Shown: in pieces, positions 1-64,000 of the stretch | Layout: every line of letters begins with the position of its first letter | Position numbering within the stretch: position 1 is the stretch's first letter | Origin: an uncultured Acidobacteriota bacterium | GTDB taxonomy: Bacteria; Acidobacteriota; UBA6911 | Assembly (NCBI GenBank): GCA_963827655.1 | Contig: CAWHCF010000013.1 | Location: 32,001-96,000 of the forward strand | DNA: 64,000 bases | Direction: 5' to 3' | Position numbers and translations under genes: made by a program | Notes under the pieces: generated by a model | The model's input: the letters and a program-made list of their open reading frames with translations, nothing else | Database searches by the model: none | What the model was told of the DNA's origin: nothing

Positions 1-1
1 C

Positions 2-811
2 GGCTGTCCTTACCGTTGTATCTACTGCCATGACCTCTTCGGGAAGAAGTTCCGCGGACGAAAACCCGAACTGGTCTGGGAGGAAATCAAGTTCTTGCAT
101 GATACCTACGGGATTCGCGAGTTCATGGTCGAGGACGACATATTCAACATGGACCTTGACCGCGCGAAGCGCATTTGCGATCTCGTGATCGATAGCGGGC
201 TGAAACTCGGCTTTCAGTTCGGCAATGGCGTCCGCCTGGAGCGTTTCGATGAAGAACTGATGCAGAAGCTGGGTCGGGCCGGCACCCATCACATGGCGAT
301 CGCGATCGAGTCGGCGAACGACCGAATCCAGAAACTGATCAAAAAGCACTTAAAGCTCGAGCGTTTCAATGAGGTTCTCGGATGGGCCCGGAAAAACGAT
401 ATCGAGACTTTGGGCTTTTTCATGCTCGGCTTTCCTGGCGAGACCGTGGCTGAAATCAATCAGACAATAAAGTTTGCTTGTGGATCATACTTTGACGAGG
501 CTCTCTTCTCGATAGCGACACCATACGCCGGTACCGAACTCAACGACCTGGTGCGTGCCACCGGTTCCTACGAAGGGAACGACATTCATGAAGAATGGGA
601 AGGGGTCGTCAAAGTCAAATCGGAAGAGTGGGATTTCAAGAAACTGCGATGGCTTCAACGCAAGGCCTACTTCCTGTTCTTCCTCACCCGGTTCCGCTTC
701 GTGAAGATCCTCCTCAAAATGAAGAGTCCTAAGATGTTCCGCAGGTACTGGGCCGCTTTCACCCGCAACTTCATGCCTTTTTGGGAAGCTCAAAGATCCC
801 GAATCAATTAG
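2..811 (+). CDS. Radical SAM protein, probably of the B12-binding class (5' truncated by the window)
   Basis: The frame from base 2 reads GCPYRCIYC (CxxxCxxC) and runs into ORF 95..811, which has EDDIF, AIESA, FMLGFPGET and TPYAGTEL motifs. Confidence 0.85.
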   Translation, partial: GCPYRCIYCHDLFGKKFRGRKPELVWEEIKFLHDTYGIREFMVEDDIFNMDLDRAKRICDLVIDSGLKLGFQFGNGVRLERFDEELMQKLGRAGTHHMAIAIESANDRIQKLIKKHLKLERFNEVLGWARKNDIETLGFFMLGFPGETVAEINQTIKFACGSYFDEALFSIATPYAGTELNDLVRATGSYEGNDIHEEWEGVVKVKSEEWDFKKLRWLQRKAYFLFFLTRFRFVKILLKMKSPKMFRRYWAAFTRNFMPFWEAQRSRIN

Positions 812-938
812 TCATTCCCCCGGACAGTAAGTTCGCGTTTCAGTCCGAAATGCCCCCGTCTCTGAGTCTCGTCTTAATGTTTTTAGAAATAAAGGTTTAC
901 GACTAAGTCTGCAAACGCAAAGAACCTAAAGTTATCGT

Positions 939-968
939 TTGACACAGGCTTTGGTGCGAAAGTAATAT
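939..968 (+). promoter_or_regulatory. Putative sigma70 promoter of the cold-shock gene
   Basis: TTGACA (939-944), 18-nt spacer, TAATAT (963-968), about 150 nt upstream of the csp start. Confidence 0.55.
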
Positions 969-1119
969 ACGGCCCTAACCTGTTTGTTATGTGGTCTGTA
1001 AGGCCGGAGCTCGAAGGACGACCGCCGCAGAACCCCGGGTTCGCGGCATCCCCTGGTTGGCAAGGCCGCCGAGAAGCACAAACTGAATCGAATTCGAAAA
1101 CCGAAGGAGCAAGGTTCCC

Positions 1120-1329
1120 ATGGAAAAAGAAATTGGGAAAGTTAAGTGGTTCAACAACGCGAAGGGTTATGGCTTTATCGAGCGTTCGACTGGCGGGGAT
1201 GTTTTCGTGCATCATTCTGCCATCGAGATGAGTGGATTTCGGACTTTAACGGAAGGGGATACGGTCGCCTTCAACGTTACCCGCGGTCCAAAAGGGCTCC
1301 AGGCCGAGAATGTTACCAAGCCTGATTAA
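1120..1329 (+). CDS. csp: Cold-shock protein (CspA family)
   Basis: GKVKWFNNAKGYGFI (RNP1) and DVFVHHSAI (RNP2); 69 aa; AAGGAG upstream. Confidence 0.97.
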   Translation: MEKEIGKVKWFNNAKGYGFIERSTGGDVFVHHSAIEMSGFRTLTEGDTVAFNVTRGPKGLQAENVTKPD

Positions 1330-1341
1330 TCGGGCGTAATG

Positions 1342-1383
1342 AAGCCCCTCCGGGCACGAAGGCCCGGAGGGGCTTTTTCTTTT
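1342..1383 (+). terminator. Rho-independent terminator
   Basis: Stem AAGCCCCTCCGGGC / GCCCGGAGGGGCTT followed by a T-rich tail, just after the csp stop. Confidence 0.9.
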
Positions 1384-1395
1384 GAGGATGCTTCT

Positions 1396-2109
1396 ATGGA
1401 AAAGAGGTTCTGGACAACGGCAATGATTGCCGCCATGACGATGGCGGTGTTTGCTGAAGGTTTGGCGGGCTTCTTGAGTGCTTCGCTCAGAACAGGCCCA
1501 CAGGCGCCGGCTGGGGAGGAGGGCTTCAAGCCTCTCTTTAACGGCAAGAACCTTGACGGATGGGTTTACGGGCGCCGGAAGGGGGAGGAAAACAAGCAAG
1601 GGCGCGGCTACCAGGTCGAGAACGGCATCCTGTTCTGTACCAAGGACGATGGCGGCAACCTGTACACCGCAGAGGAATACAGCGATTTTGTGTTCCGTTT
1701 TGACTTCAAGCTCGAGCCGAACTCCAACAATGGCGTGGGTATTCGAGCCCCCCTGGATGGAGACGCGGCCTACGCCGGAATCGAGATCCAGATTCTAGAT
1801 GACAGCGGTTCGCAATACACGAGTCTGCGCCCGGCCCAGTATCACGGCTCAATCTACGACGTCATTCCAGCTACGCGGGGCTCGTTGAAACCAGTCGGAG
1901 AGTGGAATTCCGAAGAGATTACGGCTCGCGGCCGGCAGGTCACGGTGAAGCTCAATGGGAATACGATCGTCGACGCAAACCTGGACCAGGTCAAGGACGA
2001 CGCAGCCCTGAAGAAGCATCCTGGCTTGGCCCGGAAAAGCGGACACCTCGGATTCCTCGGACACGGAGCTCGCGTGGAATTCCGGAACATTCGGGTCAAG
2101 AGACTCTGA
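1396..2109 (+). CDS. DUF1080 (3-keto-disaccharide hydrolase-like) secreted protein
   Basis: Signal peptide; LFNGKNLDGW, NSNNGV, EIQILD, GEWN and VEFRNIRVK motifs; ATG 1396 follows GAGG. Confidence 0.9.
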   Translation: MEKRFWTTAMIAAMTMAVFAEGLAGFLSASLRTGPQAPAGEEGFKPLFNGKNLDGWVYGRRKGEENKQGRGYQVENGILFCTKDDGGNLYTAEEYSDFVFRFDFKLEPNSNNGVGIRAPLDGDAAYAGIEIQILDDSGSQYTSLRPAQYHGSIYDVIPATRGSLKPVGEWNSEEITARGRQVTVKLNGNTIVDANLDQVKDDAALKKHPGLARKSGHLGFLGHGARVEFRNIRVKRL

Positions 2110-2159
2110 GACTTCTTGGTCGTTTCTTCGTGTGTACTTTGGTGTCTCCGTGGTATTTG

Positions 2160-3165
2160 TTAAAGGGTTTTCCGGAGGTAGTTGCACATGGCATAACCGA
2201 GGACGATGTTGAAAGGAAACTCTCCCGAGGTGTAATGACCGCAGCGTAATTCCAGCGTCGAATGGGGGAGTTGAAGCTCTTTGTACTCTTGAAGCACCTG
2301 CTGCGAAAGCTGGGGCAAGAAAGAATAGTCGTAACGCGCGTGGATCAAGAGCGAGTTTTTTCCGGTTCCCACGAGCTTCCTCAAGTAGGCTCTGGGACTG
2401 TTCGGCATCCAGATCTCCCGCAGGTCGTTCAGTGTGATGTTTCCTTCCAGGCCCGCGCGCACGTGACGGGTCGAGATCCCGCTCCACACAACGTCCGCAA
2501 AATAGGGCGAGATATGGTTTTGGACGCTGATTCTCAAGCGGTCTTCGTGCGCCATCGTGATCAAGGCGATACAGGAGCCCAGGCTGGTTCCGAGGATGGC
2601 GAACTTCTCGTACCCCTTCTGTTCCAGCCAATCCAGAGCGGCGCGGCAGTCTATGACCGCCTGCCGAACCGCATGGAGTGTGCGGCCCAGGTTAGGCGAG
2701 AGCATGTACTCGGCCCGCACCAGCTCCTCGGGCATCCTCAGGTCGTGGTAGGGCATGCTCAGGCGCAGAGCGGAAAGACCGAAGCGATTCAACATCCGGC
2801 ACAGAGCCATGTGACCCCGGCCGTCCGAATTCCACTGCGGCAGGACGAGCACGACCCGTCCCCGGGAACTGACCGGGAAGTACCATCCATGGACTTTGTT
2901 GTTCCTGGGGTAGATGGTTGGCAGGGGACTGGTGAAGCTGAGGTGCTGTCCCTCGAGGCGATAATCGTCCACCGGTTTGTAAGAGTGATAGGCGTCACTG
3001 TTGAGAATTGCCTCGCGGGCGTAATCGAGCAGGTAATCCTTCGCGTCGTGAACAGGAATACCATTCTGGACAAACTCCAGTCCCCATTCGAAGGGCCGCA
3101 CGGTTCGTCTTCGTATCCCTGCGTGACAGGCGTGACTCCCAGCGGTGAAAGAGACGTGCCATCAT
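2160..3165 (-). CDS. Alpha/beta hydrolase (ABHD18-like), apparent frameshift near 3105
   Basis: GTSLG nucleophile elbow and CGHY His. The N-terminus MMARLFHRWESRL lies in another frame and starts at an ATGA overlap with the thiO stop. Confidence 0.8.
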
Positions 3166-4316
3166 AGCGTCAGCGTCTCTGCATCTTCGTGTTTGGTGTT
3201 TGCCTGACAAAAGCGCGCGGGAGAAAACTGATCGAGAGGTATCGTGCTTCGCTGCTCGATGGCTAACTCGGCTATGATCTTCCCGGTCAGGGCGCTCAAG
3301 AGGATCCCGTTACGGAAATGCCCGGTAGCGTGGATGAGTCCTTTCCAGGCCGGATCGATCCCCAGGATCGGCAGCGAATCTGGCGTTCCTGGGCGCAGTC
3401 CCGCCCACATGCGTGAGAAGGTAGCCGATTTGAGATCCGGGCAGAGATCGAGCGCTCCCCGAGTCAGCTTTTGAATGGCGTCGGCTGTATTGCGTTTGTC
3501 ATAGCCGACTCTCTCGATTGTGGCTCCGACCAGCAACTGGCCGTTGTTTCTTGGGACCAGGTAGCAGTCCTTCGAACATATAAGGCGTCTGACGAGCGGA
3601 GTCTCCGTGGTAAGAGAGAGCATTTGGCCGCGTACGGGAATGACGGGCAAACGACTTTCCGGCGAAGGACTCAGGCGAGAAGCCCAGGCGCCGGAACAGT
3701 TGATGACTCGTGCGGCATGAATCTCACTGCGTGAAGTCCGCGCTCCATAAACGGTGTCGCCTCGGACCAGAAGACGGTCTATTTCCTCGTGCGTGCGTAG
3801 CTCGACGCCGCCGAGGTTGGCGGCCTGAGCGAGCGCGCGCGTATAGCCGGCGTTGTCCAGATGAGCCGGATCGGGAGAATACAGCGCAGGCTCCGGAAAC
3901 CATGTGACATGCGGCTCTAGTTCCAGTACTTCCTGCCGGCTGAGCATGCGAGTGCTCGGGCCGGCATTCTGGTTTTGCTGTTGGATGTGGAAAGCTTCTT
4001 CCTCGGACATCGGAATGTAGAGGCAGCCATCGTGGTGCCACTCGATTGGGACGCCGGTGCGCTCGCGCAGTTCTTCCAGGTAATCGGGAAACAGCGAGCG
4101 GGCCTGAAGGCAAAGGCGGGCGAAACCATCGTCTCCGTCGGAGTCTAGCAGCGGCGACAGCATTCCGGCCGCAGCGGAGGAAGCTTCCTGGCCGATCTCT
4201 CCACGTTCCACGAGGATGGCGGTCGCACGCGCTTTTGACAATTCGTAAGCGACCGCGCAGCCGATCACTCCTCCGCCAATCACCAGGAAGTCAGTGGTTT
4301 CAGTCATATGCTTCAA
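3162..4316 (-). CDS. thiO: Glycine oxidase / FAD-dependent DAO family
   Basis: VIGGGVIG, ASSAAAGML, PVRGQ, WAGLRP and GHFRNGILL motifs. Confidence 0.85.
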   Translation of the reverse strand: MKHMTETTDFLVIGGGVIGCAVAYELSKARATAILVERGEIGQEASSAAAGMLSPLLDSDGDDGFARLCLQARSLFPDYLEELRERTGVPIEWHHDGCLYIPMSEEEAFHIQQQNQNAGPSTRMLSRQEVLELEPHVTWFPEPALYSPDPAHLDNAGYTRALAQAANLGGVELRTHEEIDRLLVRGDTVYGARTSRSEIHAARVINCSGAWASRLSPSPESRLPVIPVRGQMLSLTTETPLVRRLICSKDCYLVPRNNGQLLVGATIERVGYDKRNTADAIQKLTRGALDLCPDLKSATFSRMWAGLRPGTPDSLPILGIDPAWKGLIHATGHFRNGILLSALTGKIIAELAIEQRSTIPLDQFSPARFCQANTKHEDAETLTL

Positions 4317-4343
4317 CCGTGAAGACGCAAAGAAACCCTGCTG

Positions 4344-4511
4344 CTAGAACTCGGAGCAGCTCATGAAGTAGCCACATTCGCAGACAAGCTTGCATTTGTG
4401 CGGTTGAAGGATTCGACCGCATTGAGGGCAGTACTCTTTGTCGTCATCGACCGCGGCGTCAGATCCCTTCCGCTCACGTTCCACTTTATCCACGGATTCC
4501 TTGGTTTCCAT
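4344..4511 (-). CDS. Small zinc-finger-like protein (55 aa; alternative GTG start at 4493), absent from the ORF track
   Basis: Manual translation METKESVDKVERERKGSDAAVDDDKEYCPQCGRILQPHKCKLVCECGYFMSCSEF*; co-oriented with its neighbours. Confidence 0.8.
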   Translation of the reverse strand: METKESVDKVERERKGSDAAVDDDKEYCPQCGRILQPHKCKLVCECGYFMSCSEF

Positions 4512-4556
4512 CAGGAGTCTTTGCGTCTTGGAGCCTTCGCGGTGAAGCAGATCGAC

Positions 4557-5213
4557 CTACCCCTCCGCCTTACCGATCAGGACCACGGCGAATGGGAAAT
4601 CGACTTCGGTGCCGCCGCCGGAAGGCTGCGCCTTGGTCTTGCCCTCCAGGGCCCAGTGCCCCCCCTCGCCCACCTGCTTGAAGCTGGGGCTTCCCGCTCC
4701 GGTCGGTTGTGCAAGATACAAGGGATGAGGATGGTTCGTTCCCGAAGCTTGTTTGCTCAGTTTAATCAGCTCCTCGTAGCCAACTTGAGCCGCAGGATCT
4801 TTGTCGGCGCTGGCCGGCGCCAGCAAGAAGAATTCCGGAGAGGGAGCCATCCCCTGGTGATTGCCGTCCGATGGAATGGTCTGGAACCGGAGCGTGTAGG
4901 CACCGGGCTTGATCGCCTGCCCGCGAAAATCTCCGCCCTTTCCGGTAAAGATGATCACACCCACGAATGTGCCGTTGGCGATAGAACCATAGCCCGCGCC
5001 ACTCTTTTGAGGAATGGCTTTGCGCATCCACAGTTCGCACAAGGGCCCGGAATCGCCAACGACGCGGAGCCCCTGCGGTTGCAGTGTTGCCCGCATGGGT
5101 TCGGCGATTTCAGTGTTGGTGCAAGCGCCCGTGGTTTCTACTTTGTTAGCCGCCGTTGCCGCGAAACTGGCCAGTGAAAATAAGACCGACACGAAGAATC
5201 GTCTGCGATTCAT
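4557..5213 (-). CDS. Secreted hypothetical protein
   Basis: Signal-like N-terminus (MNRRRFF plus hydrophobic stretch); GGAGG RBS; conserved-looking DFRGQAIKPG and DGNHQG segments. Confidence 0.75.
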   Translation of the reverse strand: MNRRRFFVSVLFSLASFAATAANKVETTGACTNTEIAEPMRATLQPQGLRVVGDSGPLCELWMRKAIPQKSGAGYGSIANGTFVGVIIFTGKGGDFRGQAIKPGAYTLRFQTIPSDGNHQGMAPSPEFFLLAPASADKDPAAQVGYEELIKLSKQASGTNHPHPLYLAQPTGAGSPSFKQVGEGGHWALEGKTKAQPSGGGTEVDFPFAVVLIGKAEG

Positions 5214-5370
5214 GCGTACCTCCCTGGAATCAAAACTGTACGGAAGGATACAGCGAGAGAGGAGAGAGTTTCAAACAAACTACGCAAGCTTGGCGCCTTC
5301 GGGCCCTCGCGGTAATGCATTGGCGCAAACCACGAAGGCCAGAAGGCGCGAAGAATCAATGCGGAAGCGC

Positions 5371-6039
5371 TTAACGGGAGAACGTTCCAACAAACGCGCT
5401 GCGTTTGTCGTTGATCCGCCACTCGAGCCCGAGACCCGAACCGCGATACTCCTCGGACAGGGTGTACGCCGGCATGGCGTGTGAGAGCTCCGTGAGTGGA
5501 GGATAATAGGTAGATTCGTTACCGCACAGGTGATCCTTATCCCCAATGGCTCGCGTCTGGATTCGGGCCAGATTCCCCGCTTGGAGGACCACAGAGCCAT
5601 GTTTGCTCGCCTCGCCGACCTCGAGCGAGATGGGCGCCGACTGAACCAAAACTACGTTCTCCAGAAGACGGCCACCCATTGCCTTGGCAAATTCGACCAG
5701 GGCACATTTCTGATCCTCGTTAGCTTTCTCGTCGACGATGAGAACCGATTTCGCAGGATACGGATTGTTGAAAGGATCGCCCAGCGTCGCGGAGGCTTTC
5801 GCCACGGCAACAATCGCCAGGCCATCCAGCGGCACTCCCTTCCAGTCTCCAGTGCGAATCCGCCACCCAAGGGTTGCCTGGGTTCCCGTCAACCCCACCT
5901 CGGCATTAGCGAAGCAATGCCCGGTATAGACATCGGCGTTCCGCGTCTCGACATAATCCCCGGAGATTTGCCCTGCGAAGGCAGGGGCGGCAAGCAACAG
6001 AGCGGCCGCACAAAGTGACACAAGCTTTAATCGATGCAT
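5371..6039 (-). CDS. DUF1326-like secreted protein
   Basis: Signal peptide; GDYVETRNADVYTGHCFAN and HLCGNE motifs; GAGGAGG RBS. Confidence 0.75.
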   Translation of the reverse strand: MHRLKLVSLCAAALLLAAPAFAGQISGDYVETRNADVYTGHCFANAEVGLTGTQATLGWRIRTGDWKGVPLDGLAIVAVAKASATLGDPFNNPYPAKSVLIVDEKANEDQKCALVEFAKAMGGRLLENVVLVQSAPISLEVGEASKHGSVVLQAGNLARIQTRAIGDKDHLCGNESTYYPPLTELSHAMPAYTLSEEYRGSGLGLEWRINDKRSAFVGTFSR

Positions 6040-6265
6040 TTGGTTTCCTCCTCAGTCCGGTTTACCAGGTTCCCGGTCCCCTTCTTTTATAGCCCCCCAA
6101 TAATACCTCTGTCATTGCCGCTTGTCGATGGTCGATTACAGGAAAATCTCTTCTTGATTGGCGCGCGCGGACTTCTTTGCAACAACGGCCCAAGCCACGC
6201 CTTCTTACGTCCCCACGCCAGACGCTTGAAGCGAAGGAAAGGAGCTGGCTCAGGCTGAGCTTGCC

Positions 6266-6496
6266 TCAAGTGAATTTGATCCGTGTCAGCTCGTCGTAAC
6301 AAGAGCGACTCGGGCTGCAAGTGTCGGGCGACGCCAGCTGCCCGTCAGGGCCGAGGCATACCTGGGTCTCGGAGCACCAGAAACTCCCATCGTTGGACGG
6401 TGGCACCGTGGGATCGCTATCGGCCTCGATGAACATCGCTTTCCAGCGCAAGAGACGGCAGACTTCATGCTCCAAGTTGCTGTAAGGTTTATCCAT
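6266..6496 (-). CDS. Small Cys-rich protein directly downstream of the molybdoenzyme operon
   Basis: 76 aa with 5 Cys (CRLLRWK...FWCSETQVCLGPDG...CSPSRSCY); starts 2 nt after the FAD-subunit stop with an AAGGAG RBS. Confidence 0.75.
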   Translation of the reverse strand: MDKPYSNLEHEVCRLLRWKAMFIEADSDPTVPPSNDGSFWCSETQVCLGPDGQLASPDTCSPSRSCYDELTRIKFT

Positions 6497-6498
6497 GG

Positions 6499-7485
6499 TT
6501 AGGCTCCTTGGGCTGCGCGAAGAATCGCTCGTTTCACCGCGACTCGTGCCAGTTGAATCTTGTATGCGTTTTGACTGAGGCTCTTTGCGCCCGAGACCGC
6601 GGCTGAGCCGGCGTCCTGGGCCACCTGATCCGAAATGGTCTTTCCGGTCAGAAACTTCTCAGCATCGCTGGAGGGCCAGGGAACAGGCGCCACGTGTCCC
6701 ATGACGACCCGGGCTGCTGTCACCTTTTTTCCACTCAGCTTCAGGGCAACGCTCGCAGCCGCCAAGGGCCAGTCGAGTGCATCATGCTGGCGCACTTCGT
6801 AGGTCGCGCTTCGGCTGCCGGCTGCCGGTGGAACCAGGATTTCGGTTACGATCTCGTTGGATTGCAAGCGGAACTCGCGCTGATCGTTGCTCTTCGGCGT
6901 CACAAAGAACTGTTCCGCCGGAACGTCCCGCGGACCTTTGGCGCCGAACACTCGAATTTTGGCGCCGAGCGCGATAAGAGCCGGAGCCAGGCTCGAAGGA
7001 TTTACAAAATATGCGGGGCCGAAGTTCCCGAGGATGGCGTGATACTTGTTTTCCCCCTCCGTAACCAACGACTTGCCGCTGGAATCCTGTGCGAGCAGGC
7101 CCAGGCCGCTGCGGTAGTACCAGCAACGCGGCCGCTGGCAAAGGTCTCCCCCCACGGTCCCCAGGTTGCGGATTTGAGGACTGGTAACGCCCTCGGCAGC
7201 CTGGACTAGTGCAGGGTAGTCCTTCTTGACGGCTTCATGGTTCATCAACTCGTCCAGTGTAACCAGGGCGCCGATCCGAAGACCGGTGCCGGACGCGAAT
7301 TTCACTCCTTCGAGTTCCTTGATCTCCTTGATATTGACGATCCGCTTGGGCTCGGTGATGTGGTCCTTCATCAAGCTCAGCAGATCCATGCCCCCGGCGA
7401 GGACTTCGGTTTCCCCCCACTTGGCGCCGAGCAGGGCCACGGCTTGTTCTTTTGTGGTTGGACTTGCGTAATCAAAGGCGCGCAT
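6499..7485 (-). CDS. Xanthine dehydrogenase family FAD-binding subunit (PaoB/YagS-like)
   Basis: LAGGMDL, SPQIRNLGTVGG, QRPRCWYYR and NAYKI motifs. Confidence 0.92.
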   Translation of the reverse strand: MRAFDYASPTTKEQAVALLGAKWGETEVLAGGMDLLSLMKDHITEPKRIVNIKEIKELEGVKFASGTGLRIGALVTLDELMNHEAVKKDYPALVQAAEGVTSPQIRNLGTVGGDLCQRPRCWYYRSGLGLLAQDSSGKSLVTEGENKYHAILGNFGPAYFVNPSSLAPALIALGAKIRVFGAKGPRDVPAEQFFVTPKSNDQREFRLQSNEIVTEILVPPAAGSRSATYEVRQHDALDWPLAAASVALKLSGKKVTAARVVMGHVAPVPWPSSDAEKFLTGKTISDQVAQDAGSAAVSGAKSLSQNAYKIQLARVAVKRAILRAAQGA

Positions 7486-9629
7486 TAGGTCAGCCCTCCT
7501 TTCTTTTCCATTGCTGCAAGAACCCGGTCGGGAGTTAAGGGTAAAGACGGCACGCGAACGCCGAGGGCGTTGGCCACGGCATTCGAGATTGCAGCCCCGG
7601 GCGATATGACAGGGGGCTCGCCCAGCCCGATCACCCCGCGCGCGTCCTGCGCCGGACCCGTCATCATGTGGACGACCAGGTTGCCGATGTCGCCGATTCC
7701 TGCGAGCTTGTAGAACTCCATGTTGGGGTTCAAGGTCTTTCCGGTGAACTGGTCGTTGATTCTTTCTTCGTAAAGAGCATAGCTGACGCCCTGGATCAGG
7801 GCTCCGAAGGTCTGGCTCTCGGCAGTCTTGAGGGCAATGATGTAGCCGACGTCCTGGACTGCGACCATCTTCTCGATTTTCACAATCCCGGTTTCGGTAT
7901 CCACCGATACTTCTGCCATCTGCACGCCTGCTACGCCGCTGTCTGCGAGTTTCCCCTTCTCCGCGTCGGGCTGCTTGCCGATTACCGAGATCGGGTTCAC
8001 TCCCAGCTTTGCGCAGGCTTGCTTCCAGGCTACGCTCTTGGAGGGATCTCCTTTAACCTGAATCTTGCCGCCGACCGCTTCCAGATTGGCCGGATCGGCA
8101 TTGAGGGCGGGACCCACCTGCTTGAACAGAGCGTCCAGCGCATCCACTGCGGCGCGGCGGGTCGAGGAACTGACCCCGCCCACGGTCGTGCTTCCGCCGG
8201 AGCTTCCCGAACGCGGGTACTTGTTGTCGCCGATATTGACTTTAATGGCATCGAGCGGGAGACCCAGGGTATCCGCCGCCACAATCGCGATCACCGTTCG
8301 AGTGCCGGTTCCCAGGTCCTGCGAGCCCATTTCTACGGACACGGAACCGTCAGGGTTTATGGTCAGCTTGCAGTCGCTGTCGTGAGGCCGCCCTCCCCAG
8401 GTGTGAAGGGAGAGTCCGAGCCCACGTTTGATGTTGCCTTGCGTGGTATCGCCGCGCGGGTGCCACTTTTTCTTCCATTCGATGAGTTCCGCCGCCTTGA
8501 GCAACTCCTCTTTGTAGAGATCCTTGCGAGGTCCCAGCAGCGGCACATTCTTGAGGAACAGGTCCAGCGGATCCATCTTCAGCGCCGCTGCCAGGTCCTC
8601 CAGAGCCGCCATCGTCACAAAGGCAGCCTGAGGATGATTCGGAGCTCGCCAGGCCCTTTGCGCGCCCGTGTTGGTCGAAACGACGGTATGGTTCATGCGC
8701 TTGTTGGGTATTTCCCAGACATACGGGAAGGGGGGCATTCCGGCGCCACCCAGCCCTCCGGTACCCCAGGAGGTCGATTCCCACGCCGTAACGGTCCCAT
8801 CCTTTTTCGCCCCTATCTTGACCTTGGCGAAAGTGGATGGGCGCGTTCCCGCCACCATGAGCTCGGCGTCCCGCTCCAGCATGATCTTCACGGGTTTGCC
8901 GCCGGCGAGTTTCGACAGACGAGCGCCCTCGATGCCCCAGCGATCCGCCTGGAACTTGCTGCCGAAACCACCTCCCATATGGTCCATTTTCACGGAGACA
9001 TTGGTGACTGGAATCTTCAGAGGTTCCGCGAACTGCTGGGCGAGCGCGGAGACCGCCTGCGTGGATGGGAACACATGAAGCTTATCTTCGCCCTCCCACT
9101 CCGTGATCTGACCGTGGCTTTCCAGACAGCAATGGGCGATAACTGGACATGAGTACATTCCCTCGACCACGACCTCCGCTGCGGCCATGGCTTTGTCAAA
9201 CTCCGGAGTTACCTGTTCAGCCGCAGGTTTGAGACGGTCGCCGGCCTTGGAAAGGTCTTCTTCGCGCACCAGGTGGGGCAACTTCTCATATACCACCTTG
9301 ACGGCGCGGGCCGCGTCTTCGGCCAGACATTCTTCGCTGGCTGCCACCGCAACGATTTCGTCCCCCACCCACTGAATCTCGGTTCCGGGACCCTGGATGA
9401 CCTTGACGGCTGCGACACCCGGCATTTTTTCCGCCGCGGCGGTATCGATGCTCACGATCTTTGCGTGCGCGTGCGGGGAGCGAACGATCTTGCCGTAAAG
9501 CATTCCCGGCCGCTTGATATCGTACGTGTACTTGGCCTTGCCGCTAACTTTGTCGGGCCCGTCCAGACGTGAGATCCGCTTGCCCATCAGGGTTCTTTTC
9601 GAAGGTTCAGGCCAGTTGTAATCAGGCAT
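7485..9629 (-). CDS. Xanthine dehydrogenase family molybdopterin-binding subunit (PaoC/YagR-like)
   Basis: KVSGKAKY, GGGFGSK, WRAP, QDLGTGT, GGS and GLGEP motifs; ATG 9629 follows GGAGG. Confidence 0.93.
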   Translation of the reverse strand: MPDYNWPEPSKRTLMGKRISRLDGPDKVSGKAKYTYDIKRPGMLYGKIVRSPHAHAKIVSIDTAAAEKMPGVAAVKVIQGPGTEIQWVGDEIVAVAASEECLAEDAARAVKVVYEKLPHLVREEDLSKAGDRLKPAAEQVTPEFDKAMAAAEVVVEGMYSCPVIAHCCLESHGQITEWEGEDKLHVFPSTQAVSALAQQFAEPLKIPVTNVSVKMDHMGGGFGSKFQADRWGIEGARLSKLAGGKPVKIMLERDAELMVAGTRPSTFAKVKIGAKKDGTVTAWESTSWGTGGLGGAGMPPFPYVWEIPNKRMNHTVVSTNTGAQRAWRAPNHPQAAFVTMAALEDLAAALKMDPLDLFLKNVPLLGPRKDLYKEELLKAAELIEWKKKWHPRGDTTQGNIKRGLGLSLHTWGGRPHDSDCKLTINPDGSVSVEMGSQDLGTGTRTVIAIVAADTLGLPLDAIKVNIGDNKYPRSGSSGGSTTVGGVSSSTRRAAVDALDALFKQVGPALNADPANLEAVGGKIQVKGDPSKSVAWKQACAKLGVNPISVIGKQPDAEKGKLADSGVAGVQMAEVSVDTETGIVKIEKMVAVQDVGYIIALKTAESQTFGALIQGVSYALYEERINDQFTGKTLNPNMEFYKLAGIGDIGNLVVHMMTGPAQDARGVIGLGEPPVISPGAAISNAVANALGVRVPSLPLTPDRVLAAMEKKGGLT

Positions 9630-9633
9630 TGCT

Positions 9634-10266
9634 CTACCCTCCTTTCGTCTTTGCTGCAGCCAGGACGGCCTGCCGCACACCAACGTACGTGCCGCAGCGG
9701 CACAGGTTTCCGCCCAGCCCTTTCTCGACCTGCGCCATGGTCGGACTGGGATTCTTGTCCAGGAACGCCTTGCACGCCACTACGAACCCCGGTGTGCAAA
9801 AGCCGCATTGCTGGGCATCATGTTCGACAAAGGCCGCCTGAATCGCGGCGAGTTTGCCGTTCGGGGCGAGCCCCTCCACGGTAGTGATGTCTTTGCCCTG
9901 GGCCTCCAGAGCCAGCACCGAACAGGAATAGACTGGTTTGCCCCCCATTATGACGGTGCAGGCGCCGCAGGTTGCGCGATCGCAGACTTTCTTGGCTCCT
10001 GTGAAATCCAGATAGTTTCGTAAAGCGTCCAGCAGCGTCACGCGTGGTTCTACGCTCACGTTCTGCGCCGTGCCGTTGATGCGCAAGGCAACCGGAACCT
10101 TGGCAGGTCCCAGGATTTTTACGTTTGCCGCGGGGCTCTGGGGCTTCGCGACCCCGACTCCAGCTACGATGGGAGTCGTGAGGGCCACGCCAGCGCCCCT
10201 GGACAAAAAATCGCGACGTGATAAGCCCTTCTCGGGCTTGCTCTCGGGATCGCGGGATTTAGCCAT
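9634..10266 (-). CDS. (2Fe-2S)-binding subunit with Tat signal (PaoA/YagT-like)
   Basis: SRRDFL Tat motif; CDRATCGAC, QCGFCTPG and NLCRC motifs. Confidence 0.93.
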   Translation of the reverse strand: MAKSRDPESKPEKGLSRRDFLSRGAGVALTTPIVAGVGVAKPQSPAANVKILGPAKVPVALRINGTAQNVSVEPRVTLLDALRNYLDFTGAKKVCDRATCGACTVIMGGKPVYSCSVLALEAQGKDITTVEGLAPNGKLAAIQAAFVEHDAQQCGFCTPGFVVACKAFLDKNPSPTMAQVEKGLGGNLCRCGTYVGVRQAVLAAAKTKGG

Positions 10267-10370
10267 GAATTACCTCCACCTCGGGTTAGTTAAAGGTCAC
10301 GGTGGCAGCCTAACGGATAGGATGGTCAATAGCAGCCGCATTCTTCCACAGAACAGAAAAATCACGCAAG

Positions 10371-10398
10371 AGGATTCAGGATCCAGGATTCAGGATTT
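10371..10398. repeat. Heptamer tandem repeat AGGATTC x4
   Basis: aggattc aggatcc aggattc aggattt. Confidence 0.75.
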
Positions 10399-10414
10399 AC
10401 GGTTCGGGATATCT

Positions 10415-10476
10415 CAGTGTTTCTTCGTGTCCTGGTTGCATTGGTTTCGCAGCGCTAACCATGAAGACGCGAAGAC
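10415..10476. repeat. Dispersed 9-mer-based inverted repeat element (copy)
   Basis: The reverse strand carries the spacer GGTTAGCGCTGCGAAAC shared with the copies at 50578 and 62571. Confidence 0.75.
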
Positions 10477-11354
10477 TCCATGCGTTCCTTCATTGCGGAG
10501 CGCAACATTGCGATAGCCGCGTAAACCACTACCACGACGACAAGCCAGCGGACTGCGGTCAAAGGAAGCGATTTGACGATAGAGGCCGCCATCAACACGG
10601 CGGGAATGCCGCCCAGCGCCAGACCCAATGAGGTGCGCAGGCTGTAGCTTTGCCGCCGCATGAATCGCAGGCTGGCCACCGGCATCAGAAATGCGCAAGA
10701 ACCCATCATGATCGGGAAAGCCGCCGCAGGATTCATACCCAGAAGGCTGACCAGGATCATGCAGGGACCATAGAGCCCGATCCCGAGCGTCATTAGAGCT
10801 CCCAGGACAAGATTGACGGCCACCCCGGTCCCGAGGCGCGGCCCCTGAAGACCGAGCGTGTTGCCTCCGGGCGGAAGCAACCCGAGATTGGTCATCAGAA
10901 ACAGCGCTGCGGCGGCGATGAGCGCCAGCCCCATTCCGATCTGGATCCTACGGCGCGGCCATCCCGCGACGATCCCGGCGCCCAGCCAGGCGCCGCCCAC
11001 GGCTGCCGCTATCAGGAGGATCAATGTCGTCATGTCGACCTGCACAATCGCGATGAAGACAAAAGCTTGAACAATGGTGGGAGGTGTGTGGCCAACATTC
11101 AGTGTGCCCGGAATGTGTTCGTCCGGCACCAGCCTGCGAAGCTTGAAAATCGAAGTCGTGGGCGCGAACGAACCGATTCCGAGCGTATCGAAGAAATTTG
11201 TAACGAAGCCTATTGCAAGCTCCAGCAGCGTCGGCGCTCTCCCGCCTCGCTCTCTTGATTCGCCCCGGGATCTGAAAGCGCCAATCAACGAAACCAGAAA
11301 GATCAACCCAAGAATTGACAGAGCTATGAAAAGAGCCAGCTTCGCGCTCAACAT
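10455..11354 (-). CDS. TauE/SafE family membrane protein
   Basis: Multi-TM protein; NFFDTLGIGSFAPT and FPIMMGSCAFL motifs. Confidence 0.8.
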   Translation of the reverse strand: MLSAKLALFIALSILGLIFLVSLIGAFRSRGESRERGGRAPTLLELAIGFVTNFFDTLGIGSFAPTTSIFKLRRLVPDEHIPGTLNVGHTPPTIVQAFVFIAIVQVDMTTLILLIAAAVGGAWLGAGIVAGWPRRRIQIGMGLALIAAAALFLMTNLGLLPPGGNTLGLQGPRLGTGVAVNLVLGALMTLGIGLYGPCMILVSLLGMNPAAAFPIMMGSCAFLMPVASLRFMRRQSYSLRTSLGLALGGIPAVLMAASIVKSLPLTAVRWLVVVVVVYAAIAMLRSAMKERMESSRLHG

Positions 11355-11374
11355 TGAGGTAAACTTTCTCTTCT

Positions 11375-13987
11375 TTGGGTTCGTGGTATTTCTTCGCTGA
11401 GTCTCGTGCGCCTCACCCGCGGTGTCCTTGCGTCTTAGCGGTTAAGAAGGAACCCGCTCGCGACCGGCGGAGTATAAAGCCTCCAGGGACTTGCATGAAC
11501 CTTTTGTTTCTACCCGCCCATCTATCTGTTCGAATGTGGAGTTCTGCGATCAGCCGGCTTGCCGGTAGCGCCGTTCTGATTTTCTCCTGCGCCACTGCGG
11601 GGTTCGCCGAGCCTTGCATCAGGAGCGTCCGGGTCGAAGGGAACGTTCGCGTTCCCACGGCCAGCATCCTTCATCATGTTTCGACGGTCTCCGGAACACC
11701 GTTTGACGAGGCGGCCGCGCGGTCGGATATGCGCAAGCTGCACGCGCTCGGACTCTTCAGTTTTCTGGAAGTCGTCACTGAGGACGCCGGTAACGGGCTG
11801 ATGGATGTGATCTTCCGGGTCGAAGAACGCCCCTTTGTTTCGGATTTTCGGATTGAAGGGGTGAAGGAATCGCTCAAGGCGCGAATTGTCGAGCTTCTTC
11901 AAAAACAGCATCTTGAAATCCGCCCTTCCATGCCGTTTCAACCGGCCACGGGAAAGCGGGTCGAGGCTGCGGTGCGCGGTTTTCTTCGGGCACAAAAGTA
12001 TCCCAACGTGGAGGCCCAGCTGGTCGAGGAACTTCGAGGAACCACGGTGAGACTCGTCCTTCAAATCTGGCCGGGGCCTCGCTTGCCCATAAGGCAGGTT
12101 ATCTTCACCGGCAACCAGCGTCTCTCTTCCCCGGACCTGAACAAGCAGATGCGCGACACGCGTCCCGAGTCGTTCTGGAACCGGCGCGGGAGCTACATAC
12201 CCGAAGGATTGTCGGCTGACCTGGAGCGGCTCGACCGCTACTATCAATCCGCAGGCTATGCCGCGGTTTCAATCGGGAAGCCGGAAATCTCCGTGCGAAC
12301 TTTTCAATCGCGAAAATGGTTTCCATTACCGAGGAAGACGCGCGAACGCGAAGGGCTGATGATACGAATTCCCATCAATGAGGGTTCGCTCTTTCAGCTT
12401 GCCTCGGTTCGGATCGAGGGCGAGGCGAAGGCGGCGGCTTCGGAGATAGCCGCCCTGACGGAGTCTCTTCAGGTTCCGCGCCCGTACGATTCCTCGCTTC
12501 TCGAATCAATCCGCCAGAAAATGGTGGCTGCACTCGGCCGCTCCGGTTATGCCTTCGCACAGGTTCGCCTCGATCGGGGCGTCCACGAGCCCGACAAGAT
12601 CGCTGCAGTGTACAGAATCGATGCCGGCGGTCCCTTTGTCGTAGGCCAGATCCGATTCGAGGGGAATCGCCGCCTGCCGGACAAGTTTCTTCGCCGCGAG
12701 CTGGCTACACTAGAGGGTGACTTGTTCGATTCCGCCAAGCTGGACGAAAGCCTCGATCGGCTCAATCGAAGCAGCCTGGTCAAGGAGCTTCAGCGCGCCG
12801 ATATTGAGTTGAGCTTGAACGACCGTGACACGCTGGACGTCACGTTCAAAGTCAAGGAGAAGGATCGACAGGGCATCTATGGAACCGGCGGCACGGGAGG
12901 GATCGGCGGCGGCTATCTCGGGCTTCTCTACACGGCATTCAACCTGTTGGGCATCGGTGAAGCCCTGACCGTCCAGTTGGACGGAGGAGCAGCCCAATCA
13001 AACCTGCTGGTCGATCTGCTGACTCGTCATTTCCTCGGCTCCCCGTTTACCCTGGCTCTATCCGGTTTCCATCGTGTCACTAACATCAACGTCGCGCGGA
13101 TCGTTCCGGGGCCCGAGGACCTCATTGGAGTGTTGTGGCGCCGTTCGACGGGTTTCGGCGTCTCGGGAAGTTATCCACTGACTCCGGCTGCCCAGTTCGG
13201 AATCGGGGTTCAATTGAAGCGCGACTCCACGCGCGAAGCAGGCGGGAGCGGCGCCGGCCAGACAGCAACGCCGGTGGTCTACAAATCGGAGCTGAGTCCG
13301 TCATTCAGCTTTGATTCAACCCGCGGGATCGGGGCCGAAACGCGCGGCAGCAAGCTATTGCTGGCGCAGTCGTGGCGCGGGACCCCGTTTCTGGGCTCGG
13401 TCAAGTCGACCCGGCCCTCCCTGCAGTACGGTCGTTATCTGAAAGCCCCCAGGAAGAGCGGCCTGGCTTTCCAGGCTTACGCTACATTCGTTCAGCCGCA
13501 CGCAGGCCGCGCTCTCGCGCTGGAGGAGCGATTCTTCCCCGGGAATGAAATTGCGCGCGGCTTCCGGCGCGGCGCTCTCTCGCCCTGGAGCTATGCCCCG
13601 GACCTTGGTTCCGAAGCGCTTCGGCCTGCAGGGGCGGACGCGCTCGGACGGTTTTCGGCAGAGTACCGGGTGCCGCTGCGAGGGCCGCTCAGCTCGGCGC
13701 TTTTTCTCGACCTGGGATGGACGCGGGTAAGGCGCGGGGACGTTGAGTCCGCCGAAAGGGTAAGCCTGATCGAGGCGACCAACGGCTTGCTACGGGCCTC
13801 GACCGGTGGGGAATTGAGAATGCAGTTGCCTCTGATACGCCAGCCGGCGCGCGTGATCTTCGCCTGGAATCCTCTCCGGCTTCACACCCTGTTTCAGAGT
13901 CCGGATTCTGCGCCGCTCCGCATAGCGGATCCGCGCGGAGCGATCCGCTTCGCATTAGGACTGCAACGATTGACGATTTACGATTGA
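11375..13987 (+). CDS. BamA/Omp85 family outer-membrane protein with POTRA domains (true start probably about 11496-11535)
   Basis: POTRA motifs (VRVEGN, FTGN, YYQSAGY, IRFEGN..LRRE) and a C-terminal barrel with ARGF and SAEYRVPL. Confidence 0.85.
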   Translation: MGSWYFFAESRAPHPRCPCVLAVKKEPARDRRSIKPPGTCMNLLFLPAHLSVRMWSSAISRLAGSAVLIFSCATAGFAEPCIRSVRVEGNVRVPTASILHHVSTVSGTPFDEAAARSDMRKLHALGLFSFLEVVTEDAGNGLMDVIFRVEERPFVSDFRIEGVKESLKARIVELLQKQHLEIRPSMPFQPATGKRVEAAVRGFLRAQKYPNVEAQLVEELRGTTVRLVLQIWPGPRLPIRQVIFTGNQRLSSPDLNKQMRDTRPESFWNRRGSYIPEGLSADLERLDRYYQSAGYAAVSIGKPEISVRTFQSRKWFPLPRKTREREGLMIRIPINEGSLFQLASVRIEGEAKAAASEIAALTESLQVPRPYDSSLLESIRQKMVAALGRSGYAFAQVRLDRGVHEPDKIAAVYRIDAGGPFVVGQIRFEGNRRLPDKFLRRELATLEGDLFDSAKLDESLDRLNRSSLVKELQRADIELSLNDRDTLDVTFKVKEKDRQGIYGTGGTGGIGGGYLGLLYTAFNLLGIGEALTVQLDGGAAQSNLLVDLLTRHFLGSPFTLALSGFHRVTNINVARIVPGPEDLIGVLWRRSTGFGVSGSYPLTPAAQFGIGVQLKRDSTREAGGSGAGQTATPVVYKSELSPSFSFDSTRGIGAETRGSKLLLAQSWRGTPFLGSVKSTRPSLQYGRYLKAPRKSGLAFQAYATFVQPHAGRALALEERFFPGNEIARGFRRGALSPWSYAPDLGSEALRPAGADALGRFSAEYRVPLRGPLSSALFLDLGWTRVRRGDVESAERVSLIEATNGLLRASTGGELRMQLPLIRQPARVIFAWNPLRLHTLFQSPDSAPLRIADPRGAIRFALGLQRLTIYD

Positions 13988-14063
13988 CGATTTACGATTG
14001 ACAATTCGCGATTAAACGCCGATTGCGATCGTAAATCGTCAATCGTCAATCGTCAATCGTAAA
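13966..14063. repeat. Inverted heptamer tandem repeat (ACGATTG/T ... C/AAATCGT) forming a long hairpin between convergent genes
   Basis: About 6 direct units followed by about 5 reverse-complement units. Confidence 0.9.
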
Positions 14064-14081
14064 CGTCCTGGTCCGGATGTT

Positions 14082-14585
14082 CTACTTAGTCTGAAAGTCT
14101 GCGCTGAGCCTCAGTGTGCCCCAGGTCGTTAGGAAGACGCCACCCTTCGCGGCTTCCTTCAATTCAATCGTAAAAGTCTCGACCGGACTGGAGGCGCTTT
14201 CCTTTTTCAGGGGCACTTTCAAGTCCTGGCTCGCTCCCGCTTGACCGGACTGCGATTGGAAAATCAATTCGAACTTGTCTTCGGCGACCTTACCCAACTG
14301 CAGGCGATAGCTTCCCTTCGGAATCTTGGTACTTCCGAAGGTCAGGTCCACGGGCGTGGTTAAGACCGACGGATCGTCCTGTCCCATACGCCACACGTCG
14401 CCGGTTTTCAATTGCCCGATCATGTCGCGCCCTTTCAACGAGGGGCGGCCATATTCAATCGTGATCGGTCCAGTCCCTGCCTTTAGCTCCGCCTTACCAC
14501 GGAGTCCTTGAGCCATCAACGGCGTTGCCAAAACACACGTCAGCAACAAACATTCAATCCAGCCGAGAGCTTTCTTATAATGCAT
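14082..14585 (-). CDS. DUF2911 domain protein
   Basis: Signal peptide; ITIEYGRPSLKGR, VWRMG and VETFTI motifs; GAGGAG RBS. Confidence 0.85.
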   Translation of the reverse strand: MHYKKALGWIECLLLTCVLATPLMAQGLRGKAELKAGTGPITIEYGRPSLKGRDMIGQLKTGDVWRMGQDDPSVLTTPVDLTFGSTKIPKGSYRLQLGKVAEDKFELIFQSQSGQAGASQDLKVPLKKESASSPVETFTIELKEAAKGGVFLTTWGTLRLSADFQTK

Positions 14586-14760
14586 CGCTTTCTCCTCAGG
14601 GTTAGAAAGGGACAAAGAATAGCACCTGTCCCCGTTTCTTTCCAAGTTTCAAGGCGGAGATAGTATTAGTTCGTTGCGGATATCCGGTAGCTGTGCAACA
14701 CGGTCAATTCGATCGTCAGGTAACGAGGTCAAGAAGATGTCCGCGTTATTAAGCCCGAAA

Positions 14761-14791
14761 GCTGACGGCTGACCGCTGATAGCTGATCGCT
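14761..14791. repeat. Heptamer tandem repeat GCTGAYN x4
   Basis: gctgacg gctgacc gctgata gctgatc gct. Confidence 0.75.
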
Positions 14792-14824
14792 CTCGATCAT
14801 TTTGATTGCGGCCTTACGGCTGCG

Positions 14825-16138
14825 TTGTGGTTTCAGGCCAAAATGACAACTGCCACCACCTCCCAACGACAGATCCTGTTGTTCTGGCTTCCGCTGGCTG
14901 CAAGCTGGACTCTCATGGGGATGGAGGGTCCGATCCTGCAGGCGATCATCGCGCGCCTTCCCAACCTCGAGACCCAGCTGGCGGCTTTCGGCATTGTGAT
15001 GAGCGTCGAGATTGCCATCGAAAGTCCGGTGATCATGCTTCTCGCAACCAGTACCGCCCTGGTCACCAACGCGCAAAGCTATTACACCCTGCGCCGTTTC
15101 ATGATCTGGGTCAACCTCCTGGTCACCCTGGTTGCTTTTCTGGTGGCGTTTACACCGCTCTATCGATTGCTGGTGTCGACTCTCATGGGTATCCCGACGC
15201 ACATTGCGGAAGCGGCTCGGCCCGGGATGAAAATAATGACATTCTGGTCCGCTGCTATCGGAGTTCGCCGTTTCCAGCAAGGCGTCTTGATCCGTCAGGG
15301 TCAGACGCGCTGGATAGGATACGGCACATTGGTGCGTCTGATTTCGTCTGCCGGAACGGGCATTCTGCTGGCTGTCCTTGTGCCGCTGCCGGGAGTTTAC
15401 ATTGCCAGCATCAGCCTGATGGCGGGGGTCGCCCTGGAGGCGCTGTTTATTGGATGGGCGGCCCGGCCCACGGTTGCCCGAATCCTGTCTTGGCCTGGTC
15501 AGGGCATTGGCGAGATCCTTTCATTCAATGATGTCGCTCGATATCACGCGCCACTTGCGGCCACATCGCTTCTGACCCTCTTGATCCAGCCTTTGATCGG
15601 CGCCGGATTGGCAAGGATGCAGTTTCCCGAGGAAAACCTGGCGGCATGGCCTGTGGTCTGGGGAGTGCTGTTCATCTTCCGCAGTCCCGCGTTTGCACTT
15701 CCGGAAGCGATCATCACACTGATATCCGAAAGGCGCTTGTTGGATCCTGTCCGCCAATTCTGCCGGAGGGTGGGAATTGCATCCTCATTGGCTCTTCTGA
15801 TCCTCACCGCGTCGCCGCTTTTGACTCTGTACCTGCGTTACCTCGCGGGACTGCCGGACAGCCTGTCACGTTTTGTCGTGCCGGGCCTGGTCCTCGGTGT
15901 TTTTATTCCGCTGGTCAATTCGATCCACAGCTGGTATCGCGGGCTCCTCATGGTAGGACGCCTGACCGGCGTGATTTACTGGAGCATGGCGCTTGGCCTG
16001 CTGGTGGCCGCGCTGGTTATCTTCGTCGGAGTAAAACTGCGCGCTCCAGGAGTCGCGACCGGCGTGACGGCAATGATAGCGTCGATGCTGGCGGAGATTT
16101 ACTATCTGCGAAAGAGATCGAATTCGGTGGTCTTTTAG
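14825..16138 (+). CDS. MATE/ANKH-like membrane transporter
   Basis: About 12 TM segments; duplicated FWLPLA/YHAPLA and LAAF/LAAW halves; ATG 14843 is a possible start. Confidence 0.7.
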   Translation: MWFQAKMTTATTSQRQILLFWLPLAASWTLMGMEGPILQAIIARLPNLETQLAAFGIVMSVEIAIESPVIMLLATSTALVTNAQSYYTLRRFMIWVNLLVTLVAFLVAFTPLYRLLVSTLMGIPTHIAEAARPGMKIMTFWSAAIGVRRFQQGVLIRQGQTRWIGYGTLVRLISSAGTGILLAVLVPLPGVYIASISLMAGVALEALFIGWAARPTVARILSWPGQGIGEILSFNDVARYHAPLAATSLLTLLIQPLIGAGLARMQFPEENLAAWPVVWGVLFIFRSPAFALPEAIITLISERRLLDPVRQFCRRVGIASSLALLILTASPLLTLYLRYLAGLPDSLSRFVVPGLVLGVFIPLVNSIHSWYRGLLMVGRLTGVIYWSMALGLLVAALVIFVGVKLRAPGVATGVTAMIASMLAEIYYLRKRSNSVVF

Positions 16139-16187
16139 TGTCTTCGCGTCTTCGTGGTTAGTTATAATCGCGGGCTTTCAGCCGTCA

Positions 16188-17681
16188 GTGGAGGAAGGTG
16201 TGATCAATTTCCGTCGCCGGGGCAGCTTCTGTCTCATCTCCTTGCTGCTGGCGCCCCTGAGCTGGAGCCAGACCCGGCCGGACAGGCGGCCCAACTTTAT
16301 CCTTATTATTGCAGACGACATGGCCTGGGATGACTACGGCGCGTACGGTCACCGTACCATCAAGACGCCGAACCTCGATCGTCTGGCGCGCCAGGGCATG
16401 CGTTTCGACCGCGCGTTTCTGACCGCTTCTTCCTGTAGTCCCAGCCGGGCAAGCTTGATCACCGGGCGGTATCCGCACAGCGCCGATGCCGAGCAGCTCC
16501 ATTGGCCGCTCCCTAAAGAGCAGATCACGTTCGTCGAGCTGCTCAAAAAGGCGGGCTACTGGACTGCGGCGGCCGGCAAGTGGCACCTCGGTGACGACGT
16601 GAAAGACCGGTTCGACCAGGTGCGTGAGGCGGACCCGGCCGGATTTCAGCTCGGGAGCAGTGGAGGGCTGGCCGTCAAGTCCGGGGCGGGCGCGGTTCAG
16701 AGCGGGTGCGATCAGTGGCTGCCGACCTTGCGCGCCCGTCCGCGGGGCAAGCCGTTTTTTCTCTGGCTGGCTTCCCTGGATCCGCATCGGGACTATGAGG
16801 AGAACACAATTCCGCAACCGCATCGGCCCGCCGACGTCGTGGTGCCACCCTACCTGCCGGACATTGCTGAGGTACGAAAAGAGCTTGCGCTTTACTACGA
16901 CGAGATCAGCCGGCTCGACCGGTTTGTCGCCGAGGTGCTGGCGGAACTCGATCGCCAGGGAGAGGCGGAGCATACGCTTGTGCTGTTCATGAGTGACAAC
17001 GGTCGGCCTTTCCCCAGGGCCAAGACCACGACGTATGACAGCGGCATCAAGACCCCCTGGGTCGTGCGCTGGCCGGCTCGCGTCAAAGCGGGGAGCGTTT
17101 GCAAGAATCTGGTGAGCGCAATCGACATCGCCCCGACGTTTATCGAACTGGCGGGTATCGTTCCTCGTGCCGGCTTTCAGGGGAAGAGCTTCGCCCGGCT
17201 ACTGGAGGACCCGCAGCGTGCAATCCACGACTACGTGTACGCGGAAGACAACTGGCACGATTACGCGGACCATGCTCGGGCGGTGCGATCGCTTCAATAC
17301 AAGTACATCCGCAATTACTACGACGACCTTCCCGGCACGCCGGGCGCCGATGCCGTTCGCAGCAGCACGTTTCAGGCGATGCTGCGGCTGCGAGTTGCGG
17401 GCGCGCTCAGTAATGAGCAGAGCAATGTGTTTGCCAGGCCCCGGCCGCGCGAGGAGTTCTACGACACGACGGCCGATCCGCACGAACTGCGGAATCTCGT
17501 CGACGACCCGCGCTATGCCGCGACTCTTGCGGAGATGCGGAAAGCTCTTCTCGACTGGGAGCGGGAAACCGGCGACCGCGTGCCGCGTATCAGGACCCCC
17601 GACGAATTCGATCGGGAAACTGGAACTCCACTGCCGAATCGCAAGCGACCGCGCCCGTCGAAGAAGGAGTTGGGCTTGTGA
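16188..17681 (+). CDS. Sulfatase (N-sulfoglucosamine sulfohydrolase-like)
   Basis: PNFILIIADD, CSPSRASLITG, GKWH, SDNG and DPHE motifs; TATAAT at 16163-16168 upstream. Confidence 0.93.
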   Translation: MEEGVINFRRRGSFCLISLLLAPLSWSQTRPDRRPNFILIIADDMAWDDYGAYGHRTIKTPNLDRLARQGMRFDRAFLTASSCSPSRASLITGRYPHSADAEQLHWPLPKEQITFVELLKKAGYWTAAAGKWHLGDDVKDRFDQVREADPAGFQLGSSGGLAVKSGAGAVQSGCDQWLPTLRARPRGKPFFLWLASLDPHRDYEENTIPQPHRPADVVVPPYLPDIAEVRKELALYYDEISRLDRFVAEVLAELDRQGEAEHTLVLFMSDNGRPFPRAKTTTYDSGIKTPWVVRWPARVKAGSVCKNLVSAIDIAPTFIELAGIVPRAGFQGKSFARLLEDPQRAIHDYVYAEDNWHDYADHARAVRSLQYKYIRNYYDDLPGTPGADAVRSSTFQAMLRLRVAGALSNEQSNVFARPRPREEFYDTTADPHELRNLVDDPRYAATLAEMRKALLDWERETGDRVPRIRTPDEFDRETGTPLPNRKRPRPSKKELGL

Positions 17682-17747
17682 CCGCGTCTTCGCGACTTTG
17701 CGTCCTGGTGGTGGGTCTTTACCCGGAGGGAAAGGAGAGCTGTTCAA

Positions 17748-19028
17748 ATGCGATTCAGAACTGACTGGCTTGTTTTATTCTGCCTGGCCGCTTATCCGGC
17801 GCAGGCGCAGTATGAGCTGCTTCTGTCGGGCGGCCACGTCATCGACCCGAAAAACCGGATCAACCAGCGCATGGATATCGGCATTGCCGATGGAAAGATC
17901 GCCGCGGTCGCATCGAAGATCGAACCAGCGCGAGCCAAGCGGACCATCGATCTTTCAGGGCTATACATGACGCCTGGACTGATCGATCTCCATACCCACC
18001 TTTTTGCGACTACCGGTATTCCCGGGGCGTGGGCCGGCGACAGCAGCGTCTTTCCGGACGGCTTCAGCTTTCGCGCCGGCGTCACCACGATGGCCGATGC
18101 CGGATCTTCGGGTTGGCGCAATTTTGAGACTTTCCGTCATACCGTGATCGACCGCGCGCGAACTCGAGTCCTGGCGTTCATCAATGTGGTCGGCCTGGGC
18201 ATGATCAACGATTTCGTAGAGCAGGATCGAAATGACATGAAACCCGATGAATTGGCCCGCCTGGCGCGCAAACACAAGGATGTCGTCGTAGGTATAAAAT
18301 CCGCGCACTATCAGGGTATCGATTGGACTTCGGTGGATCGCGCGATCGAGGCGGGTAAATTGGCCGACATTCCGATCATGGTAGATTTCGGCTACTTTCT
18401 CCCGGACCGCCCCTACTGGAAGCTCGTAACCGAGCGCCTGCGGCCGGGCGACATCAGTACCCACATGTTTCGTGGACCTGTCCCTTATGTTGATGATAAA
18501 GGCAAGCTGTTTGATTATCTTGCGCGCGCGCGGGCCCGGGGCGTGAAATTTGACGTCGGCCATGGCGGGGGAAGCTTCGTCATGAGAAACGCCGTTCCGG
18601 CCATCGCGCAGGGGTTTTATCCGGACTCCATCTCGACCGATCTTCATACTGGTAGCATGAACGGAGCCATGATCGACATGCCCACGACGATGTCGAAATT
18701 GCTGGTAATGGGAATGCCTTTAAACGAAGTGGTCCTGCGCTCGACCTGGAACCCGGCGGAAATGATCCGGAGACCGGAGCTGGGACATTTGAGTGTAGGC
18801 GCTCTCGCCGACATCGCCGTCTGGAAACTGCTCGAGGGTGATTTCGGCTTCGCCGATGCGGCCGGCGGAAAAATAACAGGGAAGCAGCGCCTGTTTTGCG
18901 AGCTGACCTTCAAAGACGGGCGTATCGTGTGGGACTGGAACGCGCGAGGCGGCGCCGATTATAAGACTCTCACCCCTACCTACGGAATCAGGGAAGGCAT
19001 CGATCATATCGTGAAGCCTAAACAGTAA
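17748..19028 (+). CDS. Amidohydrolase/deacetylase family metallohydrolase (dihydroorotase-like)
   Basis: PGLIDLHTH, DAGSSG, DVGHGGGSF and ISTD motifs; signal peptide. Confidence 0.88.
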   Translation: MRFRTDWLVLFCLAAYPAQAQYELLLSGGHVIDPKNRINQRMDIGIADGKIAAVASKIEPARAKRTIDLSGLYMTPGLIDLHTHLFATTGIPGAWAGDSSVFPDGFSFRAGVTTMADAGSSGWRNFETFRHTVIDRARTRVLAFINVVGLGMINDFVEQDRNDMKPDELARLARKHKDVVVGIKSAHYQGIDWTSVDRAIEAGKLADIPIMVDFGYFLPDRPYWKLVTERLRPGDISTHMFRGPVPYVDDKGKLFDYLARARARGVKFDVGHGGGSFVMRNAVPAIAQGFYPDSISTDLHTGSMNGAMIDMPTTMSKLLVMGMPLNEVVLRSTWNPAEMIRRPELGHLSVGALADIAVWKLLEGDFGFADAAGGKITGKQRLFCELTFKDGRIVWDWNARGGADYKTLTPTYGIREGIDHIVKPKQ

Positions 19029-19120
19029 GGTTTGTCACTTAGCTTTTCTTCGTGTCTTTGAGGCTTAGTGGTTGGTTTTTGACACGAAGAAACGCGAAGC
19101 ATCTTAATAAGGATGAAGTA

Positions 19121-20401
19121 ATGACGCACGACACTGCTTTTGAGATGGCCACCTCCAGCATCCGTTTCGGACCAGGGGTCACGCGCGAGATTGGCATGGA
19201 TCTCGCCGACATGAATATCAAACGGGTCATGGTCCTTACCGATCCCAATCTGAGCCGGCTGGCTCCGGTGGCGACTGTTCTTGAATCCCTCTCTGACAGC
19301 AAGATCGAGTTTGTGCTTTTTGACCGCGTGCGCGTGGAGCCGACCGATGCCTCGTTCCGCGAGGCCATCGCCGTAGCGGCCCAGGGGAGGTTCGATGGCT
19401 TTGTCGCGGTGGGGGGCGGCTCGACGATTGACACGGCCAAAGCCGCCAACCTGTACTCGACCTATCCGCCTTCGGATTTTCTGGACTATGTCAATCTGCC
19501 GGTCGGAAAAGGGCTGCCGGTCCCCGGCCCGTTGAAACCGCTCGTGGCCGTGCCCACGACCGCAGGCACCGGAAGCGAGACCACCGGGATCGCGATTTTC
19601 GACTACACGGCGCTCCACGCAAAGACCGGCATCGCGCATCGGCGCCTGAAACCGACGCTTGGCATTCTCGATCCGGACAACACGCGAACCCTCCCGCCGC
19701 AGGTTGCTGTGGCCAGCGGCTTCGACGTCCTGAGCCACGCGATTGAATCATTCACCGCAATGCCTTTCGATCGCCGTCCGCGACCCGAGCGTCCGACCCT
19801 GCGGCCGGCGTACCAGGGATCCAATCCGGTCAGTGACATCTGGTCGCTCGAGGCGCTGCGGATGGTCGCAAAGTATCTGGTCCGCGCCGTGGAGGATTCT
19901 TCCGACGAAGAGGCGCGCGCGCGCATGCTTCTGGCAGCTGCCTGCGCCGGGATCGGCTTCGGGAATGCGGGAGTTCACTTGCCGCATGGAATGTCCTATC
20001 CAGTTTCCGGCATGGTCCGAAAGTTTCGCCCGGAGGGCTATCCGGTTGAACATCCCTTGGTACCTCATGGGATGTCGGTCATCTTGAATGCGCCGGCTGT
20101 GTTTCGGTTTACGGCGGAGGCATGCCCCGATCGGCATCTGATCGCGGCGGAAATCCTGGGCGCCGACGTGTCGCGCGCCCATCCGGCGGATGCGGGCAAG
20201 ATCCTCGCCGATCGAATTACGGGCTTGATGCGGCGGCTTCAGGTGCCGAACGGGCTGCGCGAGCTCGGTTACGACCGCGCCGACATCCCTGCCCTGGTCG
20301 CGGGCACGGTTCCTCAGCACCGCGTGACAAAGCTGTCACCGCGCCCCGCCGGCGAACCGGAGCTGGCGCGTTTGTTCGAGGAGGCGCTGGTGGCGTGGTA
20401 A
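19121..20401 (+). CDS. Hydroxyacid-oxoacid transhydrogenase (iron-containing ADH family)
   Basis: GGGSTIDTAK, PTTAGTGSE, RPAYQGSNP, GVHLPHGMSY and VPHG motifs. Confidence 0.9.
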   Translation: MTHDTAFEMATSSIRFGPGVTREIGMDLADMNIKRVMVLTDPNLSRLAPVATVLESLSDSKIEFVLFDRVRVEPTDASFREAIAVAAQGRFDGFVAVGGGSTIDTAKAANLYSTYPPSDFLDYVNLPVGKGLPVPGPLKPLVAVPTTAGTGSETTGIAIFDYTALHAKTGIAHRRLKPTLGILDPDNTRTLPPQVAVASGFDVLSHAIESFTAMPFDRRPRPERPTLRPAYQGSNPVSDIWSLEALRMVAKYLVRAVEDSSDEEARARMLLAAACAGIGFGNAGVHLPHGMSYPVSGMVRKFRPEGYPVEHPLVPHGMSVILNAPAVFRFTAEACPDRHLIAAEILGADVSRAHPADAGKILADRITGLMRRLQVPNGLRELGYDRADIPALVAGTVPQHRVTKLSPRPAGEPELARLFEEALVAW

Positions 20402-20435
20402 CTCTCCCGTCATGCAGAGAAGAAGTTGTAGTGGA

Positions 20436-21311
20436 TTACGGCAGCCCCAGAAGCTTTGCCGGATTGACCTTGGCCATGCGGTCGACTTCGGCCTCGGTGA
20501 ATCCCTGCGCGCGCAGCGCCCGGAAGAACGCCTCCAGGCCGTCCGGATGCAGCGGGTTTCCGGCCTGGCCCAGGTCGCTCGAGATAATGCAGTGCTCGGG
20601 CCCGACGGCCCGGATAGCCGCGGCGTACGCTCCGATGTCGTACACCTTGTTCGGCCCGATCAGCGCGTTGTAGACGAATTCGAGAAATGCGCCGAGTGCC
20701 GCGGCCCGCTTCATGTCATCCACTGTCATCTTTACCGGAGGAAGCATCGCGTGTGTGACGACGATCCGGTCTACGCCGGCCGCCCGGGCTTCTCGAATCA
20801 GCATCAGGGCTTCGTCGGGGGCCGAGTGCCCCGTCGCAAGCGTCAGTTTGTGCTTGCCGATGATCGAGAGCACTTCCTTGACTTCCGCAAGTAGCGCGCC
20901 GCCTCGCGACACCGGGACATAGGGACGGTCCTCCTTGGCGTCGCGCACCTGGTTCTCGGCATCAAAGGTCGGCATCCAGACCACGCGCCCCCAGCCACCT
21001 TTGACGCGCGTCATCCGTTCGACGGCGGCCGCGTTGATCCCGCCGACGGTGCGGTTCAGCGCAATGCCGCCGAAAAGCTCGATCCCGGGAACCTCCTTGC
21101 GCGCCAGGTAGGCCAGCGACGCCGTCGGCTCGTAGTGATTCTTGAGCACCAGCGCTCGCATGCGGCGGCTCTTCGCAAGCTTGGCCGCGTCGATGGCGTC
21201 AATCGAGCGCGGAACGCTGTCGGGATCGGAGTGGACGTGGATGTCGACGACTCCCTGCAAGCCCTGCGCCCAGAGCGCCGCCGGCAAGAAAAGGAAAGCG
21301 AGAAACCTCAT
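20436..21311 (-). CDS. DUF6282 / amidohydrolase-like protein
   Basis: DIHVHSDPD, LKNH, LATGH, VTH and SSDLGQ motifs. Confidence 0.8.
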   Translation of the reverse strand: MRFLAFLFLPAALWAQGLQGVVDIHVHSDPDSVPRSIDAIDAAKLAKSRRMRALVLKNHYEPTASLAYLARKEVPGIELFGGIALNRTVGGINAAAVERMTRVKGGWGRVVWMPTFDAENQVRDAKEDRPYVPVSRGGALLAEVKEVLSIIGKHKLTLATGHSAPDEALMLIREARAAGVDRIVVTHAMLPPVKMTVDDMKRAAALGAFLEFVYNALIGPNKVYDIGAYAAAIRAVGPEHCIISSDLGQAGNPLHPDGLEAFFRALRAQGFTEAEVDRMAKVNPAKLLGLP

Positions 21312-21446
21312 CGGTCAGTGTTCTCCTTTGGGCTTTCTGGCGTCCGACCCTGGGAATCTCAGGTCGTGCCGGGTGCTATTAGGAATATTAAAGGAAGCGC
21401 ATTCGCGCCGTGGGTCCTGCCGGTGACATAGAAGCTGGCTTCCGGC

Positions 21447-24400
21447 TCATCTTTGCAAGCTCTTCATGGCAGATGTCTTTTTTACTTGGTTCCGTCTTCG
21501 GACTTCCTCGTCCGTAGCTGCCGCGCCAGAGTTTCACCGTACTGTCGACACTTCCTGCGGCCAATCCTTTGCCATCCGGCGAAAATGCCACTGACGAGAC
21601 CATACCAACTCTAAGTCCGTTGAGAGTGACCATTTCCTGCCCTGTGATCAAATCCCAAAGCTTCACGGTCCGATCATAACTTCCGGAAACCAACCTCTTG
21701 CCGTCCGGCGAAAATGCCACTGAAGAGACCGGCTGCGTATGCCCCTTGAGAGTAAGCATTTCCTGTTCCGCGACCACGTCCCAAAGCTTAACGGTCCGGT
21801 CATAACTTCCCGAAGCCAACCTCTTCCCGTCCGGCGAAAATGCCACTGAACGAGACCGGCTCCGTATGCCCCTTGAGAGTAAGTGCTTCCTGCCCCGTGA
21901 CCACGTCCCACAGCTTCACAGTTCGGTCACAACTTCCCGAAGCCAATCTCTTCCCGTCCGGCGAAAATGCTACTGAAGAGACCGCACGCCGCATGCCCCT
22001 TGGAGAGTGAGCACTTCCTGCCCCGTGGCCACATCCCACAGCTTCACGATTGCGTCACGACTTCCCGAAGCCAACCTCTTGCCGTCTGGCGAAAATGCCA
22101 GTGACCGAACCTGACATGCCCCTTGAGAGTGAGCACTTCCTGCCCCGTGGCCACATCCCACAGCTTCACGGTTCCGTCATAACTTCCCGAAGCCAACCTC
22201 TTGCCGTCTGGCGAAAATGCCACTGACGAGACCTCCTGCCGCATGTCCCTTGAGAGTTGAGCAGTTCCTGCCCGGTGGCCACATCCCACAGCTTCACGGT
22301 TCGGTCATGACTTCCCGAAGCTAACCTCTTGCCGTCTGGCGAGAATGCCACAGAAGAGACCAGATCCGCATGCCCCTTGAAAGTAAGCAGTTCCTGCCCC
22401 GTGGCCACATCCCACAGCTTCACGGTTCGGTCATAACTTCCCGAAGCCAACCTCTTGCCGTCTGGCGAGAATGCCACTGAAGAGACCAGATCCGCATGCC
22501 CCTTGAGAGTGAGCACTTCCTGCCCCGTGGCCACGTCCCACAGCTTCACGGTTCGGTCATAACTTCCCGAAGCTAACCTCTTGCCATCGGGCGAAAATGC
22601 CACTGAAGAGACCAGACTCCGCGTGCCCCTTGAGAGTGAGCAGTTCCTGTCCCGTGGCCACGTCCCACAGCTTCACCGTTCGGTCATAACTTCCCGAAGC
22701 CAATCTCTTGCCATCTGGCGAAAATGCTAATGACAGGACCAGTTCCCACGTCTAGAGAGTGCCTTCCGTGCCCACTCCCACAACTTCTCGGCTAGGCTTC
22801 CCGAAGCCAACCTCGCGCCATCCAGCGAAAATGACGGGACTAACTCCGGATTTCCCCTGAGAGTGAGCAGTTCCTGTCCCGTTGCCACATCCCACAGCTT
22901 CAAGGTTAGGTCAGGACTTCCCGAAGCTAACCTCTTGCCGTCGGGCGAAAATGCTACTGACGCGAAGCCTCGCCGCGATGCCCCTTGAGAGTAAGCACTT
23001 CCTGCTCCCGTGGCCACATCCCACAGCTTCACGGTTCGATCATCACTTCCCGAAGCCAACCTCTTGCCGTCCGGCGAAAATGCTACTGACAGAGACCTCC
23101 CCTGCATGCCCCTTGAGAGTCAGTACGTTCCTGCCCCGTGACCACATCCCACAGCTTCACGGTTCGGTCACGACTTCCCGAAGCTAACCTCTTGCCGTCT
23201 GGCGAAAATGCTACTGAAGAGATCAGATCCGCATGTCCCCTCGAAAGTGAGCACGTTCCTGCCCAGTGGCCACATCCCACAGCTTCACGGTTCGGTCATA
23301 ACTTCCCGAAGCCAACCTCTTGCCGTCTGGCGAAAATGCCACTGAAGAGATCTGCCCTCGCATGCGGCAATGTGAATAGGTCGCCATGACAGAGTCGCCA
23401 GAAGTAATACCATTCAAAGCCGCGCAAATCCTCCTGGCCAGGCTTGGGCAAATGAGCCGTCAAGCAGCTCCCGCATACGCGCCAATGCTCGCTGTTTCCC
23501 AGGCTTGCTGAGCCAGGTTCATGTGTGCTGCATAAAGGAGCCGACGATTGGCCTGCTCCTGCTGAACCGCGCGATTGCGTTGCACGATCGAAACCACCGC
23601 GAAGACTGGCGATCACGAGAACAATGAGGGCCGCAACTCCCGCCGCGCGTAATAAACCGCGCCGATAGGCCGCGCGCTGGCGTCGCAGTTCGGCGTCGGG
23701 CATGTTCTCGGTGATCCACGCGCGGTCGAATACACGCTGCGTAAATCCGATTCCGCACCCTCAGGCTGACCATCCTCAACCCGCGTGATGCCCGACAGCC
23801 GAAGGATGCTGACCAGCGGGTTGGTCTCGTCGTCGCGGCACGCGCTTCTTTCGATGCACCTGCGCGTAGAGACTCAGCAACCCGGCCAGATCGACTTCGC
23901 TCCGCAGCATCCGCTCGCGCACGAACAGCAGGTTGTCGTCCCGCTCCCGCGCCCGGCGCGAAAAGAACAGCTCCTCGCATATCCGATCCACACCCTCGGG
24001 TCGCGTTCACGCTCGCGTCTTCGGCCACCGCCTGGCAAAGCCGCTGCGTCAGGTACGGATGCCCGCCGGTCCAATAAAGAATCCGCTTCGAGCAGCGCTC
24101 GCCGCGAGCTTCTCCTCGCGCCTTAGCCCCTGCGCCAGGGGTGCGGCTTCTGCCTCGGTGAAGTCGTGCAGCTCAATGCGCTGCCCAATGTTGAACGGCG
24201 TCGTACGCGTGTCCCGGATCAGATCCGAAGGCGTCGCCACGCCCGAGCAGGCAAAAGGTCAGTCGCTCCAGCTCCGGTTCTTCGCGTGCGGCGGTTGTAG
24301 AACTCCCGAATCCCGGCAAAGAACTCATCGGTCGAAAAGGGAAGGCTGCGGACCGAATCGATCTCGTCGATGAAGATCACCACGCGACCGACACAGCGGC

Positions 24401-24805
24401 GCAATATCACCTTCCGGATTGCCTGCAGTCCACCGCTGCAGCGGGCCGAGTCGGGTCTCGTCTTGCCAGAAATCCTCGAGCTCGTCTTCCAGATCGAGCT
24501 GCTGCCCGATCTGGCGTGAGCAGGCCGCCATACCACTGCTCGGCGCTGAGGTTCTGTCCGATCGCGGTCAGATCGAGCACGGCCACGCCGATTCCTTCTT
24601 CGCGCAGCCGCGCCGCCGTGCGCACCATGAGGGAGGATTTACCCATCTGCCGGGCGGTCAGGACGTAACAGAACTTGCCCTTGTTTGAGTCCTTCGTATA
24701 GCTCGGTGTCGGCCTGCCGCTCGACGTAGCAAGGCGGCATCGCGCCGCAGAGTCCCGCCGGTGACGTAGAAACCGCTGTTGAAGCTCGAGCCTGCTCGCG
24801 CTCAT
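21447..24805 (-). CDS. AAA_35-type P-loop NTPase fused to about 15 WD40 repeats (heavily frameshifted: sequencing error or pseudogene)
   Basis: Fragments [40 protein letters not shown], a hydrophobic segment, DLRGFEWYY, then repeated [22 protein letters not shown]. Confidence 0.8.
21525..23365 (-). repeat. Tandem ~126-bp WD40-encoding repeats with high internal DNA identity
   Basis: About 15 occurrences of the AFSP-encoding cga(a/g)aatg core at roughly 126-bp spacing; near-invariant cacagcttcacggttc and cttcccgaagccaacctcttg blocks. Confidence 0.95.
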
Positions 24806-27028
24806 AGCAAATGTTTCTCCAGATACGTTGGCGTAAAGCTGACAGCGAGGCTTCACAGATTGCGCCGACTCACCTGACATCAAGCCCTGCACTGCGCAGA
24901 CGGTAAAAGCTCTCCGGACTAGGGCACGGCTGACCTCGCAGCACCCCCCGCACCACCTCACACAGAGCAGCGTCCTGCGCTGAGAGAGACGAGCATTCGG
25001 CGCAAATGATCGCCGAAAGGTCCTTCATCGTGATCGGCCTGAGCTTCGAAGGCGGGAAGGTCCGAAGCCATGAGTCGCCATCTCGTGCAGACCACGGCGG
25101 ACAAGGTAGGGATGACCGCCCACCAGCCGGTAATAACGCGCCAGCTCCGCCTTGTTTCTGAGCGGGGAACCATAGCGCTGGTTAAGTTCTTCTACTTGTT
25201 GGAAGGTGAAATCTTCGAGCCATAGTCGGGTTCCAACGTTGAACGGCGATTGGTTCAGGTCGGTGATAAACAGGTGCGCCTCGGTCGCATAGGCTATGGC
25301 GAGCGTGAGACGCTGCCACGGACCGGCAGGATCGAGCGCCCGCCTGTTGTGCCAGGAACGAAAGAGTCCGAAGACCTCGCTGCCAAAACTCGCAGGTGAA
25401 AAGCCGAGTCGACTTCATCCAGCCCCCAGACGATGGGCGACCCGACGTTGGCAAATACCTGGCGCCGCAAGTATCGCTCGAAGTTGATGCTGGAGCTGAG
25501 ATGGGGATTCCATGCCTCATGGGGAAACACATCGAGTCGAGCTGGTCCGCAAGCAATTCTGCCAGCGTCAGAAGTAATTTGTCGATCGATTGCAGATAAG
25601 CCGCGCTGAGGTTCTGAAAATCGGTGAGCACTACCCGCGCCCCTGCCTGTCGCGCCTTCTGCAAACCTCGAGCCAGCAGCGATGTCTTGCCCACCTGGCG
25701 CGCCCCTTTGACCAAAACAATGCTGTCCTGGCGCGCAATGGCAGAGTGGAATTCGATATCTGTGCGTCGAACAATGTAAAAATCAGAATCCAGCGCGACG
25801 GCTCCACCCACAGGCTCAAGCTTCCCGCCGGAAGGTGTCGGATGAGTGGGCCCAGTCGGGCTCCGATGGGCTGAGCGGCTGGGGCGGTGGTTGGTCCTCT
25901 TTGGCGTGCTCTACAGTCTGTGGCGCGTCCCGCTTCAGCCTGGCCTCAAGCTCCAGCTCGAGCCTCAGGCTTTTCAGATCGATCAGCAAGTCCATCGAGA
26001 CCTGGTAGCGCTCTTCACGGTCTTTCGCCAGGGCCTTGCTCACAATTCTTTCGAGCTCCTGGAGGAATCTCCCGAGTGTAGCGCGCCAGCGGCGGGGGCT
26101 GCTGATTCAAGATCGCGGCCATCACCTCGGCGGACGTAACCCCTTCAAACGGCTCACGTCTCGCCGCCATTTCATAGAGCACCACCCCGAGGCTAAAAAT
26201 GTCAGTCCTGCCGTCAACCGGCCGTCCCATTATCTGCTCCGGGGACATATACCGAGCCGTTCCCATCACCTTGCCCGGGTCGGTGTCCAGCTGTCCGATT
26301 GTTGAGACTTTGCGATCCTTGACGGAGGGTCGCTCGATCAACTTGGCCAGTCCAAAGTCCAAAACTTTGACGTACCCATCGCGCCTCACCATGATGTTCT
26401 CGGGCTTGATGTCGCGATGCACGATTCCAACCTCGTGGGCTCCCGACAGAGCGCTCGCGACTTGAACCGCCACGTCGAGAAGTTCCCGCACCTTGATCGG
26501 TGAGCCCGCGAGACGCTCCCGCAGCGTCTGCCCGTCGATGAATTCGGTGGCAATGAAATACGCTCCCTCGACCTCTCCGATCTCGAATATGGTAAGGATG
26601 TTGGGATGATTCAGCGCCGATGCGGCTCGAGCTTCCCGCTCGAAGCGTCGCACCCGTTCGCGATCCTGAGTGAACTCCCTGGGCAGAAACTTGAGCGCAA
26701 TTTTACGTCCTAGACGGGTGTCCTCCGCGAGATAGACCTCCCCCATCCCTCCGGCGCCAAGCAAGGAAAGTACCTGGTAGTGGCCAATCTGTCGCCCAAG
26801 CAAAGACGCGGTTTTGTCCGCGGCGATTGCTTCGGCTTCAACGTGCAAAGCGGGCGCGGTCAGGAAGCTGCCCGCTTGGTTGTGGGCCGCAAGTAGAGCC
26901 TCCACTTCCCTTCGTAATTCCTCATCGCTGCCGCAGGCTCTCTCGACGAACGAGGGGCGCTGGCTCTCTTCGCATTCGAGCGCGGAATAGTAGAGTTCGT
27001 TGATACGCTGCCACCGTTCAGGCTTCAT
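24802..27028 (-). CDS. Ser/Thr protein kinase fused to an AAA_35-type NTPase (frameshifted)
   Basis: [10 protein letters not shown]-terminus; [19 protein letters not shown] and YMSPE; then [30 protein letters not shown] and RCQLY. The stop overlaps the next ATG (ATGA at 24802-24805). Confidence 0.82.
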
Positions 27029-27294
27029 CTTATGCCCGAGGCTGACTTCGAAAAGGCTGAGAGGGCGCCGACCTGCACTGCCGCGCCCTCCTGGTCACAC
27101 TTCTGATAGTGCTTGCAGGTCTCAATTAGTAAGGCGTGGACCCTATCTCAAAGCTGCCAAGGAATCGAAAGATTGTTCGGTTACCCGTCTCCGCTGATCA
27201 GTCAAATGATATCGGCTCAGGTAAAGAGCAAACGCAATAGCAAGAGTTACCGCAAAGACGCCAAAACGCGAAGAGAACTATGGAGTCGATGATG

Positions 27295-27876
27295 TTAGCT
27301 GTTCTTCGTAACTTGTCCCAGCTCGCGATACAGCCAGGCTCGCGCAAGGTTCCACTCTCGCATGACCGTTCGGGGGGATACCTTCAGTACTTCAGCGGCT
27401 TCCTCCACACTCAGTCCACCAAAGAACTTCAACTCAACAATCTGGGCTTTGCGTGAGTCCAGCTTGGCCAGACTCTTCAATGCATCATCCAGTGCAATCA
27501 AGTCCCGTCCCCGGTCATGTGATAGAGTCGCAGCTTCCTCGAGCGAAACCTGCACCGCTTTCCCCCCTCGCTTGGTGTAGCGACGCGACCGGGCAAAATC
27601 GACCAGGATTCGCCGCATTAGCTGGGCTGCTACTCCGAAGAAATGCGCGCGGCTTTGCCAGTGCACATTTTTCCAGTCAACCAGGCGTAGGTAGGCTTCA
27701 TTGACCAGAGCAGTGGTCTGCAGAGCATGGCCGACCCGCTCTCGCTGCATGTACCTTCTGGCCAGCCGATGCAACTCCCCGTGGACCAGCGGGAGTATTT
27801 GGTCAAGAGCCGTCTGATCACCGTCGCTCCAAGCCAGGAGCAGCTGTGTGACTTCTTTGTTAGAGGATGTCGCCAT
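27295..27876 (-). CDS. ECF-type sigma-70 factor (kinase-associated, planctomycete/acidobacterial type)
   Basis: VTQLL, LQTTALVNEAYLRL, MRRILVD, ELKFFGGL and ARAWL motifs. Confidence 0.93.
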   Translation of the reverse strand: MATSSNKEVTQLLLAWSDGDQTALDQILPLVHGELHRLARRYMQRERVGHALQTTALVNEAYLRLVDWKNVHWQSRAHFFGVAAQLMRRILVDFARSRRYTKRGGKAVQVSLEEAATLSHDRGRDLIALDDALKSLAKLDSRKAQIVELKFFGGLSVEEAAEVLKVSPRTVMREWNLARAWLYRELGQVTKNS

Positions 27877-28174
27877 TCCGCTTCCGAGGTTTAAACATCG
27901 CCGCTGAGGACCAGCTGCTCGAGTCTAGCATCGATCCTAACAGTCAGGCCAATATGCTCTAAAATCACCCCGCGATGAGGCTTGGAGTCTAATACGGTTT
28001 GGGCTCCCTGGATTGGACCAAGCTTGTTTAGGGCTCTGCTTACGAGGTGGCGGCTTCCTTAATATTTACGGCGCGCACCTGCAACGCGCCCTCCCGGTTG
28101 AGATTCGATGCTGTTTGCTTTAGTCTAAAAATATCGATGTTATCAGGCAATCGAAAAGGGAAGCGGCGGGTTCT

Positions 28175-28232
28175 TGGAGTGCGGTAGCTTGTTAAGCTTG
28201 TTACCGCCCTGGTTGGCGAAGCTTGCTTCGCC
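28175..28232 (+). repeat. REP-like palindromic element TGGAGTGCGG...TACCGC...GGCGAAGCTTGCTTCGCC
   Basis: Two hairpins; a related copy lies inverted at 42441-42487. Confidence 0.7.
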
Positions 28233-28313
28233 TTGTGCAAGCAACGAACTTGCGAATTGCATGCCTCTGGTTTTCGGGCGCCGTGTCACCTGGAGAGGAG
28301 GCGAGGAGCCGAA

Positions 28314-29189
28314 ATGACAGCAGCGACGAAAGCAGCGCCGGCGCGTCGGGACACTATCGATCAAGTGATCGAAGCGCTGAACGATGTCGTGGACAGCGCA
28401 CGGCGCGAAGGGAGTCGCCTGGGGTATTTTGCCGCGCTGTACCGCAACGTAACCATCGAGGTAAAGCGAGGCATCGCTCAGGGACGATTCGACGACGGCG
28501 GACGCATGGAGCGCTTCGACGTGATATTTGCGGGTCGCTACCTGGCGGCGCTTGAGTCTTACCGCCGGGGCGAGCGAACCAGTCAATGCTGGGTGACCTG
28601 CTTTCAAAGCTGCCCTCAGTGGCGGCCGATCGTCCTTCAGCACCTGCTGCTCGGAATGAACGCCCACATCAATTTTGACCTCGCGGTCGCCGCTGCAACG
28701 ACGGCGCCCGGTCAGGAACTCGCGGCTCTCAGGCGCGATTTCGATGAGATCAACAATATCCTTTCGGCCATGATCGGAGGCGTCCAATACCGTCTCTCCC
28801 TGATCTGGCCCTGGATGTGGCTGTTGGACCGCATCGGCGGCAGAACACAAAACGCCATCCTCAACTTCTCCATCGAGCACGCGCGGCGGGCGGCCTGGGC
28901 GGCCGCCGAACGCCTGGCTTTCATCGATCCGGGGCGGCGCGATGCCGAGCTCGAAGAGCTGGACCGAAGCGCAGCGCGGATTGCTCATCTGGTCCGGAAT
29001 CCTCCTCTGACCATTCGCCTCGCCAACCTCTGGGTCCGAATGGGCGAACTGCGCGACATCCGAAAGATCATTGACTGTCTCTGTCTAGGGCTTCACCGTC
29101 TCCGTGTCCTGGCGGCTGGCTTTTTTCTGCACGCGCCAAGGAGCTCCAGGGGGGGGCTGCGCTTGACTTTGCCAAACCGCGTGTGCTAG
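28314..29189 (+). CDS. DUF5995 family protein (true 3' end may be about 29088)
   Basis: LGYFAALY, FAGRY and LLLGMNAHINFDL motifs; GAGGAG RBS. Confidence 0.8.
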   Translation: MTAATKAAPARRDTIDQVIEALNDVVDSARREGSRLGYFAALYRNVTIEVKRGIAQGRFDDGGRMERFDVIFAGRYLAALESYRRGERTSQCWVTCFQSCPQWRPIVLQHLLLGMNAHINFDLAVAAATTAPGQELAALRRDFDEINNILSAMIGGVQYRLSLIWPWMWLLDRIGGRTQNAILNFSIEHARRAAWAAAERLAFIDPGRRDAELEELDRSAARIAHLVRNPPLTIRLANLWVRMGELRDIRKIIDCLCLGLHRLRVLAAGFFLHAPRSSRGGLRLTLPNRVC

Positions 29190-29289
29190 ACGGGTAGTCA
29201 TCACGGGAAATCAAATCACCTCGCTGAACTCCTTGGTCCTTTGTCGGCGCCCGCCTGATCGCCGGCGCCGAACGTGAAAGGAACGTGAT

Positions 29290-32200
29290 ATGAACAAGAG
29301 AACATCCAGTTATTGTGGTGGCGCGCTTTGCCTGTTACTTCTCGTCGCGACGGCCGGCGCGCAACAGTTTACCGGAACACTTCAGGGCGTTGTCCGGGAC
29401 GCGAGCGGCGCGGTCATTCCCGGCGCTGAAGTATCCGTGACCAACGCGGGCACCAACCAAAGCCGAATCCTGATCACCGATGCCAGCGGAGCCTACGTGG
29501 CTCCCCTCTTGAAGCCGGGAACCTATCGCGTCTCGGTAAGGCTGACGGGCTTCAAGACCTCGACGATCGACGAGGTCAAGATTGACGTTCAGCAGACGCG
29601 CGTTGTCGACCTGCGTCTCGATGTCGGCGAGATGAACGATACCGTGAACGTCTCGGCGAACGCTGCAGCGCTCGAAGTCTCGACCTCAACCGTCAACCAG
29701 ACCATCGAGAACAAACGGATTGTCGATCTGCCGCTGAACGGCCGCAATCCTTTCACTCTGGCGACGCTGAGCCCCGGCGTGATTCCGGCTCCCGGCTCCT
29801 CCCCCTGGATCAGCGGGGGACGCAATGCCACGAGCGAAGTTACCATCGATGGCGTCTCGAACGTGGGGCCGGAAAACAACGTCTCAATCCTCGATCTGCT
29901 CTACACTCCCTCGGTGGACGCCGTCCAGGAATTCAACGTTCAGACCAATGTGGTCAGCGCCGAGTTCGGGCGGCTCGGCGGCGGGGTGATCAACGTCATT
30001 ACCCGCAGCGGTACCAACGCATTCCACGCCAGCTTGTATGAGTTTCACCGCAATTCGGCCCTGGATGCGAACAACTTCTTCAGCAATCGGGCCGGCATTC
30101 CACTGCGCAGCTTCAAGCGCAACCAGTTCGGCGCGACCGCGGGCGGCCCGGTCGTGATTCCGGGACTCTACCGCGGACGCGATCGCACGTTCTTTTTCGT
30201 CGACTACGAAGGACAGCGACAGAGCGCCGCGAGTGTCTCGACTTTCACCGTGCCGCTCAACGAATGGCGTCGCGGCGACTTCTCGGGCTTGCGCAATGCG
30301 TCCGGGAATCCGATTCTCATCTACGATCCGCTGACCACGCGCGAAGTCAGTCCGGGAAGATTTGCCCGCGATCCCTTTGCGGGGAACATCATTCCCGAGA
30401 CGCGCATCAATCCGGTCGCGCGCAGCGTGATGCCGTTCTGGCCGCAGCCCAACGTCGCTCCCACAAGCGTGTTTACCCAGACCAATAACTATGCGGCCGC
30501 CGGATCGGCCGTGAGCGACTTCGACAAGTTCGACGCGCGCGTCGACCACAACATTCTTCCGAACTGGCGGGTCTTCGTTCGTGGCTCGGCGCAGTGGGGC
30601 AAAGGCATACCCGTCAACTTCTTCGGCAATGTCGCCACCCCCAGCGGCTCCGGGCCAAGCGACAGCGGGAACCGGAGTGTCACAATCGATCAGGCCATCA
30701 CGCTCAACCCCAGGCTGCTGTTGAACGTCCGCTACGGTTTCGGGCGCCGCTTCACCAACGCGCGGCCGTTTTCGACCGGCTACGATTTCACTCAGCTCGG
30801 TTTTCCGCAATCCGTAAAGCGCGCCGCGGAGCTTCAGGCGCTCGAGTTCCCGCGCTTTAACGCCAGCGGGCTGACGTCTCTTGGGCAGCCGACTTTCACC
30901 GATCTGGACATCCTGCCGATGACTCACTCGTTCAACGTAAATCTGACACAGACGACCGGACGGCACACCCTCAAGTGGGGCATGGACTACCGCAAGCTGA
31001 TGATTAATTTCCTCCAGCTCGGTCAGCCTTCGGGAGAGTACAGCTTTGATTCCCGCTGGACGCAGCTGGATCCCAACGTAGCCAGCTCGACGGCCGGGTT
31101 CGGCCTCGCCTCGCTGCTGATCGGCGTTCCGACCGGCGGGCAGATCAGCCACGACCCCACGCCCGCATCGGCCAGCTCTTACTGGGCCTGGTACCTCCAG
31201 GACGATTGGAAGCTGACCTCGCGTCTGACCCTTAACCTCGGCTTGCGCTACGAGCTCGACGTACCACGAACCGAGCGGTTCGATCGGCTGGCCATTTTCC
31301 GTTTCGACGCCCCCTCACCGATCGCGGGCCGGGTCGCGGGGTTCCCGAACCTGAGAGGCGCGATGGACTTCGTCGATGAGGACAACCGGCGCCAGGCGCC
31401 GACCGACAGGAACAACTGGGGTCCGCGCTTCGGATTCGCTTATAACCTGACCGACAAGACCGTCGTGCGCGGCGCCTACGGCGTTTTCTTCTCGGCCTCG
31501 GCGCTGCAGGCTGCAGGGCACACCGGAACGGCGGGGATGGAGGGTTTTCGCAGTTCGACTCCCTTCGTCACCAGCCTGGACGGCCGCACACCCCTCAACT
31601 TCCTCGAGAATCCCTTTCCCGACGGCTTCAACTTTCCCACCGGAAAGTCGCTGGGCGCCGAGACGTTCCTGGGTCTCGGGGTTAGCGAGAGCGTCTTCGT
31701 CGACGACGCCAATCCGTACATTCAGCAGTGGAATTTCAATCTGCAGCGGGAGATGCCCGGGAGTGTCGTCTTTGAGGCGGCCTACATTGGATCGAAGGGG
31801 ACGCGCCTGATCGATGGCGAAAGCGGTGTCGTGCTGAACCAGCTGCCGGTGGAATTTCAAAGGTTGGGAACGCAGCTGCAGAATCTGGTTCCCAATCCCT
31901 TTTTTGGCGTAATCACGAATCCGGTTTCGACGCTCAGCCGGTCCGAGGTACAGCTGGGCCAGCTGTTGCGTCCTTATCCGCAGTACACGGCCGTCAACGG
32001 TTTCCGCAAGCCGAATGGGTTTTCCATCTATCACGCGCTCACCCTTAGAGCCGACAAACGCTTCTCGCGCGGCCTCAGCTTCCTGGCGTCGTACACCTGG
32101 GGCAAACTGATCGACGACGTATCGCAGACCGTGACCTTCCTGGGACCGGCCGGAAACAAGCAGGACGCTTACAACCGCAAGGCCGAGCGTTCGATCTCGA

Positions 32201-32766
32201 CTCAGGACGTGGCGCAGCGCCTGGTTCTCAGCTACGTGTATGAGCTCCCCTTCGGGACGAACAAGCGGTTATTCAACGGTGACGGCTGGGCCACGCGCTG
32301 GTTACTGAGCGGGTGGCAATTCAACGGTATCACGACTTTTCAGGGCGGGACGCCGCTGATTATCACGAGCGGACAGAACAACACCGGCCTCTTCAGCCCC
32401 GGACAGCGCCCGAACACAAATGGCGAGAGCGCGCGCCTGACAGGCGGAACGCGTTCCGAGCGCATAGCGAAGTGGTTTGACACTTCGGTTTTTTCCTTTG
32501 CGCCGCCGTTTACTTTTGGCAGTGTGCCGCGGACATTGCCGGACGCTCGCACGCCAGGGACGAGCCTTTGGGACCTCTCGGTTTTCAAAAACACAACTTT
32601 TGGAGAGGGGAGGTACACGGTCCAGTTCCGGGCGGAGTTCTTCAATGCATTCAACAACGTCAACCTCAACGCCCCGGAACAAAGCCTGGCGTCGGGTAGC
32701 TTTGGCGCAATCTCGGCGGCCGGAGGCCCGCGTCAGATCCAGGTTGCGTTGAAGCTGCTGTTCTGA
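29290..32766 (+). CDS. TonB-dependent receptor, Oar-like with carboxypeptidase-regulatory-like N-domain
   Basis: LPLNGRN, DAVQEF, SGTN.FH, YLQDDWK, PRFGFAY, FRAEFFN and RQIQVALKLLF motifs. Confidence 0.93.
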   Translation: MNKRTSSYCGGALCLLLLVATAGAQQFTGTLQGVVRDASGAVIPGAEVSVTNAGTNQSRILITDASGAYVAPLLKPGTYRVSVRLTGFKTSTIDEVKIDVQQTRVVDLRLDVGEMNDTVNVSANAAALEVSTSTVNQTIENKRIVDLPLNGRNPFTLATLSPGVIPAPGSSPWISGGRNATSEVTIDGVSNVGPENNVSILDLLYTPSVDAVQEFNVQTNVVSAEFGRLGGGVINVITRSGTNAFHASLYEFHRNSALDANNFFSNRAGIPLRSFKRNQFGATAGGPVVIPGLYRGRDRTFFFVDYEGQRQSAASVSTFTVPLNEWRRGDFSGLRNASGNPILIYDPLTTREVSPGRFARDPFAGNIIPETRINPVARSVMPFWPQPNVAPTSVFTQTNNYAAAGSAVSDFDKFDARVDHNILPNWRVFVRGSAQWGKGIPVNFFGNVATPSGSGPSDSGNRSVTIDQAITLNPRLLLNVRYGFGRRFTNARPFSTGYDFTQLGFPQSVKRAAELQALEFPRFNASGLTSLGQPTFTDLDILPMTHSFNVNLTQTTGRHTLKWGMDYRKLMINFLQLGQPSGEYSFDSRWTQLDPNVASSTAGFGLASLLIGVPTGGQISHDPTPASASSYWAWYLQDDWKLTSRLTLNLGLRYELDVPRTERFDRLAIFRFDAPSPIAGRVAGFPNLRGAMDFVDEDNRRQAPTDRNNWGPRFGFAYNLTDKTVVRGAYGVFFSASALQAAGHTGTAGMEGFRSSTPFVTSLDGRTPLNFLENPFPDGFNFPTGKSLGAETFLGLGVSESVFVDDANPYIQQWNFNLQREMPGSVVFEAAYIGSKGTRLIDGESGVVLNQLPVEFQRLGTQLQNLVPNPFFGVITNPVSTLSRSEVQLGQLLRPYPQYTAVNGFRKPNGFSIYHALTLRADKRFSRGLSFLASYTWGKLIDDVSQTVTFLGPAGNKQDAYNRKAERSISTQDVAQRLVLSYVYELPFGTNKRLFNGDGWATRWLLSGWQFNGITTFQGGTPLIITSGQNNTGLFSPGQRPNTNGESARLTGGTRSERIAKWFDTSVFSFAPPFTFGSVPRTLPDARTPGTSLWDLSVFKNTTFGEGRYTVQFRAEFFNAFNNVNLNAPEQSLASGSFGAISAAGGPRQIQVALKLLF

Positions 32767-32806
32767 TCAGACCAGCCTGGAGGTTGCGGTTGTGTAGCTT
32801 TTGGCA

Positions 32807-32880
32807 ATTGACTGGCCGATACCGTGGCCGAGCGCTACGTCAATCTGGGTTGTGCTCGGCCACGGATTGAACCGGTCAAT
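32807..32880. repeat. Imperfect inverted repeat (stem-loop) between convergent genes
   Basis: CCGTGGCCGAGC / GCTCGGCCACGG with outer arms ATTGACTGG / CCGGTCAAT. Confidence 0.6.
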
Positions 32881-33044
32881 CGATTCTTTCACGGAATGTC
32901 GCGGAAGAAGCAGCCTGGCTTGCCTGGAAAACATCGGGTACGCGGTCAGGCGGACTGTTTCGGGGGAGCGGATCAACAACCGGTCGGCGATGACCCCCAA
33001 AAGCGGAAAACCCAACAAACTGGAATACACCAAAACCGATTGAT

Positions 33045-34121
33045 CTACCGCAGGGTGCGGATGAAGCTGCGGATGACCTCGCTCTTTTCGTCCGGTCGTT
33101 CCGTGTATTGATGGACTTCCAGCCCACCGATGTCGCTGGGCAGCTCGAGATCACTTTCTCTAACCAGCAGGAGCAGGCGGTCGAGTCCCAGTCGGCCCCA
33201 GAACCATCCCAACTCGAGCCAGACGTTCTGGCGCGCCCGCTTTCGGAGGTTGGTTCCACCGGCGATCCCTCCGAGATCGTCGGGCGTCGCCACGACGATC
33301 GCGCCCTGCCCCTCGCCGGCGAGCCGTTCAAGCTTCGCCGGTAAGGTAGCGCCGGACACGAACTCCTCCTTCATTACCGTGAGTTGCACATTCAGCTCGT
33401 CCTCGTGTCGATTGAGAAAATTCTCCAGCAATTCGTGATCGAGGCCGTGTCCGTGGACGATGAAGATCTTCAACCGACGAGGGCCTTCGGCCCCGAGAGC
33501 TTTGAGTGCCAAGGACCGAACAGTGTCGTTCCAGGGATTCTCGAACTGGCTCAACAGATCCGGCTCGAGCATATGAGCGCGCCAGTCGTCCGATGCGCGG
33601 TTGAATGTATTCCGAAACTCATAGATCAGTTCGGCTCCCGCCCCGCCGAACGCGCCTACAGGAACGACGCGGCGGCGGCTGACCGCGCCGGCGATTCCCG
33701 CGTAATAGGCCTTTTCCGCTCCCCCGAGAATTACCGCCGCATCGGAATGCCGAATGACGCTCAGCTTGAGGAAAGCCGGCTCATCCGGACCCCAGCGCTC
33801 CGTCAGGAACGTCAGAGTGGACCGCCAATTTGCGAACAGGTCCGCTTCTTGAATTTTCGGCCGCACGAGCAGGATTTTGCCGCGGTTGTTCGCTGGGTCG
33901 AGCTTGACCGCCTGAGCAGCACCCTCGACGGCATGGTAGTCGGCGGTGCCGGGCTCACCCGAGGCGACAACCAGGGTGTGGCCGAGAGTGAAGATCCGGG
34001 AGCCAAGCGAACGACACGCCTCAGGGAAGATCTCGTGGTTCTTCGTGTGCCACTTGCTCTCGCCGGCCGTCTCGTGAGTTCCGGCCGCCGCCACCAGACC
34101 GCCGAGGAACGCGATATTCAT
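33045..34121 (-). CDS. SLOG-like domain fused to a CAP12/Pycsar-type TIR-like domain
   Basis: C-terminus: KIFIVHGH, VVATPDD, RARQNVWLELGWF, LPSDIGG. N-terminus: IAFLGG, LGHTLVV, AVILGG, VVPVGAFGGAG. Confidence 0.8.
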   Translation of the reverse strand: MNIAFLGGLVAAAGTHETAGESKWHTKNHEIFPEACRSLGSRIFTLGHTLVVASGEPGTADYHAVEGAAQAVKLDPANNRGKILLVRPKIQEADLFANWRSTLTFLTERWGPDEPAFLKLSVIRHSDAAVILGGAEKAYYAGIAGAVSRRRVVPVGAFGGAGAELIYEFRNTFNRASDDWRAHMLEPDLLSQFENPWNDTVRSLALKALGAEGPRRLKIFIVHGHGLDHELLENFLNRHEDELNVQLTVMKEEFVSGATLPAKLERLAGEGQGAIVVATPDDLGGIAGGTNLRKRARQNVWLELGWFWGRLGLDRLLLLVRESDLELPSDIGGLEVHQYTERPDEKSEVIRSFIRTLR

Positions 34122-34279
34122 GAGTCCAGACTCTACTTTCGGCGTGGGAGTCCGTCAATCGCTCGCTTGATTCTGGCACCGTCAGGAACTGCTCGCCGCT
34201 GGTTACGTATCTATGGGAGTTACCGCTCAGAAGCAAAAGCCACCACTAAGGGTTCGCGCAGAAATAGGTTCGCATTCTG

Positions 34280-34380
34280 CTGCAGGCCCCCAGGCCCGCT
34301 GGCGAGGCGCGAGCGACGATGCGTACCCGGTGCGGTACGTGAGGAGCGAGCAACAAAGCCAGCGGGCCTGCGGGCCGCAG
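34280..34380. repeat. Long GC-rich hairpin, MITE-like or structured RNA
   Basis: CAGGCCCGCTGGC (34291-34303) pairs with GCCAGCGGGCCTG (34358-34370); inner CGTACC / GGTACG stem. Confidence 0.6.
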
Positions 34381-34516
34381 CCGACGGGCGCGATCCTCAG
34401 CGTGTTAGCCTCGCCACGGAATTGTGATTTATAATGGGCGCGGTCGGCGCCGCCGGGCGCAGCAAGATTCACTGTCGGTGGCGCGGACCAAACCAGCTTG
34501 CATCAGGGGGGAAGAG

Positions 34517-37500
34517 ATGCATAGGTTCACCAGAGTTTGCCGGCACGCCGGATGGATTGGCATTCTGTCTCTGTTTGCGGTCTCCACTGTTTATGCTCAG
34601 GTCTCCACCGGGAGCATTGCAGGCCAAGTCACGGATCAGTCGCGCGCCGTGGTGCCGTCGGCCGCTGTGACCCTGACCAATGAGGGAACGGGCGCCGAGA
34701 GAAACACGAAAACCGATTCGGCGGGCAACTACGTGTTTCCGCTGGTTGCGCCGGGCACCTACCTGCTGCGGGCGGTGGCGCCAGGGTTCAGCTCGTATGA
34801 AGTTTCCGGCCTCGAGGTGCAGGTGGCGCAACAGGTAACCCACAATCTTCAGCTCCGGGTGGGAGACACTGCCACCAAACTCGAAGTGGTGGCAACCACT
34901 CCCGTGCTGGAACAACGAAATGCGGAAATAGGGCAAGTCATCGGACAGAGGGAAGTGGTCGAGCTGCCGCTGAACGGACGCAACTTTCTTGATCTCGCCA
35001 AGCTGGTTCCAGGGGTCACCGAGCTGGCCGGGACCTCGCAAAGCAACGGGCTGGCGATCAACGGGCAGCGCGCCAACCAGATCGGCTTCTACTTCGACGG
35101 CGTGGACACGCGGACCGAGACAAGCGGCAGACCGGCCTTCGCGCCCTCGATCGAGGCGATCCAGGAATTCAAGATTCAGCAGAATGACTTCGCCGCGGAA
35201 TATGGGCGAAACCCGGCCGGCATCAATCTTACGCTGAAGCCGGGAACGAACGAGTTTCATGGCAGCCTGTTCGAGTTTCTGAGGAACGATGCTCTCGACG
35301 CGCGCAGCTTTTTTTCACCCAGCGTGGACCCGCTGCGCCGAAATCAGTTTGGCGCGGTGGTGAGCGGGCCGGTGGTGCGCAACAGGACATTCGTGATGGG
35401 CGATTATGAGGGATTGCGCACCCGGCGGGCGAATACGTTGTTCCGGAGTGTTCCGACCAACGAACAGCGAGAAGGGAACTTCGCGGGCGGCCCGCAAATC
35501 TTCGATCCGCTCACGCTGAATCCGTCAACCAACACGCGGCAGCCCTTTCCCGGCAATGTCATTCCCAAGACGCGCTTCGGCCAGATGGGAAACTCGAGCC
35601 TGAAATACTATCCCGCGCCGAATACACCGCCGTCGGGCGGCTTCAACTACGTGGTCAGCGATTCAGGGCGCAATGACGGGGATCAGTTTCACACCCGGAT
35701 CGATCACCAGATCGGTGAGAAAGACTCGCTGTTTGGAAGGTATTCCTACAGCCAGGGAGAAGTAATATCTCCTGCCGGTTTACCCTTGACCGGCGGACTG
35801 CAGGAAACGAAGGCGAACAGCATCACGGTCCAGGAATCGCACACGTTCAGCGCGACCAAAGTCAACCAGTTTCGGGTCTACTGGACCTATTTCAAGGACC
35901 GTGCGGGGTTTCCTCTTGCCGATCGTAATCTCGCCGCGGAGGAGTTCGGCCTGCTGAATCTCACTCCGGCGAGCACGGCTTACGGCCTGCCTCAGCTGAT
36001 TGTGACCGGGCTCACGACCATGGGCGCTAATCCGTTTCAGCCGTTCGGGCCGCGGGAAAACATGTATGGTCTGGCCGACGATTTCAGCTGGATCGCGGGC
36101 CGCCACGCGATGAAGTTCGGGTTTCGACGGGCGTTACTATCGTCCGGCCGCGCTGGTCCAGCAGACACCGAACAGCATTCTGACTTTCGAAAACCGGTTC
36201 ACGAACCAGCCCGGCGTTTCCGGAACGGGAAGCGCGGTAGCCGACCTCTTGCTCGGGTTTCCCTATTCCGGCCGGGCTACCCAGTTCGCGGAGAGCAACG
36301 GGTGGGTGACGCTGAAGTATTACTACTTCGGATTCTACGTTCAGGACGAGATCCGGCTGACTCCAACCTTCACGATTAACGTAGGGCTGCGCTACGAGTA
36401 CCAGACTCCTTACTACGAGCGGTTTGGCGACCTCGCGATATTCGACCTGGCGAACTCCAGGTTTCTGAAGCTGGACGAAGATATCGACCGGCTGCACGAT
36501 CCGGATCTCAACAACTTTGCTCCGCGTGTCGGATTCGCTTACTCTGTGACACCCAGGACGGTGTTGCGAGCCGGCGCCGGAGTCTTTTACGGCCAGCCGC
36601 GCGGATCCGAATTCTCGTCGTTCCAGTTGTCGCCGCCGTTTGTCATCGATGGCACTCTTGTCTCCAATCCGCTGACGCCCGATCTGATCGGCAGGCTATT
36701 CCCCAGGCCACAGGTGCGCGACCCCGCGACTGGCCAGATACTCCTGTCGCCCAACACCAACGTTTTCTCGCTCGATCCCGGTTTCCGCACCAACTACACC
36801 TATCAATGGAATTTCGGCATCCAGCAGGAGCTGGCCAATGGCTTGCTCTTCGAAGCGGCGTACGTCGGCAACAGCGCCCACAAGCTCACGGGGCGCGATC
36901 TCCCCAACCAGGCCGTCCCCGACCCGGACCCGTCGAGGCCTACGCCGGTAATCAGCCGCCGTCCCAACCCGAACATCGGCGATGTCAGCTATGTCAGTTC
37001 GCTCGACAATTCCAACTACCACGGTTTGAATGTGAAGCTGAACAACCGGTTCGCCAACGGTATTTCGGTCCTGGGCGCGTACACTTACTCCAAGGTGATG
37101 GGAATCGGCGGCGCGCTATTCGGCGACCAGTCCCGCCAGGCGGACGCGCGCAATCGCCGGGCCGAGTACGCGCGGCTGGAATTCGACCAGAGCCAGCGGC
37201 TGACCGTCGCCTGGATCTATGAGCTTCCGTTTGGAAGGGGCAAGGCGCTAGGCTCGAACCTCTCCGGAGCGGCGGGGGCGTTCGCGGGCGGCTGGTCCAT
37301 CCAGGGCGCGTACACGGCGCACTCGGGATTCCCGTTGACGCCGGCGTCCAGCGTTTCTTCGAACGTGGGCAGGCAGGACGTGAATCGGCCCGATCGCCTC
37401 TGCGACGGCAACCTGGGCGGAGACGAGCGCACGCTGAACCGCTGGTTTGACACCAGCTGTTTCGCGAATCAGCCCTTCGGGCGCTTCGGCACTTCCGGAA

Positions 37501-37742
37501 ACGGGGTGATCATCGGCCCGGGCGTGAACAACTTCGACTTCACGATCATGAAGAACACCGCAATTCCGCTGGGATCCCGCGAACCGGCGACGCTGCAGTT
37601 TCGCGCGGAATTCTTCAACGGATTCAACCACCCCTCGTTCGGAGACCCCAATCTAGGCACCGGCACCGCACAATTCGGCGTGATTCGCAGCACGCGGATC
37701 AATGGCCGGGAGATCCAGCTGGCGCTGAAGTTCTTGTTCTGA
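34517..37742 (+). CDS. TonB-dependent receptor, Oar-like (one frameshift at about 36123)
   Basis: ORFs 34424..36379 and 36249..37742 join (KFG-FDGRYY); ends REIQLALKFLF. Confidence 0.9.
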
Positions 37743-37744
37743 CC

Positions 37745-39262
37745 ATGACCCATACCTCGAGAGATGCCCCAACGACAGAGCCGGATATTGCCCTGCCGAC
37801 TCCCCGGATACCACGGCGAAAGCCGCTGACTGCGCACGTTGGCGTCTTCGGCGTCGGCCACCACAGCTACTGGCCGCAATTCGAGGGACTGCTGGAGGAG
37901 ATGCATCGGAAGCTCGCGGTCTTCACTGCCAAAGTTCGCGCTTGCGGGGTGCGGGTGACCGATTTCGGCTTGGTAGACGACGCTCGGTCGGCCTACGCAC
38001 TGCGCGACCGGCTCAAAGCCGCCGGGCTCGATCTCATCTTTTGCGACCTGGTGACCTACGCCACTTCGGCGACGTTCGGCGCCATCATCCGCGATCTCGA
38101 CGTGCCGATCGTGCTCGTGGCGTTACAGCCGCTCGAGGCCATGGATTACTCGCGGGCGTCGACCTTCATGCAGCTCTGCAACGACGACTTCTGCTCGGTG
38201 CCCGAGTTCACCGGCGTGGCCATCCGGATGGGGAAGAGACCGCCGCCGCTGGTTCTGGGAACTCTGGAAGGCGATGCCGAAGCCGATGCCGAAATTGCCG
38301 GCTGGTGCCGGATCGCGCGCGTGCTGCACGATCTGAAGCATGCCCGGATCGGTCATTTCGGGCACGTGCTCGAGAACATGCTCGACATGCACACCGACCA
38401 CACGGCGTTGACCGCGTCTTTCGGCTGTCACATCGTGCAAACCGAAGCTGACGAGCTCATGCGGCACTTCCGTAAAGTCTCGGACGCCGATGTTGAGCCG
38501 AGGAAGAATCAGATCCTCGAGATCTTTGAGACTCCCGACCCGAAGTCCGATCCGATTACGAGAAAATTGACCCCCGAGGACCTGGACCTGGCAGCCCGGG
38601 TTGCGGTGGCGCTCGAGCGGTTCGTCGACGAACTTGAACTGGACGGCCTCACCTATTACTACGAAGGGGAGCCGGACAGTCCGATGCGGCGGCTGGTGAG
38701 CAACCTGACCGTCGGCAACTCGCTGCTGACCGCGGCCGGATTCCCGATGTGCGGCGAGGCGGATCTCAAGACCTGCATCGCCATGCTGATTGAAGACCGG
38801 CTGGACATTGGCGGCAGCTTCGCTGAGTTTCACCCCATCGACTTCAGGGAGGGATTCGTCCTCGTGGGACACGACGGCCCGCATCACCTCAACATTGCCG
38901 ATGGAAGGCCCATTCTGCGCAGTCTGGTGAAGTATCACGGCAAGCCCGGCTCCGGCGCCAGTGTGGAGTTCAAGATCAAAGAGGGGCCCATCACCATGCT
39001 CGGCATCGGGATCACCTATGGCGGGCGGTTCAAATTCGTCATCGCCGAAGGGCAGAGTGTTCACGGTCCCATACCGCCCACCGGCAATACCAATACCCGC
39101 GGCTTCTTCCGGCCCGATGTCCGGACGTTCCTGAAGCGCTGGGTGGCAGAGGGGCCGACTCACCACTTTGCCTTGGGTATCGGGCACCACGCTGAACTCG
39201 TTCAGCGGGTGGGACAGATTCTGGGCCTGGAGACCGCCGTCGTTGCCCGGGGGTCGGACTGA
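37745..39262 (+). CDS. L-fucose/L-arabinose isomerase family protein
   Basis: CSVPE, GEADLKT, SFAEFH, GHDGPHH and GPTHHFALG motifs. Confidence 0.85.
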   Translation: MTHTSRDAPTTEPDIALPTPRIPRRKPLTAHVGVFGVGHHSYWPQFEGLLEEMHRKLAVFTAKVRACGVRVTDFGLVDDARSAYALRDRLKAAGLDLIFCDLVTYATSATFGAIIRDLDVPIVLVALQPLEAMDYSRASTFMQLCNDDFCSVPEFTGVAIRMGKRPPPLVLGTLEGDAEADAEIAGWCRIARVLHDLKHARIGHFGHVLENMLDMHTDHTALTASFGCHIVQTEADELMRHFRKVSDADVEPRKNQILEIFETPDPKSDPITRKLTPEDLDLAARVAVALERFVDELELDGLTYYYEGEPDSPMRRLVSNLTVGNSLLTAAGFPMCGEADLKTCIAMLIEDRLDIGGSFAEFHPIDFREGFVLVGHDGPHHLNIADGRPILRSLVKYHGKPGSGASVEFKIKEGPITMLGIGITYGGRFKFVIAEGQSVHGPIPPTGNTNTRGFFRPDVRTFLKRWVAEGPTHHFALGIGHHAELVQRVGQILGLETAVVARGSD

Positions 39263-40534
39263 TTGCTGCTCGCCGGGCGCTTCCGCTGGTTCATCGCAAT
39301 CCTCCTCTTTCTTGCCTCGGCGCTGAGCTTTTTCGACCGGCAGGTATTGTCGGTGCTGGCTCCCGAGATCCTGGCCGACCTGCGCATGACCAACGTCGAG
39401 TATTCCCATGCAGTGTCGGCCTTCACTCTGGCCTACAGCATCATGTTCACGGTCGGCGGACGGCTGGTGGACTATGTCGGGACCCGTCTGGGACTCGGCC
39501 TGTCGGTTGCGTTCTGGACGGTGGCCAGCCTTCTCCATAGCCTGGTTCAGAGCAGCCCGGAGCTGAGTTTCTTCCGATTCCTGCTCGGAGCGGGAGAAGG
39601 GGGCTGTTTTCCCGGCGCAGCCAGGGGGATCCTGGAATGGTTTCCGGCGCGGGAACGCGCGCTGGCCATGGGCATCGCCACCACGGGCGGTTCGGCGATC
39701 GGCGCTGTGCTGGCGCCGCCGCTGATCGTGTGGGCTGCGGCGCAGACCGGGTGGCGGGGCGCCTTCGTCGTGACGGGGTTGATCGGCGCGGTGTGGGTTT
39801 TCCTGTGGTTTGCGTTCTACCGGCAACCCGAACAGTCACGCTTTGCTACGGACGTCGAACGAAACCACATACTGGCCGATCGTACCCGGCAGACTGATGA
39901 GCGTGCGCGGCGTCCCTGGCCGCTCGCAAAGCTTCTTTCCCGCAAAGAAGTCTGGGGCGTCACCCTGACACGCTTCCTGCTCGACCCGGTCTTCTATTTC
40001 TACATGTTCTGGATCCCGCAGTATCTGCATCAGGAGCGGGGCGCCTCGCTGCAGGACATTGGACGCCTGACGTGGATTCCCTTTTTCACGCTCGGCGTTT
40101 CTTCGCTGGCAGGCGGCGCCGTGTCGGACATTCTGGTGCGGCGCGGCTGGACCACCGGCCGCGCGCGCAAGACCATCATGGCGGCGGCGGCCTTTCTGAC
40201 GCCGGTCTCGATTCTGGCGTTATATGCTCCGGATTCGTTCTGGGCTGTGGTTCTTCTCGGCGTCCTGATGTTCGCGCACGGATTCTGGATGACCAACTAC
40301 ATGACACTCATCGCCGACCTGTTCCCGCCTTCCACTGTCGCGACGGTGGTGGGTCTCACCGGAACGGCGGGGGGCATCGGAGGTTTTCTGTCGAGCCTCA
40401 TGGTTGGCCGATTCGTCGAAGCCTGGTCATTCACGCCGGCGTTCGTGATTTGCGGGATACTCTACCCGGTCGGGCTGGTGATCATTCTCGTGACGATTCG
40501 GCGCGCGGAAGCCCAAGTGGAGTTGCAACAGTAG
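39263..40534 (+). CDS. MFS transporter (ExuT/ACS-like)
   Basis: FFDRQ, GRLVDYVG, RFLLGAGEGG, EWFPARERA and FYMFWIP motifs. Confidence 0.9.
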   Translation: MLLAGRFRWFIAILLFLASALSFFDRQVLSVLAPEILADLRMTNVEYSHAVSAFTLAYSIMFTVGGRLVDYVGTRLGLGLSVAFWTVASLLHSLVQSSPELSFFRFLLGAGEGGCFPGAARGILEWFPARERALAMGIATTGGSAIGAVLAPPLIVWAAAQTGWRGAFVVTGLIGAVWVFLWFAFYRQPEQSRFATDVERNHILADRTRQTDERARRPWPLAKLLSRKEVWGVTLTRFLLDPVFYFYMFWIPQYLHQERGASLQDIGRLTWIPFFTLGVSSLAGGAVSDILVRRGWTTGRARKTIMAAAAFLTPVSILALYAPDSFWAVVLLGVLMFAHGFWMTNYMTLIADLFPPSTVATVVGLTGTAGGIGGFLSSLMVGRFVEAWSFTPAFVICGILYPVGLVIILVTIRRAEAQVELQQ

Positions 40535-40691
40535 CATCACCCCACTAACCACGAAGACTCGAAGACACCAAGAAACGCGAAGTCCCACGACGGTTCGACC
40601 CGTGGCAGCTCAGTTTCTTAACGGAGCATCGGCATCGTGGTATGGTGCTGTGACTTCCTTGAGTGCCAACCCCAAAACACTGGAGGCTAGA

Positions 40692-50888: not shown

Positions 50889-51374
50889 TTATTGGGGCTC
50901 CTCGTCGTCACTCAAGTCGAACCGCGCGCGCAACGCCGCGGCATCTTGCCGATCAAGGGGGCGGACCGTATCTTTCTTTAGCCGGTAAAGCGCTTTAGGC
51001 GTAGCGATGCGCACGCGAATGCCCTCCACATCCTTGACCTCGGCGTCGACGGTATCGAAGTTCGCGGCTTCGCCGAGACGAGTCATTACATCGAAAAAGA
51101 GATCGCCGCTTGGAGGGTAATAGCGCAGGGCAGGATAGTCTCCCATCAGGTCCACCGCCTTGATCTCGTCAATGTGCGGATCATCGGCATAGGCTTTTCG
51201 GAATGCCCTCCGGAGTCGCTCGATGTTTGCCTCTGTCGCTCGAATCAACAGGTCGACATCCTCAGTCGCACGAATCAGTCCATGAAAGCCCATCGCCGTG
51301 GCGCCTATCAGGACATATTCCAGCCCTTCGGACTCGAACGACCTGAAGACGCGTAACATATCGTCGCGAATCAC
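50889..51374 (-). CDS. Nucleotidyltransferase-like protein (MNT/AbiEii-like)
   Basis: YVLIGATA, HG..RATEDVD and K..TVRPLD..D motifs. Confidence 0.75.
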   Translation of the reverse strand: MIRDDMLRVFRSFESEGLEYVLIGATAMGFHGLIRATEDVDLLIRATEANIERLRRAFRKAYADDPHIDEIKAVDLMGDYPALRYYPPSGDLFFDVMTRLGEAANFDTVDAEVKDVEGIRVRIATPKALYRLKKDTVRPLDRQDAAALRARFDLSDDEEPQ

Positions 51375-51547
51375 CCGCTTATACTACTGCTGCCGCTGGA
51401 TAATTTCTTGCTCAATTCGAAACAGGAGCCCTCAGTCGGCCGCGTTGGGGAGGCGGGAAGGCGGCGGCAGGAGCGGTCGGTTGTTGCCGGGAGTGCTGGA
51501 CAGAGCCGGAGAGAGCCGCCGGAGCGTCCAATGTCAAACCTCCCGAA

Positions 51548-54252
51548 CTATTCCGCGCGCAGCGCCGTGAGCGGTTCGACGCGCGCTGCCCGCCAAGCCG
51601 GTATTACGCAGGCGATGAGCGCAGCCGCAGCCAGTACCGCCGGAACGGTGACAAAGGTGACGAGGTCGTACTGGTTCGTTTGATAGAGCAGCGAGGCCAC
51701 GAACCGGGTGAGGCCGAGGGAGACGACAAGGCCGGCCGCGAGGCCCAGCGCGACTAGTTGTGCGCCCTGTGCCACGATCATTCGCATTACCGTGCGCCGC
51801 TCGGCACCGAGGGCCAGCCGCACGGCGATCTCCCTGGTCCGCTGCGTGATCGTGAATGCAAGGAGGCCGTAGAGACCGATCGAAGCGAGGAACAACGCGA
51901 CCGCGGCGAACGCTCCTACGAGCAGCGTACTGAAGCGTTGAGGCGCGACAATATCGCTGACCTGTTGGTCCATCAGCTCGATGTGCTGTATCGCCAAGTC
52001 TCGATCGAGATTGGAAATCGCCTGCCGAATCAGTGCTACCAGTGCGCGCGGTTCACCCTGAACAAGGACGGCTGCTTTCACGTCACGGCCGAACTGATTC
52101 ACGGCGCCATTGAGAAAGAAATCGGGAAACTGCCGGAACGGCTCGTACGCGTGGATCCCCGGCTCTGCGCCGATCGGACCATCAGCAACATTACCTGCGA
52201 CGCCGACAACCGTCAGCCACGGAGTCTGGCTCGCAGCGATCCCCCACTTCAATCTCCTGCCGACCGGATCCTGTCCCGGCCAGAACAGATCAGCCAGCTT
52301 CTCGTTGATGATCACGACCCTGCGGTTTTGTCCGTGCTCGTCGTTGTTAAAGAATCGGCCTCGTCTGAGCGTCATTCCAAGGGTCTCGAAGTATGGGCCA
52401 TGCACCCACGTCAGGTGCGTCGTCGGCTGCGCGCCGTCGGGAATGTTCGCGCCTTCGGGTGTAAACGCGCGTCGCTCGTACGTCGTCAGCGGAAGATCCG
52501 TGGCCAAGGCCACGGATCGCACCCCTGGGAGAGCCAACAGGCTCCGGTAGAGCGACTCATGAAACGTGCGCACGCTGGTTGCCGTTGCGTAGAACGTTCG
52601 CGGCAGCGTCATCGACGCGGCGACCACCTGCGCCGGTCGGAAGCCCATATCGGTTGACATCAGCGTCCCGAAACTCCGAATGAAGAGCCCCGCTGCTACC
52701 AGGAGCACGAACGCGAGTCCTACGGTCGACACGACGAAACCGCGCTGGATACGAAGCTTCCTGGGTGCGAGCGTCGTTCGGGGCGTGTCGTCGCGTAGCG
52801 AGTTGCCCGGACTGCCACGGCCCAAGCGTTGTCAGCGGAAGGAGTGCGAAGATGACGGCCGTGGCGAGACACATCACGCCGGTAAAAGCGAGGACGCGAA
52901 GATCGATCGCGACATCGTGAAGGCCCGGAATCGTCCGCGCAATGACCGACGGAATTGCTTTAACGGCCCAGTAGGCGGTTGTAATTCCAGTCACACCTCC
53001 GGCCGCGGAAAGCAACAACGCCTCGCACAAGAGCAACTGGACGAGCCGACTCCGGCGAGCGCCGAGCGCCGTCCGCACGGCGAACTCGCGCGACCGACCG
53101 GCGACACGACTCAGAATGAGGTTTGCGACATTGGCACACGCGACCAACAGGACAAGCCCCACCGCGGCCATGAGCATCAGCAGCGGCGCTTCGAATTGCC
53201 CAGAAATTTCCTCGCGCAGCGGCTGCGCCGCGAGTCGCGGTGAAAATCCGACGTTGCGGAGCATGGGCGGATAGTTCTCAGCGATCTGTCCGGCGAGCAC
53301 ATCCAACTCCGCCCGAGCCGCCTGGAGCGAGATTCCGTCCTTCAGTCGCGCGATGACACTGTTGTTGTGCATGCTTGCGCGTTCAGCGCGTTCTCGGTCC
53401 GTAAATGCGATCGGCACCCAGATATCTGCGGGCTGACTGTTGAATTGAGAACCACGCCGCGGAAACACAAATGTCGCTGGCATGATCCCGATCACGGTGT
53501 ACGGCTGGCGATCGAGCTGTATGCTCTGACCGACAATGGAGGGATTGGCGGCATAGCGCCTCTGCCACAGGCCCCAGCTCAGAATGGCAACATTCACGCC
53601 GGGACGATCCTCTGCCATCGAGAACGAGCGGCCGACAGTCGGCCCAATTCCCAGCGTGCGAAACAGATCGGCGGAGACCTTCGCGCCTTCTATACGTTCC
53701 GGATTATCGCCACCCGAGACTTCGAATGGGACATTCCGATATGCTGCAGCTCTCTCGAACGACTGCTGATATCTTCGGAAATCGTCGAAATCCAAGGCGG
53801 AGAAGGGGAACCTGTCGATGCCACGTTGCTGAAAATCCTTCTTGCACCGACACGAGCCGGTCCTCGTCGGTATATCCGAGCGGGCGAATCAGTGCGGCAT
53901 TGATGATGCTGAAGAAGGCCGTGTTCGCACCGATGCCGAGGCCGAGTGTGAGGACAACGACGAAGGCAAACCCGCGGCTGCGCCGAAGCGTCCGCGCGGC
54001 ATACCTGAGATCCTGAACCAGAGTGCTCATTCTCGGGGCGAACGCCCATGCCTCACGCAGGTCTTCCCGAACCTTTGTGACGTTGCCAAACCGCCGGTGC
54101 GCGTCGGCACCAGCATTGATTGCTCCGGACGTACGAAGCTGATCCTCTCGCATAGCGAGGTGAAACGCCACTTCGTCCTGGAGGTCTTGCTCCGACTGCC
54201 GCCGCAGGAGCGCCGACAGACGAAGACGCAGACTGTTCAGCCACTCAGTCAC
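51548..54252 (-). CDS. ADOP-type ABC transporter permease (frameshifts at about 53820 and 52820)
   Basis: QDLRYAAR, LGLGIGANTA, LLVACANVANL, REFAVRTALGA, QRTREI and PAWRAARVEP, spread over three ORFs. Confidence 0.88.
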
Positions 54253-54265
54253 GCCTCTCCTCCAA

Positions 54266-54607
54266 TCAGGCGCCTTGCAGTACGCGGTCTATCGCCACAC
54301 TGGTGCGGCGCCACGACTCCGTCGTGTCCTTCAGGCGCTTCCGGCCGCTTGCGGTGAGCCGGTAATACTTGGCTCGACGGTTGTTGGCTGAGACGTCCCA
54401 TTCCGCCGTCAGCAGTCCACGCAGCTCCAGCCGATGCAACGCCGGATACAACGCGCCCTCTTGCACGGAAAGCGCCTCGGCGGAAGCCACATGAATCCAT
54501 TCGGCGATCTCGTACCCGTGCTTCTGGCCGGTGGCGAGCGTTCTGAGAATCAGCAGCTCTAACGTGCCCTGCAACAGGTCGGCCGGCTTGCTCGGATCTG
54601 CTCCCAT
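54266..54607 (-). CDS. PadR family transcriptional regulator (acidobacterial type)
   Basis: LLQGTLELLIL, HGYEI, GALYPALHRLE and NNRRAKYYRLT motifs. Confidence 0.93.
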   Translation of the reverse strand: MGADPSKPADLLQGTLELLILRTLATGQKHGYEIAEWIHVASAEALSVQEGALYPALHRLELRGLLTAEWDVSANNRRAKYYRLTASGRKRLKDTTESWRRTSVAIDRVLQGA

Positions 54608-54613
54608 AACACC

Positions 54614-54638
54614 CTTAGGGCAGCAAGTATCCCCTAAG
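54614..54638. promoter_or_regulatory. Inverted repeat upstream of padR, possible operator
   Basis: CTTAGGG-N11-CCCTAAG immediately 5' of the start codon. Confidence 0.35.
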
Positions 54639-54924
54639 ATGCTTATGTGAGTCAACTAGGATGTGACAGTATCTCGGGGACCCTGGCGAGTAGCGAGAAA
54701 ATCGACGTAGTGAACAGTGGGTCTTCGCAAACAAATACGGCAATCGAAAGACCCGACGATACCAGGTGCGGTCAGCTCAATGCACGCACCCTTGCCGAAA
54801 GCTCACGCTTCGCCGAACCAGGGCGGTAGCAAGCTCTGAACCTTACACGGAAGTGCCGCACCTTTCGGCGCTCAGCAACTGCGCTTCTTGTTGTCCCGGC
54901 CTCACGAGACGTCTCGAACTCAGA

Positions 54925-55035
54925 TTACCCTGGTAAGCGAAGCGCAGCCCTGGCGGTAGGGATTTATAGTCAATGCGCCCTGAAGGGGCGCCGGAGCAAT
55001 GATAGCGCATCCGGCATGCCCTAGCCGGGCAACGT
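54925..55035. repeat. REP-like hairpin cluster
   Basis: CCCTGGTAAGCGAAGCGCAGCCCTGG, GCGCCCTGAAGGGGCGC and GCCCTAGCCGGGC. Confidence 0.5.
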
Positions 55036-55199
55036 CTCTTATGCCCTGTCGTGACCGGAGGGCTTAGACAGCTCCGCTTGCCCCCGGATCTGAATGTCCT
55101 TTGCGACGCTCTCATGGGCGCGAGATTGACATAACCAATCAGGTCTGGCACCGACTTGCGTGTAAGGTTAACAGCAAGCTACCGCACTGCACGTGCGCC

Positions 55200-56616
55200 T
55201 TAGAGAAACAGTTCTTCAAATCCCTCGGCGTGGGCGTCAAACCAATCAGCCAGTCTTTGCGTCTGTGGCGATACCGTCGGCGCTTGCCGGCACAATTCCT
55301 ATCTCCCTCAAGACTCCCGGATCTTCGAAAGCGCCGTGCAGGTAAGTCCCGATCACTCGCTCGCGGCGGAACCCTTCCGCCCGCCCGTCGCTCAATACCG
55401 CGAAAGGCGAGTCGTGGTCGGCGCGTGGCGTGGTCTCGCCGATGTGAATCTCGTAGGCGGAAAACAAATGTCCCTGCGGGGTATGGGCGTTTACCACGCG
55501 GGTGGTCTTTTCCTTGAGCAAGACTGTTCGTGTCGGAAGCAGGCCAAGGCCGGCGATCTCGACCCGGCCGGATTCCATTCCGTAGGGGTCGGCAATGACA
55601 TGCCCCAGCATTTGAAGGCCTCCACAGATTCCGATGATCGTCGCGCCGCCTCGGTGCTGGGTTTGAATCCAATCGGACAGCCCTCTCTCTTGCAGCCACA
55701 GCAGGTCCTCGATCGTGTTCTTGGTTCCGGGCAAGAATATAAAGTCGAAGGCTTCGTCAACGGGACGATCCAACCACCGTGCCCGAGGCATTAGGCGGAA
55801 ATCGGTCGTGTTCGAGATCCTGGGGAGGCGAACAATCGCGCACCGGCATCCGGCAGGCTGCTCCATTCGGGCGCTGTGGGACGGAACCGACAAGCTGTCT
55901 TCGTCATCCAGTCGAATGTCTTCGGCGAAGGGAAACACCCCCAGGCAGGGACAAGCGGTTTTTTCCTCGAGAATGCGACGTCCCTCATCGAACAAAGACC
56001 GATCGCCTCTGAATTTGTTCAGTGCGAAGGCGCGAAGCAGCGATCGCTCCGGTTGCGTGAGCAGATGGACCGTTCCAATGATAGACGCAAAGACGCCGCC
56101 GCGCTCGATATCGCTCACCAGCAACCAGGGAGCGGAGAGGCGGGTCACAAGCCCAAGATTCACAAGATCCCACGGGCGCAAGTTCAACTCCGTTACGCTG
56201 CCGGCTCCCTCGACCACGACGACTTCAAACCGGGCGGCGAGGTTTTCGTACGCCTCCATGACGTTGGCCAGCAGGAAGTCGTAGTGCTCGTAGTAGGCGC
56301 GCGCCGGAAGAGTCTGCCAGATCTTGCCATTCACGATGACCTGGCTCCCTCCGCCCGAGTTGGGCTTGAGCAGGATGGGATTCATGGATGGTTCCGGTTC
56401 CAGGCCGCAGGCCCACGCTTGCGCCGCTTGAGCCCGGCCGATTTCACCGCCGCCGCGGCAAGGGTAGGAATTGTTGGACATGTTCTGGGCTTTGAAGGGG
56501 GCCACGCGAACGCCGCGCCGGCGCAGCCAGGCGCAGATCGCCGTGGCCATCCAGCTTTTCCCTGAATGAGAAGAAGTGCCACCCACGAAAATCGGCTTGG
56601 CGCGGGGCCCGGTCAT
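55200..56616 (-). CDS. cobQ: Cobyric acid synthase (probable frameshift near 55270)
   Basis: GTSSHSGKS, PFKAQNMSNN, EIGRAQ, MNPILLKP, EGAGS, DIERGG, LPGTK, ICGGLQMLG and GTYLHG; an alternative frame ends QRLADWFDAHAEGFEELFL*. Confidence 0.93.
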
Positions 56617-56662
56617 CGTTGCAATGCTCCCTTGTTCCGATTGGGGCGCGAATTTCGAACGG

Positions 56663-57640
56663 CTAGAACCTCTTGCGGACCAGCCAGACCAGGTAAGGTC
56701 CGCCGATGATTGCCAGAACTGCGCCGGCGGGCAGTTCGGCCGGTACCAGGACCACGCGGCCGATGGTATCGCAACAGGCCAGCAGCACGCCGCCGAGCAG
56801 AAAAGAGCAGGGCATGAGGATGCGATTATCCGGGCTGATCCGCGAGCGCACCAGGTGGGGAACAATCAGTCCGACGAAGCCGATCGGCCCCGTCAATGCG
56901 ATAGCCCCGGCGGTCAAGACCGAACCGCAGAGATAGCCCGTGCTCATGACCCGCCGGACGTCGACACCACGGGCAGCGGCCCAGGACTCCCCCACCGCCA
57001 TCAGGTTCCAGTCCCGAGCGCGGAGAATAAGAATCGCCGAGGCGGCGACGACCGTGGCGGCAAAGACCAACAGCGCGCGGTAGCTAACCGAATCGACGCT
57101 CCCCAGCAACCATTGCGTGATCGAGAACGAACGGCGCTCGGGAACGACGCTGTAAATCAGCAATATGAATGCGGAACAGATGCTATTGAGCGAAACGCCG
57201 GAAAGAAGCAAGCGGACCCCGGACAGCTGGCCGCCCTTGAACGAAGCCCCGGCCACAATGGCAAGTACGGCCGCCGCGCCCGCCAGTGCTCCGGCCCAGG
57301 AAGCGGGAAAACCCAGAATCCGGTCCAGGTTGAGCGCCAGGGTGAGGACGGCCCCGAGCGCCGCCCCCGCGGAAACGCCGAGAGTGTACGGGGTGGCCAG
57401 CGACTCGCGGAGCATGGCCTGGAAAAGGCTTCCGGTCACGGAAAGCGCGCCCCCGGCGAGCAGACCGAGAAGCGTTCGTGAGAGCCGAAGCTCAATCAGG
57501 ATCGGATAGTCGGGGACCTGCCGGGCCAGGACGCGCTGGATGGTAATGGTGCCCGGTCCGACCCAGGGTAACAGGACGGCCGCCAGCAGGAAGGCTGCGC
57601 TGCATCCGACGATCCAGCCCGTCGCCTGAGGCACTCTCAT
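56663..57640 (-). CDS. Cobalamin/iron ABC transporter permease (BtuC/FecCD)
   Basis: LRLSR, LATPYTLGVSAGA, WLLGS, GPIGFVGLIVPH and ELPAG motifs. Confidence 0.9.
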   Translation of the reverse strand: MRVPQATGWIVGCSAAFLLAAVLLPWVGPGTITIQRVLARQVPDYPILIELRLSRTLLGLLAGGALSVTGSLFQAMLRESLATPYTLGVSAGAALGAVLTLALNLDRILGFPASWAGALAGAAAVLAIVAGASFKGGQLSGVRLLLSGVSLNSICSAFILLIYSVVPERRSFSITQWLLGSVDSVSYRALLVFAATVVAASAILILRARDWNLMAVGESWAAARGVDVRRVMSTGYLCGSVLTAGAIALTGPIGFVGLIVPHLVRSRISPDNRILMPCSFLLGGVLLACCDTIGRVVLVPAELPAGAVLAIIGGPYLVWLVRKRF

Positions 57641-58404
57641 TGATATAACACCCACGGCCTTCCTTCCGGCGTCCGGGCCAGCTTGAGCCGGGGTGAAAGA
57701 TACTCGAGCCACGCCGGTTCGCGGGCCGCCTGTTCCACGGGAACGTCTGCCGCGATGCGGCCGTCGTGCAGCACCAATAAACGCGTGCAGTGGGCAAGCG
57801 CCAGATTCAGGTCATGAGTGACGGCGATGCAAAGAGCGCCGTCCCGTGCGACGGTTGCCAGCGTCGAGAAGCACTGCAGCTGTTGATCGACGTCCAGGTA
57901 GGTGGATGGCTCATCGAATAGCAGAATTCTGGGGCCTTGCGCCAGGCAGGCAGCCAGGAGAACCCGTTGCTTTTCTCCGCCGCTCAGAGACGAGTAGAGT
58001 CGGTGTTTGAACGCGAGGCATCCCATCTTCAGCATGGCGTCGTCCGCATGCGACCTGTCGTCGTCCGACTCGAACCATCGATCCGCGTGCGGGTATCGGC
58101 CCATCAGGACAACCTGCTCCACGGTGAAGGGAAGCTCATTCCTGACTCCCTGCGGCAGATGGCTGATCCAATGGGATCGGTCGCGCGCGGACAATTCCGA
58201 CAAATGCCGCCCGTCCAGCTTCACCGATCCTGAACCGGGGATGCGAAGACCCGCGATGATATCGAGGAGCGTGCTCTTTCCGGCTCCGTTCAGCCCGAGC
58301 AGCACCAGGAATTCTCCGGGCGCGGCCGCGAGTTGCACGGATTTCAGGATGACCCGCGAGGCGTAGCGGAACCCGACGTCCCTGACCTCCATCAAGGCGG
58401 TCAT
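57637..58404 (-). CDS. ABC transporter ATP-binding protein (BtuD/FecE)
   Basis: GLNGAGKST, LSGGEKQR, DEP and HDLN motifs. Confidence 0.92.
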   Translation of the reverse strand: MTALMEVRDVGFRYASRVILKSVQLAAAPGEFLVLLGLNGAGKSTLLDIIAGLRIPGSGSVKLDGRHLSELSARDRSHWISHLPQGVRNELPFTVEQVVLMGRYPHADRWFESDDDRSHADDAMLKMGCLAFKHRLYSSLSGGEKQRVLLAACLAQGPRILLFDEPSTYLDVDQQLQCFSTLATVARDGALCIAVTHDLNLALAHCTRLLVLHDGRIAADVPVEQAAREPAWLEYLSPRLKLARTPEGRPWVLYQ

Positions 58405-59261
58405 CGCCCGCCACTCTCCCGAATAGGCTTCCTCATCAACTCCACTGCGTCAACTACGCGAGGGCCGGGCACCACCAGCGCCTCGGACGTAATGGCAACC
58501 ACTCGACCGTTACGCACGGCGCTCAGCTCCTTATGCTGCAGCCATGGTTCCCTCATGCGCTCCTGCATCATCTGCGCGTCTTGCTTGAGGTCGCCCATTC
58601 CCGAGGCGTCGAGGATCAGATCCGGATCGAGCCGGACCACGGTCTCGAGCGAGATGCGCGGGTAGGGAATCAGATTCGAGTCAGCCAGGATGTTGCGGCC
58701 TCCGGCAATTTCCAGAAGCTCTCCCAGATAGGCCGTGGGTCCGGCGCCAATCATGTTTGTCAGCCGGCCCGGGTCTTTGCCGACCAGGAGCAGCACTGAA
58801 GGCTTTCGAGCGCCTTGCGCCTCGCCCTGGATGGCATCCAGCCGGGAGCGGATGTTCTGAACCAGTCGCTCCGCCTGAACCGTCGCGCCCGCCGCCCGCC
58901 CGATCTCCCGAATGCCGACGTACACCTCGGAGAGAGAGGTTTGATTTACCTCGACGAATCGAATACCCAGCGCTGTCAGTCGGCCGGAAAGCGTGGCGGA
59001 CCCGGAATGAATGATGGCCAGATCCGGCCGTAGCAGAGCGATCTTTTCCGGATCGGGCCTGGCATAGGTTCCGACTTTCGGCAGGCGCGAAACTTCCGGC
59101 GGGTAGCGGCAATAGGTCGACACGCCAACGACGTGGTTCCCCACTCCAAGGGCGAACAGGGTTTCGGTAATGCTGGGAGAAGTCGAAACGATCCGCATCG
59201 GCTGCCCGAAAGCCGCCAGTGTCACAAGCACCCAGCCGATGAAGAGAAGTTTCTTTTTCAT
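58401..59261 (-). CDS. Periplasmic cobalamin-binding protein (BtuF-like)
   Basis: Signal peptide; RIVSTSPSITETLFALG, YCRYP, AGGRN and PGPR motifs. Confidence 0.88.
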   Translation of the reverse strand: MKKKLLFIGWVLVTLAAFGQPMRIVSTSPSITETLFALGVGNHVVGVSTYCRYPPEVSRLPKVGTYARPDPEKIALLRPDLAIIHSGSATLSGRLTALGIRFVEVNQTSLSEVYVGIREIGRAAGATVQAERLVQNIRSRLDAIQGEAQGARKPSVLLLVGKDPGRLTNMIGAGPTAYLGELLEIAGGRNILADSNLIPYPRISLETVVRLDPDLILDASGMGDLKQDAQMMQERMREPWLQHKELSAVRNGRVVAITSEALVVPGPRVVDAVELMRKPIRESGGR

Positions 59262-59367
59262 CGCCTCTGAAGACCGTATCCGATTGCGAATGCGGCCTGC
59301 GGATTCAGGCATCCGTGTATTCGCCGCCATTGGTATGCTGGCCGTAAGAACTGTGAAAAAATAGGTC

Positions 59368-59560
59368 TGTGGCACGGCTCAATCAGAGACCGTCGCAAAA
59401 CATTCGAGACCTGTGCGGACGGGCTATCAAGCCCGTCCGGTCCCCAGTCGCGCAATGAACTTCTAATGGTAAGTCTCTCCGATCAAGTTGCTTGCGACGG
59501 GTCAATGACCCGTCGCCACACAGCTCTTGGAAAATATCTAAGCCATGGACCCGTGCCACG
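59368..59560. repeat. REP/REPIN-like cluster
   Basis: Hairpins GGACGGGCTATCAAGCCCGTCC and GCGACGGGTCAATGACCCGTCGC in inverted arrangement, flanked by GTGGCACGG / CCGTGCCAC. Confidence 0.6.
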
Positions 59561-59732
59561 CCCCCATTTTCCTCACACGCTGTGAGACCCCGGATTCTCG
59601 AACAACAGCAAAACAGCCGACCACGAGCACGTGATCGTGGACGTGGCCGGGTTTTTCCTCGCGTGAAGCAAGGTTCGCCAAATCGGCGAAAGACCGAACC
59701 GGCGAGCGCCGTCGTCGCAAGAAACAACCGGC

Positions 59733-60519
59733 TCACGCCTTGTCGCTCCGAGGATGAAAAACGTAGACCGGCTCGCCGCCGGCGGTAGAAAGGGTCTCGG
59801 CGCGCACGCCGAACACGCGCTCCAGCGTTTCGGGCAGAAGCACCCGGTCGCGCTCGCCGCAGTGTGCAATGTGACCGGATTCGATCAGCGCAACGCGGGA
59901 CGCGTAACGGGCCACAGCGTTCAGGTCGTGGGTTGCAAGAGCGACGGACCTGCCTGCGCTCACCAGCTTGCGGCAGAGATCCAGAATGCCCATAGCGTGC
60001 TCGACATCCAGACTGGCCGTGGGCTCGTCGAGCAACACGAAGTCAGGCTCGACCGCCAGACTGCGAGCGATCAGCACCCGCTGGCGCTCGCCGCCGGAAA
60101 GCGTGTTGACGAAGCGGTGGCGCAAGGCGCTGATGTCGCAACACTCCAGAGCCGTCTCGATGGCCGCGCGATCGGCCCGGCCTTCACGCTGGAATCTGCC
60201 TCGGTGCGGGTATCGGCCCATGGCAACCACCTCTTCGACGGTGAAAGCAAAGTCGAGGCGTCCGTCTTGCGGAAGGAAGGCGATGCGCCGCGCGATCTCC
60301 CGCCTTGACAGGCTGCCGATCGGCCGCCGGTCGAGCAGAATAGAACCTGCAGAAATCGGCCATATCCCCGCGAGCGCGCGCAGCAATGTGCTCTTGCCGC
60401 TGCCATTCGGGCCGACGATTGCCAGCAATTCTCCGGGCCCGATCCGCAGGTCGATCCTGTTCGAGAATGGAGCGTTCGCCGCGCTTGACGGCGACCAGGC
60501 TGGCCTCGAGCAGGTTCAT
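59733..60519 (-). CDS. ABC transporter ATP-binding protein (frameshift near 60450)
   Basis: GPNGSGKST, LSGGERQR, DEPT and HDLN; N-terminus MNLLEASL is ATGA-coupled to the permease. Confidence 0.88.
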
Positions 60520-61568
60520 AGGCCGCTGGCCTCGCGCTGGCGTCTCATCAGGAGCGCGATGAAGACGGGACCTCCGCAAAGCGCGGTAACAACACCCAGG
60601 CGAATCTCGACCGGCGGATGGATGGTACGGGCGGCGAGGTCGCAGAGGACCAGGAAGGCCGCGCCCGCAAGCGCGCCCGCCGGAAGCAATGCTCGATTCG
60701 ACGGCCCCACGAGAAGACGCACGCCGTGGGGCACGACCAACCCGACGAATCCGACCAGGCCGGCGACCGCCACACACGCGCCGGTGAGCATGGCCGCCGT
60801 AAGAGTAATGAATCGTTTGGACGCTTCGACGTCCACTCCGAAGGAAGCGGCGGTCTCTTCGCCCTGTTGCATCAGGTCCAGGTCACGGGCCTGCAGCATC
60901 GCGGCCGAGAGACCGAGCACGACAAATGGAGCGCACAGCCAGAAGTGCGTCCACGAGCGTGCGTCCAGTCCCCCCATCATCCAGAAAACGATTTCCTGAG
61001 CAATCTGCCAGTTAACGATATTGAGCGACAGGAGCAGGCTGGATACCGCCGTGAGCAAAGAGCCGGCAGCAATCCCGGCCAGCAGCAGCGTTCCTACCGC
61101 CGTAACGCCTCCGCGGGTCGCCATGCCGTACACGAGAACCAGATGCGACCAACGCCCCCACCATGGCTGCGAGCGGCAGCGACACGACACGATCCGTGCG
61201 CTCCAGCCGGTCACGAAGGAGATGACGGCTCCCAGCACCGCGCCGGAGCCGGCGCCGACCAGGCCGGGCTCCGCCAGCGGATTGCGGAACAGAGCCTGCA
61301 TGACGGTTCCGCCGGTCGCCAGCCCCATTCCCACGAAGGCTGCCACCAGCACACGCGGGACTCGAATCTGCCATACCACCACGATATCGGCTGGCGTGAC
61401 GCCGTGCGGGTCGATCCACCCGGTGGGCAGGAGGTTCAGCCCGCCCACCTGCAGAATGGTGCGCCATGAAATCGGCGTGCTGCCGATTGCGATCGCGGTG
61501 AGAAGGCTCAGGAACAGGAGTGGCAGAAGCGCAGCGTAGAAGACCCCCAGGCGTACGTGCCTATCCAT
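60516..61568 (-). CDS. ABC transporter permease (FecCD/BtuC), with a local compensated frameshift at about 61145-61190
   Basis: IRVPRV, FRNPLAEP, WMMGG and GFVGLVVPH motifs. Confidence 0.88.
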   Translation of the reverse strand: MDRHVRLGVFYAALLPLLFLSLLTAIAIGSTPISWRTILQVGGLNLLPTGWIDPHGVTPADIVVVWQIRVPRVLVAAFVGMGLATGGTVMQALFRNPLAEPGLVGAGSGAVLGAVISFVTGWSARIVSCRCRSQPWWGRWSHLVLVYGMATRGGVTAVGTLLLAGIAAGSLLTAVSSLLLSLNIVNWQIAQEIVFWMMGGLDARSWTHFWLCAPFVVLGLSAAMLQARDLDLMQQGEETAASFGVDVEASKRFITLTAAMLTGACVAVAGLVGFVGLVVPHGVRLLVGPSNRALLPAGALAGAAFLVLCDLAARTIHPPVEIRLGVVTALCGGPVFIALLMRRQREASGL

Positions 61569-62553
61569 AGAGAGCCTCCGCCAGCGCGGCGACCAGGCGG
61601 GTCGTGAATGGCGACAGGGGAAGCAGGACGCGGTTTTCGAAGACGAGAATGTGACCTTCGCGCGCGGCCTGAGTGAGCGCGATTGCCGGATCTGCGAGCA
61701 GCCGGGCCCGGACTTCTTGTTCGCGGCCCGGGTCGGCTCCCGATACGATCCACTCCGGATTCCACCGGACGATCTGTTCGCTATTGACGGCGTGGGAGCC
61801 TGTGAGCCCGCCTTCCGCGGCCACATTGATGGCGCCCAGTGTGCGAACGATCTCGTCGAAGACCGTCTGGCTGCCCCAGCCGTAATGTCCGGAGATCCCC
61901 AGGATACGCGGCCGAGGCGCGTTCGGCGGCCGCCTGGCTTTCGCGGCCTCGATGGCGGCCCAGAAGCGTTTTACTTCCGCATCTGCAGTGAGGTCCTCTC
62001 CTGTCAGGTACCCGGTCAGACGAATCGTCTCCGCCAGTTCTTCGAGTGTCGTGAACATCGTGAATGCGCGGTAGATTGGCATCCCGGCCGAACGCACGAT
62101 CGCACAGTAATCCGCGCGGGAACTGTTGGATACGATCAGCAGATCCGGACTGAGCCGGAGGACTCGTTCCAGATCCGTGGCAATCGCGGGCCGGAACCGT
62201 TGAACGTGGTGATAAACGTTGCTGATGCTGGGAAGATAGGCGGTTTCGCTTACCGCGATCACGTGCTCCGGCGGGGCGACGCTGTAGACGTAATCGTCAA
62301 TCGACCAGTATTGCGAGACTATGCGTCGCGCGGGTCCGGGAACGCTGACGGTGAAGGCGTCACTGTCGATGGCCTCGCGCGGATACTCCTGGCCGCCGGT
62401 TCGAATAGCGGGGCTGCCGGGCCAATCGCTCTGCCAGGCCGCCCGGATTCCCCCGACGGGCGAGGCGAAGTGCTGCACGGCGCCGGCAACGATTCCCGTC
62501 AACGCCATTAATACCAAAGACGGCCATACACCAGCGAGACTGCGGGAGTGCAT
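61561..62553 (-). CDS. ABC transporter substrate-binding protein (class III, BtuF/HmuT-like)
   Basis: PARRIVS, LERVLRLSPDL, GAINVA and EQIVRWNPE motifs. Confidence 0.85.
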   Translation of the reverse strand: MHSRSLAGVWPSLVLMALTGIVAGAVQHFASPVGGIRAAWQSDWPGSPAIRTGGQEYPREAIDSDAFTVSVPGPARRIVSQYWSIDDYVYSVAPPEHVIAVSETAYLPSISNVYHHVQRFRPAIATDLERVLRLSPDLLIVSNSSRADYCAIVRSAGMPIYRAFTMFTTLEELAETIRLTGYLTGEDLTADAEVKRFWAAIEAAKARRPPNAPRPRILGISGHYGWGSQTVFDEIVRTLGAINVAAEGGLTGSHAVNSEQIVRWNPEWIVSGADPGREQEVRARLLADPAIALTQAAREGHILVFENRVLLPLSPFTTRLVAALAEALYG

Positions 62554-62570
62554 CTCGTCGATCCTTGCTG

Positions 62571-64000: not shown

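Follow-up and report, generated by a model that had tools for sequence, protein, structure and literature searches.

Organization of the Locus

On the minus strand of the window, the 64,000-nucleotide stretch of DNA analyzed here, an ECF sigma factor gene is followed by two long genes, which we call G1 and G2 (Table 1). The initial annotation had described the region as an ECF sigma factor, a kinase fused to AAA_35, an ATGA overlap, and a second AAA_35 protein with about 15 WD40 repeats, and all of these elements are in place. The sigma ORF matches PF07638 (Sigma70_ECF, 1.6e-57) and TIGR02999 (Sig-70_X6, 6.7e-67, 224.9 bits vs a cut-off of 126). The sigma gene ends at 27295 and the kinase gene G1 starts at 27028, placing the ECF sigma factor directly beside a Hanks-type kinase. 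None of the known anti-sigma families was seen beside the sigma gene, and the 281-aa ORF upstream of it has no Pfam match.

Table 1. Features of the sigma-G1-G2 locus (positions in the window)
Feature	Position	Strand	Description or basis
ECF sigma factor	27295..27876	-	intact 193-aa ORF; PF07638 and TIGR02999 matches
G1	24802..27028	-	N-terminal extension of about 80 aa, Hanks-type Ser/Thr kinase, linker, AAA_35
G1 kinase domain	26000..26779	-	Pkinase 1e-46, residues 106-331 of piece 27094-26018
G1 AAA_35 module	24805..25821	-	PF14516 in three frame-shifted pieces
ATGA overlap	24802..24805	-	G2 start ATG 24805-24803 over G1 stop TGA 24804-24802
G2	21447..24805	-	AAA_35 paralogue, transmembrane helix, coiled coil, 15 WD40 blades
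G2 AAA_35-like module	23730..24780	-	hhalign vs G1 module profile
G2 transmembrane helix	23583..23655	-	translation ([18 protein letters not shown] / AVVSIV)
WD40 array, 15 blades	21500..23400	-	Tandem Repeats Finder, anchors, WD40 Pfam

As read from its translation, the G1 kinase retains intact HRDIKPEN and DFG catalytic motifs together with the ALK lysine. The AAA_35 pieces of G1 cover profile positions 4-94, 100-143, and 143-247 (E = 4.3e-16, 1e-4, and 1.4e-28), with scores of 59.1 and 100.1 bits against a PF14516 gathering score of 27 bits, and they contain a Walker A (GARQVGKT), a Walker B (LDEVD), and a GGHPYL motif. Intact G1 homologues match positions 4-330 of the 331 in PF14516 at 205-276 bits (E about 1e-70 to 1e-82). 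The fusion of kinase and AAA_35 is both real and common; a search returned 4670 matches, and among the 120 listed Pkinase+AAA_35 proteins of about 745 aa predominate.

The stop codon of G2, at 21449-21447, appears only after frame correction. Its ATPase part has the P-loop ARQMGKSS, the Walker B FIDEID, and GGHPYLTQ, and thus contains the ARQMGKS and IDEID motifs that had been assigned to it. The initial annotation had called for PF14516 to be confirmed twice by HMM. This succeeded for G1, whereas the G2 fragments match AAA_35 weakly (2.3e-4 and 1.3e-3; 20.6 and 18.1 bits, below 27) and their homology was established by hhalign instead. Comparison of the G1 and G2 module profiles (probability 99.9%, E 3.5e-34, 27% identity over 327 columns) identifies the two AAA_35 modules as paralogues that are homologous over their full length.

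The C-terminal array of G2 contains 15 FSPDG/FSLDG anchors, with WD40 Pfam matches in 9 pieces, and Tandem Repeats Finder places 14.4 copies of period 128 at 21560-23365 (82% matches, 5% indels); the unit measures about 128 nt rather than 126 because of inserted bases. The transmembrane helix between ATPase and array was absent from the initial annotation. A hydrophobic window (19 residues with a Kyte-Doolittle hydrophobicity of 1.6 or more) is present in 119 of 119 G2 homologues, at a median position of 384, and in these homologues the net charge is +5.5 before the helix and +1.8 after it. As the helix follows the ATPase, the WD40 sensor probably faces outwards, a placement drawn from hydrophobicity and charge bias, and G2 is probably a single-pass membrane protein whose WD40 part lies outside the cytoplasm.

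In the genome to which the window belongs, a kinase lies within 1.5 kb of 22 of the 23 sigma-like ORFs. Alignment of these sigma-adjacent kinases mostly begins at the N-terminal extension, and most have both a long C-terminal tail and a membrane helix located around residue 330-460. This agrees with the earlier view that the usual ECF partner kinase carries its own sensor and, with neither helix nor repeats in G1, that the sensor has here been split off from the kinase. PMC7826278 notes that kinases regulate ECF sigma factors.

Frameshifts in G1 and G2

The first 1.8 kb, with the sigma and kinase sequence, is clean; frameshifts set in abruptly at 26059, and the region 27028-21388 is broken into 23 stop-to-stop pieces with a longest ORF of at most 337 aa. 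Frameshift-aware alignment of G1 to the intact protein P0001 locates nine frameshifts, eight of +1 nt (26059, 25860, 25407, 25391, 25063, 24981, 24887, and 24832) and one of -1 nt (25537). Alignment of the G2 ATPase part to P0227 residues 1-440 (71% identity) locates 13 more, all of +1 nt, and one further insertion lies near 24770. In all, 22 of the 23 mapped indels are single-base insertions, at non-homopolymer sites. Within the WD40 array the frame changes at least 8 times from one strong anchor to another.

Near-identical DNA from soil metagenomes of four studies lacks these indels. The X2 contig (1326 nt, covering 25001-26330) aligns with 27 mismatches and 6 gaps, and the net difference of -4 is exactly accounted for by the indels expected within this span, five of +1 and one of -1. 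The X1, X3, and X4 contigs, from the three other studies, have 1 to 4 mismatches each and are likewise without the extra bases. The share of sampled words present in any one sequencing run is at most 0.24, so the matching contigs belong to relatives, not to this strain itself. Scans of the collection found no near-identical contig encoding P0001, the best segment identity being about 72%.

Other genes of the assembly are affected as well. Among the kinase loci of the genome, 13 of 76 are split between frames, and in the window itself an OMP_b-brl_4 gene and a MacB/FtsX permease are both split. The broken genes cluster in multi-copy families, while stop-free frames of 250 aa or more make up 78% of the genome. 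The frameshifts are most likely consensus errors in the assembly and not decay. The initial annotation had proposed to repair them, and the frame-corrected G1 does place kinase and AAA_35 in one gene, although what such a correction repairs is probably the assembly. We also considered quadruplet or programmed-frameshift decoding and rejected it: no four-letter word or sequence context is common to the bases inserted in G1 (G, C, T, G, G, A, G, G). A duplicated pseudogene with shared frameshift sites was rejected too, the sites in the C13 and C18 paralogues being different.

Conservation of the Gene Pair and Its Outputs

Among loci that leave room for it, G2 lies directly downstream of G1 at 55 of 70 in genome contigs and at 53 of 66 in metagenome contigs, or 108 of 136 overall. 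Its absence from that position at the other 28 includes several Verrucomicrobiota loci. An ATGA overlap like the one seen here occurs in 9 of 55 adjacent pairs. Variants exist in which two G1 genes stand in tandem (L046, L056) or a single G1 precedes two G2 genes (L004, L007). Across phyla the ATPase modules retain 50-57% mean column identity. The pairing is widespread but undescribed; in literature text, supplementary files aside, we found no description of it. Among 40 related genomes none contained the module when searched with the G1 AAA_35 piece, which matched only within the window's own genome, so they offer no close intact orthologue in its gene context. The role of the module in this lineage may therefore be accessory.

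The N-terminal output of G1 is interchangeable. Across 72 loci we found Pkinase (17), Pkinase+TIR (19), TIR (18), Trans_reg_C (11), BTAD (5), or none (2), so that TIR domains occur in 37 of the 72 proteins and DNA-binding output domains in 16. Adjacency of G1 and G2 extends over all five output types, including 11/11 Trans_reg_C and 5/5 BTAD loci. A survey of domains and helices in the homologues found no sensor domain in G1 proteins, 71 of 78 of which also lack a membrane helix, and no output domain in those of G2.

The only conserved third gene found among the G1-G2 loci surveyed is the sigma gene. It accompanies only kinase-type G1 carrying the N-terminal extension of about 80 aa, lying upstream of 11 of 15 such genes with room vs 1 of 102 other G1 genes. 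Of the three-gene order that the initial annotation had suggested surveying, the G1-then-G2 part is thus kept generally and the sigma part is limited to one kinase type. An abundant outer-membrane-protein family was met at 7 loci, probably by chance.

Fold and Predicted G1-G2 Complex

AlphaFold models of the two modules (pLDDT 92.3 and 88.2) show a nucleotide-binding domain (NBD), helical domain, and winged-helix arrangement. For both, the best Foldseek matches are the archaeal AAA+ ATPases 2qen and 2fna, followed by ORC/Cdc6, CED-4, MalT, Avs3, and Avs4; the matches to CED-4, MalT, Avs, and ORC/Cdc6 span about 350-400 columns. In this ranking, STAND proteins follow 2qen/2fna and ORC/Cdc6 at similar E. 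The modules have the features of STAND proteins, namely a P-loop NBD, helical and winged-helix domains, Walker A, Walker B, and GGHPYL, while the STAND layout, in which a single polypeptide unites effector, NTPase, and sensor repeats, is here split over G1 and G2. A PDB sequence search with the two profiles found no significant match, the P-loops of RecA and KaiC coming closest (E of 0.005 or more).

A heteromeric pair of the two ATPases, as the initial annotation had envisaged, is predicted in silico. Complex prediction with custom alignments gave ipSAE values of 0.69, 0.69, and 0.70, the best control scoring 0.00; at least 88% of contacts are common to the runs, and the partner pLDDT is at least 85. 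The ipSAE mark applied admits 116 of 157 solved complexes and 2 of 215 mismatched pairs. In the predicted interface, G1 residues 152-172, with the invariant R162 and R168, lie against Walker A and B residues of G2. The comparison covered the G1-G2 heteromer, and the score may mirror only the general packing of AAA+ protomers.

Proposed Mechanism and Alternatives

We propose, at roughly even confidence, that the locus is an intact three-gene unit in which a split, membrane-spanning STAND/ORC-like receptor drives a kinase and a sigma factor, the frameshifts being assembly errors. G2 would be a single-pass membrane receptor, with a WD40 array the size of two propellers outside and an AAA_35 ATPase inside, and G1 a soluble transducer made of a sensorless paralogous AAA_35 module and an N-terminal output domain. 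On sensing a putative ligand, the G2 ATPase and the G1 module would pair head-to-tail, as AAA+, ORC, and STAND proteins do, with the conserved G1 arginines facing the nucleotide site of G2. Pairing would switch on the output of G1, here a Hanks-type Ser/Thr kinase, which would act, presumably by phosphorylation and via the N-terminal extension of about 80 aa, on the neighboring ECF sigma factor (TIGR02999 type) and so turn on transcription. Of this scheme, the domain anatomy, the paralogy of the modules, the conserved pairing, the membrane helix, and the exchangeable outputs are observed, while the topology, the heteromer, the direction of signaling, sigma phosphorylation, and the kind of signal are inferred.

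Whether there is a functional unit at all depends on how the broken frames are read. Were G1 and G2 a true pseudogene pair, the signaling unit would have been lost here and at C18, leaving the sigma factor alone functional. More than 30 frame disruptions in 4.6 kb would fit such decay, as would the state of C18, which is the only other AAA_35 locus of the genome and is also broken, and the absence of the module from 40 of 40 related genomes, by which it may be dispensable. However, the repaired G1 is 97.2% identical (717/738) to the intact P0001, and decay giving nine indels should have left many more substitutions. Bacterial gene decay is expected to favor deletions, and here nearly all indels are insertions away from homopolymers. 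With near-identical DNA from four studies free of the indels and other multi-copy genes of the assembly split likewise, we consider decay very unlikely. An intact pair could still consist of independent neighbors, G1 homo-oligomerizing on a cytoplasmic cue and G2 being a separate membrane ATPase. AAA+ and STAND proteins commonly form homo-oligomers, our complex comparison covered the heteromer, and both the 28 loci with G1 but no adjacent G2 and the tandem G1 genes suit this arrangement. It is nevertheless an unlikely one: G1 has no sensor domain and G2 no output domain, their adjacency holds in all five output types and includes translational coupling, and the heterodimer model stands at 0.69 against 0.00 for the best control.

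The initial annotation had further suggested that the system may be immune-like, and an NLR-like immune or conflict system would have G2 recognize an invader-derived molecule and G1 execute the defense. The fold does resemble STAND proteins including Avs3 and Avs4 as well as CED-4, TIR domains are found in about half of G1 proteins, the division of sensor and effector recalls paired NLRs, and a CAP12/Pycsar TIR domain is encoded by a gene 5 kb from the locus. The WD40 blades are 82% identical at the DNA level, and a pattern of highly similar repeats is familiar from fungal NLRs. Against this, the AAA_35 modules and G2 match no PADLOC model. In PADLOC-DB 2.0 the G2 homologues P0227 and P0121 and the sigma factor match 0 families, P0001 matches solely via its kinase domain (residues about 78-400; PD-T4-6, mad6, and PglW), and the AAA_35 parts of P0016 and P0088 reach only E of about 2e-4, to PDC-S01. 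No conserved defense or mobile-element neighbors were found, the flanking genes being metabolic; the ATPase modules are very conserved across phyla; and DNA-binding outputs occur elsewhere while the output of this locus would feed a sigma factor. As G2 is single-pass and its WD40 part, behind the membrane helix, probably extracytoplasmic, it is a misfit with an intracellular sensor of the NLR type. For the version seen here the immune proposal is not supported, and we regard it as improbable.

Returning to the split receptor, we suggest, with somewhat less confidence than for the locus itself, that it may represent a widespread and undescribed transmembrane class. Its members would comprise a membrane-spanning sensor/helper AAA_35 pair with an extracytoplasmic beta-propeller receptor, would signal by nucleotide-dependent hetero-oligomerization and not by histidine phosphotransfer or regulated proteolysis, and would have interchangeable outputs (kinase to ECF sigma, TIR, OmpR-type wHTH, and SARP-type). 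If true, this would be a third route from membrane signal to gene expression beside two-component systems and anti-sigma cascades, built on a pair of STAND/ORC-like ATPases in many soil bacteria, Acidobacteriota, Verrucomicrobiota, and Armatimonadota among them, and metagenomes contain homologues in the thousands. It would also provide a bacterial counterpart of sensor/helper NLR pairs, making the evolution of split NLR signaling testable in a simple system. For draft genomes in general, long insertion-dense patches in multi-copy genes can pass for pseudogenes.

Comparison with Known Systems

The locus is close to the ECF sigma and kinase pairs of Acidobacteriota and Planctomycetota, which share with it the TIGR02999/PF07638 sigma family, the N-terminal extension of the kinase, and the gene order. 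In those pairs the membrane helix and a periplasmic array, WD40 or TPR, are part of the kinase itself, whereas G1 has neither helix nor repeats and carries an AAA_35 module in their place, the helix and WD40 array being found on the second AAA_35 protein, G2. For Planctomycetota, PMC11032199 predicts kinases with a membrane helix and periplasmic WD40 arrays. AAA_35 is likewise tied to sigma-factor output in cyanobacteria, where it makes up 2.8% of the accessory domains of sigma factors according to PMC11119718; the cyanobacterial sigma-70/ECF cases are direct fusions, while the link here runs via a kinase and a separate sigma gene.

In fold, the modules are nearest to the archaeal proteins PABY2304 (2qen) and SSO1545 (2fna), with TM-scores of about 0.6 and 0.47-0.58 and E of 4.6e-10 and 7.2e-10; identity is 14-18%, and the archaeal proteins are stand-alone, with no function assigned. 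The STAND NTPases (MalT, AfsR/SARP, CED-4/Apaf-1, Avs, and plant NLRs) have the same NBD, helical, and winged-helix tiers, with Foldseek E of about 1e-6 to CED-4, MalT (8bob), Avs3, Avs4, Roq1, and NRC3. The likeness extends to the GxP-like motif GGHPYL, the modular N-terminal outputs (kinase, TIR, wHTH, and BTAD), and the repeat sensors. Unlike in STAND proteins, sensor and output reside on two polypeptides, each with an ATPase, and the sensor protein spans the membrane. Plant sensor/helper NLRs and animal NAIP-NLRC4 also consist of two paralogous NTPases, one sensing and the other signaling. G1 and G2 resemble these as linked paralogous NTPases that would divide sensor and signaling roles and are predicted to form a hetero-oligomer, and differ from them in being bacterial, in belonging to another NTPase family, and in having a membrane-spanning sensor.

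Gene Content and Organization

Reconstruction of the genes bears out the initial annotation in its coordinates, its motifs, the ATGA overlap, and the number of blades. Matches to PF07638, TIGR02999, Pkinase, and AAA_35 place, as it had claimed, an ECF sigma factor beside a Ser/Thr kinase fused to an AAA_35 (PF14516) module, the gene that we call G1; the next gene, G2, encodes an AAA_35 module, a transmembrane helix, and WD40 repeats. The translated kinase retains intact HRDIKPEN and DFG catalytic motifs. The expectation of two AAA_35 domains by HMM holds for G1, where Pfam recovers the domain as three successive fragments (profile positions 4-94, 100-143, and 143-247); the second signal is weak and in two pieces, with WD40 in nine pieces, and the homology of the G2 module comes from the profile-profile alignment described below. 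A database search with one of the AAA_35 pieces returned 4670 proteins. Pkinase+AAA_35 proteins of ∼745 aa dominate among the 120 matches listed, which include P0001 (739 aa), nearly identical to G1. Pfam gave no match for a 281-aa ORF that lies immediately upstream of the sigma factor on the same strand and overlaps a 318-aa ORF on the opposite one.

Features of the locus, its paralogue on contig C18 of the same genome, and other genes in the window
Feature	Position	Strand	Evidence
ECF sigma factor	27876-27295	minus	intact 193-aa ORF; PF07638 1.6e-57; TIGR02999 6.7e-67, above its cut-off
G1	27028-24802	minus	Ser/Thr kinase (Pkinase 1e-46), then AAA_35
G1/G2 junction	24805-24802	minus	ATGA; G1 stop TGA overlaps G2 start
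G2 transmembrane helix	~23655-23583	minus	straight after ATPase module
G2 WD40 array	21560-23365	minus	15 blades
G2 stop	21449-21447	minus	
ORF upstream of sigma factor	28143-28988	minus	281 aa
CAP12/Pycsar effector TIR protein	33048-34121	minus	358 aa; PF10137 5.7e-21
CarboxypepD_reg/OMP_b-brl_4 outer-membrane gene	34424-37742	plus	two overlapping ORFs, profile positions 1-306 and 346-838
MacB_PCD + FtsX	51548-53795	minus	two overlapping ORFs, each with both domains
Paralogous G1-G2 pair	C18 ~40300-46144	plus	73% DNA identity over 2.1 kb; indel-rich

Origin of the Frameshifts

The reading frame collapses below 26059. Between 27028 and 21388 the longest ORF is at most 337 aa, and the coding signal is broken into 23 stop-to-stop pieces that use every one of the three minus frames. 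We located the breaks with a purpose-written frameshift-aware protein-to-DNA alignment. Once nine frameshifts are bridged (eight 1-base insertions and one 1-base deletion relative to P0001), G1 is 97.2% identical to that protein (717/738 residues). Residues 1-440 of G2 align to a database homologue, P0227, with 71% identity across 13 frameshifts, all of them 1-base insertions, and there is an additional insertion near 24770. The WD40 array holds at least eight further frame changes, with a repeat unit of 128 nt instead of 126.

We think that these frameshifts are assembly errors; genuine decay of the locus is improbable. The repaired G1 differs by 2.8% from an intact homologue, which argues against decay, as does the one-sidedness of the mapped indels, 22/23 of which are +1 insertions at nonhomopolymer sites; long-read consensus is a more typical source of such a pattern than gene decay. 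The metagenomic data point the same way. We compared 23300-27900 with soil and sediment metagenome contigs from four runs, X1-X4, of different studies; no run contains above 0.24 of the sampled words. A 1326-nt contig from X2 spanned 25001-26330 with 27 mismatches, 6 gaps, and a net difference of −4, precisely what the five +1 events and the one −1 event predicted in that interval would give. The short contigs from X1, X3, and X4, with 1-4 mismatches each, are also free of the extra bases, and in the G2 N-terminus six sites are listed where metagenome contigs lack one base. Moreover, the disruption is local: stop-free frames of at least 250 aa cover 78% of the genome, whose six longest ORF-poor stretches include the locus and its C18 paralogue. 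The C18 copy has the same bias (+1 in 12 of 17 indels). Finally, broken genes cluster in multicopy families, the kinase domain being split between frames in 13 of the genome's 76 kinase loci, and nearby single-copy genes, such as that for an 870-aa Omp85/POTRA protein, are whole. The split in the OMP_b-brl_4 gene is another frameshift in a multicopy family, and the MacB_PCD + FtsX ORFs look like a single duplicated-permease gene broken by a frameshift. The genome is reported to be 90.3% complete, a figure that broken genes may be lowering. Owing to the probable assembly errors, the window copy is a poor specimen of a family that is itself large and coherent.

Conservation of Gene Order and Outputs

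We examined 79 loci on genome contigs and 80 on metagenome contigs, spanning Acidobacteriota, Verrucomicrobiota, Armatimonadota, and a small number of additional groups. Where at least 700 nt of room was available, G1 is immediately followed by G2 in 55/70 genome-contig and 53/66 metagenome-contig loci (8 and 14 loci without room were left out of the counts), with an ATGA-type overlap in nine pairs. Pfam analysis of 72 of the 76 G1 proteins, leaving out four short partial ones, assigned the outputs as Pkinase (17), Pkinase+TIR (19), TIR (18), Trans_reg_C (11), BTAD (5), and none (2), and the adjacency is seen in every output type. A survey of neighbors at these loci found no further conserved gene besides G2 and the sigma factor.

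Of the three-gene order anticipated in the initial annotation, G1 followed by G2 is conserved at most loci, and the sigma factor is restricted to kinase-type G1 bearing an ∼80-aa N-terminal extension. A sigma gene lies upstream of such G1 with room in 8/10 and 3/5 cases in the two locus sets and upstream of other G1 in only 1/102, the exception (L038) being a frameshifted long-read assembly that cuts off the extension. Of the 23 sigma genes of the TIGR02999-type family in the genome to which the window belongs, 22 adjoin a kinase, so the sigma-kinase link is the ordinary one for this organism. Most of those kinases have the same extension, a membrane helix of their own, and a long tail, and the proposal that the sensor had been split off from the kinase holds on that account.

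The genome's AAA_35 loci are those in the window and on C18, which differ in that the C18 sigma gene is downstream of G2 and the window's is upstream of G1. Two loci on other contigs (L004, 11343-17881; L007, 11199-17682) have a single G1 followed by two tandem G2 genes, an arrangement in which a single transducer may be served by several sensors. An ENA record, P0002, presents G1 and G2 as a single 1896-aa protein, but its junction runs from an out-of-frame G1 C-terminus into G2, and the apparent single protein probably stems from a frame error in its contig. In the 1303-aa G2-like protein P0124, WD40 is replaced by about ten hydrophobic segments and by PF03739, which we take to be the LptF/LptG permease family; the AAA_35 module evidently accepts different membrane and sensor parts.

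ATPase Modules and Their Predicted Pairing and Topology

Profiles built from 32 G2 N-termini and 32 G1 C-termini align over their full length (probability 99.9%, E 3.5e-34, 27% identity, 327 columns), matching the P-loop, Walker B, SPFNVG/TPFNIG, and GGHPYL motifs. A sequence search of the PDB with both profiles gave no significant match. The folds were predicted with pLDDT 92.3 and pTM 0.87 for one module and pLDDT 88.2 for the other, and in Foldseek the nearest structures to both are 2qen and 2fna, AAA+ ATPases of archaea (TM-score ∼0.6), followed by ORC/Cdc6 and the STAND proteins CED-4, MalT, Avs3, Avs4, Roq1, and NRC3. From these predicted folds and neighbors, AAA_35 is therefore modeled as an ORC/STAND-like module with nucleotide-binding, helical, and winged-helix domains.

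The proposed NTPase-NTPase interaction gains support in silico from one G1-G2 pair, that of locus L033, for which we predicted the complex of the G1 module and G2 residues 1-362 from our own alignments. The heterodimer scored ipSAE 0.69, 0.69, and 0.70, against 0.00 for the best of three controls, with at least 88% of contacts in common between runs and partner pLDDT of at least 85. The ipSAE mark is reached by 116/157 solved complexes and 2/215 mismatched pairs, counts that apply approximately here given the use of our own alignments. In the model, G1 residues 113-127, 152-172 (with the invariant R162 and R168), and 190-204 face the two Walker motifs of G2 (A, residues 49-58; B, residues 143-147). 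This head-to-tail geometry is that of AAA+ assemblies, and the score could reflect general AAA+ packing; as a prediction, the heterodimer model supports G1-G2 binding.

A strongly hydrophobic 19-residue window is present in 119/119 G2 homologues (median position 384; exactly one in 109) and missing from 71/78 G1 proteins. The initial annotation had missed this helix. Across it the net charge falls, from +5.5 on the preceding side to +1.8 on the following side. Because the ATPase must be cytoplasmic, the coiled coil and WD40 array of G2 most likely lie outside the cytoplasm.

Proposed Pathway and Comparison with Known Systems

The best-supported reading is a split receptor. G2 would sense a signal outside the cytoplasm, its ATPase module would engage the paralogous module of G1, and the G1 output would then fire, which in the window would mean the kinase, followed by the ECF sigma factor. 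The suggestion that this pathway is immune-like fares less well. Parts of the family may have a role in conflict, given TIR domains in 37/72 G1 relatives and the high similarity of the window's WD40 blades (82% matches at the DNA level; median lag-42 protein identity among 119 G2 homologues 25%, maximum 56%), which suggests recent repeat amplification or homogenization. For the window version, "immune-like" is a weak label: neither the AAA_35 modules nor G2 match any PADLOC model, with scores confined to the generic kinase domain; the genes on either side of the locus are metabolic; and 16/72 outputs are DNA-binding domains. The CAP12/Pycsar effector TIR gene, ∼5 kb from the locus, is a possible defense gene.

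Literature searches of article texts by PF14516, AAA_35, and word combinations found no printed description of the G1-G2 pair and no paper mentioning the PF14516 identifier. The parts are known: ECF sigma factors with kinase signaling, and STAND/ORC-like switches. Of 8 papers that name AAA_35, the one of relevance, PMC11119718, includes it in a list of accessory domains that are fused to sigma factors in cyanobacteria. PMC11032199 predicts the same topology as that of G2 for Planctomycetota proteins with a kinase, a membrane helix, and WD40. What is unusual in the window is that the AAA_35 pair replaces the kinase's own membrane sensor: in ordinary sigma-kinase pairs the kinase mostly carries the membrane helix and tail, whereas here the sensor parts are on G2.
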